From Candidatus Heimdallarchaeum endolithica (lineage in GTDB: Archaea > Asgardarchaeota > Heimdallarchaeia > Heimdallarchaeales > Heimdallarchaeaceae): 64,000 nt of DNA. Positions 1 to 64,000 of this stretch are shown here, in pieces. The stretch covers positions 352,001 to 416,000 of the forward strand of contig CP084167.1 in the NCBI GenBank assembly GCA_021513715.1, given 5' to 3'. A program made the translations under genes and the position numbers. The notes under the pieces are model-generated. The model had not been told where the DNA came from, ran no database searches, and worked only from the letters and a program-made list of their open reading frames with translations. The stretch's first letter is position 1. Each line of letters begins with the position of its first letter.

Positions 1-137
1 GAAGTACACCAATTTCCTCTATTTCTCCTTTCTTTGTTTTACTTTTAGGCTCTATTTTCTTAAAAGAAAAGATATCCAAACTTCAATTATTAGGTGTAAT
101 TAGCATAGTCTGTGGTTCAATTTTACTTTCTATTTGA
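1..137 (+). CDS. EamA/DMT-family transporter, C-terminal fragment (runs in from window edge)
   Basis: Frame from position 3 reads STPISSISPFFVLLLGSIFLKEKISKLQLLGVISIVCGSILLSI*, the typical EamA C-terminus (P..V.LL...FLKE.I....G). Confidence 0.8.
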   Translation, partial: STPISSISPFFVLLLGSIFLKEKISKLQLLGVISIVCGSILLSI

Positions 138-205
138 TTTTCAAAAAAAGTGAAATAAAAAATTTGGTAAAGAAATCAAAGTTTGTAACTTTTTAAATTT
201 ATAAA

Positions 206-709
206 TTAAACTGAAAGATTATATTTTTTTGCTAACTTTTTTGCTAACTCTTCTTCTTCCATAGCATGCTTTTCGTCTTTTGTATATTCGTTAGGTAGCC
301 ATTCAGGTATTTCTTTCTTAATGGTAGTATAATATCTCCTTATAGCTCTTTGCAATGCTCCAACTGCAAGTGTCCCACAATGATTTTTTATTTTAGGCAA
401 ACCCCCAAGGGCCTTAGAAACATCTTTCCAGCTTATATTCCAAACTTCTTGCAAAGTTTTGTTTTGAATCATTATAGTTACTTCACTAGCTGTTGCAATA
501 TTTGAAGCACATCCAAAACTTTCAAAGGAAGATTTCACTATCTTTTCATTTTTTTCATCAATTTTTAAATAAAAAGCAATCATATCTCCACATGCAGGAG
601 AACCTGCTTGTGCAAATACAGTTGCATCTTCCATTTTTCCTAAGTTTACTGGATTCTTAAAGAGTTCAATTACTCTTTGTGAATATGGAAGAGGAATTCT
701 ACTTGACAT
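206..709 (-). CDS. iscU: Fe-S cluster scaffold IscU/NifU N-terminal domain protein
   Basis: GSPACGD, FGCA and KNHC scaffold cysteines; directly downstream of IscS-like gene; ATG at 709 preceded by AGGTGA. Confidence 0.92.
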   Translation of the reverse strand: MSSRIPLPYSQRVIELFKNPVNLGKMEDATVFAQAGSPACGDMIAFYLKIDEKNEKIVKSSFESFGCASNIATASEVTIMIQNKTLQEVWNISWKDVSKALGGLPKIKNHCGTLAVGALQRAIRRYYTTIKKEIPEWLPNEYTKDEKHAMEEEELAKKLAKKYNLSV

Positions 710-749
710 CTTTTTCACCTTTTCTCTTTTAGTCTTTTTTTATTATTTT

Positions 750-1961
750 CTATAGCTCAATACTTCCAGTTATTTTCCTAAGTCTTGAAACAACTTTAGG
801 CATTGTTTCTAAGATATATTTTATTTGCTCTTCTGTATTTAAGCGACTTAATTTCATTAAAAGACTACCATGAGCTTCTTCTGGTCGCCTTCCTATCGCT
901 GTTAAAATATGACTTGGCATTAGTATCCTACTTGAACATGCACTTCCACTTGAGGTATAAATACCATTCATGCTGCACTCTACTGTCAAAGCTTCACCTT
1001 CGCAACCTAAGAAACTCAAATTGACATTATCAGCTATTCTTTTTTCTCCTTCTGCTCCATTGATCAAAGTCTTTGGAATAGTAGTATAAAGGCCATATAG
1101 AAGTTTGTTTCTTAAATTAATTAAATTTTTGATTTTTTCGTCAAAATTCTCAAACTCTAATTCAATTGTTTTTGCGAAGCCTGCGATTAAAGGCATTATT
1201 TCGACACCAGGAGAGAGAGTTTCAACACTTAACTGTCCTTCAAGTAGTGGTTTAACATGTACTCCTTCTTTTACATATAAACCTCCTATTCCTTTAGGAC
1301 CCAAAACTCTAGAACTATCAAAAGTAGCCAGATCTATTTCTAATTCATTTAAATTAATTTTCATTCTCCCAAAAGCAGCAGACATATCTGAATGAACAAG
1401 AGTTTCTTTATTTTTATCTTTAACAATTTCAATAACTTCGCGCAAGGGTTGTATTGAACCAATTTCATGATTAGCAAGTTGCACACTAACCAAAAGAGTC
1501 TCTTCATCGATCATATTTTGTAAACTATCCAAATCAATTGTTCCATTACTATATACAGGTATTTCTTCTATCTTGTAACCTTGACTTTTCATGTATCTGC
1601 TAGAATGAATAATACTTAGATGTTCCACGGAGGAAGTGATTATTTTCTTTCTTTTTTTATTTGCTTTTGCTACCCCTCGAATAGCAATATTATTAGATTC
1701 TGTTAAACCATGTGTAATATAAAAGTCTTGAGGAGAGATATTTAAAGGTTGAACTAGTTTCTCTTTTGTTTCAACATATAGTTCGTAAGTTTCCCAACCT
1801 AAACGATGTGTTATGGCAGGATTCGCGAACCCTTTCTCAAGGTAAAAGGGTTTCATTGCTTCAAATACTTCTTTAGGAACATAATTGCCATTTTCCCAAT
1901 CAACATATACTTCTATTTTTGAACGTCCATGTTCCTCTAATAATCCATCTACTTTCTTCAT
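750..1961 (-). CDS. iscS: IscS/NifS-family cysteine desulfurase-like protein (PLP lysine replaced by Arg)
   Basis: TESNN, SSVEH, ANHEIG, GPKG and SSGSACSS motifs; SAHK motif reads DSSR. Confidence 0.85.
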   Translation of the reverse strand: MKKVDGLLEEHGRSKIEVYVDWENGNYVPKEVFEAMKPFYLEKGFANPAITHRLGWETYELYVETKEKLVQPLNISPQDFYITHGLTESNNIAIRGVAKANKKRKKIITSSVEHLSIIHSSRYMKSQGYKIEEIPVYSNGTIDLDSLQNMIDEETLLVSVQLANHEIGSIQPLREVIEIVKDKNKETLVHSDMSAAFGRMKINLNELEIDLATFDSSRVLGPKGIGGLYVKEGVHVKPLLEGQLSVETLSPGVEIMPLIAGFAKTIELEFENFDEKIKNLINLRNKLLYGLYTTIPKTLINGAEGEKRIADNVNLSFLGCEGEALTVECSMNGIYTSSGSACSSRILMPSHILTAIGRRPEEAHGSLLMKLSRLNTEEQIKYILETMPKVVSRLRKITGSIEL

Positions 1962-1965
1962 TTTT

Positions 1966-2226
1966 TTAACCTAATAGTTCTTTTATAATATTTTCAATAT
2001 TATCAACGTTAGTAAGGATAAGTTTACCATTTTTATAAAAAGAAATGTCTATCCCTTTATATTTATATTTCAATATAAAACTGCCAACACTGGTTTCAAA
2101 ATCACATTTTTCCTCAAGTATCTTCTTAACTTCATCTATTTTAGACCATTTAAGCACAAGTAACCAACTACTGTCTTTTTGGCAATTTTGAATTATTGAT
2201 TGAGCGAAAGGATGAGCTAATGACAT
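1966..2226 (-). CDS. Small hypothetical protein (86 aa), probably co-transcribed with iscS-iscU
   Basis: ATG at 2226; stop 4 bp before iscS start; ISFYKNGKLIL beta-hairpin reminiscent of a TBP-like fold. Confidence 0.6.
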   Translation of the reverse strand: MSLAHPFAQSIIQNCQKDSSWLLVLKWSKIDEVKKILEEKCDFETSVGSFILKYKYKGIDISFYKNGKLILTNVDNIENIIKELLG

Positions 2227-2327
2227 TTTCTTTTCATGCTTTTGATAAAATACTCCCTTTTTAATATTTATTTTGAGCAAAAAATATCTGTAAGTATTAC
2301 TTGAAATTTCAAAATGCATAAAAAGCT

Positions 2328-2807
2328 ATGCCAAAAATCAAACTTATGACTGAAAAAAAGCAAGAAAGTTTTGAATATGAACTAAGTTTAACTCGAATTA
2401 ATAATTTCAAGTTCATTGTAGATTTTGGTAAAGAAACTATTCCTAACCTACTTATGGATGAAGACAAAGCTGTTCCTGGTGGAGAAGAACTTGGACCAAC
2501 AGCTTCAATGTTAATTGCTGCAGCAGTTGGAAACTGTTTATCTGCATCTTTAACTTTCTGTATGATGAAAAAAAGAGCAGAAATAAAAGATCTAAAAACC
2601 AAAGTAAAGCTTATAAGACAACGAAACGAAGAAGGTTTTTGGAGGATTAAAAAGATAGAAGTAAAACTTAATCCTGTTTTAAATATTCCAGAAGAAGACA
2701 AACAAAAGTTAGATCAATGTTTAAAAATTTTTAGAAATTATTGTATTGCTTCAACAAGTATTGAGGAAGGAATACCTATTGATATAACAGTAGAACCAAA
2801 AAACTAA
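2328..2807 (+). CDS. OsmC/Ohr family protein
   Basis: DE..VPGGEELGPTA..L.AAAVGNC and second Cys in NYCIAS. Confidence 0.85.
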   Translation: MPKIKLMTEKKQESFEYELSLTRINNFKFIVDFGKETIPNLLMDEDKAVPGGEELGPTASMLIAAAVGNCLSASLTFCMMKKRAEIKDLKTKVKLIRQRNEEGFWRIKKIEVKLNPVLNIPEEDKQKLDQCLKIFRNYCIASTSIEEGIPIDITVEPKN

Positions 2808-2951
2808 ATATTAATTTTTATTTTTTTATTTTAAATCAATTTAGCAGAATAATTGATAATTTTAAAAAAACTATTTTTTAAAATTAGAAATAACTAAACT
2901 TTTATATCAAATAAGAGATAGTTTTTAGTGCTATTTGAAGTGTGCTCAAAA

Positions 2952-3917
2952 ATGACAAGATTTTCTATTGCTATAACAGGACTTCCACAAGCAGGAAAAT
3001 CAAGTTTCACCCAAAGATTACTATCTGGTACTTTTGTTTCTTCTCCCCCAACTTTGGGAGTTGATGTTGAATTCACAGAATATCAAGGGTTTCCTCTTCA
3101 AATATGGGACATGGGTGGACACCAAGCATTTAGAAAACATATCTGGAAAAATTACATAAATCTATCATCAGCTTTAATCTTCATTTTCGATGCCTCAAAT
3201 TTAGAAAGTTTACCTGAAAGTAAAGAATGGTTTTACACTACTTTAGAATGGATAGAAAATAAAAACATTCCTGTACTCTTTTTAGGCAATAAAATGGACT
3301 TAGTAGTTGAAAAAGAAAAAGTTATGGAAAAAATAGTTGAAGGTTTTGAGCTAGATAAATTAACTTCAATAGAAAGTAAAATGAGTTTTCGATTCTTTTT
3401 CATATCTGTCAAGACTGGGGAATATATAAGCGATGCAATGAATTGGCTCATAAATAAATTGGTTAGCAAAAAGACAAACTTCATGCCTAACATTCTTTCA
3501 GTAGATATTTTCGTTAAAAAAGGGGATATTAATCTACACATCCATGATAACACAAGAACAAGAGAAAAAGTAAAGAATGTGATTAATGCCTACGAGAAAA
3601 AGTGGTTAGAATCATCAAACCAGAAGCAACTTAGTTCAATGGAAGAAATTAATTTTGAAGAGTATAAGTTACTGTTTATCAGCTATCAAAACATTGCGAT
3701 ATTAGTAACTACAGAACATACCCTTATTGAAAAAGGACCTTTACTCTCTCTAATTGAAAAGTTAACTGAATTCATTTCTACAGATTTATTGAATGAGGAA
3801 ACGCGTTATCTAGTGTTTCAAAAAGTGAAAAAGGAATTGGAAAAAAGTTTTATTCCCTTTGCATCTAAAACACTAACATGTAAAGTAATAAGTATAGATA
3901 ACTTAGCTAAACATTAG
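2952..3917 (+). CDS. Arf/Ras-like small GTPase with about 150-aa C-terminal extension
   Basis: G1 GLPQAGKSS, G2 PTLG, G3 WDMGG, G4 NKMD, G5 SVK. Confidence 0.88.
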   Translation: MTRFSIAITGLPQAGKSSFTQRLLSGTFVSSPPTLGVDVEFTEYQGFPLQIWDMGGHQAFRKHIWKNYINLSSALIFIFDASNLESLPESKEWFYTTLEWIENKNIPVLFLGNKMDLVVEKEKVMEKIVEGFELDKLTSIESKMSFRFFFISVKTGEYISDAMNWLINKLVSKKTNFMPNILSVDIFVKKGDINLHIHDNTRTREKVKNVINAYEKKWLESSNQKQLSSMEEINFEEYKLLFISYQNIAILVTTEHTLIEKGPLLSLIEKLTEFISTDLLNEETRYLVFQKVKKELEKSFIPFASKTLTCKVISIDNLAKH

Positions 3918-4245
3918 ACCATTAAAATATTAAATATTCCGATTTTTTTGTATAACTACAATGTTGTTTAAAATACTAAATAATACAATTTTTAATTTTC
4001 GTAATAAAAAAGATGGGTTTCATCTTTTAGTTTCTATCACTTATCTACGTAGTGCATGACAATCCTCAACCCATCATCTTTTATTTATGAAGAAAGTATT
4101 AAAACTTTCACTTTTGCATTAGATCTAGTGTGTTTTTCAATAATGACTCCTTGTTTATAAAAAATTCCACAAATGTTAAAACTTATAATCTCTATTTTAT
4201 TATAAAGGAAAGGAAGTGCATTTCCTATACTTTGAGGAACTAACA

Positions 4246-5100
4246 ATGTCTAATGATCTTCGTGTTCTACTTGTGGAGGATGACAGTGACATAGCCTTCC
4301 TTATCAAAATCAACATAATCAAGGCCTTTCCTGAAGTGGAAGTACATATTACTCAAACAAAGGAAGATGCATTAAACATTCTTCAAAAATATAAATATGA
4401 CTTTGATATTATATTACTAGATTATTTGTTAGGTGATATTACAGGTTTAGATATTCTAGAAGAAATTAGAAAAATAACTGATATTCCTGTTCTTATAATC
4501 ACTGGACAAGGTTCTGAAGAAGTTGCAGTAAAAGCAATGAAAATGGGAGCACAAGATTACATAGTAAAAAGAGGACGATTTTTCAGTAAAATACCTGAAA
4601 TAATCGAAAACATAAAAACAAAAAAATCTCGTTATGATAAAAATAAGATTTTTCTTGCTTTTTATAGGTTTGGAACATCAGGAACTGAACCAATATATGT
4701 AAACAGAATTCCTGAAGAATATGAAGAGATAAAGGAAACTGTTATTTTGTCTTTAGGAGTTATGCTTTACACTTTGTTTGGAATGGGTGAGATAGATAAA
4801 TTAGAAAGTTCTTCTATTATCTCCGGACCAGTAAGAATTCCTAAAATGAAAGATTATTATGCAACAAGTCTACTCTATATTGTTGAAGATAAAAACCAAA
4901 TGGACAAAAGATTAGAAGGAAAGGATTATTGCATTGTAGCCTTAGCTTATCCATTTGAATACCAAGACATTGCTCAAGGAATAGAAAAAATAAGAAATAT
5001 TCTTAATAAATTCTTTGAATCGATTAATGATGTTTCAGAAATAAGTGAAAAAGTAAAAGATGTAGAAGAACAAATATATAATGTTATAAGTTGGTTTTAA
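4246..5100 (+). CDS. Response regulator receiver domain fused to an uncharacterised C-terminal domain
   Basis: VLLVEDD, ILLDY (phospho-Asp), IITG, GAQDYIVK. Confidence 0.88.
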   Translation: MSNDLRVLLVEDDSDIAFLIKINIIKAFPEVEVHITQTKEDALNILQKYKYDFDIILLDYLLGDITGLDILEEIRKITDIPVLIITGQGSEEVAVKAMKMGAQDYIVKRGRFFSKIPEIIENIKTKKSRYDKNKIFLAFYRFGTSGTEPIYVNRIPEEYEEIKETVILSLGVMLYTLFGMGEIDKLESSSIISGPVRIPKMKDYYATSLLYIVEDKNQMDKRLEGKDYCIVALAYPFEYQDIAQGIEKIRNILNKFFESINDVSEISEKVKDVEEQIYNVISWF

Positions 5101-5124
5101 ACTAAAGTCATTCTTGAATAAATG

Positions 5125-6276
5125 TTATTTATAGACTTCATGTATTTTCTTTATTTCAGTTTCCCAATTGAACTTATTTTTATAAGCTTCTTCAGTATTT
5201 TTCTTTAATTGTTCCAAAGTTTCTTCATCATTGATCAATTTCACTATTTTTTCTGAAATTTCTTCGGGTGATTGTGGGTTAACAAAAAAGCCCAACTGCT
5301 TATAATAACTTGCTCCTTCTCTTAATCCTTCAAAATCTGAACCTATAAATGGGACACCAGCAGAATAGTACTCATAAAGTCTATTAGGAATTCTTCTAAA
5401 GTTATTCTTTCCTGGTTGGAAAAGAATTAACCCCACATCACTTGTTCTTAAAACAGATAGCGCTAAATGATAATTCATCCATCCTGTTAGAATAAAGTAT
5501 TCATTTAGCTTTTCTTCTTCAATCATCTTTTTCATAGGTTGATATGCTGCTCCATCACCAATTATGAGAAAATCTATATCTGAAGGAGATAAATTATATT
5601 GATCTCGCAGATATTTAGCTACTTTTACAGTAACATCATAACCCAAATTTGCATACATTACACCAAAATAAACTACTCGAAATTTTGCTTTCTTTTGAAA
5701 TTCTTTAGGAATTTCAATGTCATGACCTTTATCTACATCTTCTATTGAAGGGTAGTTTGAAATAACAGAGGCTTTAACCTTATATTTTTTCTCAATCAAA
5801 TTTGAATAAGTTTTTCCAGGTGTTAAGACATAATTTACTTTTTTAATGAAATATCGTTCTACCCAAGTATAAACTATTTGAGCTGGCCAACCAAAAGTTT
5901 CTGACATCTGTTCTGGAAAGTTTTCATGAGAATCATAAACAAATATTTTTCCATTTTTCTTTAATCTAAAGATTGCAGGTAAAGCATTTAAGTCATGGAA
6001 ATGGATATAATCATATAGTTCAGAACCAACAAGTTTTTTTACTTTACGATAAAATTCAAAATACTTGAAAAATAATTTTTTCTTGATTTCAACTCTATAG
6101 ATTAAATAACCGTCTCTTTCTTCTTTTTTTGGTAAATCTAAACTTGGTCTTGTTATTCCAATAACAGAAACATCAAAATTTTTTGATGCCAAATATCTTG
6201 CTTCTTTTTCTACTCTGACATCAGGGTTAACTGTACTCAAAACAAGCATCAATATTTTTTTTCTCTTGTTACTCAT
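5125..6276 (-). CDS. Glycosyltransferase family 4 (GT-B)
   Basis: D.RV.KEA, HFHD, YDSHE, PNRLYEY..AGVP motifs. Confidence 0.88.
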   Translation of the reverse strand: MSNKRKKILMLVLSTVNPDVRVEKEARYLASKNFDVSVIGITRPSLDLPKKEERDGYLIYRVEIKKKLFFKYFEFYRKVKKLVGSELYDYIHFHDLNALPAIFRLKKNGKIFVYDSHENFPEQMSETFGWPAQIVYTWVERYFIKKVNYVLTPGKTYSNLIEKKYKVKASVISNYPSIEDVDKGHDIEIPKEFQKKAKFRVVYFGVMYANLGYDVTVKVAKYLRDQYNLSPSDIDFLIIGDGAAYQPMKKMIEEEKLNEYFILTGWMNYHLALSVLRTSDVGLILFQPGKNNFRRIPNRLYEYYSAGVPFIGSDFEGLREGASYYKQLGFFVNPQSPEEISEKIVKLINDEETLEQLKKNTEEAYKNKFNWETEIKKIHEVYK

Positions 6277-6414
6277 ATAAAATACTCCAGAATTAGATAT
6301 ATTTGTAATTATTGGTCGAACAAAGACTCTTTTTTTAAAAATTAAAAACTAACATACTTTTATCTTCGTAAATAAAAGTAAGATTTTTAGGGTAAAAAGT
6401 CTTTTGAAAATTTA

Positions 6415-6666
6415 ATGATAATCACAGCATATATTCTTATGACAGTAAAATTAGGGAAGACTCAAGAAGTGGTCAACGAATTAAGAAAAATTCATTCTAT
6501 AACAAGTTGTTCTGTTGTTACTGGTGAGTGGGACATTGTTGCTACTATTAAAGTTAAAAACTTAGAAGAACTTTACAACATTACTTCAGAGTGCATACAT
6601 CTCATTCCAGGTCTTGAAAGTACACAAACTTGTATTGTAGAGAAAGAAATAATTGGAGAAGAATAA
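6415..6666 (+). CDS. Stand-alone Lrp/AsnC ligand-binding (RAM) domain protein
   Basis: AYILM...VVTGEWDIVA.I....T.T pattern, no HTH. Confidence 0.85.
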   Translation: MIITAYILMTVKLGKTQEVVNELRKIHSITSCSVVTGEWDIVATIKVKNLEELYNITSECIHLIPGLESTQTCIVEKEIIGEE

Positions 6667-6678
6667 GGAGAGTTCAAC

Positions 6679-7941
6679 ATGTCAATTGCAGCCCATAGAG
6701 AATTCAGTAAAATTAGAAGAAAGAGCACGTTTTATCTACTAGCCTTGGGATCTGGTTTAATCACTAGTCTGTGGGTAGTTTTAGATGCAATTGGTAACAA
6801 TTTCATTACTGATCCTTATCTTTTTGGAGCATTTGAGATGGTTGTAGGTTTAATAGTGTCAATAATTCTTGTACTTATTCTTTCTATTCCTCTACCAAAC
6901 AAAGATAAGGAATTTAAGAAAACTCTGGGTTACTATTTTGACCCTAATTTTCAAGGAATAATGTTTCCTAAAGGAAAAGTTTTACTATATACCCTTCTTG
7001 CTGGTCTTTTTGCTACAGGAAACACTATACTCTATTTTGTTCTTTTAGAAAAGTATGATGCATCTCTAATAATGCCATTTAGCCAATTTGTTCTCGTTTA
7101 CTTGCTTATTGCTGATTCTATTTCAGAAAGAGAAAAACCTGTTGCAATTGAAATCCAATCAATTACAATGATAGCTGTAGGAGTAATGATTTCTACAATT
7201 TCTGGTGGAAAATTAGATGCTATAGGCATTTCACTTATCTTTGGTCCATTTGCTTTATTTTCAGCTTTATATACTGTTTTTCAAAAGAAAGCTTTAGTAA
7301 CAAAAAATGATAAAGGAAGAAAGATAGATACACTAAGTCTAAGAATATGGACACTTTTTATTATGACAGCAGGGCAAGTAATAGCATCACTTCCTAGTAT
7401 CTACAGAGTAGGTTTTAATGAGATAAAAGAAAATTGGAAACATTCTTTAGCTCCTGTAATTGGCTCAATGTTATTAGTTTATCTTGGTGTAATTGCTTAC
7501 ACCAGGGCACTTACGATGGGGAAAATGTCTATTGTAAGAGCTTTAAACAGTATAAGCGTCATCTCCACTTATCCTTTGGCAGCTATTTTTGCTATTTGGT
7601 TTCCAGCGATATTCCGTTCAGGAGGAAATGATATTGTAGGTATAATCCTAAAAATATCTGGTTCGATACTTATTTTAATAGGTGTAGTTACCTTATCTAT
7701 GTCTGAAACTAGAGGTTTAATCTTTGCTAAAATAAAAATCGGAGAAAAAATAGATTTAACAAAATTATCACAAATAAGGGGAATAGAATCTGTAGCCTAT
7801 ACTTCAGGAGTTTATGATTTAATAATTTCAATAAGATTAAGAAATATTGGAAAAGCTTACAACTTGATAAGGAAATCTATAGCTAAATTACCATGGATAG
7901 AAAGTGTAGTTACTTTACCAGTTATTCGTGAATATAAATAA
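6679..7941 (+). CDS. DMT/EamA-like multi-pass transporter fused to a C-terminal Lrp/AsnC (RAM) domain
   Basis: About 10 hydrophobic segments in two repeats, then GIESVAYTSGVYDLIISI...ESVVTL. Confidence 0.7.
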   Translation: MSIAAHREFSKIRRKSTFYLLALGSGLITSLWVVLDAIGNNFITDPYLFGAFEMVVGLIVSIILVLILSIPLPNKDKEFKKTLGYYFDPNFQGIMFPKGKVLLYTLLAGLFATGNTILYFVLLEKYDASLIMPFSQFVLVYLLIADSISEREKPVAIEIQSITMIAVGVMISTISGGKLDAIGISLIFGPFALFSALYTVFQKKALVTKNDKGRKIDTLSLRIWTLFIMTAGQVIASLPSIYRVGFNEIKENWKHSLAPVIGSMLLVYLGVIAYTRALTMGKMSIVRALNSISVISTYPLAAIFAIWFPAIFRSGGNDIVGIILKISGSILILIGVVTLSMSETRGLIFAKIKIGEKIDLTKLSQIRGIESVAYTSGVYDLIISIRLRNIGKAYNLIRKSIAKLPWIESVVTLPVIREYK

Positions 7942-8055
7942 TTATAAAAAGTAGTTTAATTTTTTAAGCAATAAATACTCTATCATTTTTTTCTCATTTA
8001 ATATTTTTAACATAGAAAAAAGGTGGCAAAAATAAAAAAAAAAGAAGTGTTAAGA

Positions 8056-9483
8056 TTATTTTAATAATTTCTTATATGGAGCTCTTTCTCCAGCTAGATA
8101 TTCCTTATGGACATCAACATATTTTAGAACAATTATTAATCCTATCATAAAGAATACTAATAGAGGAGCGAGAGCAATTGCATATTGATTGGAAATACTC
8201 AAACCAAGTTTAACACCTAAACCAAGCATCAACAAGAACATTATTGGACTTATGATAGCACTTACTCTTCCTGCAATTTGTTTAAATCCTTGATATTGAG
8301 TAACTTTCTTTGGAGGAGCAACTTCAAAAACAAATTGTCTTCCGATTAGCCATATTCCACCAAATCCTATTCCTATAAAGAATCCTACTAAGAACATTAT
8401 TTGCCAAGGAACAATATGCTTTCCATCTACCTCAATACAAGCAAGGATAGCTATACTTACTGCAATAAACCAAGAGAATATATTAATAATGAAATTTTTC
8501 TTTGGTCCAAGTTTATCTAAAAGAACTCCTACAATAATTGCTCCGATCATTGATAAAAGTCCTCCCATTGCAATAATCATTAATGCTTGTCCAGGATCAG
8601 CTCCTACACCGTCAATCATTACAAGTTGCATATATAGAATTGTAGTATTGCTTGCATCTGTTACAAAAAACCAACCTAAAATAAACAATAAAGCGTTTTT
8701 GTATTGGAAAATCTCTCTTAAAGTGTCCTTAAATTCAATTCCTGCTTGTTTTAAATTCTGTTTGAGGGAGAAAGAATTTGTATTCTCTTTTTCTTTCGAA
8801 AATAGAAAGGGTATCGTGAAAACTAATATCGCGCCAATTACTATAACAGTCAACCATTCTAAACTTGTATATGTTATTGATGCACCTTCTTCAAATACCT
8901 TTCCAGGTTCTGAAAACTTACCCCATATTGAATAAGCTACTTGAGCCAATCCAATGGCAGCAAAAGTTCCTATAAAACTAAGAGAACCTGAAATACCAGA
9001 AGTTACCCCTCTTTGATCTGTTTTTGAAATAAAAGGTATCATTGAATCGTAAAACATTCGTCCTGCTTGATAGCCAAAGTTAGCAAAAACGAACATTATT
9101 GAAAGCCACCAAAAGTTCCTCCAAATGAGGAAGGCTAATGTTGAAATAACCATTAGAGACGCTGAAATAAGAACGGCAGATTTTCGTTTTCCTATCGTAT
9201 CACTAATGGATCCAATTATTGGACCAAAAATAGCTACGAGTAAGTTTGAAAAAGCCATAAATGCGGACATTAGAGCAAAAGCAGTCCAGTAATTAGTAAT
9301 GCCTTGTTCATAAGCCAATAATAGAACAAATGGTTGAAAAACGATACTTATTATCCCTTGAGAAAAAAGAGTATCAGCAGCATCGTAGGAAGACCATAGA
9401 AAAACATTACCAAAATGCGTTCTTTTCGCCTCAATTTTAGTAGGTTCAACATTTTTATCAACTACTGTCACATAATTATCCAT
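8056..9483 (-). CDS. MFS transporter (UMF1/Atg22-like)
   Basis: W..YD.A, GSISDTIGKRK motif A, FYDSM, LLDKLGPKK; about 12 TM segments. Confidence 0.85.
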   Translation of the reverse strand: MDNYVTVVDKNVEPTKIEAKRTHFGNVFLWSSYDAADTLFSQGIISIVFQPFVLLLAYEQGITNYWTAFALMSAFMAFSNLLVAIFGPIIGSISDTIGKRKSAVLISASLMVISTLAFLIWRNFWWLSIMFVFANFGYQAGRMFYDSMIPFISKTDQRGVTSGISGSLSFIGTFAAIGLAQVAYSIWGKFSEPGKVFEEGASITYTSLEWLTVIVIGAILVFTIPFLFSKEKENTNSFSLKQNLKQAGIEFKDTLREIFQYKNALLFILGWFFVTDASNTTILYMQLVMIDGVGADPGQALMIIAMGGLLSMIGAIIVGVLLDKLGPKKNFIINIFSWFIAVSIAILACIEVDGKHIVPWQIMFLVGFFIGIGFGGIWLIGRQFVFEVAPPKKVTQYQGFKQIAGRVSAIISPIMFLLMLGLGVKLGLSISNQYAIALAPLLVFFMIGLIIVLKYVDVHKEYLAGERAPYKKLLK

Positions 9484-9555
9484 AAGACTTCAAAATTAAA
9501 AAAAATAGCTTATTTAAAAACAATTATTGAAAACGAAAATAGAAACAAAAAGAAT

Positions 9556-19936: not shown

Positions 19937-20845
19937 TTGAGTAATAATAGAGCTCAAATTATTTTCGTTTCAGTTTTTGTATTTAGTTTTCTTTTTCCAG
20001 CTCTTATTACTTTAGGAGATAAATGTGAAATTTCGATTGAGCCTGGTGATCAATTTGATTATATTATAGGAAAAAACAATGCTTTCTTAGGAACAATTAA
20101 GATTATATCTTCAGATAATTTAACGTTTAATTTTACTCTTAAGCATCAAACAGGTTCTGAAGTTGTAAGTAGAAGGTATGTTCAGAGTATCCTTTTTCAC
20201 TTTATTGGAAAAGGAAACTATACAATCCAAATAAGAAATCTAGGCGAATATACACTTAAAATAAATTTAAGTGTTGAAACTAAAAATCTAAATCAAGAAA
20301 ACTCAGAAAGATACACTACAGATAATGATTCAGTTTGTTGGCAAATTTTAGCAAACAACAAATATAACATTATTTCATTAAAGGATTTAAAATATGGAGA
20401 GTATGATGCATATGTTGACATAATGGGAGGAATAGGAAACATTAAAGTTTATATTACTCAAACTAATCCTGAAGTTGTTGAAGAATGGCTACTTTATTCT
20501 GACGAATATGAAGTTAATACACAAGCTTTTCTCAGAAAATTTACAATTGATAGAGATTCAAAATACTGGATAATTATAAAATCAGAAGATGAAAAAGAGT
20601 ATCAAGTAACATTAACTCTTATTCTTACTAATTTAAAGAAGGATAATGGAACTATCTTCCTTTTGACAGCTGCAGCATTTATAGCTATGTTAACATTATA
20701 TCTCAATAAGTTAAAAAGAAAGCATACTTACAGAAAATCTGCATCTGCTTTGAAAGCAAGAGAAGAAGGATTAGAGCAATTTAAGAGCTTAAGATTGCAA
20801 AGTGCAGAAGAAATATACTCAAATATTAAACTGAAGAAAAGATAA
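19937..20845 (+). CDS. Hypothetical secreted protein with C-terminal TM anchor
   Basis: N-terminal hydrophobic signal, beta-rich body, TM followed by basic tail. Confidence 0.65.
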   Translation: MSNNRAQIIFVSVFVFSFLFPALITLGDKCEISIEPGDQFDYIIGKNNAFLGTIKIISSDNLTFNFTLKHQTGSEVVSRRYVQSILFHFIGKGNYTIQIRNLGEYTLKINLSVETKNLNQENSERYTTDNDSVCWQILANNKYNIISLKDLKYGEYDAYVDIMGGIGNIKVYITQTNPEVVEEWLLYSDEYEVNTQAFLRKFTIDRDSKYWIIIKSEDEKEYQVTLTLILTNLKKDNGTIFLLTAAAFIAMLTLYLNKLKRKHTYRKSASALKAREEGLEQFKSLRLQSAEEIYSNIKLKKR

Positions 20846-20937
20846 ATATTTTTAGAAAAATACTTTATTCTTTATTTTTTTATCTTCTGCAAAAACAGAG
20901 AATAATAGAAAAAAAGAATGAGTAAAAAAGAAAAGAA

Positions 20938-22173
20938 TTAAAATATTTTTAATTCACGACCAATATTCTCGAACTTGCCTAGAGCCATATCCAACTGTTC
21001 TTTTGATAGTCCTGCGTTCATCATAACACGTATTCTTGCTGTTCCTCGAGGAACCATTGGAAACACAATTGGAAGAGCAAATATTCCTTCTTCCATTAAT
21101 CTGTCACTCATTTTTCTTGCAACATCATTTTCTCCACAAATAACAGGAACGATAGCAGTTGGACATTTTGCTGCTGCAGCTGTTATTTCATGATTGAAAC
21201 CAATATTTACGATTTCTTTTTTGAAGTAGCCACAGTTATCTAATAATTTGGCAACAACAGGCTCAAAATGTTTTGATTTTGGATTCAAAACCTCAAGAGC
21301 ACCGATAGCTGCTCCTGCTACAGATGGAGGATGAGAACCACTTAGTAGGTATGAACGAGCAGTATTCTTTAAATACATTGCTAAATCCTTAGATCCAGTA
21401 ATTGCTCCTCCAATTACACCCATAGCCTTAGAATAGGTATTTAATTCAACATGTACTTTTCCTTGCAATCCAAAGTGATCGACTATTCCCTTTCCTTTCT
21501 TATCTTTTCCTAAAACTCCGTCTCCATGAGCATCATCTACATAGATCATTGCTCCATATTCTTCACAAAGTTTCTGTATTTCGTCTAGAGGAGCCATATC
21601 ACCATCCATGGAAAAAACTCCATCTGTGATAACTAGTATTCTTTTTTCACCATTGGGGTCTGCTTTATCTACTTCTTGTAATCTTTTTTCGAGTTCGCCC
21701 ATATCACAGTGCTTGTAAATTAATTTTTGAGTCTTTGTTAATCTTACTCCATCAATAATTGATCCATGGTTTAATTCATCACTGATGATAAAATCATCTT
21801 TTCTAACTAGAGGAGGGATAGCACCTTCATTAGCAATAAACCCACTCATAAATACAACTGCAGCTTCTTGTTCTTTGAACTCTGCATGTTTTTGCTCCCA
21901 TTCTTCATGAATTGCCATATTTCCAGCAATAGCCCTTACAGAACCAGAACCTACACCTAGCTGTTCTACTGCTTCAAGAGCTCTTTTTTTCAAATGAGGG
22001 TGATTACTTAAGTTTAAATAATTATTTGAACACAACATAAGCAGTTTCTTTCCATCTACAACTACTTCAGGAACAGATGGAGTTTCTAGTTTTCTATGAA
22101 CCCATTCTCTTCCTTCTGCCTGAATTTTCTTGTATTCATCAACTAAAAATTGTGTTGGATTTCTTTTTACCAT
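20938..22173 (-). CDS. kbl: Glycine C-acetyltransferase / alpha-oxoamine synthase (PLP, class I/II)
   Basis: CSNNYL, SDELNHGSIIDG, DGVFSMDG, VDDAHG, TYSKA, PMVPRGTARIR; kbl versus bioF cannot be fully resolved. Confidence 0.8.
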   Translation of the reverse strand: MVKRNPTQFLVDEYKKIQAEGREWVHRKLETPSVPEVVVDGKKLLMLCSNNYLNLSNHPHLKKRALEAVEQLGVGSGSVRAIAGNMAIHEEWEQKHAEFKEQEAAVVFMSGFIANEGAIPPLVRKDDFIISDELNHGSIIDGVRLTKTQKLIYKHCDMGELEKRLQEVDKADPNGEKRILVITDGVFSMDGDMAPLDEIQKLCEEYGAMIYVDDAHGDGVLGKDKKGKGIVDHFGLQGKVHVELNTYSKAMGVIGGAITGSKDLAMYLKNTARSYLLSGSHPPSVAGAAIGALEVLNPKSKHFEPVVAKLLDNCGYFKKEIVNIGFNHEITAAAAKCPTAIVPVICGENDVARKMSDRLMEEGIFALPIVFPMVPRGTARIRVMMNAGLSKEQLDMALGKFENIGRELKIF

Positions 22174-22383
22174 TCTTTTCACTTCTTTAAATTAATTGAG
22201 TACTTGTCAAAGAAGTATTATATAATCTTTGCTCATTCAACATACTCTATATCATTTGGATAGAATTTCACATCACTTCTATTAATATACACTCAAATCA
22301 ATTTTTAGCTATAAAAATTAAAATAATGCTTATTTAAAAGAAAAAAAATTAAACTTATTATAGATTTATTATCAAGTTTTAGA

Positions 22384-23391
22384 AAGCATGTCCAAAAATT
22401 AATTTTTATTAATGTGGGGGTTTATGTCGGAAGTATGACACATTTCCAGATTTTAGACCCCCACAAAGTAATAGAATTCATAATCATTAATGAACCTTTC
22501 CTTAAGAAACTGGTGAAAGAGGAAACGAGAGAAAGTAAGAGAGGGAGAAAGAGAATAGCAGAAAGAAAGATGGGTAATATTAGCAATAACAATCATTGCA
22601 AGAATAGAAGGGATAGCTTGGAGGAAGTTAGAGGAAAAGTTGTCTCTATGCGCTTTTTTGATAGAAGAGGGGTGGATGAGGAATATTCCTTCTAAATCTA
22701 CTTTTCATGCAGTGTGGAGAGCAACAGAAAGTAAAATCTTAGAGCAGAGGATAATAGATTTAAGGGGCGAAATAGTGAGAAAAAAAGGGTTGAAAGCAAT
22801 ATCGGTGGACAGTTCAGGGTTTAAAATTCGTTAAGCTTCTGTTTGGCGTTTTCTCAAGTGGTTAAGAGGGTCACTAAAGAAAACCGCCAAAATTTTCTGG
22901 AACATACACCTTATTATTGGTTTACCCTCCAGAGCAATAGTCTCCCTAGCTCATTCTAATAGTAACACTTACGATAGTAAAGTCTTCGGTTTGCTATGGC
23001 AGAAACTTCCTCCTGCACTCTTGAGACCTTTTTTGAGATTTTATGGTGACTACCCCTACTTGACAGAAAATATCGTCGGTCTTCTTAGCCAACATTCCTT
23101 TTTTCCTGTTATTCCCCAAAAAAGTAATGCTCGTTATCCCTCTCCTCCTCTTGGATCAATAGTTCAAGCTCATCGTCTCTACCCTGATCTCTATCACCAT
23201 AATCACCACCCGAGTATCGTAGTAGTGTTGAACATGTCTTTGGTTTAGTCTCCTCAAACTCTCTCTTCCCCCATCCTTGATCTTTTACCTTCTACTATTC
23301 TTTCTACTCTTTACAGTTTTCTCCTCTGTTACAACTACCTTTTACTCCTTCGTACCGTTTAGCAGGTGAAAAGGAATTTTAAGACATGCTT
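22384..23391 (+). mobile_element. Decayed IS5/IS4-superfamily element with transposase pseudogene
   Basis: TIR AAGCATGTCCAAAAATT / AAGCATGTCTTAAAATT (15/17); fragments give VDSSGF, YDS, YGD and EYRSSVEHVF DDE motifs with frameshifts and an in-frame TAA at 22832-22834. Confidence 0.8.
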
Positions 23392-23726
23392 ATAGTTTAT
23401 TTACTTCAAGACAAAATAATTTAACAAATGAGTATTTTATTTGGAGTTTACAAGCAAATCTAGTAGAAATTGAAAAAAGAAGATTAGAATTTAGTAATGT
23501 ACAAATGTTTTTCAATAGTGGTTCAATTCTTAGACTTATTTTAGGTAGGATTCTCAATGATGAAGGAATAATAGTACTTAATAATCAAAATGATGCAACC
23601 TTGAAACAAATTATTTATTTAAAAGTAAAAAGTATTATTATTATTTAGTTTTTATTTGTTTTTTTGAAGAAATTAGACTACAGCAATTGTAAACCTTTAT
23701 ATATTTAACTTTGTCAGTATCTTTTT

Positions 23727-24569
23727 ATGAAAAATGAAGAATCTTTAATAAATGATTTGAAACTAGGTTTCAGAAAAGTAGGAATTATTTCTATTATAAG
23801 TCTATCTATTTATCTTGCTTTTTCAATTATACAATTTAACTATATTAGTAAAATAACACATGGAATTAATCTTTATTTAGTATCTTTAGCAGGAAATATT
23901 CTTTATTTATTGTTATTAGCTCTGATTTATTTTGTTTTTCTGAACTTAAGAAGTAAGATAAGTAAAATAGAACGGAATAAGGAAAATGTCATATTTAGTA
24001 CATTCACGATAATTGCATTTGTTCTAATATTCTTTGATATTGGATTATATTTAGGTCAATTTTTGTTTAGTTTTTCCAATATGCAAATTTCCAGTATTCT
24101 ATCTATTATTTATGTCATTTTTTACATAATTTTGTTGATAAGTTGCTTTTTTGTATATATTTTCTTTGCACTCTCAATAAATAAAATGAATGGTACAATG
24201 GAAATTGGAGTAATTATCTGGCCAATTGTAATATATGCAATTAGTAAGTCTATTGAAGTAATAATAAAAATTGTAATACAAGTTTTCAATCTAATAGGTG
24301 GCTCTTCTTTAGTTATTTACTCTAGTATAATCTATTCGATCTTTCATTATTTGAATCTGGCTGTTGAAATAATATTTGCTATTAGCATGTTTTTTGTAGC
24401 AAATAATGCAAAAATTTCTTCACTAAACGAAATACCACAGAATGCTCCTTCTTCTTATTCAGGTCCTATAGATAAATCAATGATTCCTCCACAATATTGT
24501 CCTTACTGTGGAACAGAAAATTCTCCTGGCACTAAATTTTGCATAAATTGTGGAAAAGAAATAGATTAG
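23727..24569 (+). CDS. Membrane protein with C-terminal zinc ribbon
   Basis: About 6 TM segments followed by CPYCG...FCINCG. Confidence 0.8.
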   Translation: MKNEESLINDLKLGFRKVGIISIISLSIYLAFSIIQFNYISKITHGINLYLVSLAGNILYLLLLALIYFVFLNLRSKISKIERNKENVIFSTFTIIAFVLIFFDIGLYLGQFLFSFSNMQISSILSIIYVIFYIILLISCFFVYIFFALSINKMNGTMEIGVIIWPIVIYAISKSIEVIIKIVIQVFNLIGGSSLVIYSSIIYSIFHYLNLAVEIIFAISMFFVANNAKISSLNEIPQNAPSSYSGPIDKSMIPPQYCPYCGTENSPGTKFCINCGKEID

Positions 24570-24699
24570 TCTTTTTTTTTAATCTTTTTTAATAATAACA
24601 ATTAACGGAAAAATAATCTTTGGTCTTCTTTCCTTCATCAATTGCTCTTTTTCTGAATATTTTTCTTTCTAGTTTATATATAAATTTCTTTATTATTTA

Positions 24700-25365
24700 T
24701 TGGGATTACTTGGGGTTGGAACTTTGCTAGGGCCACAATATTTAGAATTTATAAATTTATATGTAAAAATAGTCTTACTATCAATACTTGTAAGAGGAAT
24801 ATTCTTTCTTTTACCTGAAAAAGGATATTACTTTTTTAAAGTAGTTGGAATGATATTTAGATATCCTGTTAAAAGATTGTTTTATTTTATTTATGGAGTA
24901 GAAGTTTATAGAATCGACTGGGAGAAAGTAGAGATTGAGTCAAGCAAGGTTGAGGATTTTGATTGTTTATTTACGACAAATATTATTGCACCATTTATTT
25001 TCTTAAGTTCATTTTCAAGTTTCTTCTTATCCTATGGAAGCGAATTATTCGAACAAAAATATTATTGGTTAGGAGGAATTCTTTATTCAATAGGTTTTAT
25101 AATGGTTAGTTTTAGTATCCCAGACTCAAGTGAAGTAAGAATAGTTTTTGATGCTAATTTCCAGTCAAGTGTAAAATTTTTGTTCAAAATAGTTGCCATT
25201 GGAGCTACTTTATTGTTAATTAACAAATTTTATCCTGATCTTCCTTTTTGGATATCATTGATCATTTTAGGATTTATAATTGTTGTACCGTTATATCATT
25301 ATCATGGTATAAAAGGTAAAGAAAAAGAAAGAAATGTTATAATTACAACTGATCCTTTCTTTTAG
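24700..25365 (+). CDS. Hypothetical membrane protein
   Basis: Multiple hydrophobic segments; start uncertain. Confidence 0.55.
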   Translation: MGLLGVGTLLGPQYLEFINLYVKIVLLSILVRGIFFLLPEKGYYFFKVVGMIFRYPVKRLFYFIYGVEVYRIDWEKVEIESSKVEDFDCLFTTNIIAPFIFLSSFSSFFLSYGSELFEQKYYWLGGILYSIGFIMVSFSIPDSSEVRIVFDANFQSSVKFLFKIVAIGATLLLINKFYPDLPFWISLIILGFIIVVPLYHYHGIKGKEKERNVIITTDPFF

Positions 25366-25370
25366 TTTTT

Positions 25371-26981
25371 TTATGCTTTTTTTACTTTTTTAATAATTAG
25401 AAAGGTTATACTTGTAACTACAATTAAACCTCCAATGATGATACCAATATACAATCCCCAATTTGTTTTTTCAACTTCAGTTTGTGGAACTTTGTAATTA
25501 GGTTCTATTCCTAGAGATTTTATTTCTTCTACACTTAAGAATGTTAAAGTTAGTTCATTGTTTTTTGATGAAATTTCAGAAGTACTATTTTCAACTTTTA
25601 TTGTCCAATCGTATGTTTTTAGTTCTGTTGGAGTGAAACTTAATGTGAATTTTTTGGTTTTTCCAACATCTAGTTTATCTATTGTTTCAGTTGTTTTTTC
25701 TCCAAAAGGGTTAGTAAAATCAACTATTATACTCTCATTTAAATTCTCGGTACCTATGTTGCTAATTGAAATGTCGAAGGAAACAGTTTCATTAACTAAA
25801 ACTTGTTTTAGAGTTTGAACATTATCAATTCGAAGATCAACCCCATTTATTTTATTTATTGTAAAACTATCCATTACTGAATAATCTGTTCTAACTGCTT
25901 GAAAATCAATTTGGTTAGGGGTTGCCCTAATAATTGTTGCATGATTTACAGCTTCAGAATAGATAGACTCAGGAATTATATAATCATCAACAACTTTGTA
26001 TACAGGTGCTCCTGCTCCACCTGTTATTATATAAGTGATATTATTTTTTTCTAACCTTTCGTAATAATGTTCGTGTCCAGTAAAAACTAAATCTACATTA
26101 TATTTTTCAAAAATAGGTACAAAAGTCTCGTTAACATCTTGATAATCACCATTGTGGTATCTACTACCAGAAGAAAAAGGAGGGCGATGCATTAGTACTA
26201 CTTTCCATTTACCTTCTTCAACTTGAGAAAGATCATTTTCTAACCATGTTACTTGTTCATCAAAAGTTCCACCATAATATGGAGCACATGTATGTAAAGC
26301 AGAAAAATGAACTGGACCATAATCAAAAGAGTAGTACTCTTCTTTTCCTGGTAATTCAAACATATTATAATAATTTGAATGATTTTTCTCATGGTTACCT
26401 AAAATAGGCATGAAAGGGTTATTTGAAATAAGAGGATAGAAATCTGCAAACCAATCATACCATTGACTCTTCTCTTTACCACTCTCGACCAAATCTCCAG
26501 TAAAAACGCTAAAATCTGGTTGTATGTAATAAACTGTTTCTATAACTTTTCTCCTGTCTTCTCGTAGAGAACGTGAATCTCCCCAAGCAACAAATCTAGC
26601 GTATTCACCGTTATTTCCTGTCTTAAAAGTGAAATCTTTTGTCCATTCATGTTCCTTTATTCCATTATAAATTCTGTAATGGTAGACTGTATCAGGTTCA
26701 AGATTGGTTAGTTCTACATGGTGATAGATACCTTCTGTACCATTAACTTTGTTACCATAATCACTTGTTTTTCCGTATTCTACAACAGAAGGAGCTATAA
26801 CATTTGTTCTCCAACTAATAACCATTGTAGAAGAAGTGTTATCCTTCCAAGAAAGATGAATATTACGTGCGAATGTATCTGGAATACTATCTGCAGATGA
26901 AAGAGACATTAAAGGAAGTGTTGTAGAAGAGCTCAATAAAAATACTAAAGATAGAAAAATAATCTTTTGTCTTGTTTCCAT
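25371..26981 (-). CDS. Purple acid phosphatase-like metallophosphoesterase with FN3 and CARDB-like domains and TM anchor
   Basis: WGDSR, TGDLV, GNHE, HRPP, GHEHYYER; N-terminal ISWRT...YHHVELTNLEPDT.Y.Y. Confidence 0.88.
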   Translation of the reverse strand: METRQKIIFLSLVFLLSSSTTLPLMSLSSADSIPDTFARNIHLSWKDNTSSTMVISWRTNVIAPSVVEYGKTSDYGNKVNGTEGIYHHVELTNLEPDTVYHYRIYNGIKEHEWTKDFTFKTGNNGEYARFVAWGDSRSLREDRRKVIETVYYIQPDFSVFTGDLVESGKEKSQWYDWFADFYPLISNNPFMPILGNHEKNHSNYYNMFELPGKEEYYSFDYGPVHFSALHTCAPYYGGTFDEQVTWLENDLSQVEEGKWKVVLMHRPPFSSGSRYHNGDYQDVNETFVPIFEKYNVDLVFTGHEHYYERLEKNNITYIITGGAGAPVYKVVDDYIIPESIYSEAVNHATIIRATPNQIDFQAVRTDYSVMDSFTINKINGVDLRIDNVQTLKQVLVNETVSFDISISNIGTENLNESIIVDFTNPFGEKTTETIDKLDVGKTKKFTLSFTPTELKTYDWTIKVENSTSEISSKNNELTLTFLSVEEIKSLGIEPNYKVPQTEVEKTNWGLYIGIIIGGLIVVTSITFLIIKKVKKA

Positions 26982-27026
26982 GGAAAACAAAAATGAAAAA
27001 AATATATTAACTTTTTTAAAAAACAA

Positions 27027-27212
27027 TTATTGTTCAGCTTCTCTCATTTTAGCCTCTTTAATTAATTTAGCAGCAGCTAGTTTTCTTCTTAATCTAATAT
27101 CTTTAATTGTAGTATTAATTTTTCTTAATCCTATGAATATTAGTAAGAACAAGAAGCCAAATACAGACATTGTTATGAGCATTGATATTATTGGATTTAA
27201 CACGATTGCCAT
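27027..27212 (-). CDS. Small single-TM hypothetical protein
   Basis: 61-aa ORF with TM plus basic helix; GGTGA just upstream. Confidence 0.55.
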   Translation of the reverse strand: MAIVLNPIISMLITMSVFGFLFLLIFIGLRKINTTIKDIRLRRKLAAAKLIKEAKMREAEQ

Positions 27213-27340
27213 TATTTCACACCAATTTCAAAAAAGAAGAAGCATTTTAAAATATTTCGTTGTATCTCGACTTAATATTTGATTTGATATAAAAAGTATA
27301 GATTACACATTTTGTACTTTGTAGCTTCGTTTATAGCTAG

Positions 27341-28744
27341 TTATACTATTTTCTTTTTTCTTTTTCTTTCTAAAATCAAACAAAGTAATGCTAAAATAGT
27401 AGGTTCTATAAATGAAAAAATTTTTGACGTTTTGGTTAAGAGTAAATCTGTATTTTCTGAATAAACTACTTCATTTAGAACATAAATGTCTTTTGAGTTA
27501 GCTTTTCCATCAATTTTATAGTTCTTACCTATAGAGTTTGAGGGATACCAATAATTACCCACTTTTTCATTTTCATTATACCATTTGTTATTAGATCCAT
27601 CATCATAAGCTTGTGATGTTCCATTTAGATTATTATTGATAAAATCATTCAGGTAAATAATAATATTAGAACTATCTTCATCTAGGAAAATAGCATAATT
27701 TTGGTTGAAAATGAAACTGTTTTTACTTATTATAGTGTTTTTTGTGTTGTTAGAAGTTATACCAACATTATTTTCATTAATTAGGTTTTCAGTTACTATA
27801 AAAGCTTCAGAACTGATTAACTGGATTCCAAATTTTTTTGTTTTATAAATAGTATTTCTTGTTAAATTGACTTCTGAGGACTCTTTATTGTATAATCCAA
27901 TTTGACCTTTTTGAATGTAATTTTTTTTAACTTGGATTTTGTAAGCATTTAGTAAAAAAATAGCAAAGTTTTCATTGTTTAGAAAAAAATTCTTTTTTAG
28001 AATGATTTCAAATGACTTATCTGCAAAAATACCATAATTAGTATGAGAACAATTATTTTCTTCAAATACTAAAAATGAACTAGAAGAAACGAAAATCCCT
28101 TGTAAATTATTTGAGATTTCGTTAGAAACACTTTCTATTGAACTACTTGTTGAAATAACCAAACCAAAGTCAGAGTTATCTTTGAGCTCATTATTACTTA
28201 TCAACACATTTTCACAATTGTACAGATATATTCCTGTTCCTCCTTCATAAAATCCAGAAAAGCTGGAAAAAACTTTATTATTTTTGATTATACAGTTTTC
28301 TGCTCCAAATAATTTTATTCCTAAAAGACAATAATAGATATAATTATTTTCAATTTGAATACAGTTTGAATTTTCTATATTTATAGCTATATCTTCACAT
28401 TCTTGAATAGAATTGTTAAGGATTTTTCCTGTATTGTTGGCTACTTTTTCAATAGATATAGCTTTTTTTCCACTTGATAAAAAGTTATTCTGAATGATGA
28501 AATACTTAGTTGTGTTTTTTATATGAATAAGGTCTGAAAAATAACTGATAGATAAATCTTCGATTAAGAATGGATTGTTTTTGCTTCCATTACCTTTAAA
28601 ATTGTATTTAGAAAAATCTTCATCACATAAAATTTCTATTTTTGTCCTAATTACTTCTTTTGGTTTTTGAGCTCTGATTATGCATTTTACATTTGTGATA
28701 ATTAAAATTATTACGAAAAAGTATATTATTACTCTCTTTTTCAT
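27341..28744 (-). CDS. NosD/CASH beta-helix surface protein
   Basis: Signal peptide, parallel beta-helix repeats, QAYDDG.NN.WY...GNYW, C-terminal TM and basic tail. Confidence 0.82.
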   Translation of the reverse strand: MKKRVIIYFFVIILIITNVKCIIRAQKPKEVIRTKIEILCDEDFSKYNFKGNGSKNNPFLIEDLSISYFSDLIHIKNTTKYFIIQNNFLSSGKKAISIEKVANNTGKILNNSIQECEDIAINIENSNCIQIENNYIYYCLLGIKLFGAENCIIKNNKVFSSFSGFYEGGTGIYLYNCENVLISNNELKDNSDFGLVISTSSSIESVSNEISNNLQGIFVSSSSFLVFEENNCSHTNYGIFADKSFEIILKKNFFLNNENFAIFLLNAYKIQVKKNYIQKGQIGLYNKESSEVNLTRNTIYKTKKFGIQLISSEAFIVTENLINENNVGITSNNTKNTIISKNSFIFNQNYAIFLDEDSSNIIIYLNDFINNNLNGTSQAYDDGSNNKWYNENEKVGNYWYPSNSIGKNYKIDGKANSKDIYVLNEVVYSENTDLLLTKTSKIFSFIEPTILALLCLILERKRKKKIV

Positions 28745-28802
28745 CTGAATTTCTATTTATTTTATCACTAATAACTTATTTGTTTTTTTGTTTTTTAACA
28801 AG

Positions 28803-28827
28803 TGTTGTGCACATGTGCCACACAACA
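28803..28827. promoter_or_regulatory. Palindromic candidate operator upstream of the hydrogenase operon
   Basis: TGTTGTG-N11-CACAACA with inner palindrome CACATGTG in the divergent intergenic region. Confidence 0.35.
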
Positions 28828-28909
28828 AGTCCTTTAAAAAATATGAGTATTGGCACTTAAGAAAGCTATTTCTAAATGTATATATGGGTATCAAAGGAGA
28901 GTCTAAAAC

Positions 28910-29944
28910 TTGAGATATGTAAAGTTAAAAAAAGAAAAAATAAAAGAGTTTTTACTTGCTCTTCAGGATTACGGTGAACTTTATGCGCCAATAAAAGTTT
29001 CAGAGAAATATTTTGATTTTAGAAAGATAACAAATGAGCAAGTAGATGAAGTGGTTTTAGATTATAATCGCACTCTTCGCCCTCCTAGAAGGTTTTTCTT
29101 TCCAGAAAAGGAAGTATTATTCACTTTTAACAGTAAAAAAGTAGAAATGTATGAGAATAAAGAAGCTTTTACTTCTGAACCTGTAGTTTTATTTGGGGTG
29201 CATGCTTGTGATATTGTTGGTTTACGAATAATGGATTCAAGGTTTATTGATGACCAACCAGATCCTTATTACCGTGCTAGAAGAGAAAAAGGAATAATAA
29301 TTGGAATTAGTTGTCTACCTGATGAATATTGTTTTTGTAATGTTCGAAGGGCAGAATTTGTAGATAGTGGATTTGATCTTTTTTTGAGTGAGGTAGAAGA
29401 TGGATATGTTATACGTGTAGGGAGTGTGAAAGGGCATAAAATTATTGATGCTACAGAAAACCTCTATGTTGAAGTAACAAAAAAAGACAGCGATGATTTA
29501 ACAGCTTTTGATGTTAAAAAAAGTAAAATGTTTACAGTTTCTGGAAACTGGGATTCTTTAAGATATACTCTTGAACTAAATGATGAACATCCCGTTATTT
29601 GGATGAGAGAAAGTGAAAAGTGTTTGGGTTGTGGGAATTGTACCATTACTTGTCCTACTTGTAGATGTTATGACGTAAAAGATTATCCTAATTTAGACGG
29701 AGAAACTGGTGTAAGAGTAAGAATATGGGATTCATGTCAATTCAGAGAACACGGTTTAGTTGCAGGAGGGCATAATTTTCGACCAACAAAAGAAAGTAGA
29801 TTCAAGAACAGATACATGTGCAAAAATGCTTATTGTAAAGAAGTTACAACAGCATATTGTGTCGGTTGTGGGAGATGTACGTATTTCTGTCCTGCTGGTA
29901 TAAATTACAAACAGAATTTAATTGAGATTAGAGGTGGAATTTAA
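28910..29944 (+). CDS. hydB: Group 3b [NiFe] hydrogenase (sulfhydrogenase) beta subunit
   Basis: GVHACD, CLGCGNCTITCPTC, CVGCGRCTYFCP. Confidence 0.92.
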   Translation: MRYVKLKKEKIKEFLLALQDYGELYAPIKVSEKYFDFRKITNEQVDEVVLDYNRTLRPPRRFFFPEKEVLFTFNSKKVEMYENKEAFTSEPVVLFGVHACDIVGLRIMDSRFIDDQPDPYYRARREKGIIIGISCLPDEYCFCNVRRAEFVDSGFDLFLSEVEDGYVIRVGSVKGHKIIDATENLYVEVTKKDSDDLTAFDVKKSKMFTVSGNWDSLRYTLELNDEHPVIWMRESEKCLGCGNCTITCPTCRCYDVKDYPNLDGETGVRVRIWDSCQFREHGLVAGGHNFRPTKESRFKNRYMCKNAYCKEVTTAYCVGCGRCTYFCPAGINYKQNLIEIRGGI

Positions 29945-30831
29945 TGACTGAAGAGTTACATAGAAGATATATTCCTGATGGTCAAGATAACCTGTACGAT
30001 ACACATAAATGTAGAGTACTTCGGGTTTATAAGCAAACTGAAATGGATAAAGTATTTTTATTCAGATTCATAGATCAAGAAGTCGGTAAAAATTGGAAGT
30101 TTAAACCAGGTCAATTTGTGGAAGTATCATTGCCTGGAATAGGAGAGGTACCAATATCAATATGCTCTTCTGCAATGAGAATTGGTTTCTTTCAGTTATG
30201 TATCAGGAAAGCAGGTAGAGTTACAACAAAAATACATGAATTAAAACCTGGAGATATTGTGGGAATAAGAGGACCATACGGTAATGGTTTTCCAATGGAG
30301 AAGTTTTTTGGAAGAAATCTGTTGCTTGTTGCAGCAGGATTAGGAATGGCTCCCTTACGTTCTGTTTTCCTTTATGCAATCGATAATAGATGGAGATTTG
30401 GTGATATAACTATTATTAATTCTGCAAAATATGAAAATGAACTTTTATTTGCAAGAGAATTAGAAGCAATGAGAGACATTGCAGAAGCAGAAAATATACA
30501 AATAATTCAGACAGTAACAAGAGAAGATAGTCCTAATAGATTGAAAGGAAGAGCTTCAGAGCATTTAGATAAAGTAATGATTGATCCAAAAAATAGTACT
30601 GTTGCGTTATGTGGGCCTCCTAGGATGTATAAGAGTATGTTTGAAAAACTAGTTGAAATGAATTATGATCCAAGGAGAATATTTGTGACTTTAGAACGAA
30701 GAATGAAATGTGGTATTGGGAAATGTGGACATTGCAATCTAGGAAACTCAACTTCTTGGAAATATGCTTGTATTGATGGACCTGTTTTCGACTACTATGA
30801 CATTATCAGTACTCCTGGAATGTTAGAATAG
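29944..30831 (+). CDS. hydG: Sulfhydrogenase gamma subunit (FAD/NAD(P), 2Fe-2S)
   Basis: RGPYGNGF, AAGLGMAP, LCGPP, MKCGIGKCGHC, DGPVF. Confidence 0.92.
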   Translation: MTEELHRRYIPDGQDNLYDTHKCRVLRVYKQTEMDKVFLFRFIDQEVGKNWKFKPGQFVEVSLPGIGEVPISICSSAMRIGFFQLCIRKAGRVTTKIHELKPGDIVGIRGPYGNGFPMEKFFGRNLLLVAAGLGMAPLRSVFLYAIDNRWRFGDITIINSAKYENELLFARELEAMRDIAEAENIQIIQTVTREDSPNRLKGRASEHLDKVMIDPKNSTVALCGPPRMYKSMFEKLVEMNYDPRRIFVTLERRMKCGIGKCGHCNLGNSTSWKYACIDGPVFDYYDIISTPGMLE

Positions 30832-30843
30832 GAGGAGGAAAAA

Positions 30844-31698
30844 ATGACTATGAAAACCACTATAATTCCTGAAGATCAAAAAATAGAAATAAAGGAAGAA
30901 ATAAAAAGAAAACCTACTATAGGTGTTTATGCCTTAACTTCTTGTTATGGGTGTCAATTAAAAATTGCAACTGTATCAAAAATTATTGAGATTGCTGATA
31001 GTGTAGATATAGAGAGTTTTTACATGTTGTCTTCAGCCAGCAGTATGCATAAAAAAGTTGATATCGCTTTTGTTGAAGGTTCAGTTTCTACAAAAAAAGA
31101 TTTGGAAGAATTGCTAGAAATAAGAAAAAACAGTAAAACTCTGGTGGGTGTAGGAGCTTGTGCTTTACAAGGTGGAGTCCAAAGTTGGAATCATGGAGAT
31201 AAAAACTATAAAGATCTTTTTGAAAATGTTTATGGAAAAAGTAAAATTGAAATATCAGAGGCTATTGAGGCAAAACCTATAGAAGAATATGTGAAAGTTG
31301 ATTTTAGATTACCTGGTTGTCCTCCTGAAGAAGAAGAAATAATTTATTTCATCTCTACTTTCTTATTCGGTTCATGGCCAGAAGAAAAGGATTACCCAGT
31401 TTGTCAAGAATGCAGATTTGCAGGAAATATTTGTTTACTTATTGAAAAGAATGAGCCTTGTTTAGGTTCTATAACAACTGCAGGATGTAATGCACGTTGT
31501 ATATCTTATAATGTTCCTTGTATTGGATGTCGAGGACCTGTGCCTAACGATGTGGCGTGGTTTGATTCTCTCGCAAAAGTCTTTGTAGAGAAAGGATTTA
31601 CAGAAGAGTATATTAGAGAAAGAATGAAAATTTTCGGTTCTCACCATCCTAAATTGGAAGAATTGTTAACTAAAGTTTTTGGAGGGGAAAAGAAATGA
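30844..31698 (+). CDS. hydD: Sulfhydrogenase delta (small) subunit
   Basis: SCYGC, VEGS, GACA, PGCPP, C.EC, CLG, C.GC.G. Confidence 0.92.
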   Translation: MTMKTTIIPEDQKIEIKEEIKRKPTIGVYALTSCYGCQLKIATVSKIIEIADSVDIESFYMLSSASSMHKKVDIAFVEGSVSTKKDLEELLEIRKNSKTLVGVGACALQGGVQSWNHGDKNYKDLFENVYGKSKIEISEAIEAKPIEEYVKVDFRLPGCPPEEEEIIYFISTFLFGSWPEEKDYPVCQECRFAGNICLLIEKNEPCLGSITTAGCNARCISYNVPCIGCRGPVPNDVAWFDSLAKVFVEKGFTEEYIRERMKIFGSHHPKLEELLTKVFGGEKK

Positions 31699-33005
31699 CA
31701 ACAATAAAATTTACACAACCTATTACAGTTGATCATATTGCGAGGATAGAAGGAAAGGCAGGAATAGAAGTGCAAATTAAAGATAAAAAAGAAGTAGAAG
31801 TTAAAGTAAATATCTTTGAAGGTCCTCGTCTTTTTGAAAGTATTGTAATTGGAAAAAGTGTAGAAGAAGCAACTGCTGTTTTTCCACGAGTATGCTCTTT
31901 TTGTGCTGCTGCTCATAAAATTACTGGATTGTTAGCTGCAGAAAATGCTATTGGATTACAAGTTTCAGAACAAACAGCAAAAATAAGGGAATTAATGTAT
32001 ATTGGGGACATGATAGAAAGTCATGCTTTACATCTGTTTTTGCTAGCTTTGCCAGATTTTCTTGGTTATCCAGATGGGATAAGTATGGGTAAAGATCATC
32101 CATCTATAATCAAAACTGCTCTTCAATTAAAAGATTTAGGTGCTATTATTCAAACTATTACTGGTTCTAGGTATATACATCAAGAGAATGCTTTGATGGG
32201 TGGTTTCGGAAAAATACCTACAAAAACTAAACTTAACGAAGTTGTAAATCTCTTGCGCAATTCTAAAGACATTTCCACAGTAGCACTTGAACAGTTTGTT
32301 AAATACGAGTTATGGGAAGAAGTAAGTTCTGAAAGGATACATCTAGCTTTAGAACCCAAAAATAATATCTATGGTATAATAGGAGAGAAAATTAAAGCAA
32401 CTGATGGGACGAGTTTTAATGCGAATGAATATAGAGAAAATATTGAAGAAAGAGTTGTTCCTCATTCATTTGCAAAACATTCTAGTTATAGAGGAAAAAG
32501 ATTCACAACTGGTGCTCTTTCAAGGATAACTTTATTCAGTTCTTTGTTAAACGATAAAGGAAAAGAGTTATATCAGAACTATAACAATTTTATTAATCCG
32601 AATAATCCTCTTTCTAATAATATTGCACAAGCGATTGAACTAAGCTACTTTATTGACCGTGCAGAAGAGATAACCCTCGAAATTCTGGACAATTATAAAG
32701 AAGAATCACGCATAAAACCAACTTTCAAAGAAGGAACAGGTTATGCTGTAACAGAAGCTCCAAGAGGATTGCTAGCCTATATGATAAGTGTAAATAAAGA
32801 GGGTAAAGTAAGAAAAGCTGATATTATTACACCTACTGCAATGTTTTTAGCTCAAAAAGAAGTAGACTTGAAAATAATGACAGAGTCACTGGTCAAAAAG
32901 GGAATTGACAATCCTTCTGAAATTAGCCAGAAATTGGAAACAATAGTAAGATCTTATGACCCTTGTGTGTCCTGTAGTGTTCATGTAACTAAACTAGGTA
33001 GATAA
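31695..33005 (+). CDS. hydA: Sulfhydrogenase alpha ([NiFe] large) subunit
   Basis: RIEG, L1 RVCSFC, EAPRG, L2 DPCVSCSVH followed by a short cleavable tail. Confidence 0.95.
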   Translation: MTTIKFTQPITVDHIARIEGKAGIEVQIKDKKEVEVKVNIFEGPRLFESIVIGKSVEEATAVFPRVCSFCAAAHKITGLLAAENAIGLQVSEQTAKIRELMYIGDMIESHALHLFLLALPDFLGYPDGISMGKDHPSIIKTALQLKDLGAIIQTITGSRYIHQENALMGGFGKIPTKTKLNEVVNLLRNSKDISTVALEQFVKYELWEEVSSERIHLALEPKNNIYGIIGEKIKATDGTSFNANEYRENIEERVVPHSFAKHSSYRGKRFTTGALSRITLFSSLLNDKGKELYQNYNNFINPNNPLSNNIAQAIELSYFIDRAEEITLEILDNYKEESRIKPTFKEGTGYAVTEAPRGLLAYMISVNKEGKVRKADIITPTAMFLAQKEVDLKIMTESLVKKGIDNPSEISQKLETIVRSYDPCVSCSVHVTKLGR

Positions 33006-33466
33006 TGATTTGTATGTATAAAACACTTATTCTTTCTCTTGGTAGCTCTATAATGTCTGATGATGCTATTGGACATGTTATTACTCAAAATCTCATAAAA
33101 AAGAAAGTAAAAGCTGATATAATCCAATTAGATACAGACATTTTTAAACTAAATTTATTTTTTAACAACCATAAGAGAATAATTATTGTTGATGCTATTC
33201 AAAGTAGTGAATCACCTGGAACTATTCATGTTATCTCTTATCTTGATTTTGAAAAAGAGATCAATGGAAAAATTAGAGGAAGTCATTTTTTAAATATAAA
33301 AGAAGGAATTGAACTTCTTCGTTTAGCTAACTCCAAAATCGCTGAAGCAGAAATTATTTTGGTAGGTATGGTTGTTAAAAAAGTAGAATTAGGAACAGAT
33401 TTAACACCTATTTTAATAAAAAAAATCGAAGAAGTTTGCAATATAATAATAAATCTTGTAATATAA
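33005..33466 (+). CDS. Hydrogenase maturation endopeptidase
   Basis: LGS.IMSDDAIG, IIVDA, SH motif; last gene of the operon. Confidence 0.88.
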   Translation: MICMYKTLILSLGSSIMSDDAIGHVITQNLIKKKVKADIIQLDTDIFKLNLFFNNHKRIIIVDAIQSSESPGTIHVISYLDFEKEINGKIRGSHFLNIKEGIELLRLANSKIAEAEIILVGMVVKKVELGTDLTPILIKKIEEVCNIIINLVI

Positions 33467-33551
33467 TTCATTAATAGAATTTTTTTAAATCACTATCTTC
33501 ATATCTTAATTTTTTAATATACACTATTAAATTTAAACAAGAGGGCATGAT

Positions 33552-35369
33552 ATGAGCTTTTCAAAGAAAGAATTAGTTAAATATGGTTTAACTTTTACAT
33601 TAATTGTTGTCACAGTTGTTCTTACAATGGTTTTTACTAAAGGTACAGTTCAAACTGGAGAACATATAGCTACACTCGATTGTTATTACGACAATGGTAA
33701 AGAACAGTTCAATTATACTTACACATTCAGTTTTGAACTGATTAAAGGTTCAAGTTATCCTTTGACTACTGAGATAATTCCTCTTGGCGATATCTACAAA
33801 CTTTGGATACAATATGTTCCTAAAATCCATGTTGGTTATGATGAACAGATGTTTATTAAAGTCTCAATTACTGATTTAGTTGAAGATAATGTTAAACCAG
33901 TTCCTGTAATTGGTAATTTTTCCTTAGAAATAAAGAGTCTTTCTGGAAAAGGACTAGATTTAGTTCTTCCTGCTTCTGGGTTAGAAGAAGATTATAGAGG
34001 ACAAAAATGGATAGACTTTAAGATAAGATTACCTTATGAAACAAATGTTGTTTTGTCATTACTATTTGTAGTAGGTATTTTATGGGTAACTGAAACCATT
34101 CCTTTAGTGGCTACAAGTTTCCTTATTCCTGTTATTGGAGTAACAGCTCTTAATTTAAGTGTAAAAGGTTTACTAGCTCCTTTTGCAGAACCAGTTATCT
34201 TCCTGTTTCTAGGTGGTTTTGTAATTTCTAAGGCAATGAACAGAACAGGTTTAGATAAATGGATAAGCCTTAATATTGTAAGAATTAGTCCTAATAAACC
34301 TAAAATCCTCATGTTATTAATGATGACTTTTAGTGCTATTCTGTCAATGTTTATGTCTAATACTGCAACTGCTGCAACTATGATTCCAATAGCAACAGCA
34401 GTTTCTGATAAATTAAAGACAGGAAAAAAGGAAGAAGATGTTCATATTGAAAGATACGGAAAAGCTCTTATTTTAGGAATAGCTTATAGTGCTTCTCTTG
34501 GAGGAATAGGGTCTGCAATTGGTACTCCTGCTAACCCAATTGCAATAGCTCTCTTAAGAGACTATGCAGGAGTAGAAATAAGTTTTATCAAGTGGTTTGT
34601 TTTTGGTCTTCCTATTGTTTTTGTTATGCTACCTATAATGTGGTTATATATTTGGGCAGTCTATAAACCTCAAGTTCCATCTGAAAGAATAGAAAGTGCA
34701 AAAATGGCCGTAAAGAAAGAAATAGATAATATGGGACCATTAAATAAAAAACAAATTTATGTTTTGTTTGTTTTTCTAACTGCTTTAACTCTCTGGTTCT
34801 TAGAAAGGCCATTGAAGAAAATTATGCCTACTTTTTCAAGTAGTGTAGTCGCTGTTATTGCAGCAATAATGATATTTGTTCCAAATGTTTTACAAGATAA
34901 GGATATTAATGATTTGAATTGGAATGCTCTTCTCATATTTGGAGGAGGTCTAGTTTTAGGAGTAGTAATGACAGAATCAGGAACAGGTGACATGATAGCT
35001 TTTTCAATTGCTAATTTCCAAATTACAAGTAAATTACTATTCTTGTTTATAATTACATTACTAAGCGTTGTGTTGACATTTGTAGCTTCAAACACTGGTG
35101 CAGCAGCAATAATTGTTCCATTGGTTATACCTTTAGGTCTTATTTTTGATATTGATCCAGTGTTACTTGCAGTAATTGCAGCGATAGGATCAAGTATTGA
35201 CTTTATGCTTCCTCAAGGAACTCCTCCAACAATGATAGCTTATAGTACAGGAAAGTATACTGTAAAAGAAATGGTGAAAATAGGTTTTCTTATTGTTTTA
35301 TTGGGAACAGTTCTTCTAGCTTTTGTTTTTCCATTCTTCTGGAAGCTGATAGGAGTAGTATATTTCTAA
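33552..35369 (+). CDS. SLC13/DASS anion:sodium symporter with extra N-terminal soluble domain
   Basis: WVTETIP, MSNTAT, IGTPAN, ASNTG, PQGTPP. Confidence 0.9.
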   Translation: MSFSKKELVKYGLTFTLIVVTVVLTMVFTKGTVQTGEHIATLDCYYDNGKEQFNYTYTFSFELIKGSSYPLTTEIIPLGDIYKLWIQYVPKIHVGYDEQMFIKVSITDLVEDNVKPVPVIGNFSLEIKSLSGKGLDLVLPASGLEEDYRGQKWIDFKIRLPYETNVVLSLLFVVGILWVTETIPLVATSFLIPVIGVTALNLSVKGLLAPFAEPVIFLFLGGFVISKAMNRTGLDKWISLNIVRISPNKPKILMLLMMTFSAILSMFMSNTATAATMIPIATAVSDKLKTGKKEEDVHIERYGKALILGIAYSASLGGIGSAIGTPANPIAIALLRDYAGVEISFIKWFVFGLPIVFVMLPIMWLYIWAVYKPQVPSERIESAKMAVKKEIDNMGPLNKKQIYVLFVFLTALTLWFLERPLKKIMPTFSSSVVAVIAAIMIFVPNVLQDKDINDLNWNALLIFGGGLVLGVVMTESGTGDMIAFSIANFQITSKLLFLFIITLLSVVLTFVASNTGAAAIIVPLVIPLGLIFDIDPVLLAVIAAIGSSIDFMLPQGTPPTMIAYSTGKYTVKEMVKIGFLIVLLGTVLLAFVFPFFWKLIGVVYF

Positions 35370-35397
35370 ACTATCTTTTTTCTTATTTTTTGTTTGT

Positions 35398-36261
35398 CTA
35401 TTCTTCAAAAATTCTTTTTCTAATTTCCCTTGCTGTTGGTGTGTTAGCAATACCTCCTAAACCTGTTTCTTTTAATTCATAAGCAAGTTTTTTTCCAACA
35501 TTATTCATTGCTGCAACTACTTCATCAACTGGAATTATGGAAGATACGCCACTTAAAGCTAACTCTGAAGCAAGAAAAGCGTTCATTACTCCAATAGTAT
35601 TTCTCTTAATACAAGGAGATATTACCAATCCAGCAACTGGATCACAAACTAAACCCATTAAATTAATTAAACATAGAGATATTGCTTCAAAAATCTGGTT
35701 CAAAGAGCCTCCAGCTAAATAAGTTATTGCAGCAGCACTCATTGCAGAAGCTACACCTACTTCTGCTTGACATCCCCCTTCACTCCCAGAAAGAGTAGCT
35801 TTATTACCGATAATAGCTCCAACAATTCCTCCTACAATTAGAGCTTTAAGAGAATCTTCTTTACTTTTTTTTAATTTTTCTTCAGCTTTAAATAATACAG
35901 CAGGAAAAACACCAGAAGAACCTGCAGTTGGACAAGCAACAATCACTCCCATACCACTATTGTATTCAGCAATGCTCATAGTCCAATAAACAGCTTCTTT
36001 CATATTTTTATCCAAAAAGAAAGGTTCAGAAGTTAATTTATCACTTTGTCCTATTGCTTCCTCTATAGGTAATATAGTTTTCTCAGATAGAGCATTTTCT
36101 AGAGACTTCTTCATTGTATTGTAGATTGTATCAACTCTATCTAGAATCTCTTTCTTTGTTTTTTCTGTTGTATGTATCTCCTCAAGTATAATGAATTCAG
36201 CAACATCATCAATTTTACTTTTTGTAAATTCATCATAAAAATGAATAAAAGATTCAAACAT
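35398..36261 (-). CDS. sdaAA: L-serine dehydratase alpha subunit (Fe-S)
   Basis: ACPTAGSSG, GGCQAE, GLVCDPVAG, PCIKRN, KETGLGG. Confidence 0.93.
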   Translation of the reverse strand: MFESFIHFYDEFTKSKIDDVAEFIILEEIHTTEKTKKEILDRVDTIYNTMKKSLENALSEKTILPIEEAIGQSDKLTSEPFFLDKNMKEAVYWTMSIAEYNSGMGVIVACPTAGSSGVFPAVLFKAEEKLKKSKEDSLKALIVGGIVGAIIGNKATLSGSEGGCQAEVGVASAMSAAAITYLAGGSLNQIFEAISLCLINLMGLVCDPVAGLVISPCIKRNTIGVMNAFLASELALSGVSSIIPVDEVVAAMNNVGKKLAYELKETGLGGIANTPTAREIRKRIFEE

Positions 36262-36919
36262 TTAAAACCCTCACTAATTTTACATTTTCTAATTTTTCTA
36301 TCTCTGAAGAAAGTTCTTCAGAAATTGTAGAATTTATTTCAATCCAAGTTAGAGCTTCTCTTTTTCTAATATTTTTTGTAAGTTTCATAGAATCAATATT
36401 TATTTTATGTTTTGCAATGACAGAGGTTATTTTTGATATTATTCCTGGTAAATCTTTATGTACAACTACTAAAGTAGGCAAGTCTGTGTTAAACCCTGCT
36501 TCATAACCGTCAATTTCTATAATTATTATATTTCCTCCTCCAATTGAACTTCCTATTACTTCAATTTTTTTACTACCTTTTTTTACATGAAGTAATACAG
36601 AGTTAGGATGAAAATCTCCTCCTAAGTCTCCTTTTTTTATTTTGAATTTCATCCCTTTTTCTTCAGCAAAAAAGAAGGCTTTTCTAATTCTTTCATCATC
36701 AGGTTTAAAACCTAAAAGTCCTGCAACTATGGCTTTATCTGTTCCATGTCCTTTATATGTTTCAGAAAAAGAACCAAGTAAAATAATTTCTGCTTGTGTT
36801 GGAATATCACCTAGTAATTGGTAAGTGACATAAGCTATTCTACAAGCTCCTGCTGTATGACTGGAACTTGGACCTACCATTATATGCCCTATTACATCAA
36901 ATATAGAGTCGTATTTCAC
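36254..36919 (-). CDS. sdaAB: L-serine dehydratase beta subunit with ACT domain
   Basis: MVGPSSSHTAGA, GHGTD, HPN, SIGGG. Confidence 0.93.
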   Translation of the reverse strand: MKYDSIFDVIGHIMVGPSSSHTAGACRIAYVTYQLLGDIPTQAEIILLGSFSETYKGHGTDKAIVAGLLGFKPDDERIRKAFFFAEEKGMKFKIKKGDLGGDFHPNSVLLHVKKGSKKIEVIGSSIGGGNIIIIEIDGYEAGFNTDLPTLVVVHKDLPGIISKITSVIAKHKINIDSMKLTKNIRKREALTWIEINSTISEELSSEIEKLENVKLVRVLNV

Positions 36920-36944
36920 ATGTTTTTAAAAAAAAGATTTAGTC

Positions 36945-38321
36945 TTAAACTTTCTCTTTTTTTAGTGGAAAAACAACCCGAAAGACTACTTCTCCATCAT
37001 TGTTTGAAGATACATTTATTGTAGCGTCATATCTCTCCAATATTCTCTTAACTAAAAATAATCCTAAACCAGATCCACTCTGTTCACCAGAAGAGAACCC
37101 TTTTTTAAATATATTATCTTTAATAGAATGATCAATTTTAGAACCATTGTTTTGGATTTCTAAAATAATACTTTTTGTATTTTTCTTTATATAGAAATCT
37201 ATTTTATTAGCTTTTCCATGTTTAATAGCATTAGTAACAATATTTTCTAATGCAAAAAGAAGTAAATTGTCACAATTTACTTCTGCGTCACCATGAATAG
37301 AAAACTCTATAGGTTCTGCCAAATATGTGCTAACTATTTTTTCTATAATTTTCTTAAGACTAACTGTTTCGAAGTAAAAAGTTGAGGATAATGTCTCGTG
37401 GAGAATATTTATCCTTTGTATTAATAGAAAACCTCTGTTAACAGCGTTTAAAGCTCTGTGAAGTAATCTTTTGTTTCCTGTTTCTAAATAAATATCTATC
37501 ATTCCTTCTATTACTACTAAATCATTTTGTAAATCATGCCTTAAAACACTTAACAATGTTTCAAGTACCTCGTTATATTTATCAGCTTCAGCTATCGCTT
37601 TTTCTTGAGCTGAAACATTTATTCCTGTTGCAATTATGTATTCTACATTCTTGTTATCACAGATTAGAGAATAATACCAAGAAATTTCTACAACTTTACC
37701 TGATTTTGTTTGAATTTCACTTACAAAATTGAAAGGTTTACTCTGGCACTCGATTTGTTTAAAAAAGATATCTTTTATTCTTTTCTTGTCATTTTCAACA
37801 AAGAAATCCCAGCAGTATTTTCCTTCAATTTCTTTACTTGTAAATCCTAATACTTTTTCAAGTTCACTGTTAGATTTTATTATTTTTCCATTATTGTTTA
37901 TAATTACTAGTAAGTTTCTTGAAATATTAACTATTGAGTTAAAAATGTCAAATTCTTTTTTTTTAAAAGGTATATCTCTTATTGATTTTGATTTAATTGC
38001 ATGTATTAGTAAATAGTTCTCATTCTCTGTTTGGTTAAAAAACAACTTAAATGGAATTGAATCTCCATGTTTATTGATTAATCTTCCTTCTTCAAGAAAA
38101 AAAATCTCTTTCTCAATTCTTTCAAATATTAAATTACAAACAGTTTCAGGCATAATTTTATTCAAGTTTTGGTTAATTATTTCATCTCGATGAAAGTCTA
38201 GTTCTTTTGCAAGTAAATTGTGAATAAATACAATATGTTTGCTTTCAATATTTACAACTAATGAATATACTTGTGAATCTTCTAGAAATTCTACTAGTTT
38301 CAAGTCATCTAATTTCATCAA
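36945..38321 (-). CDS. PAS-domain sensor histidine kinase
   Basis: Two PAS-like domains, LRHDLQNDL H-box, NAIKHG, GSGLGL. Confidence 0.9.
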   Translation of the reverse strand: MMKLDDLKLVEFLEDSQVYSLVVNIESKHIVFIHNLLAKELDFHRDEIINQNLNKIMPETVCNLIFERIEKEIFFLEEGRLINKHGDSIPFKLFFNQTENENYLLIHAIKSKSIRDIPFKKKEFDIFNSIVNISRNLLVIINNNGKIIKSNSELEKVLGFTSKEIEGKYCWDFFVENDKKRIKDIFFKQIECQSKPFNFVSEIQTKSGKVVEISWYYSLICDNKNVEYIIATGINVSAQEKAIAEADKYNEVLETLLSVLRHDLQNDLVVIEGMIDIYLETGNKRLLHRALNAVNRGFLLIQRINILHETLSSTFYFETVSLKKIIEKIVSTYLAEPIEFSIHGDAEVNCDNLLLFALENIVTNAIKHGKANKIDFYIKKNTKSIILEIQNNGSKIDHSIKDNIFKKGFSSGEQSGSGLGLFLVKRILERYDATINVSSNNDGEVVFRVVFPLKKEKV

Positions 38322-38374
38322 TTAAAAAAGGGAAAAGAACTATATATTCTTTTTTTTTCCTTCTTTCTTTTTTC

Positions 38375-40783
38375 TTAGAACTCATCCCCAAAAAATAGAT
38401 CGTCTTTTTCTTCTTTAGGAAGTTTAGTTGGCCACCAATTCCACTTTTGTGCAAGAGACATTATTGCAGGAACAAGAATAGTACGAATAACAAAAGTGTC
38501 AACTATTACAGCAAAGCAAAGCATGAAACCAAATTGATTTAGAACCATTTCCTTACTAAGCATCAATCCTGAAAAAGCAATAGCCATAATGACTCCAGCA
38601 GCAGATATTATAGGACCTGTTCTGTATACACCTTTATGAATAGAAGCTGTTTCTGTATAACCTTTCTTTCTATATTCGCTTATTCTACTTAACAAGAATA
38701 TATCGTAATCCAAGCCTAAACCTACTAAAATTGAAAAAGCCATTATAGGTGTGATCCAGTACATTGCATCTACAGTTCTAAGGGGTTCAAAAAGCCAATC
38801 TACAATGTTTAACTCAAAAATTAAGACTGCAAATCCATAAATCCAACTCAAAGTTAAAGCTATAGTAAATAAAAGTCGCAAAGGAACAAAAACTGAACCA
38901 AACATTAGTGCAATAAGAACATAGACAATAATAATTGTTACCACTATCATTATCGGGAATAATTCATAGACTTTATCAATAGAATCCACAATTGTAGAAA
39001 TTCCTCCTGCAAGGTAGAATTTGTAGTCTGAAGAAGTCAAATTTGAACTAAAATCATTTAAAAATGTTCTCACTTGCTTTACAAATTCTTCAGAAGCGAA
39101 GGGATCAAAGGGTGTGTTTATTTGGATAATAGCTGAAGAATTAGATGGATTAACATATCTTTGAAAAGCAATTCTGTATAACTCTGCTTCATTTGAATAA
39201 TAAAGAGAAGAATTAGAATCAAGAAATTGTAAAGCATAAATATAGGGTATAGGTATTCCATTGGGTTGAGTAAAGATAGATAGAATATTTTCATAAGGTA
39301 GATGCAAAGAAGCATTTATGCTTTCTATTAGTTGTTGTGCTACATTAAAGAACGTTTGATTAAAAACTGAATTTTCTTCTGGACCTTGAATAATTATGTA
39401 GTAGGGAAAAATTACTCCAGGATCAAATTCCTCTAGAAGCATGTTATATGTTTGTACTGAAGGCATATCTCGTGGAAAAACTTGATTTGTATCTACTGTG
39501 TGTTTAAGTTTAACTACTTGTATGCTTATTGGAATGGCTGCAATTAAAACAACTAAAATGATAAATACGGAGTATTTGGTAGAAAATTTAGAAATCTTGT
39601 ACCATATAGATTTTAATTGTTTTTCTAATTCGATGCTTTCTTTATCTTTAACAGTAATATCTTTTTTTTTGTTTCTTTTTTCAGCTATTTTTTTAGCAAG
39701 GAAAAAGTCACTAAAGAATTTTTGGAATATTAGAAGTAAGGAAGGAGTAATAGATAAATTTGCAATAATAGTTATAATAACAGCAATTGAAGCTCCTATT
39801 CCTATTGACTGGAGTAAATCCATTGGGAAGAATATTAATCCCATGAAACAAATAGCAAGAGTTAATCCCGAAACTATAATTGTGTGTCCAGCATGTTCAC
39901 TCATTAAAGCTACAGCAGTGGAAACATCTTTTCCTTTCAATATTTCTTCCCTATATCTTGTCAATAGAAAAAGGCTATAATCAATTGACATTGCAATAAC
40001 ACAAGACATCATGACACTAGGAGCAAAAGAAATAACATTTATTGAAAGAGAAATAGGCAACATTATTAAAAAGGAAGTAAAAGTGCTTAATATCATCGAA
40101 AATATAGGTATTATCATTAACCTGAAACTTCTTAGAACTAAAGCTAAAACAATAAGGGCTATAGGAAGAACAACTGTATCCATTCTTGCAAGATCATGTT
40201 TTGTACCTTTTTCGATGTCTAAAATTAAAATATCAGAACCTGTTAAACCAATGTAATATTTTTCTTTGTTGATTTCCGATTTCTCAATTTCATTTTCTAG
40301 AAATTTTTGTAAAGCTTGAATCTGTGTTTTAGAAGCATTTAGATACTCGATAACAGTAATAAGAGAATATCCATCATTTGAAACAAGTTCATTAGCTAAA
40401 TCTAAAAATCCTAGCTTTATAAGAGTAAAGTAATCTTGAGTTGATTCAATTATCTCATTATATTCAAAATCATCTAATGAAGAGATTATCTCTTTAACTG
40501 TCTCATTGACTTCTTGATTAATTACAGATTGTTGTTCATTGTTTTTTATTAAAATTATTATATTTGATTCGCTTTCTCTATCTGGAAATTCGGAGACAAA
40601 TATTTCTTCTGCAATAGCTGAAGGAGAACCTTTTGGAGAGTCAAAAACTAGTTTTGTATTAGACAATGTCCGAGGGCCTAACCATATTCCAAAGGATAAA
40701 ATAATTAACCAGAGAATTAAGACCACATATTTGTATTTTTGCAAGAATTTGTGATACAGCTGAACAAACTTCATGTAATACAA
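38375..40783 (-). CDS. MMPL/RND family transporter
   Basis: IDYSLFLLTRYREE, GLGLDYDIFLLSRI, DTFVIR.ILVPA. Confidence 0.9.
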   Translation of the reverse strand: MYYMKFVQLYHKFLQKYKYVVLILWLIILSFGIWLGPRTLSNTKLVFDSPKGSPSAIAEEIFVSEFPDRESESNIIILIKNNEQQSVINQEVNETVKEIISSLDDFEYNEIIESTQDYFTLIKLGFLDLANELVSNDGYSLITVIEYLNASKTQIQALQKFLENEIEKSEINKEKYYIGLTGSDILILDIEKGTKHDLARMDTVVLPIALIVLALVLRSFRLMIIPIFSMILSTFTSFLIMLPISLSINVISFAPSVMMSCVIAMSIDYSLFLLTRYREEILKGKDVSTAVALMSEHAGHTIIVSGLTLAICFMGLIFFPMDLLQSIGIGASIAVIITIIANLSITPSLLLIFQKFFSDFFLAKKIAEKRNKKKDITVKDKESIELEKQLKSIWYKISKFSTKYSVFIILVVLIAAIPISIQVVKLKHTVDTNQVFPRDMPSVQTYNMLLEEFDPGVIFPYYIIIQGPEENSVFNQTFFNVAQQLIESINASLHLPYENILSIFTQPNGIPIPYIYALQFLDSNSSLYYSNEAELYRIAFQRYVNPSNSSAIIQINTPFDPFASEEFVKQVRTFLNDFSSNLTSSDYKFYLAGGISTIVDSIDKVYELFPIMIVVTIIIVYVLIALMFGSVFVPLRLLFTIALTLSWIYGFAVLIFELNIVDWLFEPLRTVDAMYWITPIMAFSILVGLGLDYDIFLLSRISEYRKKGYTETASIHKGVYRTGPIISAAGVIMAIAFSGLMLSKEMVLNQFGFMLCFAVIVDTFVIRTILVPAIMSLAQKWNWWPTKLPKEEKDDLFFGDEF

Positions 40784-40946
40784 TATTTAGCGTAAATTAT
40801 TTATTATTTTCGTAATATTTTATTTTTTATTTCTTGTATTTTTAAATACAGTATTTTGCTTAAATTTTCAACGAATAGGGTTTTTATGGTTCAAATATTT
40901 TTTGAAACAAAAAAAGATTAAAAAAGGTAGGAAAATAAAATAAATC

Positions 40947-42950
40947 ATGGATAGTAGATTAATACAGATTAAAGATTTTTACAAAATAAAAAAGATTAAC
41001 AAAGTTCTTTTTACTTCTAGTAATAGAATTATTTTTGAAGAACAAAAGGTTTTAAAAGAAAAAAATGATTATTCTAGTGCCTTTTTTCTTATAAATGACA
41101 AAAATAAAGTTCAGCAATTCTCTCTAGGCTTGGATAAAGATTACTCTATGAAATTTAACTCCTCTAAGAGTGAAATGGCCTTTCTATCTATTAGAGGAGA
41201 AAAAAAGGTAAAACCTCAAATTTTTCTTATTCGTATGGATGGAGGAGAAGCTGTAAAACTTACATCAGCTCCAAATGGTGTACAACATTTTAACTGGTCA
41301 CTAGATAATAAAAAAATCGTTTATCTTCACAGGATTAACAAAGAAGAGGAAGAAGAGGAAAATAAGAAAGAAGCGAAAAAAGAAGAAAGTGATGAAATCG
41401 AGGAGAAAGTAATCAAGTTAATAAAAGAGGAAAAAGAAAAAAATAAAGTTGATCCACGCATTATTAAAAAGATCGTTTATAGAAAAGGAACAAATTATTT
41501 AGATGATAGATACTCACACATTTATATTTTAGATTTAGATACAAAAAAAATAAAACGTATAACTTCTGGAGATTTTGACTACTTTTCTCCAGTATTAGTA
41601 AATAATGTTATTTATGCAGTAAAATATAAAACACAAAATAATCTTAATGATTCTACAACTTTTTCTATTGTTAAAATAGACTTAGAAAGCAAAAAAGAAG
41701 TAGAAATTAAAGAAATTTATGGGTGGTCTGTAAATCTAGCTCTAAGTGAAGATTTGAAATGGTTAGTTTATAATTGCTCTCTTGAAAGAGAAGGTATTTC
41801 TAGACAAAATATAGATTTAAAAGCAATAAATTTACAAACTAATGAAGAAATTTGGATAACAGAGAAAATAGATAATCATGCTTTTAATTTCAAGCTTATA
41901 GGAAGTTATGTTTACTTTATTTCTGATTCTTGGGAAATTAATGAACTTTGGAAATACGATTTAGAAACTAAGAAAATAGAGAAAGTTCTAACAGACAAAT
42001 TCATGATTTATGATTATGATGTAGATCAAGAAAACGAGAGAATAGTAGTAAATGTATCAAAAAAAGAAGAGATCTCTTCATTAATAGTTTATGATATATG
42101 TAAAAAAGAGCAGGAAACGATTTATAACTCCAATGAAGATTGGTTAAAAGATAAAAAAATTGCTAAACATGAGGAGCTTAGATATAAAGGATATAACGAT
42201 AAAGAGGTTCAAGGATGGATAATTAAACCTCCCAATTTTGATGAAAGCAAGAAATATCCTATAATTTTAGAAATACACGGGGGACCTTCAGCTACATGGT
42301 CACCATTCGAAAGAACTATGTGGCACGAATTTCAGTCCTTTGCAGCAATGGGTTATGTGATTTTTTATTGTAATCCTAGGGGGAGTAGTGGAAGAGGTTT
42401 AGAATATAGAAACGTAAAAGGTAATTGGGGCGAAGAACCTTCAACAGATATTCTTAACGGGTTCAATTTAGTTTTAGAAAAAAGCTATGTAGATAAAGAT
42501 AATGCATTTATTACAGGAGGAAGCTATGGTGGATATATGACTATTTGGATAATAGGACATGATGAAAGATTTAAAGCAGCTGTTCCTCAGAGAGGAGTTT
42601 ATAACCTAGTAAGCTTCTGGAGCACAACAGATATTACACAATTCACAAAAGAACAAATGGGTTATTATCCATGGGAAAATCTAGATCTGCTTTGGAAACA
42701 ATCTCCTATTGCATATGTAGATAGAATAAAGACTCCAACAAGAATAATCCATTCTGAGAAAGATTTTAGAGTACCTATTTCTCAAGGAGAGGAACTTTTT
42801 GCTTCCTTAGTTAAATTAGGAGTAGAAACAGATTTAATTCGCTATCCAAAAGAAGGGCATGAACTTTCTCGTTCAGGGTTACCAAAACATGTTGAGGATA
42901 GGTTGAACAGAATAATTGTATGGTTTGAAAAACATAAAAACAAAAAATAG
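40947..42950 (+). CDS. S9 family (acylaminoacyl/dipeptidyl) peptidase
   Basis: Beta-propeller, IHGGP, GGSYGG, D.RV, EGHE. Confidence 0.92.
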   Translation: MDSRLIQIKDFYKIKKINKVLFTSSNRIIFEEQKVLKEKNDYSSAFFLINDKNKVQQFSLGLDKDYSMKFNSSKSEMAFLSIRGEKKVKPQIFLIRMDGGEAVKLTSAPNGVQHFNWSLDNKKIVYLHRINKEEEEEENKKEAKKEESDEIEEKVIKLIKEEKEKNKVDPRIIKKIVYRKGTNYLDDRYSHIYILDLDTKKIKRITSGDFDYFSPVLVNNVIYAVKYKTQNNLNDSTTFSIVKIDLESKKEVEIKEIYGWSVNLALSEDLKWLVYNCSLEREGISRQNIDLKAINLQTNEEIWITEKIDNHAFNFKLIGSYVYFISDSWEINELWKYDLETKKIEKVLTDKFMIYDYDVDQENERIVVNVSKKEEISSLIVYDICKKEQETIYNSNEDWLKDKKIAKHEELRYKGYNDKEVQGWIIKPPNFDESKKYPIILEIHGGPSATWSPFERTMWHEFQSFAAMGYVIFYCNPRGSSGRGLEYRNVKGNWGEEPSTDILNGFNLVLEKSYVDKDNAFITGGSYGGYMTIWIIGHDERFKAAVPQRGVYNLVSFWSTTDITQFTKEQMGYYPWENLDLLWKQSPIAYVDRIKTPTRIIHSEKDFRVPISQGEELFASLVKLGVETDLIRYPKEGHELSRSGLPKHVEDRLNRIIVWFEKHKNKK

Positions 42951-42985
42951 TAATTTCTTTTTTTAAAAAAATAGATAAAGAAAAA

Positions 42986-45900
42986 TTAGTTTCTTTTTCT
43001 TTTCCTTAACAATACAATTGGAATAAGCAATGTAAGAGCTGAAATGTACAACAAGTCCATAGAACCTATTCTTCTAGTTTTATCTTGACCGCCTGTATAA
43101 ATATCAGCACCAGCACTTGATCCTGTAGCAGTAGAAGATCCATAGTCTTGCCAATTACTTGATTCTGCTTCTTGAGAAGAACCATCTAAGGCTTGGAAAA
43201 CTTGTATTGAATCTATTCCTCCTTCTCCTTCTCCTTCTAGTTCGTTTTCAAATCTGCTATCATAAATGATTTCAGCTGCAGGAATGTAACAACCATCAGA
43301 GGTTAGGAATTGCCAATGCATTGTTATTGTTACAGAATCACCAGGATAAAGTGTTATTCCTTCAACTCTAATATAACCCATACCCAAGTAAGTTCCATTA
43401 GAAATACTTCCTTTTGTTGTGGCTTTAGATTGTAATGAAAGCTCTGTTTGGTTATAAAATTGTGTGATAGTTATATGTGTTTCAGCATCTCCTACATTCG
43501 TGATTGAAAGAGTTATTTCTATTTCCCAAGGTCCATCTTCTGGAATAATGATATCTACATTTGTTTCAATATCTAAAACTGGTTGTGGGAAGGCAGGTCT
43601 TCTCTCATTGGTCCTTGGAACTAATAGAGCCCAATCCATGTTAGATAAAACCCATTCATGTGTTTGTGCAGCTCCTTCAAATTCTTCTGTTATATTAGGC
43701 TCCCAGAAATTATAAACTGGAAGAGCTTCTTGTCCATAATCACTGTCAAATTCTACAACAGCATAAACAGGATGTATGCCTAAGAAAGTGTTTGCATCTA
43801 CTTGTACTTCAAAATTGTACTGTGTTCCATTTTCAATTGTTCCTATTTCTTCATAATAGAACAAATCTTGGTCCTCTATTTGCCAATCATTACCCATTCT
43901 ACCATGAAATAGATAAAGTTTAACATTTTCAGCATTAATATTTCCAGTATTCTTAATATAACCAGTTATAGTCACTGGGTCTCCAACTTTGTAACTTGTT
44001 TGATTCAATTCTACGTGAGTATTAAGAACAGCTTCATCATCTGCAAGCTGGAAGTTTATTCCGTTACTAAAACCGTAATACTCAAATCCTTCAGGATCCT
44101 TGTATCTGAACCTAGCTCCTACTGATAACCAAGCATCAGCTTCTTCATCATAGTAACTGATAGGGCGACCATAGGCAAGTTGTCCTGCATCATCAGCAAA
44201 ACCAAGTATCATTTGCATCATCTCTAAATAATTATGCTTTCTTGTAATTAGTTTTACTGCATCAGAACCTTCTATTTCTTCTCCTCTCATAACTCCAAAT
44301 TCCATACTTTGAGAGGTGACATTTTCAAGAGCCCAACTTAAGTGAGCAGTTTCATCAGGAGCTAAACTTGGAATAACTGCTTCAAGGAAATACTCAGTAT
44401 GTTCATCAACTTAATTTTTGTACAATATTTTTGTACGCCAATCTTGCTCTCGGAAAGATCTGTCTAGGAGGGAGATCTAAACACTCATTGAGCCAGAGGA
44501 GAAGGTTGAGCACTCCTCCACCGTGGAAACTGGATGAATAAATCCTCTCACACGGGAAAGTTAAGTCGTATTCAACTTTTCTTTGATTTCTTTCTTTATG
44601 CGCATGTTTTTTTTTATCTTGACACGCCGTGCCAGCTTAGAGAGTAAGTATTTTTCTTAACATCTATCTTTTTTTTTCACTCTTTACATTAATAATGTCT
44701 TTTCACTATTTAAACACCAATTTTTTAATTTGACAAAAATGTACAAAAAAGCTCTTCATGACCTAAAGATCCTACTGTTCTTTCGATATATTCGAAATCT
44801 TGTAAATTAGGATCGAAAAGTGTTTGTTCCTCATAAAGTGTAGCTTGTATTGCTGCTACAGAATAAGCAATACCATTCCATAGCGCTTCTCCATAATCTG
44901 TTATTAGTCCATCCATATCTCCATTCATAATGTATGTTGTTAAATCGATCTGACTCAAGTAATATCCTACAAGAAAGGTTAATATCGTATTTAGACCAGT
45001 TTCAGATTTTAGAGTAGCATTTACAGTTATTGAACCATTTCCAGGAATTTCTAAACCAGTTGTATCAAATTCTTTATAATCATAATTAACTATTTGTTCT
45101 GTTGCACTTTCGTTCCAGAAAGATAATTGACTATCAGTAATATTTCTGTACCATCCATCAAAAACCAAAACAGTTACATTAACATAAAAGTCTTCTACAA
45201 AACCTTCTAAAGAACCACCAAAGTTAATTAATAATGTTGCATTGGTTTCACTGTAAAATTCTTCGTCAATTGTTACATCATCTCTTAATTTGTAGATTAC
45301 AGGACTGTTCTCAATCATATCAATAAAGTCAGGTCCTAATGGATAACTTATTGTTATATTTTCTGCTGTTTCAGTTCCTGAATTAGTTACTTCATAATCC
45401 ATCTGGAGAATTCCATTTTCATTTAATAATTGTTGATCATAATCCATATTTACGCTTACTCTTGGTGAAGAAGCAAGTTCAGCTTGGTTCATAGTGTAAA
45501 CTACTTCAAAATTACCAGTTAAATCACGAACTTTCCAAGGTACTTGCATTATCCAGTCCATTTTTCCTGAAATCTGTGGAGCAACGTTATTAGGTGTTGG
45601 CTCAATAGATAAAGCGTTAATCAAATATGGAAATCTGAATTTAAGAATACTATATTTTACAACACCTAACTTGTTATAGACTTCTAAATCTGAACCGAAT
45701 AAGTTATTAGTTGAAAGTGTATATTCACCATCTACTTCAACAATAGCGTCAGGGTCAACATAGTAAATACCCCTGAAGTAAGTTGAAGAACGAAAATCTT
45801 CTCCTATAAAAACTGCTTTAACTGGAGATTCAGAAACAGCAGTTGTCTCAATAGCTGCAGCAAAACCACTTGTAATGTCCCCCTTAATCTCATCTGTAAG

Positions 45901-46412
45901 TAATTCAATTTGTTCATTAGTTGAACCGCTTGAAAAAACATACAGATAGTTACTCTTTTCTGTTGAAGCTGCACCTGCCCAATGTAATTCTAAATTATAG
46001 TGATCATCAAAAAGTTGTGCAATTCTCAAAGATTGATTAAGACTTCCATCTGTTCCTAAAGAACCATCGATTTCAAGTAAAAGTGTAGCATTATCAGGAG
46101 CTTTGAAAGGTCTTCGTAATAGGTAATCAGCATAAGCTGCTTGGTCGCTTACAATAAAAGCCCAGCTGAGAACATCATCAAATTCGCTAGCTAGAACTTT
46201 TAATGGACTTGAACCTCCAAAAAGATTCAACTTAACAAGAGCAGAACTTTCGATACCAGCTATTATTTTCATTTCTTCAACAAATAGCTCACCTTCTTCT
46301 CCTGTACTTCCAATTGCTGAAGAGGAATATACAAGAGCTTGAGTTGTTGAACTGCTCAAAACTAAAAACATTATTGGTAAAACTACCAAAAAAATGTTGT
46401 TGATTTTTTCAT
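42986..46412 (-). pseudogene. Large acidic cell-surface (S-layer-like, CARDB-type) protein interrupted by a 353-bp element
   Basis: GGAGG plus ATG at 46412, one base short in an A7 run at 46388-46394; removing 44407-44759 joins VGSLGH-EHTEYF in frame with 42986-44305; TM plus RKRKRN tail. Confidence 0.75.
44405..44759. mobile_element. MITE-like non-coding element with paired inverted TTTTTGTAC end motifs and structured GC-rich core
   Basis: TTCAT at both junctions (44402-44406, 44755-44759); T5G motif 8 nt from the AT at each end; several internal stems. Confidence 0.8.
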
Positions 46413-46685
46413 TTTTTATAGATCCTCCAAAATTATCTAAGAACTTTAACTTCCTTATGTTTTAAGGATTATTTTAGTCCTAGCTAGAAAATTTATTATT
46501 CAAAAAAATTAGAACTAGTAGAGACACTGCTTACAGGCTTGATTGCTTGAGATTTCAAATTGCCTTACTTTAACAAATGTTAAGAATTGAATTTATAGTC
46601 CCTTTTTCTTAAAGTTTTGTATATTTTCATTTTTTTGAAGATAAATTTTATAAAAGAGTAATAAAAGCATTTATTTCACTTTGCG

Positions 46686-47915
46686 GTGAATAATATGAAT
46701 AAAAAAACACTTGTTTTTAATATAATGTTGCTAATTATACTGTCATCAACTTTAGCATCAATAGATTCTGTTGCACAGATAGAAGATGTGAAAGAGGATG
46801 TAGTACTGGATTCAATCCAAGAAACAAATAATAACCAGATAGAAATAACTTTCTCTGAAGATGGAACAAATAACCTTAACTATAACGGATTAGTTCCTGG
46901 AGATATCATTTTGCTTGGAACTGAAGGTACATTCTTTGATTATTTGATTCCAGGAGAGTTCAGTCACACAGAAATATTTTGTGGGTTTGTTCAACCTGGA
47001 GAGTATATTTGGGACAGAGATAATCATAAATGGATGGCTCCAGGAACTCCTTATGTTATTCATTCAACTAAAAGTGATAACGCAGGAAATGGTTTAGGAT
47101 ACTCTACTTGGTCTGAAGGAGTAAACGAGCATGCTGAGAATGCAGTAGCTATTAGAGTAAACGGATTAACTGATAATCAAAGACAACAAGCTGTTAATTG
47201 GATGAAAAGTTTTGCAGGAGATGGAACTAATCCTGAAGCTTATCCTTATGATTGGGGTTGGACTTCTAAGCAGATATATGGAACAAACAGTTTATCAGGA
47301 ATAAATGGATGGTACTGTTCTGAACTTGCTTGGGCAGCTTATAAAGACCTTTTTGGAATAGATCTTGATCCTGATGGTGATTCTTGGAGTTGGACTACAG
47401 CCTACGGAGTTAGCCCAAGTGACTTATATGAAGATAGTGACACTCAAGTAGTTGAAACTGATGATTGGTCTCCTGATGATTGTTATTACGTTAAAATAAA
47501 CTTAGTTGGAATTTATTACGAAGACGATTATGATCCATGGCCAAAAGGTGCAGGAGAAGAATATGTTAAATGGTTTGTAGGAGATGGATGGGGAGGAAGT
47601 GGTTATGTTGTTAATAACTTCTATGGGACTGTAAAAAGAGATGGAAGTGGGTATATTTATTGGAAGATAAACCTTGCAAATGTACTTATACCAAAAAGTC
47701 ATCCACTAAAGATACGTGTAGAAGCTTGGGAAGATGATGGTTGGCCTGACTCTGATGACCAATACCCTGTTTTCAACTGGTGGTCTGACTACATGCTAGA
47801 CTTTGCTAACACTGGTTGGTGGTGGTGGAATTACGTTGATTTAGGTGATGCTCGTTATTGTATAGAATTTTGTATAAGCGCATCTCCAATTGGTACGAGT
47901 CCTAATGGTGTTTAG
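46686..47915 (+). CDS. Secreted permuted papain-like NlpC/P60 (YiiX/YebB-like) hydrolase with acidic C2-like C-terminal domain
   Basis: PGDII, FSHTEI (His), YCSELAW (Cys after His); C-terminal DPW..G..E.YVK and VEAWEDD...SDD. Confidence 0.72.
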   Translation: MNNMNKKTLVFNIMLLIILSSTLASIDSVAQIEDVKEDVVLDSIQETNNNQIEITFSEDGTNNLNYNGLVPGDIILLGTEGTFFDYLIPGEFSHTEIFCGFVQPGEYIWDRDNHKWMAPGTPYVIHSTKSDNAGNGLGYSTWSEGVNEHAENAVAIRVNGLTDNQRQQAVNWMKSFAGDGTNPEAYPYDWGWTSKQIYGTNSLSGINGWYCSELAWAAYKDLFGIDLDPDGDSWSWTTAYGVSPSDLYEDSDTQVVETDDWSPDDCYYVKINLVGIYYEDDYDPWPKGAGEEYVKWFVGDGWGGSGYVVNNFYGTVKRDGSGYIYWKINLANVLIPKSHPLKIRVEAWEDDGWPDSDDQYPVFNWWSDYMLDFANTGWWWWNYVDLGDARYCIEFCISASPIGTSPNGV

Positions 47916-47997
47916 AAAACAAATTTCCTTAAATTTGATTTTCTTTTTTTCTTTTTTTTTGATAAAGTTTAATAAATAGCATAATATTGCAAAATTG

Positions 47998-49479
47998 ATG
48001 CTTTCTGAAGAAAAAATAGAAAATGAACAAGAAAATAACTTTGATAAAACAGATTTAGAAAAATTAGAATTTGACACTTCTCAAAAAAATGAAGATGATT
48101 CAGATGCTGTAAAACTTAAAGTAAAACGAATAATCTCAATAGATGCTTTACGAGGAGGAGCAGTTGTAGGAATGATTCTTGTTCATTCTCTAATGTGTAT
48201 CTATGATTATACTTGGATTTCAAAGAATCCAGTAGTAATAAGTTCTTTACCTTTATGGTTGATTGTAATAATTGCAATTGTGGGCTATTTAGGAATGTGG
48301 ATCTCATTCTTTATCTTTTTATCCAGTATAGTTAATTCCTACAATATGACAATAAAAACCACTAAAACTAAAAAACCTTGGAAACAGTTAAAAAATCAGC
48401 TTTTTGCTGGTTTTACTATACTATTTGTTTCTTATTTAAGAGAAGCATGTATAGGTTATTATGGTATTTTTGGCCATATTATTAGAAACGGAAAAGTAGC
48501 TAGTTTTTCCATTCTGGTTAATGCTCTCTACGTTATGAAACCTTTGAGTGCTATTGGGTGGTCAATTATTATTGGAAGTTTAATTCATGCCATTTTATTA
48601 ATGAATGACGGATATAAAAAGAGATATCGAAATTTAATTTTTTATTTATTGTTGTTTATTATTGCTATCTCTATTACTCCATCTATTTATAACTGGGGTG
48701 TTAAAGTAGCATCTACTGAAAAGATTAATTTTGGTTATATTTTGGCCAGTTTTATCAGTGGAACTGTTGGAGGAGATACAGATCCCTTGTTACCCTATTT
48801 AGGAACAGTTTTTGTAGGTAACTCAATTGGAATGTTTCTTGCACAAAAAGAACCTCCCAAGAGACTTCCTTTAATCGGAAGTTTATTTGCATTTTTCTTA
48901 GCTATTGTCTCTATAATCATGATATTATTTGGTATAGCAGTTAATTTTCCAAATACTATATTTAGAAAACCTCCTGAAGTCCCCATATATTTGTTTCTTC
49001 TTTCAGGTCAAATAGGATTAACTATGCTGTTGTTGCGTTTAGTAGAATATAAGGGTAAAATGGTAAAATTTGGGAATAACTGGATTATAAAAAAATTTAG
49101 ACTATGGTCAATGGTTTCATTAACACTTTTTGTGCTAGACCTCTATGAATTTGTTCCTAGAGCATTTTTAACATTGATATTAATACCTTTTAAAATAGAT
49201 CTGTTGAATGATAATATATTTACAGGAATAACTGGTTTTTATTACGCTATTTCTGTTGCAGTATTTAATGTATTATGGTTCCATTTTACATTAAAATTAT
49301 GGTCTAGGTACAACTTTTTAGGAAGCTTTGAATGGATGATAATAAAGTTACAAAAATTCTTCCTTAAAAAGAGAACAACAAAATTAAATGTTTCATTCAT
49401 CTTTTCAAACAAAGAGTGGTATGGAGAAAATAAAACTGAAAAAAAACATCCAGCAAACTTTGTCGTACAATTAGATTAG
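47998..49479 (+). CDS. DUF1624/HGSNAT-like membrane protein
   Basis: RIISIDALRG.A..GMILVH N-terminal motif, PL.PY, G.FEW; multi-TM. Confidence 0.75.
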   Translation: MLSEEKIENEQENNFDKTDLEKLEFDTSQKNEDDSDAVKLKVKRIISIDALRGGAVVGMILVHSLMCIYDYTWISKNPVVISSLPLWLIVIIAIVGYLGMWISFFIFLSSIVNSYNMTIKTTKTKKPWKQLKNQLFAGFTILFVSYLREACIGYYGIFGHIIRNGKVASFSILVNALYVMKPLSAIGWSIIIGSLIHAILLMNDGYKKRYRNLIFYLLLFIIAISITPSIYNWGVKVASTEKINFGYILASFISGTVGGDTDPLLPYLGTVFVGNSIGMFLAQKEPPKRLPLIGSLFAFFLAIVSIIMILFGIAVNFPNTIFRKPPEVPIYLFLLSGQIGLTMLLLRLVEYKGKMVKFGNNWIIKKFRLWSMVSLTLFVLDLYEFVPRAFLTLILIPFKIDLLNDNIFTGITGFYYAISVAVFNVLWFHFTLKLWSRYNFLGSFEWMIIKLQKFFLKKRTTKLNVSFIFSNKEWYGENKTEKKHPANFVVQLD

Positions 49480-49754
49480 AATTATTTAAAAATTTAAAAA
49501 TAAGACAACAAGTGAAAACAGTATAATATTAATGTACTTTTTTTATAAAAGTGCGAGAAAAATTTTTTTAAAAAAATTTTCCTGTTATTATACAATTCCC
49601 CTTTTGGAAGTGAAAATTTGAAAAATAGAATATTAAGTTTAATTTTTTATCTATTATTATAACTAATTTTTTAATAGTAATAGACATTATCCCAAAGCAA
49701 ATAGAAAGGAATAGTTTTAAGATAAATAACAAAAACCAAAAAATCCTTTATTCC

Positions 49755-50453
49755 TATTTACTAACCATAATCCTATAATCATTCACTCTGATAGTGACTT
49801 TAGTTCCTTTTCAAGCTCTGGAACAAAAAGTGATCATATATCATAGAAAATTATAACATTACCACAACAGAGAACTATAGAATTAGTCTATCTTATTCTG
49901 ACTTCGGTATTATTAAAAGAAACATATGTAATTGTATTACATTCGGTATTTATGTAAAGCATTTTCCTAGTAGCATTTTCCTAGTACTAGTATAGAAGAT
50001 AATACATGTATAGATAACAGTTCTGTTGGGATGTTAATTTATAGTAACTTTATTACTCTTAACAACAATACTTGTAAATTATCAAGCTCTGGTTTAACCA
50101 ATTTAGAAGAGTATACTAACGAGACTGACTCTAATGATGATGATACTGATTCTGATGGTATGCCTAATGGTTGAGAAGTAGATAATAGTCTTAACCTCCT
50201 AACAAATGATGCTGTTGAAGATGCAAATGGAGAAAGATTCACTAATTTAGAAGAGTATCAAGTCGGTACTGACCCCAATATTGCTGATACTGGTGTAGAC
50301 GGCTATTCTGATTATGTTGAAGTAACTAGCGGTCCAGATCCACTTGATTCAGAATCTTATCCTGGTACTCGAATGTCAACAGGGGCAATAATTGGTTTGT
50401 CAATAGGTCTTGGAGTCTTAGTTTTAACAAGTTTTAACCTTCTTTATTTTTAA
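49755..50453 (+). pseudogene. Internally deleted remnant of a beta-helix/DxDxDG surface protein
   Basis: HNPIIIHSDSDF N-terminal motif, then GLTNLEEYTN..DTDSDGMPNG*EVDN and a TM tail; similar to 10557-13673. Confidence 0.75.
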
Positions 50454-50552
50454 AAGATTTATTTCAAAAGGTTAGACTTTTCTTTTCTTTTTTTTATTAT
50501 TTTTCTCAATTTTTGATTAAATAAAATACACAGAGTATAGAAAAATTACTTT

Positions 50553-50975
50553 TTATAAAATTAAGTTTAGAATATCTAAAAAGAGTTCCTTTGAGAATTT
50601 TTTGTTAACTGTTGAAAAAGCAAAAACCCATTTTCCTGATTTTTCCAATCTAATTATCCTTGATTCTGAAAGGATTTTAAGATGATGTGATACAGTTGAT
50701 TGTGAAAGTTCTAAAATATATTCTATTTCACAAGAACATCTGATACCTGATAAAATAAGTTGAAGTATTGCTAGCCTAGTTTTGCTTCCTAAAGCCTTGA
50801 ATACTTTCTCATATTCTAAGACAATTCTTTCATTGACAAATGTACATATCATATCTTTTAATTGTTTCAATTTTTTTATTCTATCATCTTCTGTTTCTGA
50901 TATGATGCCAATCTCCAATAATTCACTTAATTTGCTCTTAAGTTCAGAATCTACTGTTTTAAAATTGTTTTCCAT
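50553..50975 (-). CDS. arsR: ArsR/SmtB family regulator
   Basis: FKALG..TRL.IL, CSCE, LSQSTVSHHL; divergent from ACR3. Confidence 0.88.
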   Translation of the reverse strand: MENNFKTVDSELKSKLSELLEIGIISETEDDRIKKLKQLKDMICTFVNERIVLEYEKVFKALGSKTRLAILQLILSGIRCSCEIEYILELSQSTVSHHLKILSESRIIRLEKSGKWVFAFSTVNKKFSKELFLDILNLIL

Positions 50976-51137
50976 TATTTTCCCTTTTATTTCTACTATA
51001 AATATCTCTGTATTCTTAAATATATATTTTTTTAATTGCTTACTCTAATTTTATAGTTATGCTCTACTTCTGCTGTTGTCTATTTTATTTATAGATTACG
51101 TTAAAATATATTTAAATATATCAATATATGTTTTCTT

Positions 51138-52175
51138 ATGAATGAAAAAAAACTAACGATATTAGATAAATATTTACCTATTTGGATAGGTTTAACTATG
51201 ATTTTTGGAGTATTATTAGGTAAATTTTTCACTAAAGTTGCAGAAATAATAGACAGTGTTAAAATAGATACAATATCTGTACCAATTGCTATAGGACTAT
51301 TGTGGATGATGTATCCTGTGTTAGCTAAAGTAAATTATGAAAAAATCCCTCAAATGACAAGAGATTGGAAAGTATTTACTTATTCAATAATTCTTAATTG
51401 GGCAATAGGACCTTTTCTAATGTATGGACTAGCAAAATTATTATTGTCTAATTATCCGGAATATCAAATTGGTCTAGTTATTATTGGAATTGCTCGTTGT
51501 ATTGCAATGGTTCTTATATGGAACTTACTTGCAGAAGGAGATAACGAAAAAGCAGCAATACTAGTTGCAATAAATTCTGTTATGCAGATTTTCTTATATT
51601 CAGTATATGCTTATTTTCTTATTGGAACGCATATAAATATAACAATGTAGAATATAGCTAAAAATGTTTTAATTTATTTAGGAATTCCACTATTAGCAGG
51701 TTTCTTAACTAGATTTATTCTCATTCGAGTAAAAGATCAAGAGTGGTATGAGAATAAGTTTATCTCTAAATTGTCTCCAACAGCTATGATTGGACTATTG
51801 TTTACAATTGTTGTTATGTTTGCTATGCAAGGAGAAACTATAGTTGATAATCCTTTAGACATTCTAATTATAGCTATTGCTTTAACTCTATACTTTCTAA
51901 TTATGTTTTTAGCGAGTATATTTTCCTCTAAACTCTTAGGTTTCAAATATAAAGATAGTGTAACGATTTCTTTTACTGCTGCAAGTAATAATTTTGAATT
52001 AGCTATTGCTGTTGCAGTAGGTTTGTTTACTATCTCTTCTAAACAAGCTTTGGCAACCACTGTTGGACCTTTAATTGAAGTTCCTGTTTTATTGTCTCTA
52101 GTTTATTTTGCTAAGTGGTCTAAAAATTGGTTGTTCAACGAAAAAGATTCATCAATAAATGAAAAAACAGGATAA
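51138..52175 (+). pseudogene. acr3: ACR3 arsenite efflux transporter interrupted by a single in-frame TAG (51648-51650)
   Basis: MMYP.L.KV, NW.IGP, ARCIAMV, SNNFELAIAVA, VGPLIEVP; frame continues through the TAG. Confidence 0.88.
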
Positions 52176-52241
52176 CTAATTTTTTCCTTTTTCTTTCTTT
52201 AAAAGAAAACCTATTTATAGAACATAAAATTTACTTATTTT

Positions 52242-52682
52242 ATGTCTGATAAGCTTATTGTTGAATTGGAAGAGACACTTATTCCTTATGCTCTAGAAAG
52301 GTTTAATTTTCAAAATAATCCTGCAGTAAGAAATATTACTTCTAACCCTATTTTCAGATCTATGCTTGGAAAAACATTAGATCATGCACAGCAATATGTT
52401 ACTGATTTTGTGACTTGGCTTTGTAGAGCATTTGTAAGAGTACTCGTAAATTCAAATATTTCTTTAAAATTATCTGATATAGCAACTTTGATTTTAGCTG
52501 AATCGTTTTTAATGATGGATCTTCCACCTTATGGTTATGGTGGTTCATCAAATGATGGCGATAAATCAGATACCAAAGTTATGATTGAAGTAGAAGTTCA
52601 TCGATGGTTTGTCTTTTTAGAAAAAGAAGGCAAATTACCTGGAATATATAATCGTTTTACAGGTGTTTACTCGACTAATTGA
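52242..52682 (+). CDS. Hypothetical protein
   Basis: 146-aa ORF with no recognised motif. Confidence 0.6.
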   Translation: MSDKLIVELEETLIPYALERFNFQNNPAVRNITSNPIFRSMLGKTLDHAQQYVTDFVTWLCRAFVRVLVNSNISLKLSDIATLILAESFLMMDLPPYGYGGSSNDGDKSDTKVMIEVEVHRWFVFLEKEGKLPGIYNRFTGVYSTN

Positions 52683-52690
52683 ATATTTTC

Positions 52691-53272
52691 TTATTTTGTA
52701 GCTTCAAAAATGTAAGTTGCCTTACTAGGACGTTTAATTGATATATTTGAAAAGCCATATTTTTTTACAATATTTTCAAGTTCTGAAGGAGTGAGAAATT
52801 TACTCTTAAACATTAATATTTTTTCAAAAAGAATAAGTAAAAAGTTCCAAAAATAAGACCTATCATAATCACGAATAATGAGTTTTCCTTTTTCATCAAG
52901 CACATGGTTACATTGTTCTATCGTTTTTTCTTGCTTTTTTATGTGGTGTAAAGTATCATTTACAAAGATTTTGTCTATACAACCATTTCTTAAAGGAATG
53001 TTGTTTGATAAACCCTGAATTAGAAAAATAGACTTTGAGGATTTTTTTGCTTGATTTAACATTTCAAATGAACGTTCAAGTATAATACACTGATTTACTT
53101 CCTTTTCTAGAACTTTTGAAGCTCTTCCAGTTCCTCCACCTATATCAAGTAGGATGTCTTCTTTATAAAGATCTAAATAACCATTTAATGAATCATAATC
53201 AAAATCACCAATTAATTTATCATAGTAACTAGCAATTCTTGAAAATAAATCTTTTTTCTTTTTTTTTGTCAT
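52691..53272 (-). CDS. Class I SAM-dependent methyltransferase (UbiE-like)
   Basis: F..IA..YD, LLDIGGGTG, LHH. Confidence 0.85.
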   Translation of the reverse strand: MTKKKKKDLFSRIASYYDKLIGDFDYDSLNGYLDLYKEDILLDIGGGTGRASKVLEKEVNQCIILERSFEMLNQAKKSSKSIFLIQGLSNNIPLRNGCIDKIFVNDTLHHIKKQEKTIEQCNHVLDEKGKLIIRDYDRSYFWNFLLILFEKILMFKSKFLTPSELENIVKKYGFSNISIKRPSKATYIFEATK

Positions 53273-53347
53273 AATCTCTGTTTACAATACTAATTATTTA
53301 TTTTAATTTATCCTATTTTACAAAATTGAAAAAAATATCTTTGGAAA

Positions 53348-54097
53348 TTAACTGAAAAATTCATCATCATCTCTTTCTTGAATGTCTCCTGGTTTGATTA
53401 CTGGCTCAACTTTGTAAACAACTTTTCCTTTCCAAAAATATTCTCCAGTCCGATAGATGGGATTTTTTCTCATATAGGCTAATGTACTTCTAGGGATACC
53501 AAACTTGTTTGAAATTGTACTCATAGTAGCATTATCCTCGAACATTTGAAAGATCTCAATCAATTTTGGTCGCATTTCCTCATCAACAACAAGTTTTCCA
53601 TTTTCATTTTTATAACCTAAAGGAGGTCTTGACATTATCTTCTGTTCTCCAATTCTTCTTTTAATTCCATATTTCCTCTTTTCTCTATATTTTTTGAGTT
53701 CCTCTTCACCTAAAATATCATAGATCCTAGTAACAAGCTGTTCTTGAGACTCTTCTGTTGCTCTAATTTCAACACCAAAACTTCTTAAAATAACAGTAGC
53801 ATAACCTAGCATATCAACTTGTCTTGAAATTCTATCTCTTGTTTGAACCCATACTTCTCTTATTGGGTCACCAGCATTGTTTTTGTTATATGTTCTAATA
53901 AATTCTAACATCTTTTTAAAACCTGGTCTCTCCTCAACATGACTATCTCCACTCACTTCTTCATCAATAAAGGTTTCAATGATATGCCTATACCCAACTG
54001 ATTTTATTTTTTGCCTAATTACTTCTTCTTGGGTACCTAATCCTGATTCTTGATCTGCTGTACTTACTCTTAAGTAACAAATGACATTAATATGCAT
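53348..54097 (-). CDS. Serine recombinase (resolvase catalytic domain plus short recombinase domain)
   Basis: YLRVST.DQ, VSG, RPG, DRISR, PPLGY, NPIY. Confidence 0.88.
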   Translation of the reverse strand: MHINVICYLRVSTADQESGLGTQEEVIRQKIKSVGYRHIIETFIDEEVSGDSHVEERPGFKKMLEFIRTYNKNNAGDPIREVWVQTRDRISRQVDMLGYATVILRSFGVEIRATEESQEQLVTRIYDILGEEELKKYREKRKYGIKRRIGEQKIMSRPPLGYKNENGKLVVDEEMRPKLIEIFQMFEDNATMSTISNKFGIPRSTLAYMRKNPIYRTGEYFWKGKVVYKVEPVIKPGDIQERDDDEFFS

Positions 54098-54228
54098 AGT
54101 TATAAGAAGGTAGGTAAATGTTAAAAAACTTATGTAATACTCTCGTTTTATGGATTATGTCGGCATTTTATGTTTCTGTAAAAATAAAGAGCTTTAAAAA
54201 TATGTAAAGAAAGAAATACTAAAGGCAA

Positions 54229-55044
54229 ATGATAAGTATGAGAAAAGAAGAAAAAATCTGGGAAAAATTAATTGCTTTCTTTGAAGGAAAATCTGTTGTT
54301 GTGGCTTTTTCAGGAGGGTTAGACAGTACAGTTTTACTTGAAGCTGCTTTAGTAAAAGCTAAAAAGGTTTTAGCAGTATTTATCAAAACAAATTTAGTGC
54401 AAAACGAAGATGAGATGATAGTAAAAGAATATGCAAAGAAAAGAAATGTAGAATTAAAGATTTTTAGGTTAAATTTACTAGATAATAAGAATGTTGTAAA
54501 AAATGATTCACTAAGATGTTATTACTGTAAAAAAAAGTTATTTTTGAAAGTAAAAGAAGAAATTGATAAAGAAAATTTTGATATTATTGTAGAAGGAACA
54601 AATTTCACTGATCTCTCTGATTATCGTCCAGGGTTGAAAGCGATAAAAGAATTAGGAATAATTAGCCCTTTTATTGAATTTGGTGTGAATAAAGACCAAA
54701 TAAAAAAAATAGTTCAACTTTACTCATTTCCAATTTTACGAAAAGAAGCTACTACATGTTTAGCTACAAGAATTGCTTATAATATTAAATTAACTAAAGA
54801 AAGGTTAGAAAGAATAGAGGAAACTGAAATTTTTATTAGAAAACTTGTGGAAATCAATTCTCTTCGTGTAAGGGATCATGGTGATTTAGCAAGAATAGAA
54901 GTTAATCCCTCTGTTCTTTCAAAACTAGTCGAACCTGAAATAAGAAAAAAAATCATAGAAACTTTTAACAAAAAGGGTTTTAAATACATTACACTTGACT
55001 TAGAAGGATATATTCAAGGAAGTATGAATAGAGAAATTAAGTAA
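54229..55044 (+). CDS. larE: ATP-dependent sulfur transferase LarE
   Basis: AFSGGLDS, RCYYCK, DYRPG, CLATRI, LRVRDH, TLDL.GY..GSMN. Confidence 0.92.
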   Translation: MISMRKEEKIWEKLIAFFEGKSVVVAFSGGLDSTVLLEAALVKAKKVLAVFIKTNLVQNEDEMIVKEYAKKRNVELKIFRLNLLDNKNVVKNDSLRCYYCKKKLFLKVKEEIDKENFDIIVEGTNFTDLSDYRPGLKAIKELGIISPFIEFGVNKDQIKKIVQLYSFPILRKEATTCLATRIAYNIKLTKERLERIEETEIFIRKLVEINSLRVRDHGDLARIEVNPSVLSKLVEPEIRKKIIETFNKKGFKYITLDLEGYIQGSMNREIK

Positions 55045-55054
55045 GAGTGATAAA

Positions 55055-56269
55055 ATGGAAGTAATTATTATTGATCCAAGGTTAGCAGGGGCTTCAGGAG
55101 ATATGCTCCTTGCTTCAATTGTTGATCTTGTAGGAGAAAAACATCTTTTAGAGTTTATTGAGCAATTAAATGAATATTTTAAGACTGGGATAAGTATAAA
55201 CATAAATAGAATAAAAAAGAAAGGTTTGAATTCTATATATCTTGAACTGGCCATTAATAGAGACATACCTTATAATCATGTTGTAGACCTAAAAAGAGAA
55301 TTGAATGGTTTTTTGGAATATTTACCTATATCTTCTGTTGCAAAATCAAAAATAAAAGAAACTTTTCAACTGATATTTAAAGCTGAATCTATCGTACATA
55401 ATGAACCATTAGAGACCTTACATCTTCATGAAACAGCAAGTATTGATACTTTTTTAGATATAGTAGGATTCTATTATTTGCTTGAAAAAAATAATTTACT
55501 TCACGTACCATTTCTATGTCTTCCAATAAATACAGGCTCTGGTTTTGTTGAATTTTCGCATGGAAAAGTTTCTGTGCCAGCTCCTGCAGTAAGTGAAATA
55601 GCAAGGGCGAAAAGGCTATTGGTTTTCTCAGATCAAACTGAAGGAGAGTTGCTAACACCAACAGGAATAGCAATTATTGCCTCAGTAATCACAAAACAAA
55701 TAGAAGTACTTCCTCCAATAATCATTAAAAAGATAGCAAGAGGAGCAGGAACAAAGAATCTAAAAAATAAAGCAAATGTGCTTACATTGTTTTATTCTGA
55801 TATTCCTGAAGATGAAAGTAAACATTGTTTATCTGTTCTGGAAACTCATGTAGATGATGTATCTGGTGAGATACTAGGTTCAATCGTTTCTTTATTACTT
55901 GAAAAAGGAGCACTTGATGTTTCTTATTATCCTTTAGTCATGAAAAAGAATCGACCAGCTTGGAATTTGAGAATTATTTGTGAGAAAGAAAAAGCTTCAG
56001 AACTTGCACACTTTGTAATGCTTGAGTTAGGAACATTAGGAGTAAGAGAAACAATCGTGACAAGATATGAATTAGAAAGACAAATTACAGTAAAAAAGGT
56101 TGAAATAAAGGGTAAAACCTTTGAATGTAGATTCAAAGAAAGAATGATTAAAGGAGAAATTGTTGGTGCTAAACCTGAATATGAAGATATAAAGAGAATT
56201 TCACAAGAAACTGAAATACCCTTAATTGATTTGGAGAAACAACTAATAAAACAGTATTATAGTGAATAA
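55055..56269 (+). CDS. larC: Nickel insertion protein LarC
   Basis: GASGDM, HLHE, HG..SVPAPA, ELLTPTG, ETHVDD, MKKNRP, KPEYED. Confidence 0.92.
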   Translation: MEVIIIDPRLAGASGDMLLASIVDLVGEKHLLEFIEQLNEYFKTGISININRIKKKGLNSIYLELAINRDIPYNHVVDLKRELNGFLEYLPISSVAKSKIKETFQLIFKAESIVHNEPLETLHLHETASIDTFLDIVGFYYLLEKNNLLHVPFLCLPINTGSGFVEFSHGKVSVPAPAVSEIARAKRLLVFSDQTEGELLTPTGIAIIASVITKQIEVLPPIIIKKIARGAGTKNLKNKANVLTLFYSDIPEDESKHCLSVLETHVDDVSGEILGSIVSLLLEKGALDVSYYPLVMKKNRPAWNLRIICEKEKASELAHFVMLELGTLGVRETIVTRYELERQITVKKVEIKGKTFECRFKERMIKGEIVGAKPEYEDIKRISQETEIPLIDLEKQLIKQYYSE

Positions 56270-57056
56270 AATGAAAAGAAGAGAGATACTTGAGAAGATA
56301 TACAAAAATGAGATTACAGTGGAAGAAGCTGAAATTTTGCTTTCAAAAAACAATATTGAAGTTGTAGACGAATTTCTAAGATTTGACATTTTTAGAGAGC
56401 AAAGAACTGGTATTCCTGAAATAGTTTATGCAGAAACAAAAAGTCCTAAAAATGTAGCTGAAATAGTAAAAAAAGTTGTTTTAAAAAAGGAAATCTTGTT
56501 GATCTCTCGAACTACAGAGAAACATGTTAAAAAATTAAAAGAAATAGAGGAGTCACTAAAAGAGTTCTCTTTTGAATATGGCCCAGAAGAAAGATTTTGT
56601 TTAGTTAAAAAGAGAGGATACAATCTAAAAAAAGAAAATGGAAAAGTAGGAATCATCACTGCAGGGACATCAGATATACCAGTAGCAACAGAAGCTAAAA
56701 TAGTCGCTGAAATGATGGGTTGTGAAACAATACTGATTAATGATGTAGGAGTAGCTGGCATACATAGATTGTTTGAACCTTTGAATTCTCTTTTGAAAGA
56801 AGAAGTAGATGTTTTAATAGTTGCAGCAGGAATGGAAGGAGCTTTACCTACTGTTGTTGCTGGATTAGTAGATATTCCAGTGATTGGATTGCCTATCTCC
56901 ACTGGTTATGGGTTTGGAGGAAAAGGACAAACAGCTCTAATGAGTATGTTACAAACTTGCGCATTAGGGTTAGCTGTTGTAAATATCGACGCTGGGGTAA
57001 GTGCTGGAGCTTTTGCTGCAAAAATAGCAAAAAGAGTGCGAAAAAGAAAAAACTGA
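56262..57056 (+). CDS. larB: Nickel-pincer cofactor carboxylase/hydrolase LarB
   Basis: R..RTGIPE, AGTSD.PVA.EA, DVGVAGIHR, AGMEGALP, VVNID. Confidence 0.93.
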   Translation: MNKMKRREILEKIYKNEITVEEAEILLSKNNIEVVDEFLRFDIFREQRTGIPEIVYAETKSPKNVAEIVKKVVLKKEILLISRTTEKHVKKLKEIEESLKEFSFEYGPEERFCLVKKRGYNLKKENGKVGIITAGTSDIPVATEAKIVAEMMGCETILINDVGVAGIHRLFEPLNSLLKEEVDVLIVAAGMEGALPTVVAGLVDIPVIGLPISTGYGFGGKGQTALMSMLQTCALGLAVVNIDAGVSAGAFAAKIAKRVRKRKN

Positions 57057-57140
57057 TTTTATAATAAGTATCTCTTGTTTATAAAATTCTATAATAATTT
57101 ATTCAGATAAACTTAAATCCAATTTAGTTTCTTTTTTATC

Positions 57141-58697
57141 ATGCTTTCTTTGAGAAATGTAGAAGCTACGATTAATAAGAAAATACTCGATAAATCTCGT
57201 TACCTAGATATTATTATAACTGTAATTGTATCAGTTCTAATTTTGGTTTTATCTTGTTATGTGAAAAACTTAATCAGTGAAAAAGTTAAGTTTCTTAGTA
57301 AGACATTTTTCTATTCTTTTACAAATCAAAAAGGTGAAAATATTACTTGGTATCTTGAAAGCTATACAGATGCAAGTTATTATTATGAACCTTTTTTACA
57401 AGCTTTTAGCTTTGAAGGTTGGAACCCCTATAAAAGGTATTTAGGTTCAGAATTGGACTATTATATGTATGGACCAATTTTCATTTACAGCAAATATATT
57501 ACTTTATTGATAATAGGATTTCTACACCCCAATTTATCCCAAATTGAACTTGTTAAAGCTTCTATAAAATGGTCAGCAATTACAATTGATTCTCTCTCTG
57601 TGATGATGCTCTATATTGTAATAATAAATCTGAAATTTCTCAAAGAAAAACTTGTTCTTAAACATATTATTGGCTTTTTAGGTTCAATATTATTAATGCT
57701 AGCTCCTATTAATTTATATTATTCAGACACATTATACCTAAATGGCCCTCTAATGACCTTTTTTGCTTTAATAGGATTAAACTACTTCTTGAAAGAAAAA
57801 TATACATTGTCTGGTATATTTCTCTCTTTATCATTTCTAAGTAAACAACTTTCTTTATTCCTTGTAATTCAATTTTTTATTCTAATATGGAAAAGTAAAG
57901 ATCTAAAAACAGCTTTTACTAAATTTCTGAACCCATTTATAATAACAAGTTTTCTTCTTAGTATTCCTTGGATATTTATTACGCCCATACTTTACATAGG
58001 GAGAATATTTGCAGCAGGGCATCCTCAGTTTTATCTTAATGAAGAATTAAGTATTGCTCAATCTTTAGCTAATTCAATATCAAGTTTAGGATGCGAATTG
58101 TGTGCTCAAATATATTGGTACCTAAATTTTGTAATGATACCTTTTCTTGTGTTTTATGGAGGTTGTCTATTGTTTGCACATTTCAATGCTAAAGAAATAA
58201 TGGAAAGTGAGGAAAATATTATTTTATATACAACATTGTCAGTTCTCATTCTTCATACATTTATTTCAAGAGGAATTTACAAATATTATAATAGTTACAT
58301 CAATGTATTTTTTATTCTTTCAATCATTGTTGTTTCTTATAGAATAATAAAATACATGTTTAAGAAAGAAAAAGGGTTCAGTGCTAAAGAAAAAATTACT
58401 CTTTCATTTATTATATTCTTGTGTTCTATTCTATTCACAATCCTTCTTTGGGGAGAAAATTTACTAATTATGAAAATTCAAAGGGAAAGACATCCACTAA
58501 TATTACTATTGATGACAATAATATTCTCTTTTAGTTTTAAATTAGATAATTATAAAAAACTCTTTATAAAGAAAAATTACAGAATTTTAGTTATTGATGT
58601 AAAAAGCTTCTTCATTTACATTTATTCATCAACAAAGAAAAAATTCTTAAAAATGGTAAAAATAATTTGTAAGAAACTTAAAAAAGAAAATGATTAA
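57141..58697 (+). CDS. GT-C fold membrane glycosyltransferase (GT87/PIG-M-like)
   Basis: YTD..YY luminal motif, Y.YGP, SKQ; many TM segments. Confidence 0.6.
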   Translation: MLSLRNVEATINKKILDKSRYLDIIITVIVSVLILVLSCYVKNLISEKVKFLSKTFFYSFTNQKGENITWYLESYTDASYYYEPFLQAFSFEGWNPYKRYLGSELDYYMYGPIFIYSKYITLLIIGFLHPNLSQIELVKASIKWSAITIDSLSVMMLYIVIINLKFLKEKLVLKHIIGFLGSILLMLAPINLYYSDTLYLNGPLMTFFALIGLNYFLKEKYTLSGIFLSLSFLSKQLSLFLVIQFFILIWKSKDLKTAFTKFLNPFIITSFLLSIPWIFITPILYIGRIFAAGHPQFYLNEELSIAQSLANSISSLGCELCAQIYWYLNFVMIPFLVFYGGCLLFAHFNAKEIMESEENIILYTTLSVLILHTFISRGIYKYYNSYINVFFILSIIVVSYRIIKYMFKKEKGFSAKEKITLSFIIFLCSILFTILLWGENLLIMKIQRERHPLILLLMTIIFSFSFKLDNYKKLFIKKNYRILVIDVKSFFIYIYSSTKKKFLKMVKIICKKLKKEND

Positions 58698-58746
58698 TTT
58701 GTCTTGAACTAATATTCTTCTTCAATTTTATAAGGGTCAAAAAGCT

Positions 58747-59007
58747 TTAATACTTGTTTTGCTTTCTTTTTCCTTCTTATTTTTGTATAATACTACTATT
58801 AGTAGAATTAAGTTTAAAACAACAGCAACAGGAAAAGTAATAATGAATAAGAGTTGCAGCCCCACAACTCTCATTAGATAGACCAAATTCTGCTTTCAAT
58901 ATACTGTAAATCGCAGTTATGGAAAAGAAAGCATCAATACTCAGATAAAACCATTTTGTTATTGTATAAAAAATTGAATTTTCTCTTCTTTGTTTTGTAT
59001 TCCCCAT
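58747..59007 (-). pseudogene. Small two-TM protein with an apparent frameshift
   Basis: Shifting frame near 58850 gives LLFIITFPVAVVLNLILLIVVLYKNKKEKRKQNKY*. Confidence 0.35.
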
Positions 59008-59203
59008 AAAAATAAAAAAAATTGGAGTTAATTATATTTTTTTTTCAGTCAACTTACTTTTAGAATGTCATTTAATTGTTTTTTGCATCTTTATCTTTAT
59101 TTATAAACAGTGTTTTTTTTGCTGGTTTTGATTACCTAATCAGAAATACATATATATCTTAAATTTCAAATCATTATTGATTCAATTTCAAAAATAGGGG
59201 GTT

Positions 59204-62200
59204 GTGATGAATCAAAATGTCAAAGGATCTATCTCAAACATTTTAAGAAAAAAAAACATAATTCAAAGGATAAAGATGACTCTTGTTTTCAATATTTTAT
59301 TAATAATTCTTTTATCTCAATATTTATTCGTTTATTCTAGTTCAATCAATACATATTCTATCAATGATCTAAAACAAGAAAACCGAATTGAAAGAAGGAT
59401 TGTTAATAAATTTAATTTACAACATCAAAAACAAATTGACTATATAATAAACAATGAAGAAAAACAAATAGAGGAATTATCTCAATCTCTAAATATTAAC
59501 ACAGAAAGAATAATAGCAAAGGCTAATCAGATACTTGATAGTCAAAAATTGAATACCCCTCTTTTATCAATATTCAAACCTGAACCTTCTACTTCTCTCT
59601 CTTATACTTCCCATTCCCCAATTTCAATAAATAGTAATGATGACTTTATCGCTCAAGCAAACTCTGAAGGGTGGATAGGTAGCGGAACAGAAGCTGATCC
59701 TTATATTATTTCTGGATTGAATATCACATCTAACACAGAACAAGGAATTTCAATTTATAACACAACTCTATTCTTTAATATTGAGGATTGTATAATTACA
59801 GGAGGAACAGAAGGAATACATTTTCATCTTGTTTCGAATGCAAAAGTAATTAACACCTTTATTACAAATTCTTCAGAAAATAGTGTTGGTTTTTATACTT
59901 CTTCAAAAATACTGATTGACAATTGTTCAATCTCTGGATCTAATGTAGGAATGAATATACAGTCCTCAGAAGAGATAGAAATAAATTCATGTAAAATATT
60001 TGATACTAATGACAATGGTGTTCAAATAGCTGAAAATTCAAGATACATAACTGGAATAAATAATGTTTTTCGAAATGTTCTTTTTGGATTTCAAGTAATG
60101 CACAGGTGTTATAATATTACAATAACTGGAAACCAATTTTACGAAATGATAAATGCTGATGCTGTTCTTTCTGATTGGGAAAGTTCATGGAATTTCACTA
60201 TCTCTGGGAATTTACTTTTTAACAAATCTAGAATAGCAATTAACGAATATTCATATAACAATATTGTCTCAAATAACACTTTTTATGGAGGTACATTGTT
60301 TATTAGAGGAGATAACAATAAAGTATTTAACAACTTATTTATCTCCGACGGTGAAGTTTTTGGTCAAATAACTCTTAACGATGGAAATTTCAATGAGATA
60401 AAAGAAAACATAATGGAAGCAAGTATAAGTATATCTAACTTAACCAACACTTTTATTGAAAATAATATTATCAGCTCTTTAGCAGTTTATCAAGATGGAA
60501 TAAGTATTTTTGGTTCAAGTTATATAACCGTAAAAAACAATACGATACATCACATTACCAAAGGAAATGGAATAAGTGTTTCAGAAAGCTTTGAAATAGA
60601 CATGATTGACAACTCAATTGGTTTTATAGGAACAGAAAGTGATCCAAGAGAAGGTATTAACCTATATTTATCTTCTAATCTTTCAATTATCAATAATGAA
60701 ATCTCTAATGCTACAAGAATGGGTATGGCCAGTTACAAAACTAATTCTACTACTATAGAAAACAACTTTTTCTACAATATAAGTTTGTACGGTTTACATT
60801 TTCCTGCACCAAATTATAATATTATCATTCAAAACAATACTTTTGAAAATATGCTTGATCGAGCTATTGACATTGGGGGAACAAATAATATTATTCAGTA
60901 TAATACGATAAAGCATTGCAAAGATTGTGGAATAACATTACCCTCTTTCTCATTTAGTAAGATAATTAACAATACTATTAAAGACATTGGAGGAAGTGCA
61001 ATATCTAGCTATTGGGGCTGCCTGAATCTTGAAATCGCTAATAATTTTATTTCAAACTCGTCATATGGTCTTGGTTTATCAGATTCTTTAGATCTAATAA
61101 TTCAAAAAAATACAATAACAAATATTTTAGATGTATCTATTTACATATCTTTCACTGGTGATTATCAAATTAACTATTTCAATTCTGAAACAAATCAAAT
61201 AATAATAAACAATAATGAACTTTCTTATTCTAGAGTGGGAATTTGTATGTGTGGCCAAAATATTTATTCTAACATTCTTAATTTATTCATCTTTGGGAAT
61301 ACAATTAGTAATCATGCTGATAATGGAATACAATTGCACGAATTTAGTGGATTATTTAACATATATGACAATTTTATTGACAATTGTGGTTGGGCAGGAA
61401 TTGAACTTTGGGGAGATGAAAATGGTATAGTAGAAAACAATTCCATTTACTATTGTGACAATTCTGCAAGAGATACAAGAGCTATACAATTAGATTTTTC
61501 TTACAATGTACAAATAACTGAAAATCACATTGAAAGTAATAATATAGGTATCTATATCTATGGAAGTAGTAATTCTTCGATTACACTGAATTCATTCATT
61601 TCCAATGCTAATGAAGGAATAATAATAGATGAAAATAAAGATAATCTAACTGAAATAAAGGTTATGCACAATAATTTCATTAATAATAATCCAGGAGGGA
61701 AACAAGCTTCAGATTTTGGTTCAAATAATGTTTTCATCTTAAATTATTGGTCTGATCACACTAACACAGATGCTAATGGAGATGGAATAGCTGATGAACC
61801 TTATTATTTAGGAGGAAATACAGGAAATGCTGATAACTTTCCTTTAGTAGATCTTGTATCTGAACAATCACCAACACATGTTATGACGATTCCTTCAATT
61901 ATTTATCCAGTTTCAGGAATAACATTGTCAGGTGTAGAAAAAATAAAATGGAAAAAAGCTTATGATTCAATGGACTATGAAGTTTTTTATGATCTTTATT
62001 ATTCAAAAGATAATGGAAATAGCTGGATAATGATTGCAAATACTATTAAAGAAAACTCATATAACTGGGATACAACTAGTGTTTCTGATGGTGATAACTA
62101 TAAACTTAAGGTTATAGCAGATGATAATCATGGATTAACTTCTGTAGCTATATCTAAAACTTTTAGAATCTCAAACGCTCAAAATTCAGATTCAACAGAT

Positions 62201-62305
62201 ACCAAACAAACAGTTGAAGTTTCAAGTTGGTCTATATTTATTTCTTTGTCAAGTTTTGTATTTGTCATCTATGCTTTACGAAAGAGATTTTTCTTCAGAA
62301 GATAG
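59204..62305 (+). CDS. NosD/CASH beta-helix surface protein with C-terminal Ig/FN3-like domain and TM anchor
   Basis: HSPISINSNDDF...GSGTEADPYII, beta-helix repeats, NYWSD, YSKDNG.SW...WDT. Confidence 0.85.
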   Translation: MMNQNVKGSISNILRKKNIIQRIKMTLVFNILLIILLSQYLFVYSSSINTYSINDLKQENRIERRIVNKFNLQHQKQIDYIINNEEKQIEELSQSLNINTERIIAKANQILDSQKLNTPLLSIFKPEPSTSLSYTSHSPISINSNDDFIAQANSEGWIGSGTEADPYIISGLNITSNTEQGISIYNTTLFFNIEDCIITGGTEGIHFHLVSNAKVINTFITNSSENSVGFYTSSKILIDNCSISGSNVGMNIQSSEEIEINSCKIFDTNDNGVQIAENSRYITGINNVFRNVLFGFQVMHRCYNITITGNQFYEMINADAVLSDWESSWNFTISGNLLFNKSRIAINEYSYNNIVSNNTFYGGTLFIRGDNNKVFNNLFISDGEVFGQITLNDGNFNEIKENIMEASISISNLTNTFIENNIISSLAVYQDGISIFGSSYITVKNNTIHHITKGNGISVSESFEIDMIDNSIGFIGTESDPREGINLYLSSNLSIINNEISNATRMGMASYKTNSTTIENNFFYNISLYGLHFPAPNYNIIIQNNTFENMLDRAIDIGGTNNIIQYNTIKHCKDCGITLPSFSFSKIINNTIKDIGGSAISSYWGCLNLEIANNFISNSSYGLGLSDSLDLIIQKNTITNILDVSIYISFTGDYQINYFNSETNQIIINNNELSYSRVGICMCGQNIYSNILNLFIFGNTISNHADNGIQLHEFSGLFNIYDNFIDNCGWAGIELWGDENGIVENNSIYYCDNSARDTRAIQLDFSYNVQITENHIESNNIGIYIYGSSNSSITLNSFISNANEGIIIDENKDNLTEIKVMHNNFINNNPGGKQASDFGSNNVFILNYWSDHTNTDANGDGIADEPYYLGGNTGNADNFPLVDLVSEQSPTHVMTIPSIIYPVSGITLSGVEKIKWKKAYDSMDYEVFYDLYYSKDNGNSWIMIANTIKENSYNWDTTSVSDGDNYKLKVIADDNHGLTSVAISKTFRISNAQNSDSTDTKQTVEVSSWSIFISLSSFVFVIYALRKRFFFRR

Positions 62306-62434
62306 GTTTTAATCTTTATCCTTTTCTTTTTTTTCTTAGGATAGTTTATGAACAAAAATTTTACAATTCTGAAAATTATTTTTTATTCATTAATCTGAAT
62401 ATTTTTTAAGCATATAATTTTCTTTGAAGTGTTT

Positions 62435-63181
62435 ATGTCGAATCCTATTCTAGAAACTGTTAATTTAACTCTTAAAATTGAAGATAAATTAATCTTCAGA
62501 AATATAAATTTGAAGGTTGAAAAAGGAACTATACATGCTTTGATAGGAGTAAATGGTTGTGGTAAGTCTTCCATAGCTAGTGTACTTATGGGGTTGAAAA
62601 AACCTACTAAAGGGAAAATTATTCTTGATGGAGAGAATATAGTTGATCTTTCAATAACTGAACGAGCTCAAAAAGGATTGACACTAGCTTGGCAAGAACC
62701 TGTCAGATTCGAAGGACTTTCTGTTAAAGATTATTTATCTATTTCAGGAAAAAGTGTTAACATTGATACAATAAAAAAAGCTCTCGAATCTGTTGGTCTT
62801 ATTCCTGAAAAATATCTTGATCGTTTTGTTGATGATACTCTTTCTGGTGGAGAAAGAAAAAGAGTGGAACTTGCTTCCATTTTACTTATGAAGCCAAAAG
62901 TAGCTATACTAGATGAAATCGATAGTGGAGTAGATTTCATCGGAATAGACAAAGTATTAGATACAATTAGAAAAATAGCTCAATCTGGAAGTGTTCTTCT
63001 AATCACGCATCAAGATGAATTTTTGAAAATAACTGATAAAGCTACTTTAATCTGTAATGGTATTATCCTTAGAACAGGAGAACCTCAGGGGATTAGTAAA
63101 TTCTACAGATATGAATGTACATATTGTGTAGATGAGAACCCTGATTTTGATTTGGAGGAACTTCTAAATGTCAATCGATAG
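62435..63181 (+). CDS. sufC: SufC-like ABC ATPase (SmsC type)
   Basis: GVNGCGKS, AWQEP.RFEG, LSGGERKR, LDE.DSG, C-terminal CTYC. Confidence 0.88.
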   Translation: MSNPILETVNLTLKIEDKLIFRNINLKVEKGTIHALIGVNGCGKSSIASVLMGLKKPTKGKIILDGENIVDLSITERAQKGLTLAWQEPVRFEGLSVKDYLSISGKSVNIDTIKKALESVGLIPEKYLDRFVDDTLSGGERKRVELASILLMKPKVAILDEIDSGVDFIGIDKVLDTIRKIAQSGSVLLITHQDEFLKITDKATLICNGIILRTGEPQGISKFYRYECTYCVDENPDFDLEELLNVNR

Positions 63182-64000
63182 AAAAAACGAATATGAAGCA
63201 CTCCTTGGTCTATTAGAGAAAGGAGGAGGAAATGCTGAAGAAATAAAAAATAACATTGGAGCAAATATGATTCTTAACAAGAATGAAATTATTTCTGTAA
63301 ATGAAACAGAGGGAATTAAATTAAAAGCTATTAAAATACCTGATGGAGTTAAAGCTTCTATAATAATAAAAGAAGGATATAAAGAAACAAAACCAGTACA
63401 TCTTTGTTTTGGTATTTTACCTAAGGAAGGAAAACAAGTTATAATATCTGAAATTATAGCAAAAAAGAATTCTAAAGTGAAAATTTTAAGCCATTGTATT
63501 TTTCCAAATGCAGTTCATATTCAACATATTATGGAAGGAAAAATAATTTTAGAAGAAGGAGCTGAACTAGTTTATGAGGAAGAGCATTATCATTCAGAGG
63601 AAGGATTAATAGAAGTTAAACCAGTTCAAGAAGTTGTAGTGGAAAAAAATGCTAAATATTTTAACCATTTTAAAATGAAGAACGGAAGAGCAGGAAAAAT
63701 AAATATCGATTATTTAGTTATTTTGAAAGAAAAAGCTGTTGCAGAACTTACAACGAAGATAGGAGCAAAATTAGATGATGAAATAAAAATGAAAGAAAAG
63801 ATAATTTTGGAAGGAAAAGAATCTAGAGGACTTATACTTTCTCGAATTGTGCTAAGAGACTATTCAACTAGTGAATTTGTGGGAATAACAGTAGGAAAAG
63901 GAGCATATTCAAAGGCTCATGTTGATTGTAGTGAAATAGTAATGGATAATGCAAAAGCTTCGGCTATACCTGAAATTCAAGCTTTTGATTCAACAGCAAA
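63168..64000 (+). CDS. sufB: SufB/SufD-like Fe-S scaffold (SmsB type), truncated by window end
   Basis: Open from ATG 63168: PVHLCFG, SHCIFPNA, HYH, AHVDCSEI, AIPEI; overlaps the sufC stop. Confidence 0.85.
   Translation, partial: MSIDRKNEYEALLGLLEKGGGNAEEIKNNIGANMILNKNEIISVNETEGIKLKAIKIPDGVKASIIIKEGYKETKPVHLCFGILPKEGKQVIISEIIAKKNSKVKILSHCIFPNAVHIQHIMEGKIILEEGAELVYEEEHYHSEEGLIEVKPVQEVVVEKNAKYFNHFKMKNGRAGKINIDYLVILKEKAVAELTTKIGAKLDDEIKMKEKIILEGKESRGLILSRIVLRDYSTSEFVGITVGKGAYSKAHVDCSEIVMDNAKASAIPEIQAFDSTA

Follow-up and report, generated by a model that had tools for sequence, protein, structure and literature searches.

A host gene and the 353-bp element that splits it

The closed genome of Ca. 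H. endolithica (3.33 Mb, 31% GC) contains a host gene of ~1016 aa, secreted/CARDB-type, that is split by a 353-bp element. Coordinates are those of the window, which is the whole 64,000-nucleotide stretch of DNA that was analysed. The main text of the genome description (PMC8813620) mentions neither TnpB nor MITEs nor inverted repeats. The locus is arranged as follows.

42986..44404, minus strand: host gene, 3' half
44385..44404, minus strand: predicted guide, read-through into host DNA, first base G
44405..44437, minus strand: right end, with two GTACAAAAA repeats, 8 bases (the last five tied to the pseudoknot) and core AT
44405..44759, minus strand: whole miniature element, 353 bp plus one AT, with an AT core at both junctions
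44707..44714, minus strand: TATA-box-like TTTAAATA, where the parents have the tnpB promoter
44729..44759, minus strand: left end, with core AT (44758-59), G, 7 free bases and two T-tract/GTACA-type repeats
44760..46389, minus strand: host gene, 5' half; TC, the final bases of this half, together with the core forms the predicted TAM TCAT

A sequence-only reading of the window had proposed that excision restores the host frame (SLGHEHTEY) and an empty site, TTCATGA, that contains CATG. Both the restored frame and the empty site are in the sequence as it was written, and deletion of 353 bp yields a single 1016-aa ORF. Comparison with an uninterrupted orthologue had been advised; the Ca. H. aukensis gene is colinear and gap-free at 86% over 245 nt. 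Metagenome contigs from three independent studies, aligned at 88% likeness with shorter sides of 255, 67 and 93 letters, join position 44401 to 44755 and skip 353 bp, with 5 bases ambiguous at the junction. These contigs make the alternative junction of that reading, a CTT duplication, superfluous. The empty site in three metagenomes indicates that the insertion is polymorphic among strains ~98% alike, and it arose after the divergence from strains ~98% identical.

The end sequences, their paired T5G motifs and the 8-nt distance from AT are in the sequence as first described. The orientation had to be reversed. The end first taken as the left runs on into tnpB elements at three other places and is therefore the right end, which makes minus the functional strand. 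The tnpB parents carry the left-end motif at the same position. The only constant features of the ends are the AT, the G after AT and a T-tract 7-8 bases inside, and the terminal bases are variable. The TATA-box-like TTTAAATA is retained in the parents as well as in the miniatures of two genera, and presumably acts as a promoter.

The element is mobile. A search of the host genome for copies, as had been recommended, returned six that are 98-99% identical (3-7 positions apart), with identical limits in differing flanks and a TC-AT-G empty site as the target of each of these recent insertions. The miniature is thus multi-copy, and the prospect of a single-copy, untranscribed sequence, named beforehand as evidence against the original idea, did not materialise as regards copy number. 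The host genome holds one further copy at 79% identity plus decayed relics, and aukensis has one copy at 97% identity. Another genus has a 345-bp miniature, in three copies and one further metagenome copy, that retains the scaffold, the TATA box and the tnpB-derived hairpin of 44620..44634. In f5, an archaeal family within the class of the host, a separate CATG family has 360-bp miniatures.

Other gene-less elements were also noticed. A second CATG miniature of ~380 bp lies at 193586-193966 of the host genome and at ~17 more places; its RNA region resembles that of relatives' TnpB elements (L127, L128, L133), and a close parent was not seen in the host genome. One copy is directly upstream of the host genome's only Y1 tnpA. 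Two inverted 380-bp miniatures bracket 5.8 kb with a predicted ATPase gene (host genome 1123642-1129485), possibly a composite transposon. Collapsed elements of 33 bp and 66 bp consist of two ends alone (L275:462-495, L253:1500-1533 and L258, in f5 and f1 genomes).

Parent tnpB elements, RNA scaffold and retained hairpin

The search for longer parents, also suggested by the sequence-only reading, identified tnpB-only elements of 1.5-1.6 kb, termed T1, with three intact genes in the host genome (2688068-2689554, 2833125-2834726 and 3216736-3218223). The parents encode TnpB, and the DDE-transposase parent that would have told against the original idea was not borne out. The T1 parents have ~160 nt of the right end in common with the miniature at 77-81% identity. 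Their TnpB proteins of 445-449 aa score above the NCBIfam TnpB cut-off and have an intact zinc finger and RuvC residues D199/E291/D383 in all three parents, with the RuvC-I motif GVDVG; the gene stops ~50 nt inside the right end. T1 was found only in the host's archaeal family and never adjoining a transposase. Two aukensis T1 copies (L054 and L062) carry separately the left and right flanks of a host-genome copy (L067), which is a rearrangement between element copies.

The TnpB element of the window itself (16155-17982) was considered as the parent and rejected: it has other ends, ~26-34% protein identity and no match to the scaffold model. The end grammar that had been described as common to the two elements is indeed shared, but the motifs differ and belong to another family. 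The sequence-only reading had seen no clear identity between the two RNA regions by eye. This copy belongs to a second CATG family with ~14 copies in the genome and carries a frameshift near 17444. Here, too, the right end can pair with an internal loop (ATGATT), and the tnpB gene contains a conserved hairpin with a 3-nt loop ahead of RuvC-I. A further CATG-type family with TnpBs of 415-420 aa is found at 597990-599570 of the host genome and in L131, L141, L142 and L145-L147; it is multi-copy in relatives and its tree neighbour is an IS607-linked TnpB. A quick tree places CATG-type TnpBs in at least three separate groups, one of them adjoining an IS607-linked TnpB.

The common right-end region corresponds to a TnpB guide scaffold (omegaRNA). 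Its parts are listed here, followed by two further hairpins of the element.

44405..44566, minus strand: omegaRNA scaffold, last 162 nt of the element
44406-44410, minus strand: pseudoknot partner
44484-93/44442-51, minus strand: P4
44456-78, minus strand: variable stem
44498-44519, minus strand: P3, with the pseudoknot loop at 44505-44509
44521-44555, minus strand: P1
44556..44580, minus strand: miniature-specific hairpin just 5' of the scaffold, the fourth stem of the sequence-only reading
44620..44634, minus strand: hairpin/palindrome TGGCAC-GGC-GTGTCA, from tnpB codons Ala-Arg-Arg-Ala

The interior had been described as GC-rich with four stems. The stems are there, and the GC-rich portion is confined to 44446-44565 (48% vs 27% elsewhere). 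In the other genus a hairpin of different sequence occupies the place of the 44556-44580 hairpin. The structural claim rests on covariation because single-sequence folding is only modestly better than shuffles (z of -1.3 and -1.9). RNAalifold of 20 right ends from two genera and more gave four helices with double-sided changes in 12 of 23 pairs. The pseudoknot that closes at the element end is paired in 99/100 cells with double changes at three positions; the partners are TCAAC/GTTGA here and TCGAC/GTCGA and TAGTC/GACTA in relatives. The 30 G-U cells vs 1 A-C cell fix the strand as minus. Row shuffles never matched the covariation values, to which no probability is attached since the rows are kin. 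A model built from this alignment retrieved six unseen family members at 130-151 bits, the match in the window being by construction, and no Rfam model matched at gathering or at a useful E-value.

TnpB guide scaffolds are known to have a terminal pseudoknot of this kind as their core (10.1101/2023.08.09.552727). As in an omegaRNA locus, the structured RNA overlaps the tnpB 3' end and stops at the right end with the terminal pseudoknot. The scaffold and the presence of intact cognate TnpB genes at other loci of the host genome bear out the suggestion that the element carries an RNA module of the TnpB guide type. The scaffold end, read with established TnpB biology, would place the guide at 44385..44404, and the flank DNA at this position differs copy by copy.

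The RNA structure could instead be an inherited passenger of a plain MITE that spreads via its ends alone. The parent scaffold overlaps the end, so deletion derivatives would inherit it, and solo ends and decayed relics are common. However, comparison of two miniature subfamilies shows a scaffold core that is 93% identical and a middle that is 69% identical, with compensatory changes in the variable stem, which suggests from sequence comparison that selection on the RNA persisted after tnpB loss. The full scaffold is also retained in miniatures of two genera, in the second family here and in family f5, and the TAM-like flank bias described below extends to miniatures. A plain MITE is improbable on this evidence.

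The proposal that only the ends and an RNA module had been kept is right as to both, but the element retains in addition the TATA-like box and the tnpB-derived hairpin at 44620..44634. The genome contains the 10-base core of this hairpin at nine places, of which six are in miniatures and three in T1 genes. The core GCA CGG CGT GC is identical in 15 loci with its synonymous positions frozen; CGG is the rarest Arg codon (23/410) yet is kept. Both hairpin arms have changed together at two further loci. In the separate CATG family of f5, another hairpin with a 3-nt loop directly follows RuvC-I and is retained in the 360-bp miniatures, and T2/T3 tnpB genes have a 3-nt-loop hairpin just before RuvC-I. 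An origin of the middle as a decayed tnpB 5' end was discarded, as this match was no better than shuffles and the true source is codons 251-254. One TnpB is described with a regulatory mRNA region (PMC10278001), and no report of an internal tnpB signal retained in miniatures was found in the literature. The retention of such a hairpin, seen also in another genus's miniatures and, independently, in another family's, is new and hints at an unreported cis signal within tnpB.

Target preference and the search for a mover

The base before CAT is T in 23/24 T1-type left ends and 10/16 right ends, against 34% in the genome, and in three further CATG families, which have TCAT at the right end itself, T precedes CAT in 1/53 left and 30/65 right flanks; these counts include related copies and are not independent. 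The flank asymmetry fits TAM-dependent retention and leads to the prediction of TCAT as the TAM of T1-type elements. The filled right junction, TGAT, is one base off TCAT, and the element's own junction would thereby escape cleavage. The flanks thus predict family-specific TAMs (TCAT, VCAT) with inherent self-avoidance. Genome-wide, CATG is rarer than expected (6320 observed vs ~9460 from base composition).

AT is present at each junction and a single time in the empty site, an arrangement that fits a 2-bp core, a 2-bp duplication or a blunt cut alike. No mover gene was found in or beside the ~100 element loci examined, a generic scan for elements with CATG ends but different cargo gave none and no autonomous element, and viral contigs were without ends, parents or recombinase relatives. 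Four shallow contig sets showed no circle junction. An ORF next to an f5 end, considered as a candidate, proved to be no recombinase. A tyrosine recombinase was likewise set aside; the host genome has one match, virus-integrase-like, and the f5 tyrosine-recombinase loci are without CATG-element ends.

An IS607-type serine transposase that is absent from the assemblies examined is ranked first and favoured tentatively. The ends, with their AT core and inverted subterminal repeats, are nearest to the grammar of IS607, in which a two-base core is combined with subterminal motif arrays (PMC6188088; 10.1101/2023.11.20.567912). IS607, IS1535, ISC1926, CboIStron and ISXfa1 resemble the element in short repeated end motifs, a fixed first flank base and a TAM that separates the empty site from the filled junction, as is predicted here, and they have a two-base core in ends and target such as AT may be. 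They differ in that the core here is AT in all copies, not GG, and the ends are near mirror images. No N-terminal-HTH serine TnpA was detected in the element, the parents or two closed genomes, and the true IS607 of relatives have other ends.

A DDE transposase, for which AT would be an ISL2-like target duplication or TG..CA would be inserted bluntly in CA/TG, is rather unlikely. The inverted subterminal repeats agree with such an enzyme, as do TG..CA in most sister families and precedents in DDE-linked TnpBs with inverted ends (PMC10691335) and TIR-bounded non-autonomous Fanzor2* (10.1101/2023.08.09.552727). In contrast to typical DDE tips, the T1 ends are GA or TA and 6-8 junction-adjacent bases vary freely. 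The DDE families resident in the genome differ in their ends and have longer duplications, IS630 and ISL2-type DDE models had no match in the host genome, and no autonomous element among the DDE families that were searched shares the terminal bases. Unlikely, too, is an unrecognised enzyme; both follow the IS607-type candidate closely.

The elements might parasitise the host's two short chromosomal serine recombinases, a reading we consider quite improbable. This paralogous pair (window 53348-54097 and host genome 316728-317450) has a conserved upstream palindrome. The pair comprises the only PF00239 genes in both closed genomes, with catalytic motifs intact; it is present in 28/30 genomes of the host's archaeal family, which is the T1 range, and serine chemistry yields a 2-bp core. 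Against this, the pair was not found in f5, where CATG elements abound and some hosts have no resolvase match, and its own palindrome AAGGW-N4-WCCTT (27/36) is in none of the elements. Each f5 genome has one strong XerA-like gene, and the serine pair may replace XerA.

An IS200/IS605-type mechanism, in which a Y1 transposase acts on single-stranded DNA and the end palindromes are its hairpins, is very unlikely. Y1 geometry is compatible with the position of TCAT outside the left end and of TGAT inside the right one, and the host genome has one Y1 gene. However, the G after the core is almost fixed, the closed aukensis genome and four f5 hosts have no Y1, orientation shows no bias relative to GC skew (20/48), and the ends of the resident Y1 element are GC-rich hairpins of the ordinary kind.

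Kinship with known systems and a proposed mechanism

Gene-less IS200/IS605 derivatives that carry an omegaRNA for use in trans have been described (PMC10055086). Like these PATEs (PMC10055086, PMC3119063), the element has no protein gene, both ends, a right-end guide scaffold and a scarless empty site, and requires TnpB and a transposase in trans. It departs from them in that inverted T-tract repeats take the place of Y1 hairpins, AT stands at each junction, the C-AT-G target is symmetric, there is no matching Y1 and a hairpin from inside tnpB is retained. TnpB also occurs between inverted ends with DDE and aCas1 partners (PMC10691335); these systems and Fanzor2* (10.1101/2023.08.09.552727) resemble T1 in placing a TnpB-type nuclease between inverted ends, often with the transposase missing, but T1 is without conserved terminal bases or a clear 4-bp duplication. 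No DDE or aCas1 partner was found here. Neither aCas1 nor solo Cas1 was detected beside tnpB with Pfam models, which a divergent aCas1 could escape; the Cas1 matches are CRISPR-linked, and no solo Cas1 exceeded the cut-off in five f5 hosts. The RuvC-I motif is GVDVG in T1 and DPG in Fanzor relatives. The IS1111 group of IS110 is alike in its subterminal inverted repeats, its structured non-coding end and, if AT is a core, its 2-base core, whereas the RNA here is a TnpB scaffold overlapping tnpB and the host genome has no IS110 (DEDD) recombinase. The element behaves like a guide-bearing PATE, yet belongs to neither the PATEs, IS607, IS1111 nor the known DDE partners.

We conclude that the element is probably a non-autonomous, protein-less derivative of the tnpB-only insertion sequence T1 that would be mobilised and used as a guide by the following steps. 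An enzyme encoded elsewhere would bind the T-tract repeats at both ends, and strand exchange at the common AT would give clean excision and insertion at C-AT-G. The retained promoter would drive a transcript across the scaffold into the flank. T1 TnpB supplied in trans would trim and load this transcript, then cut empty alleles at TCAT plus guide and spare the filled junction TGAT, after which repair from a filled copy would restore the element. Transcription and use by TnpB in trans are deduced here. The tnpB-derived hairpin would be a third cis signal for movement or RNA maturation, and independent miniatures may keep it because such a signal is required.

A broader proposal, which we regard as doubtful, is that the CATG/AT-core elements of Heimdallarchaeia form a transposon class of their own. 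Its mover would be none of Y1, IS607 TnpA or the known DDE partners, and possibly host-encoded; TnpB would have been acquired at least three times, a third cis signal would lie within tnpB, and the miniatures would be stand-alone guide genes homing with a borrowed TnpB.

These elements offer a compact natural test set for whether gene-less elements home with TnpB in trans, and for what mobilises the numerous tnpB-only elements that lack a matching transposase. A site-selective, scarless integrase in the archaea closest to eukaryotes would also bear on the way in which TnpB, like Fanzors, came to be carried by inverted-repeat elements.
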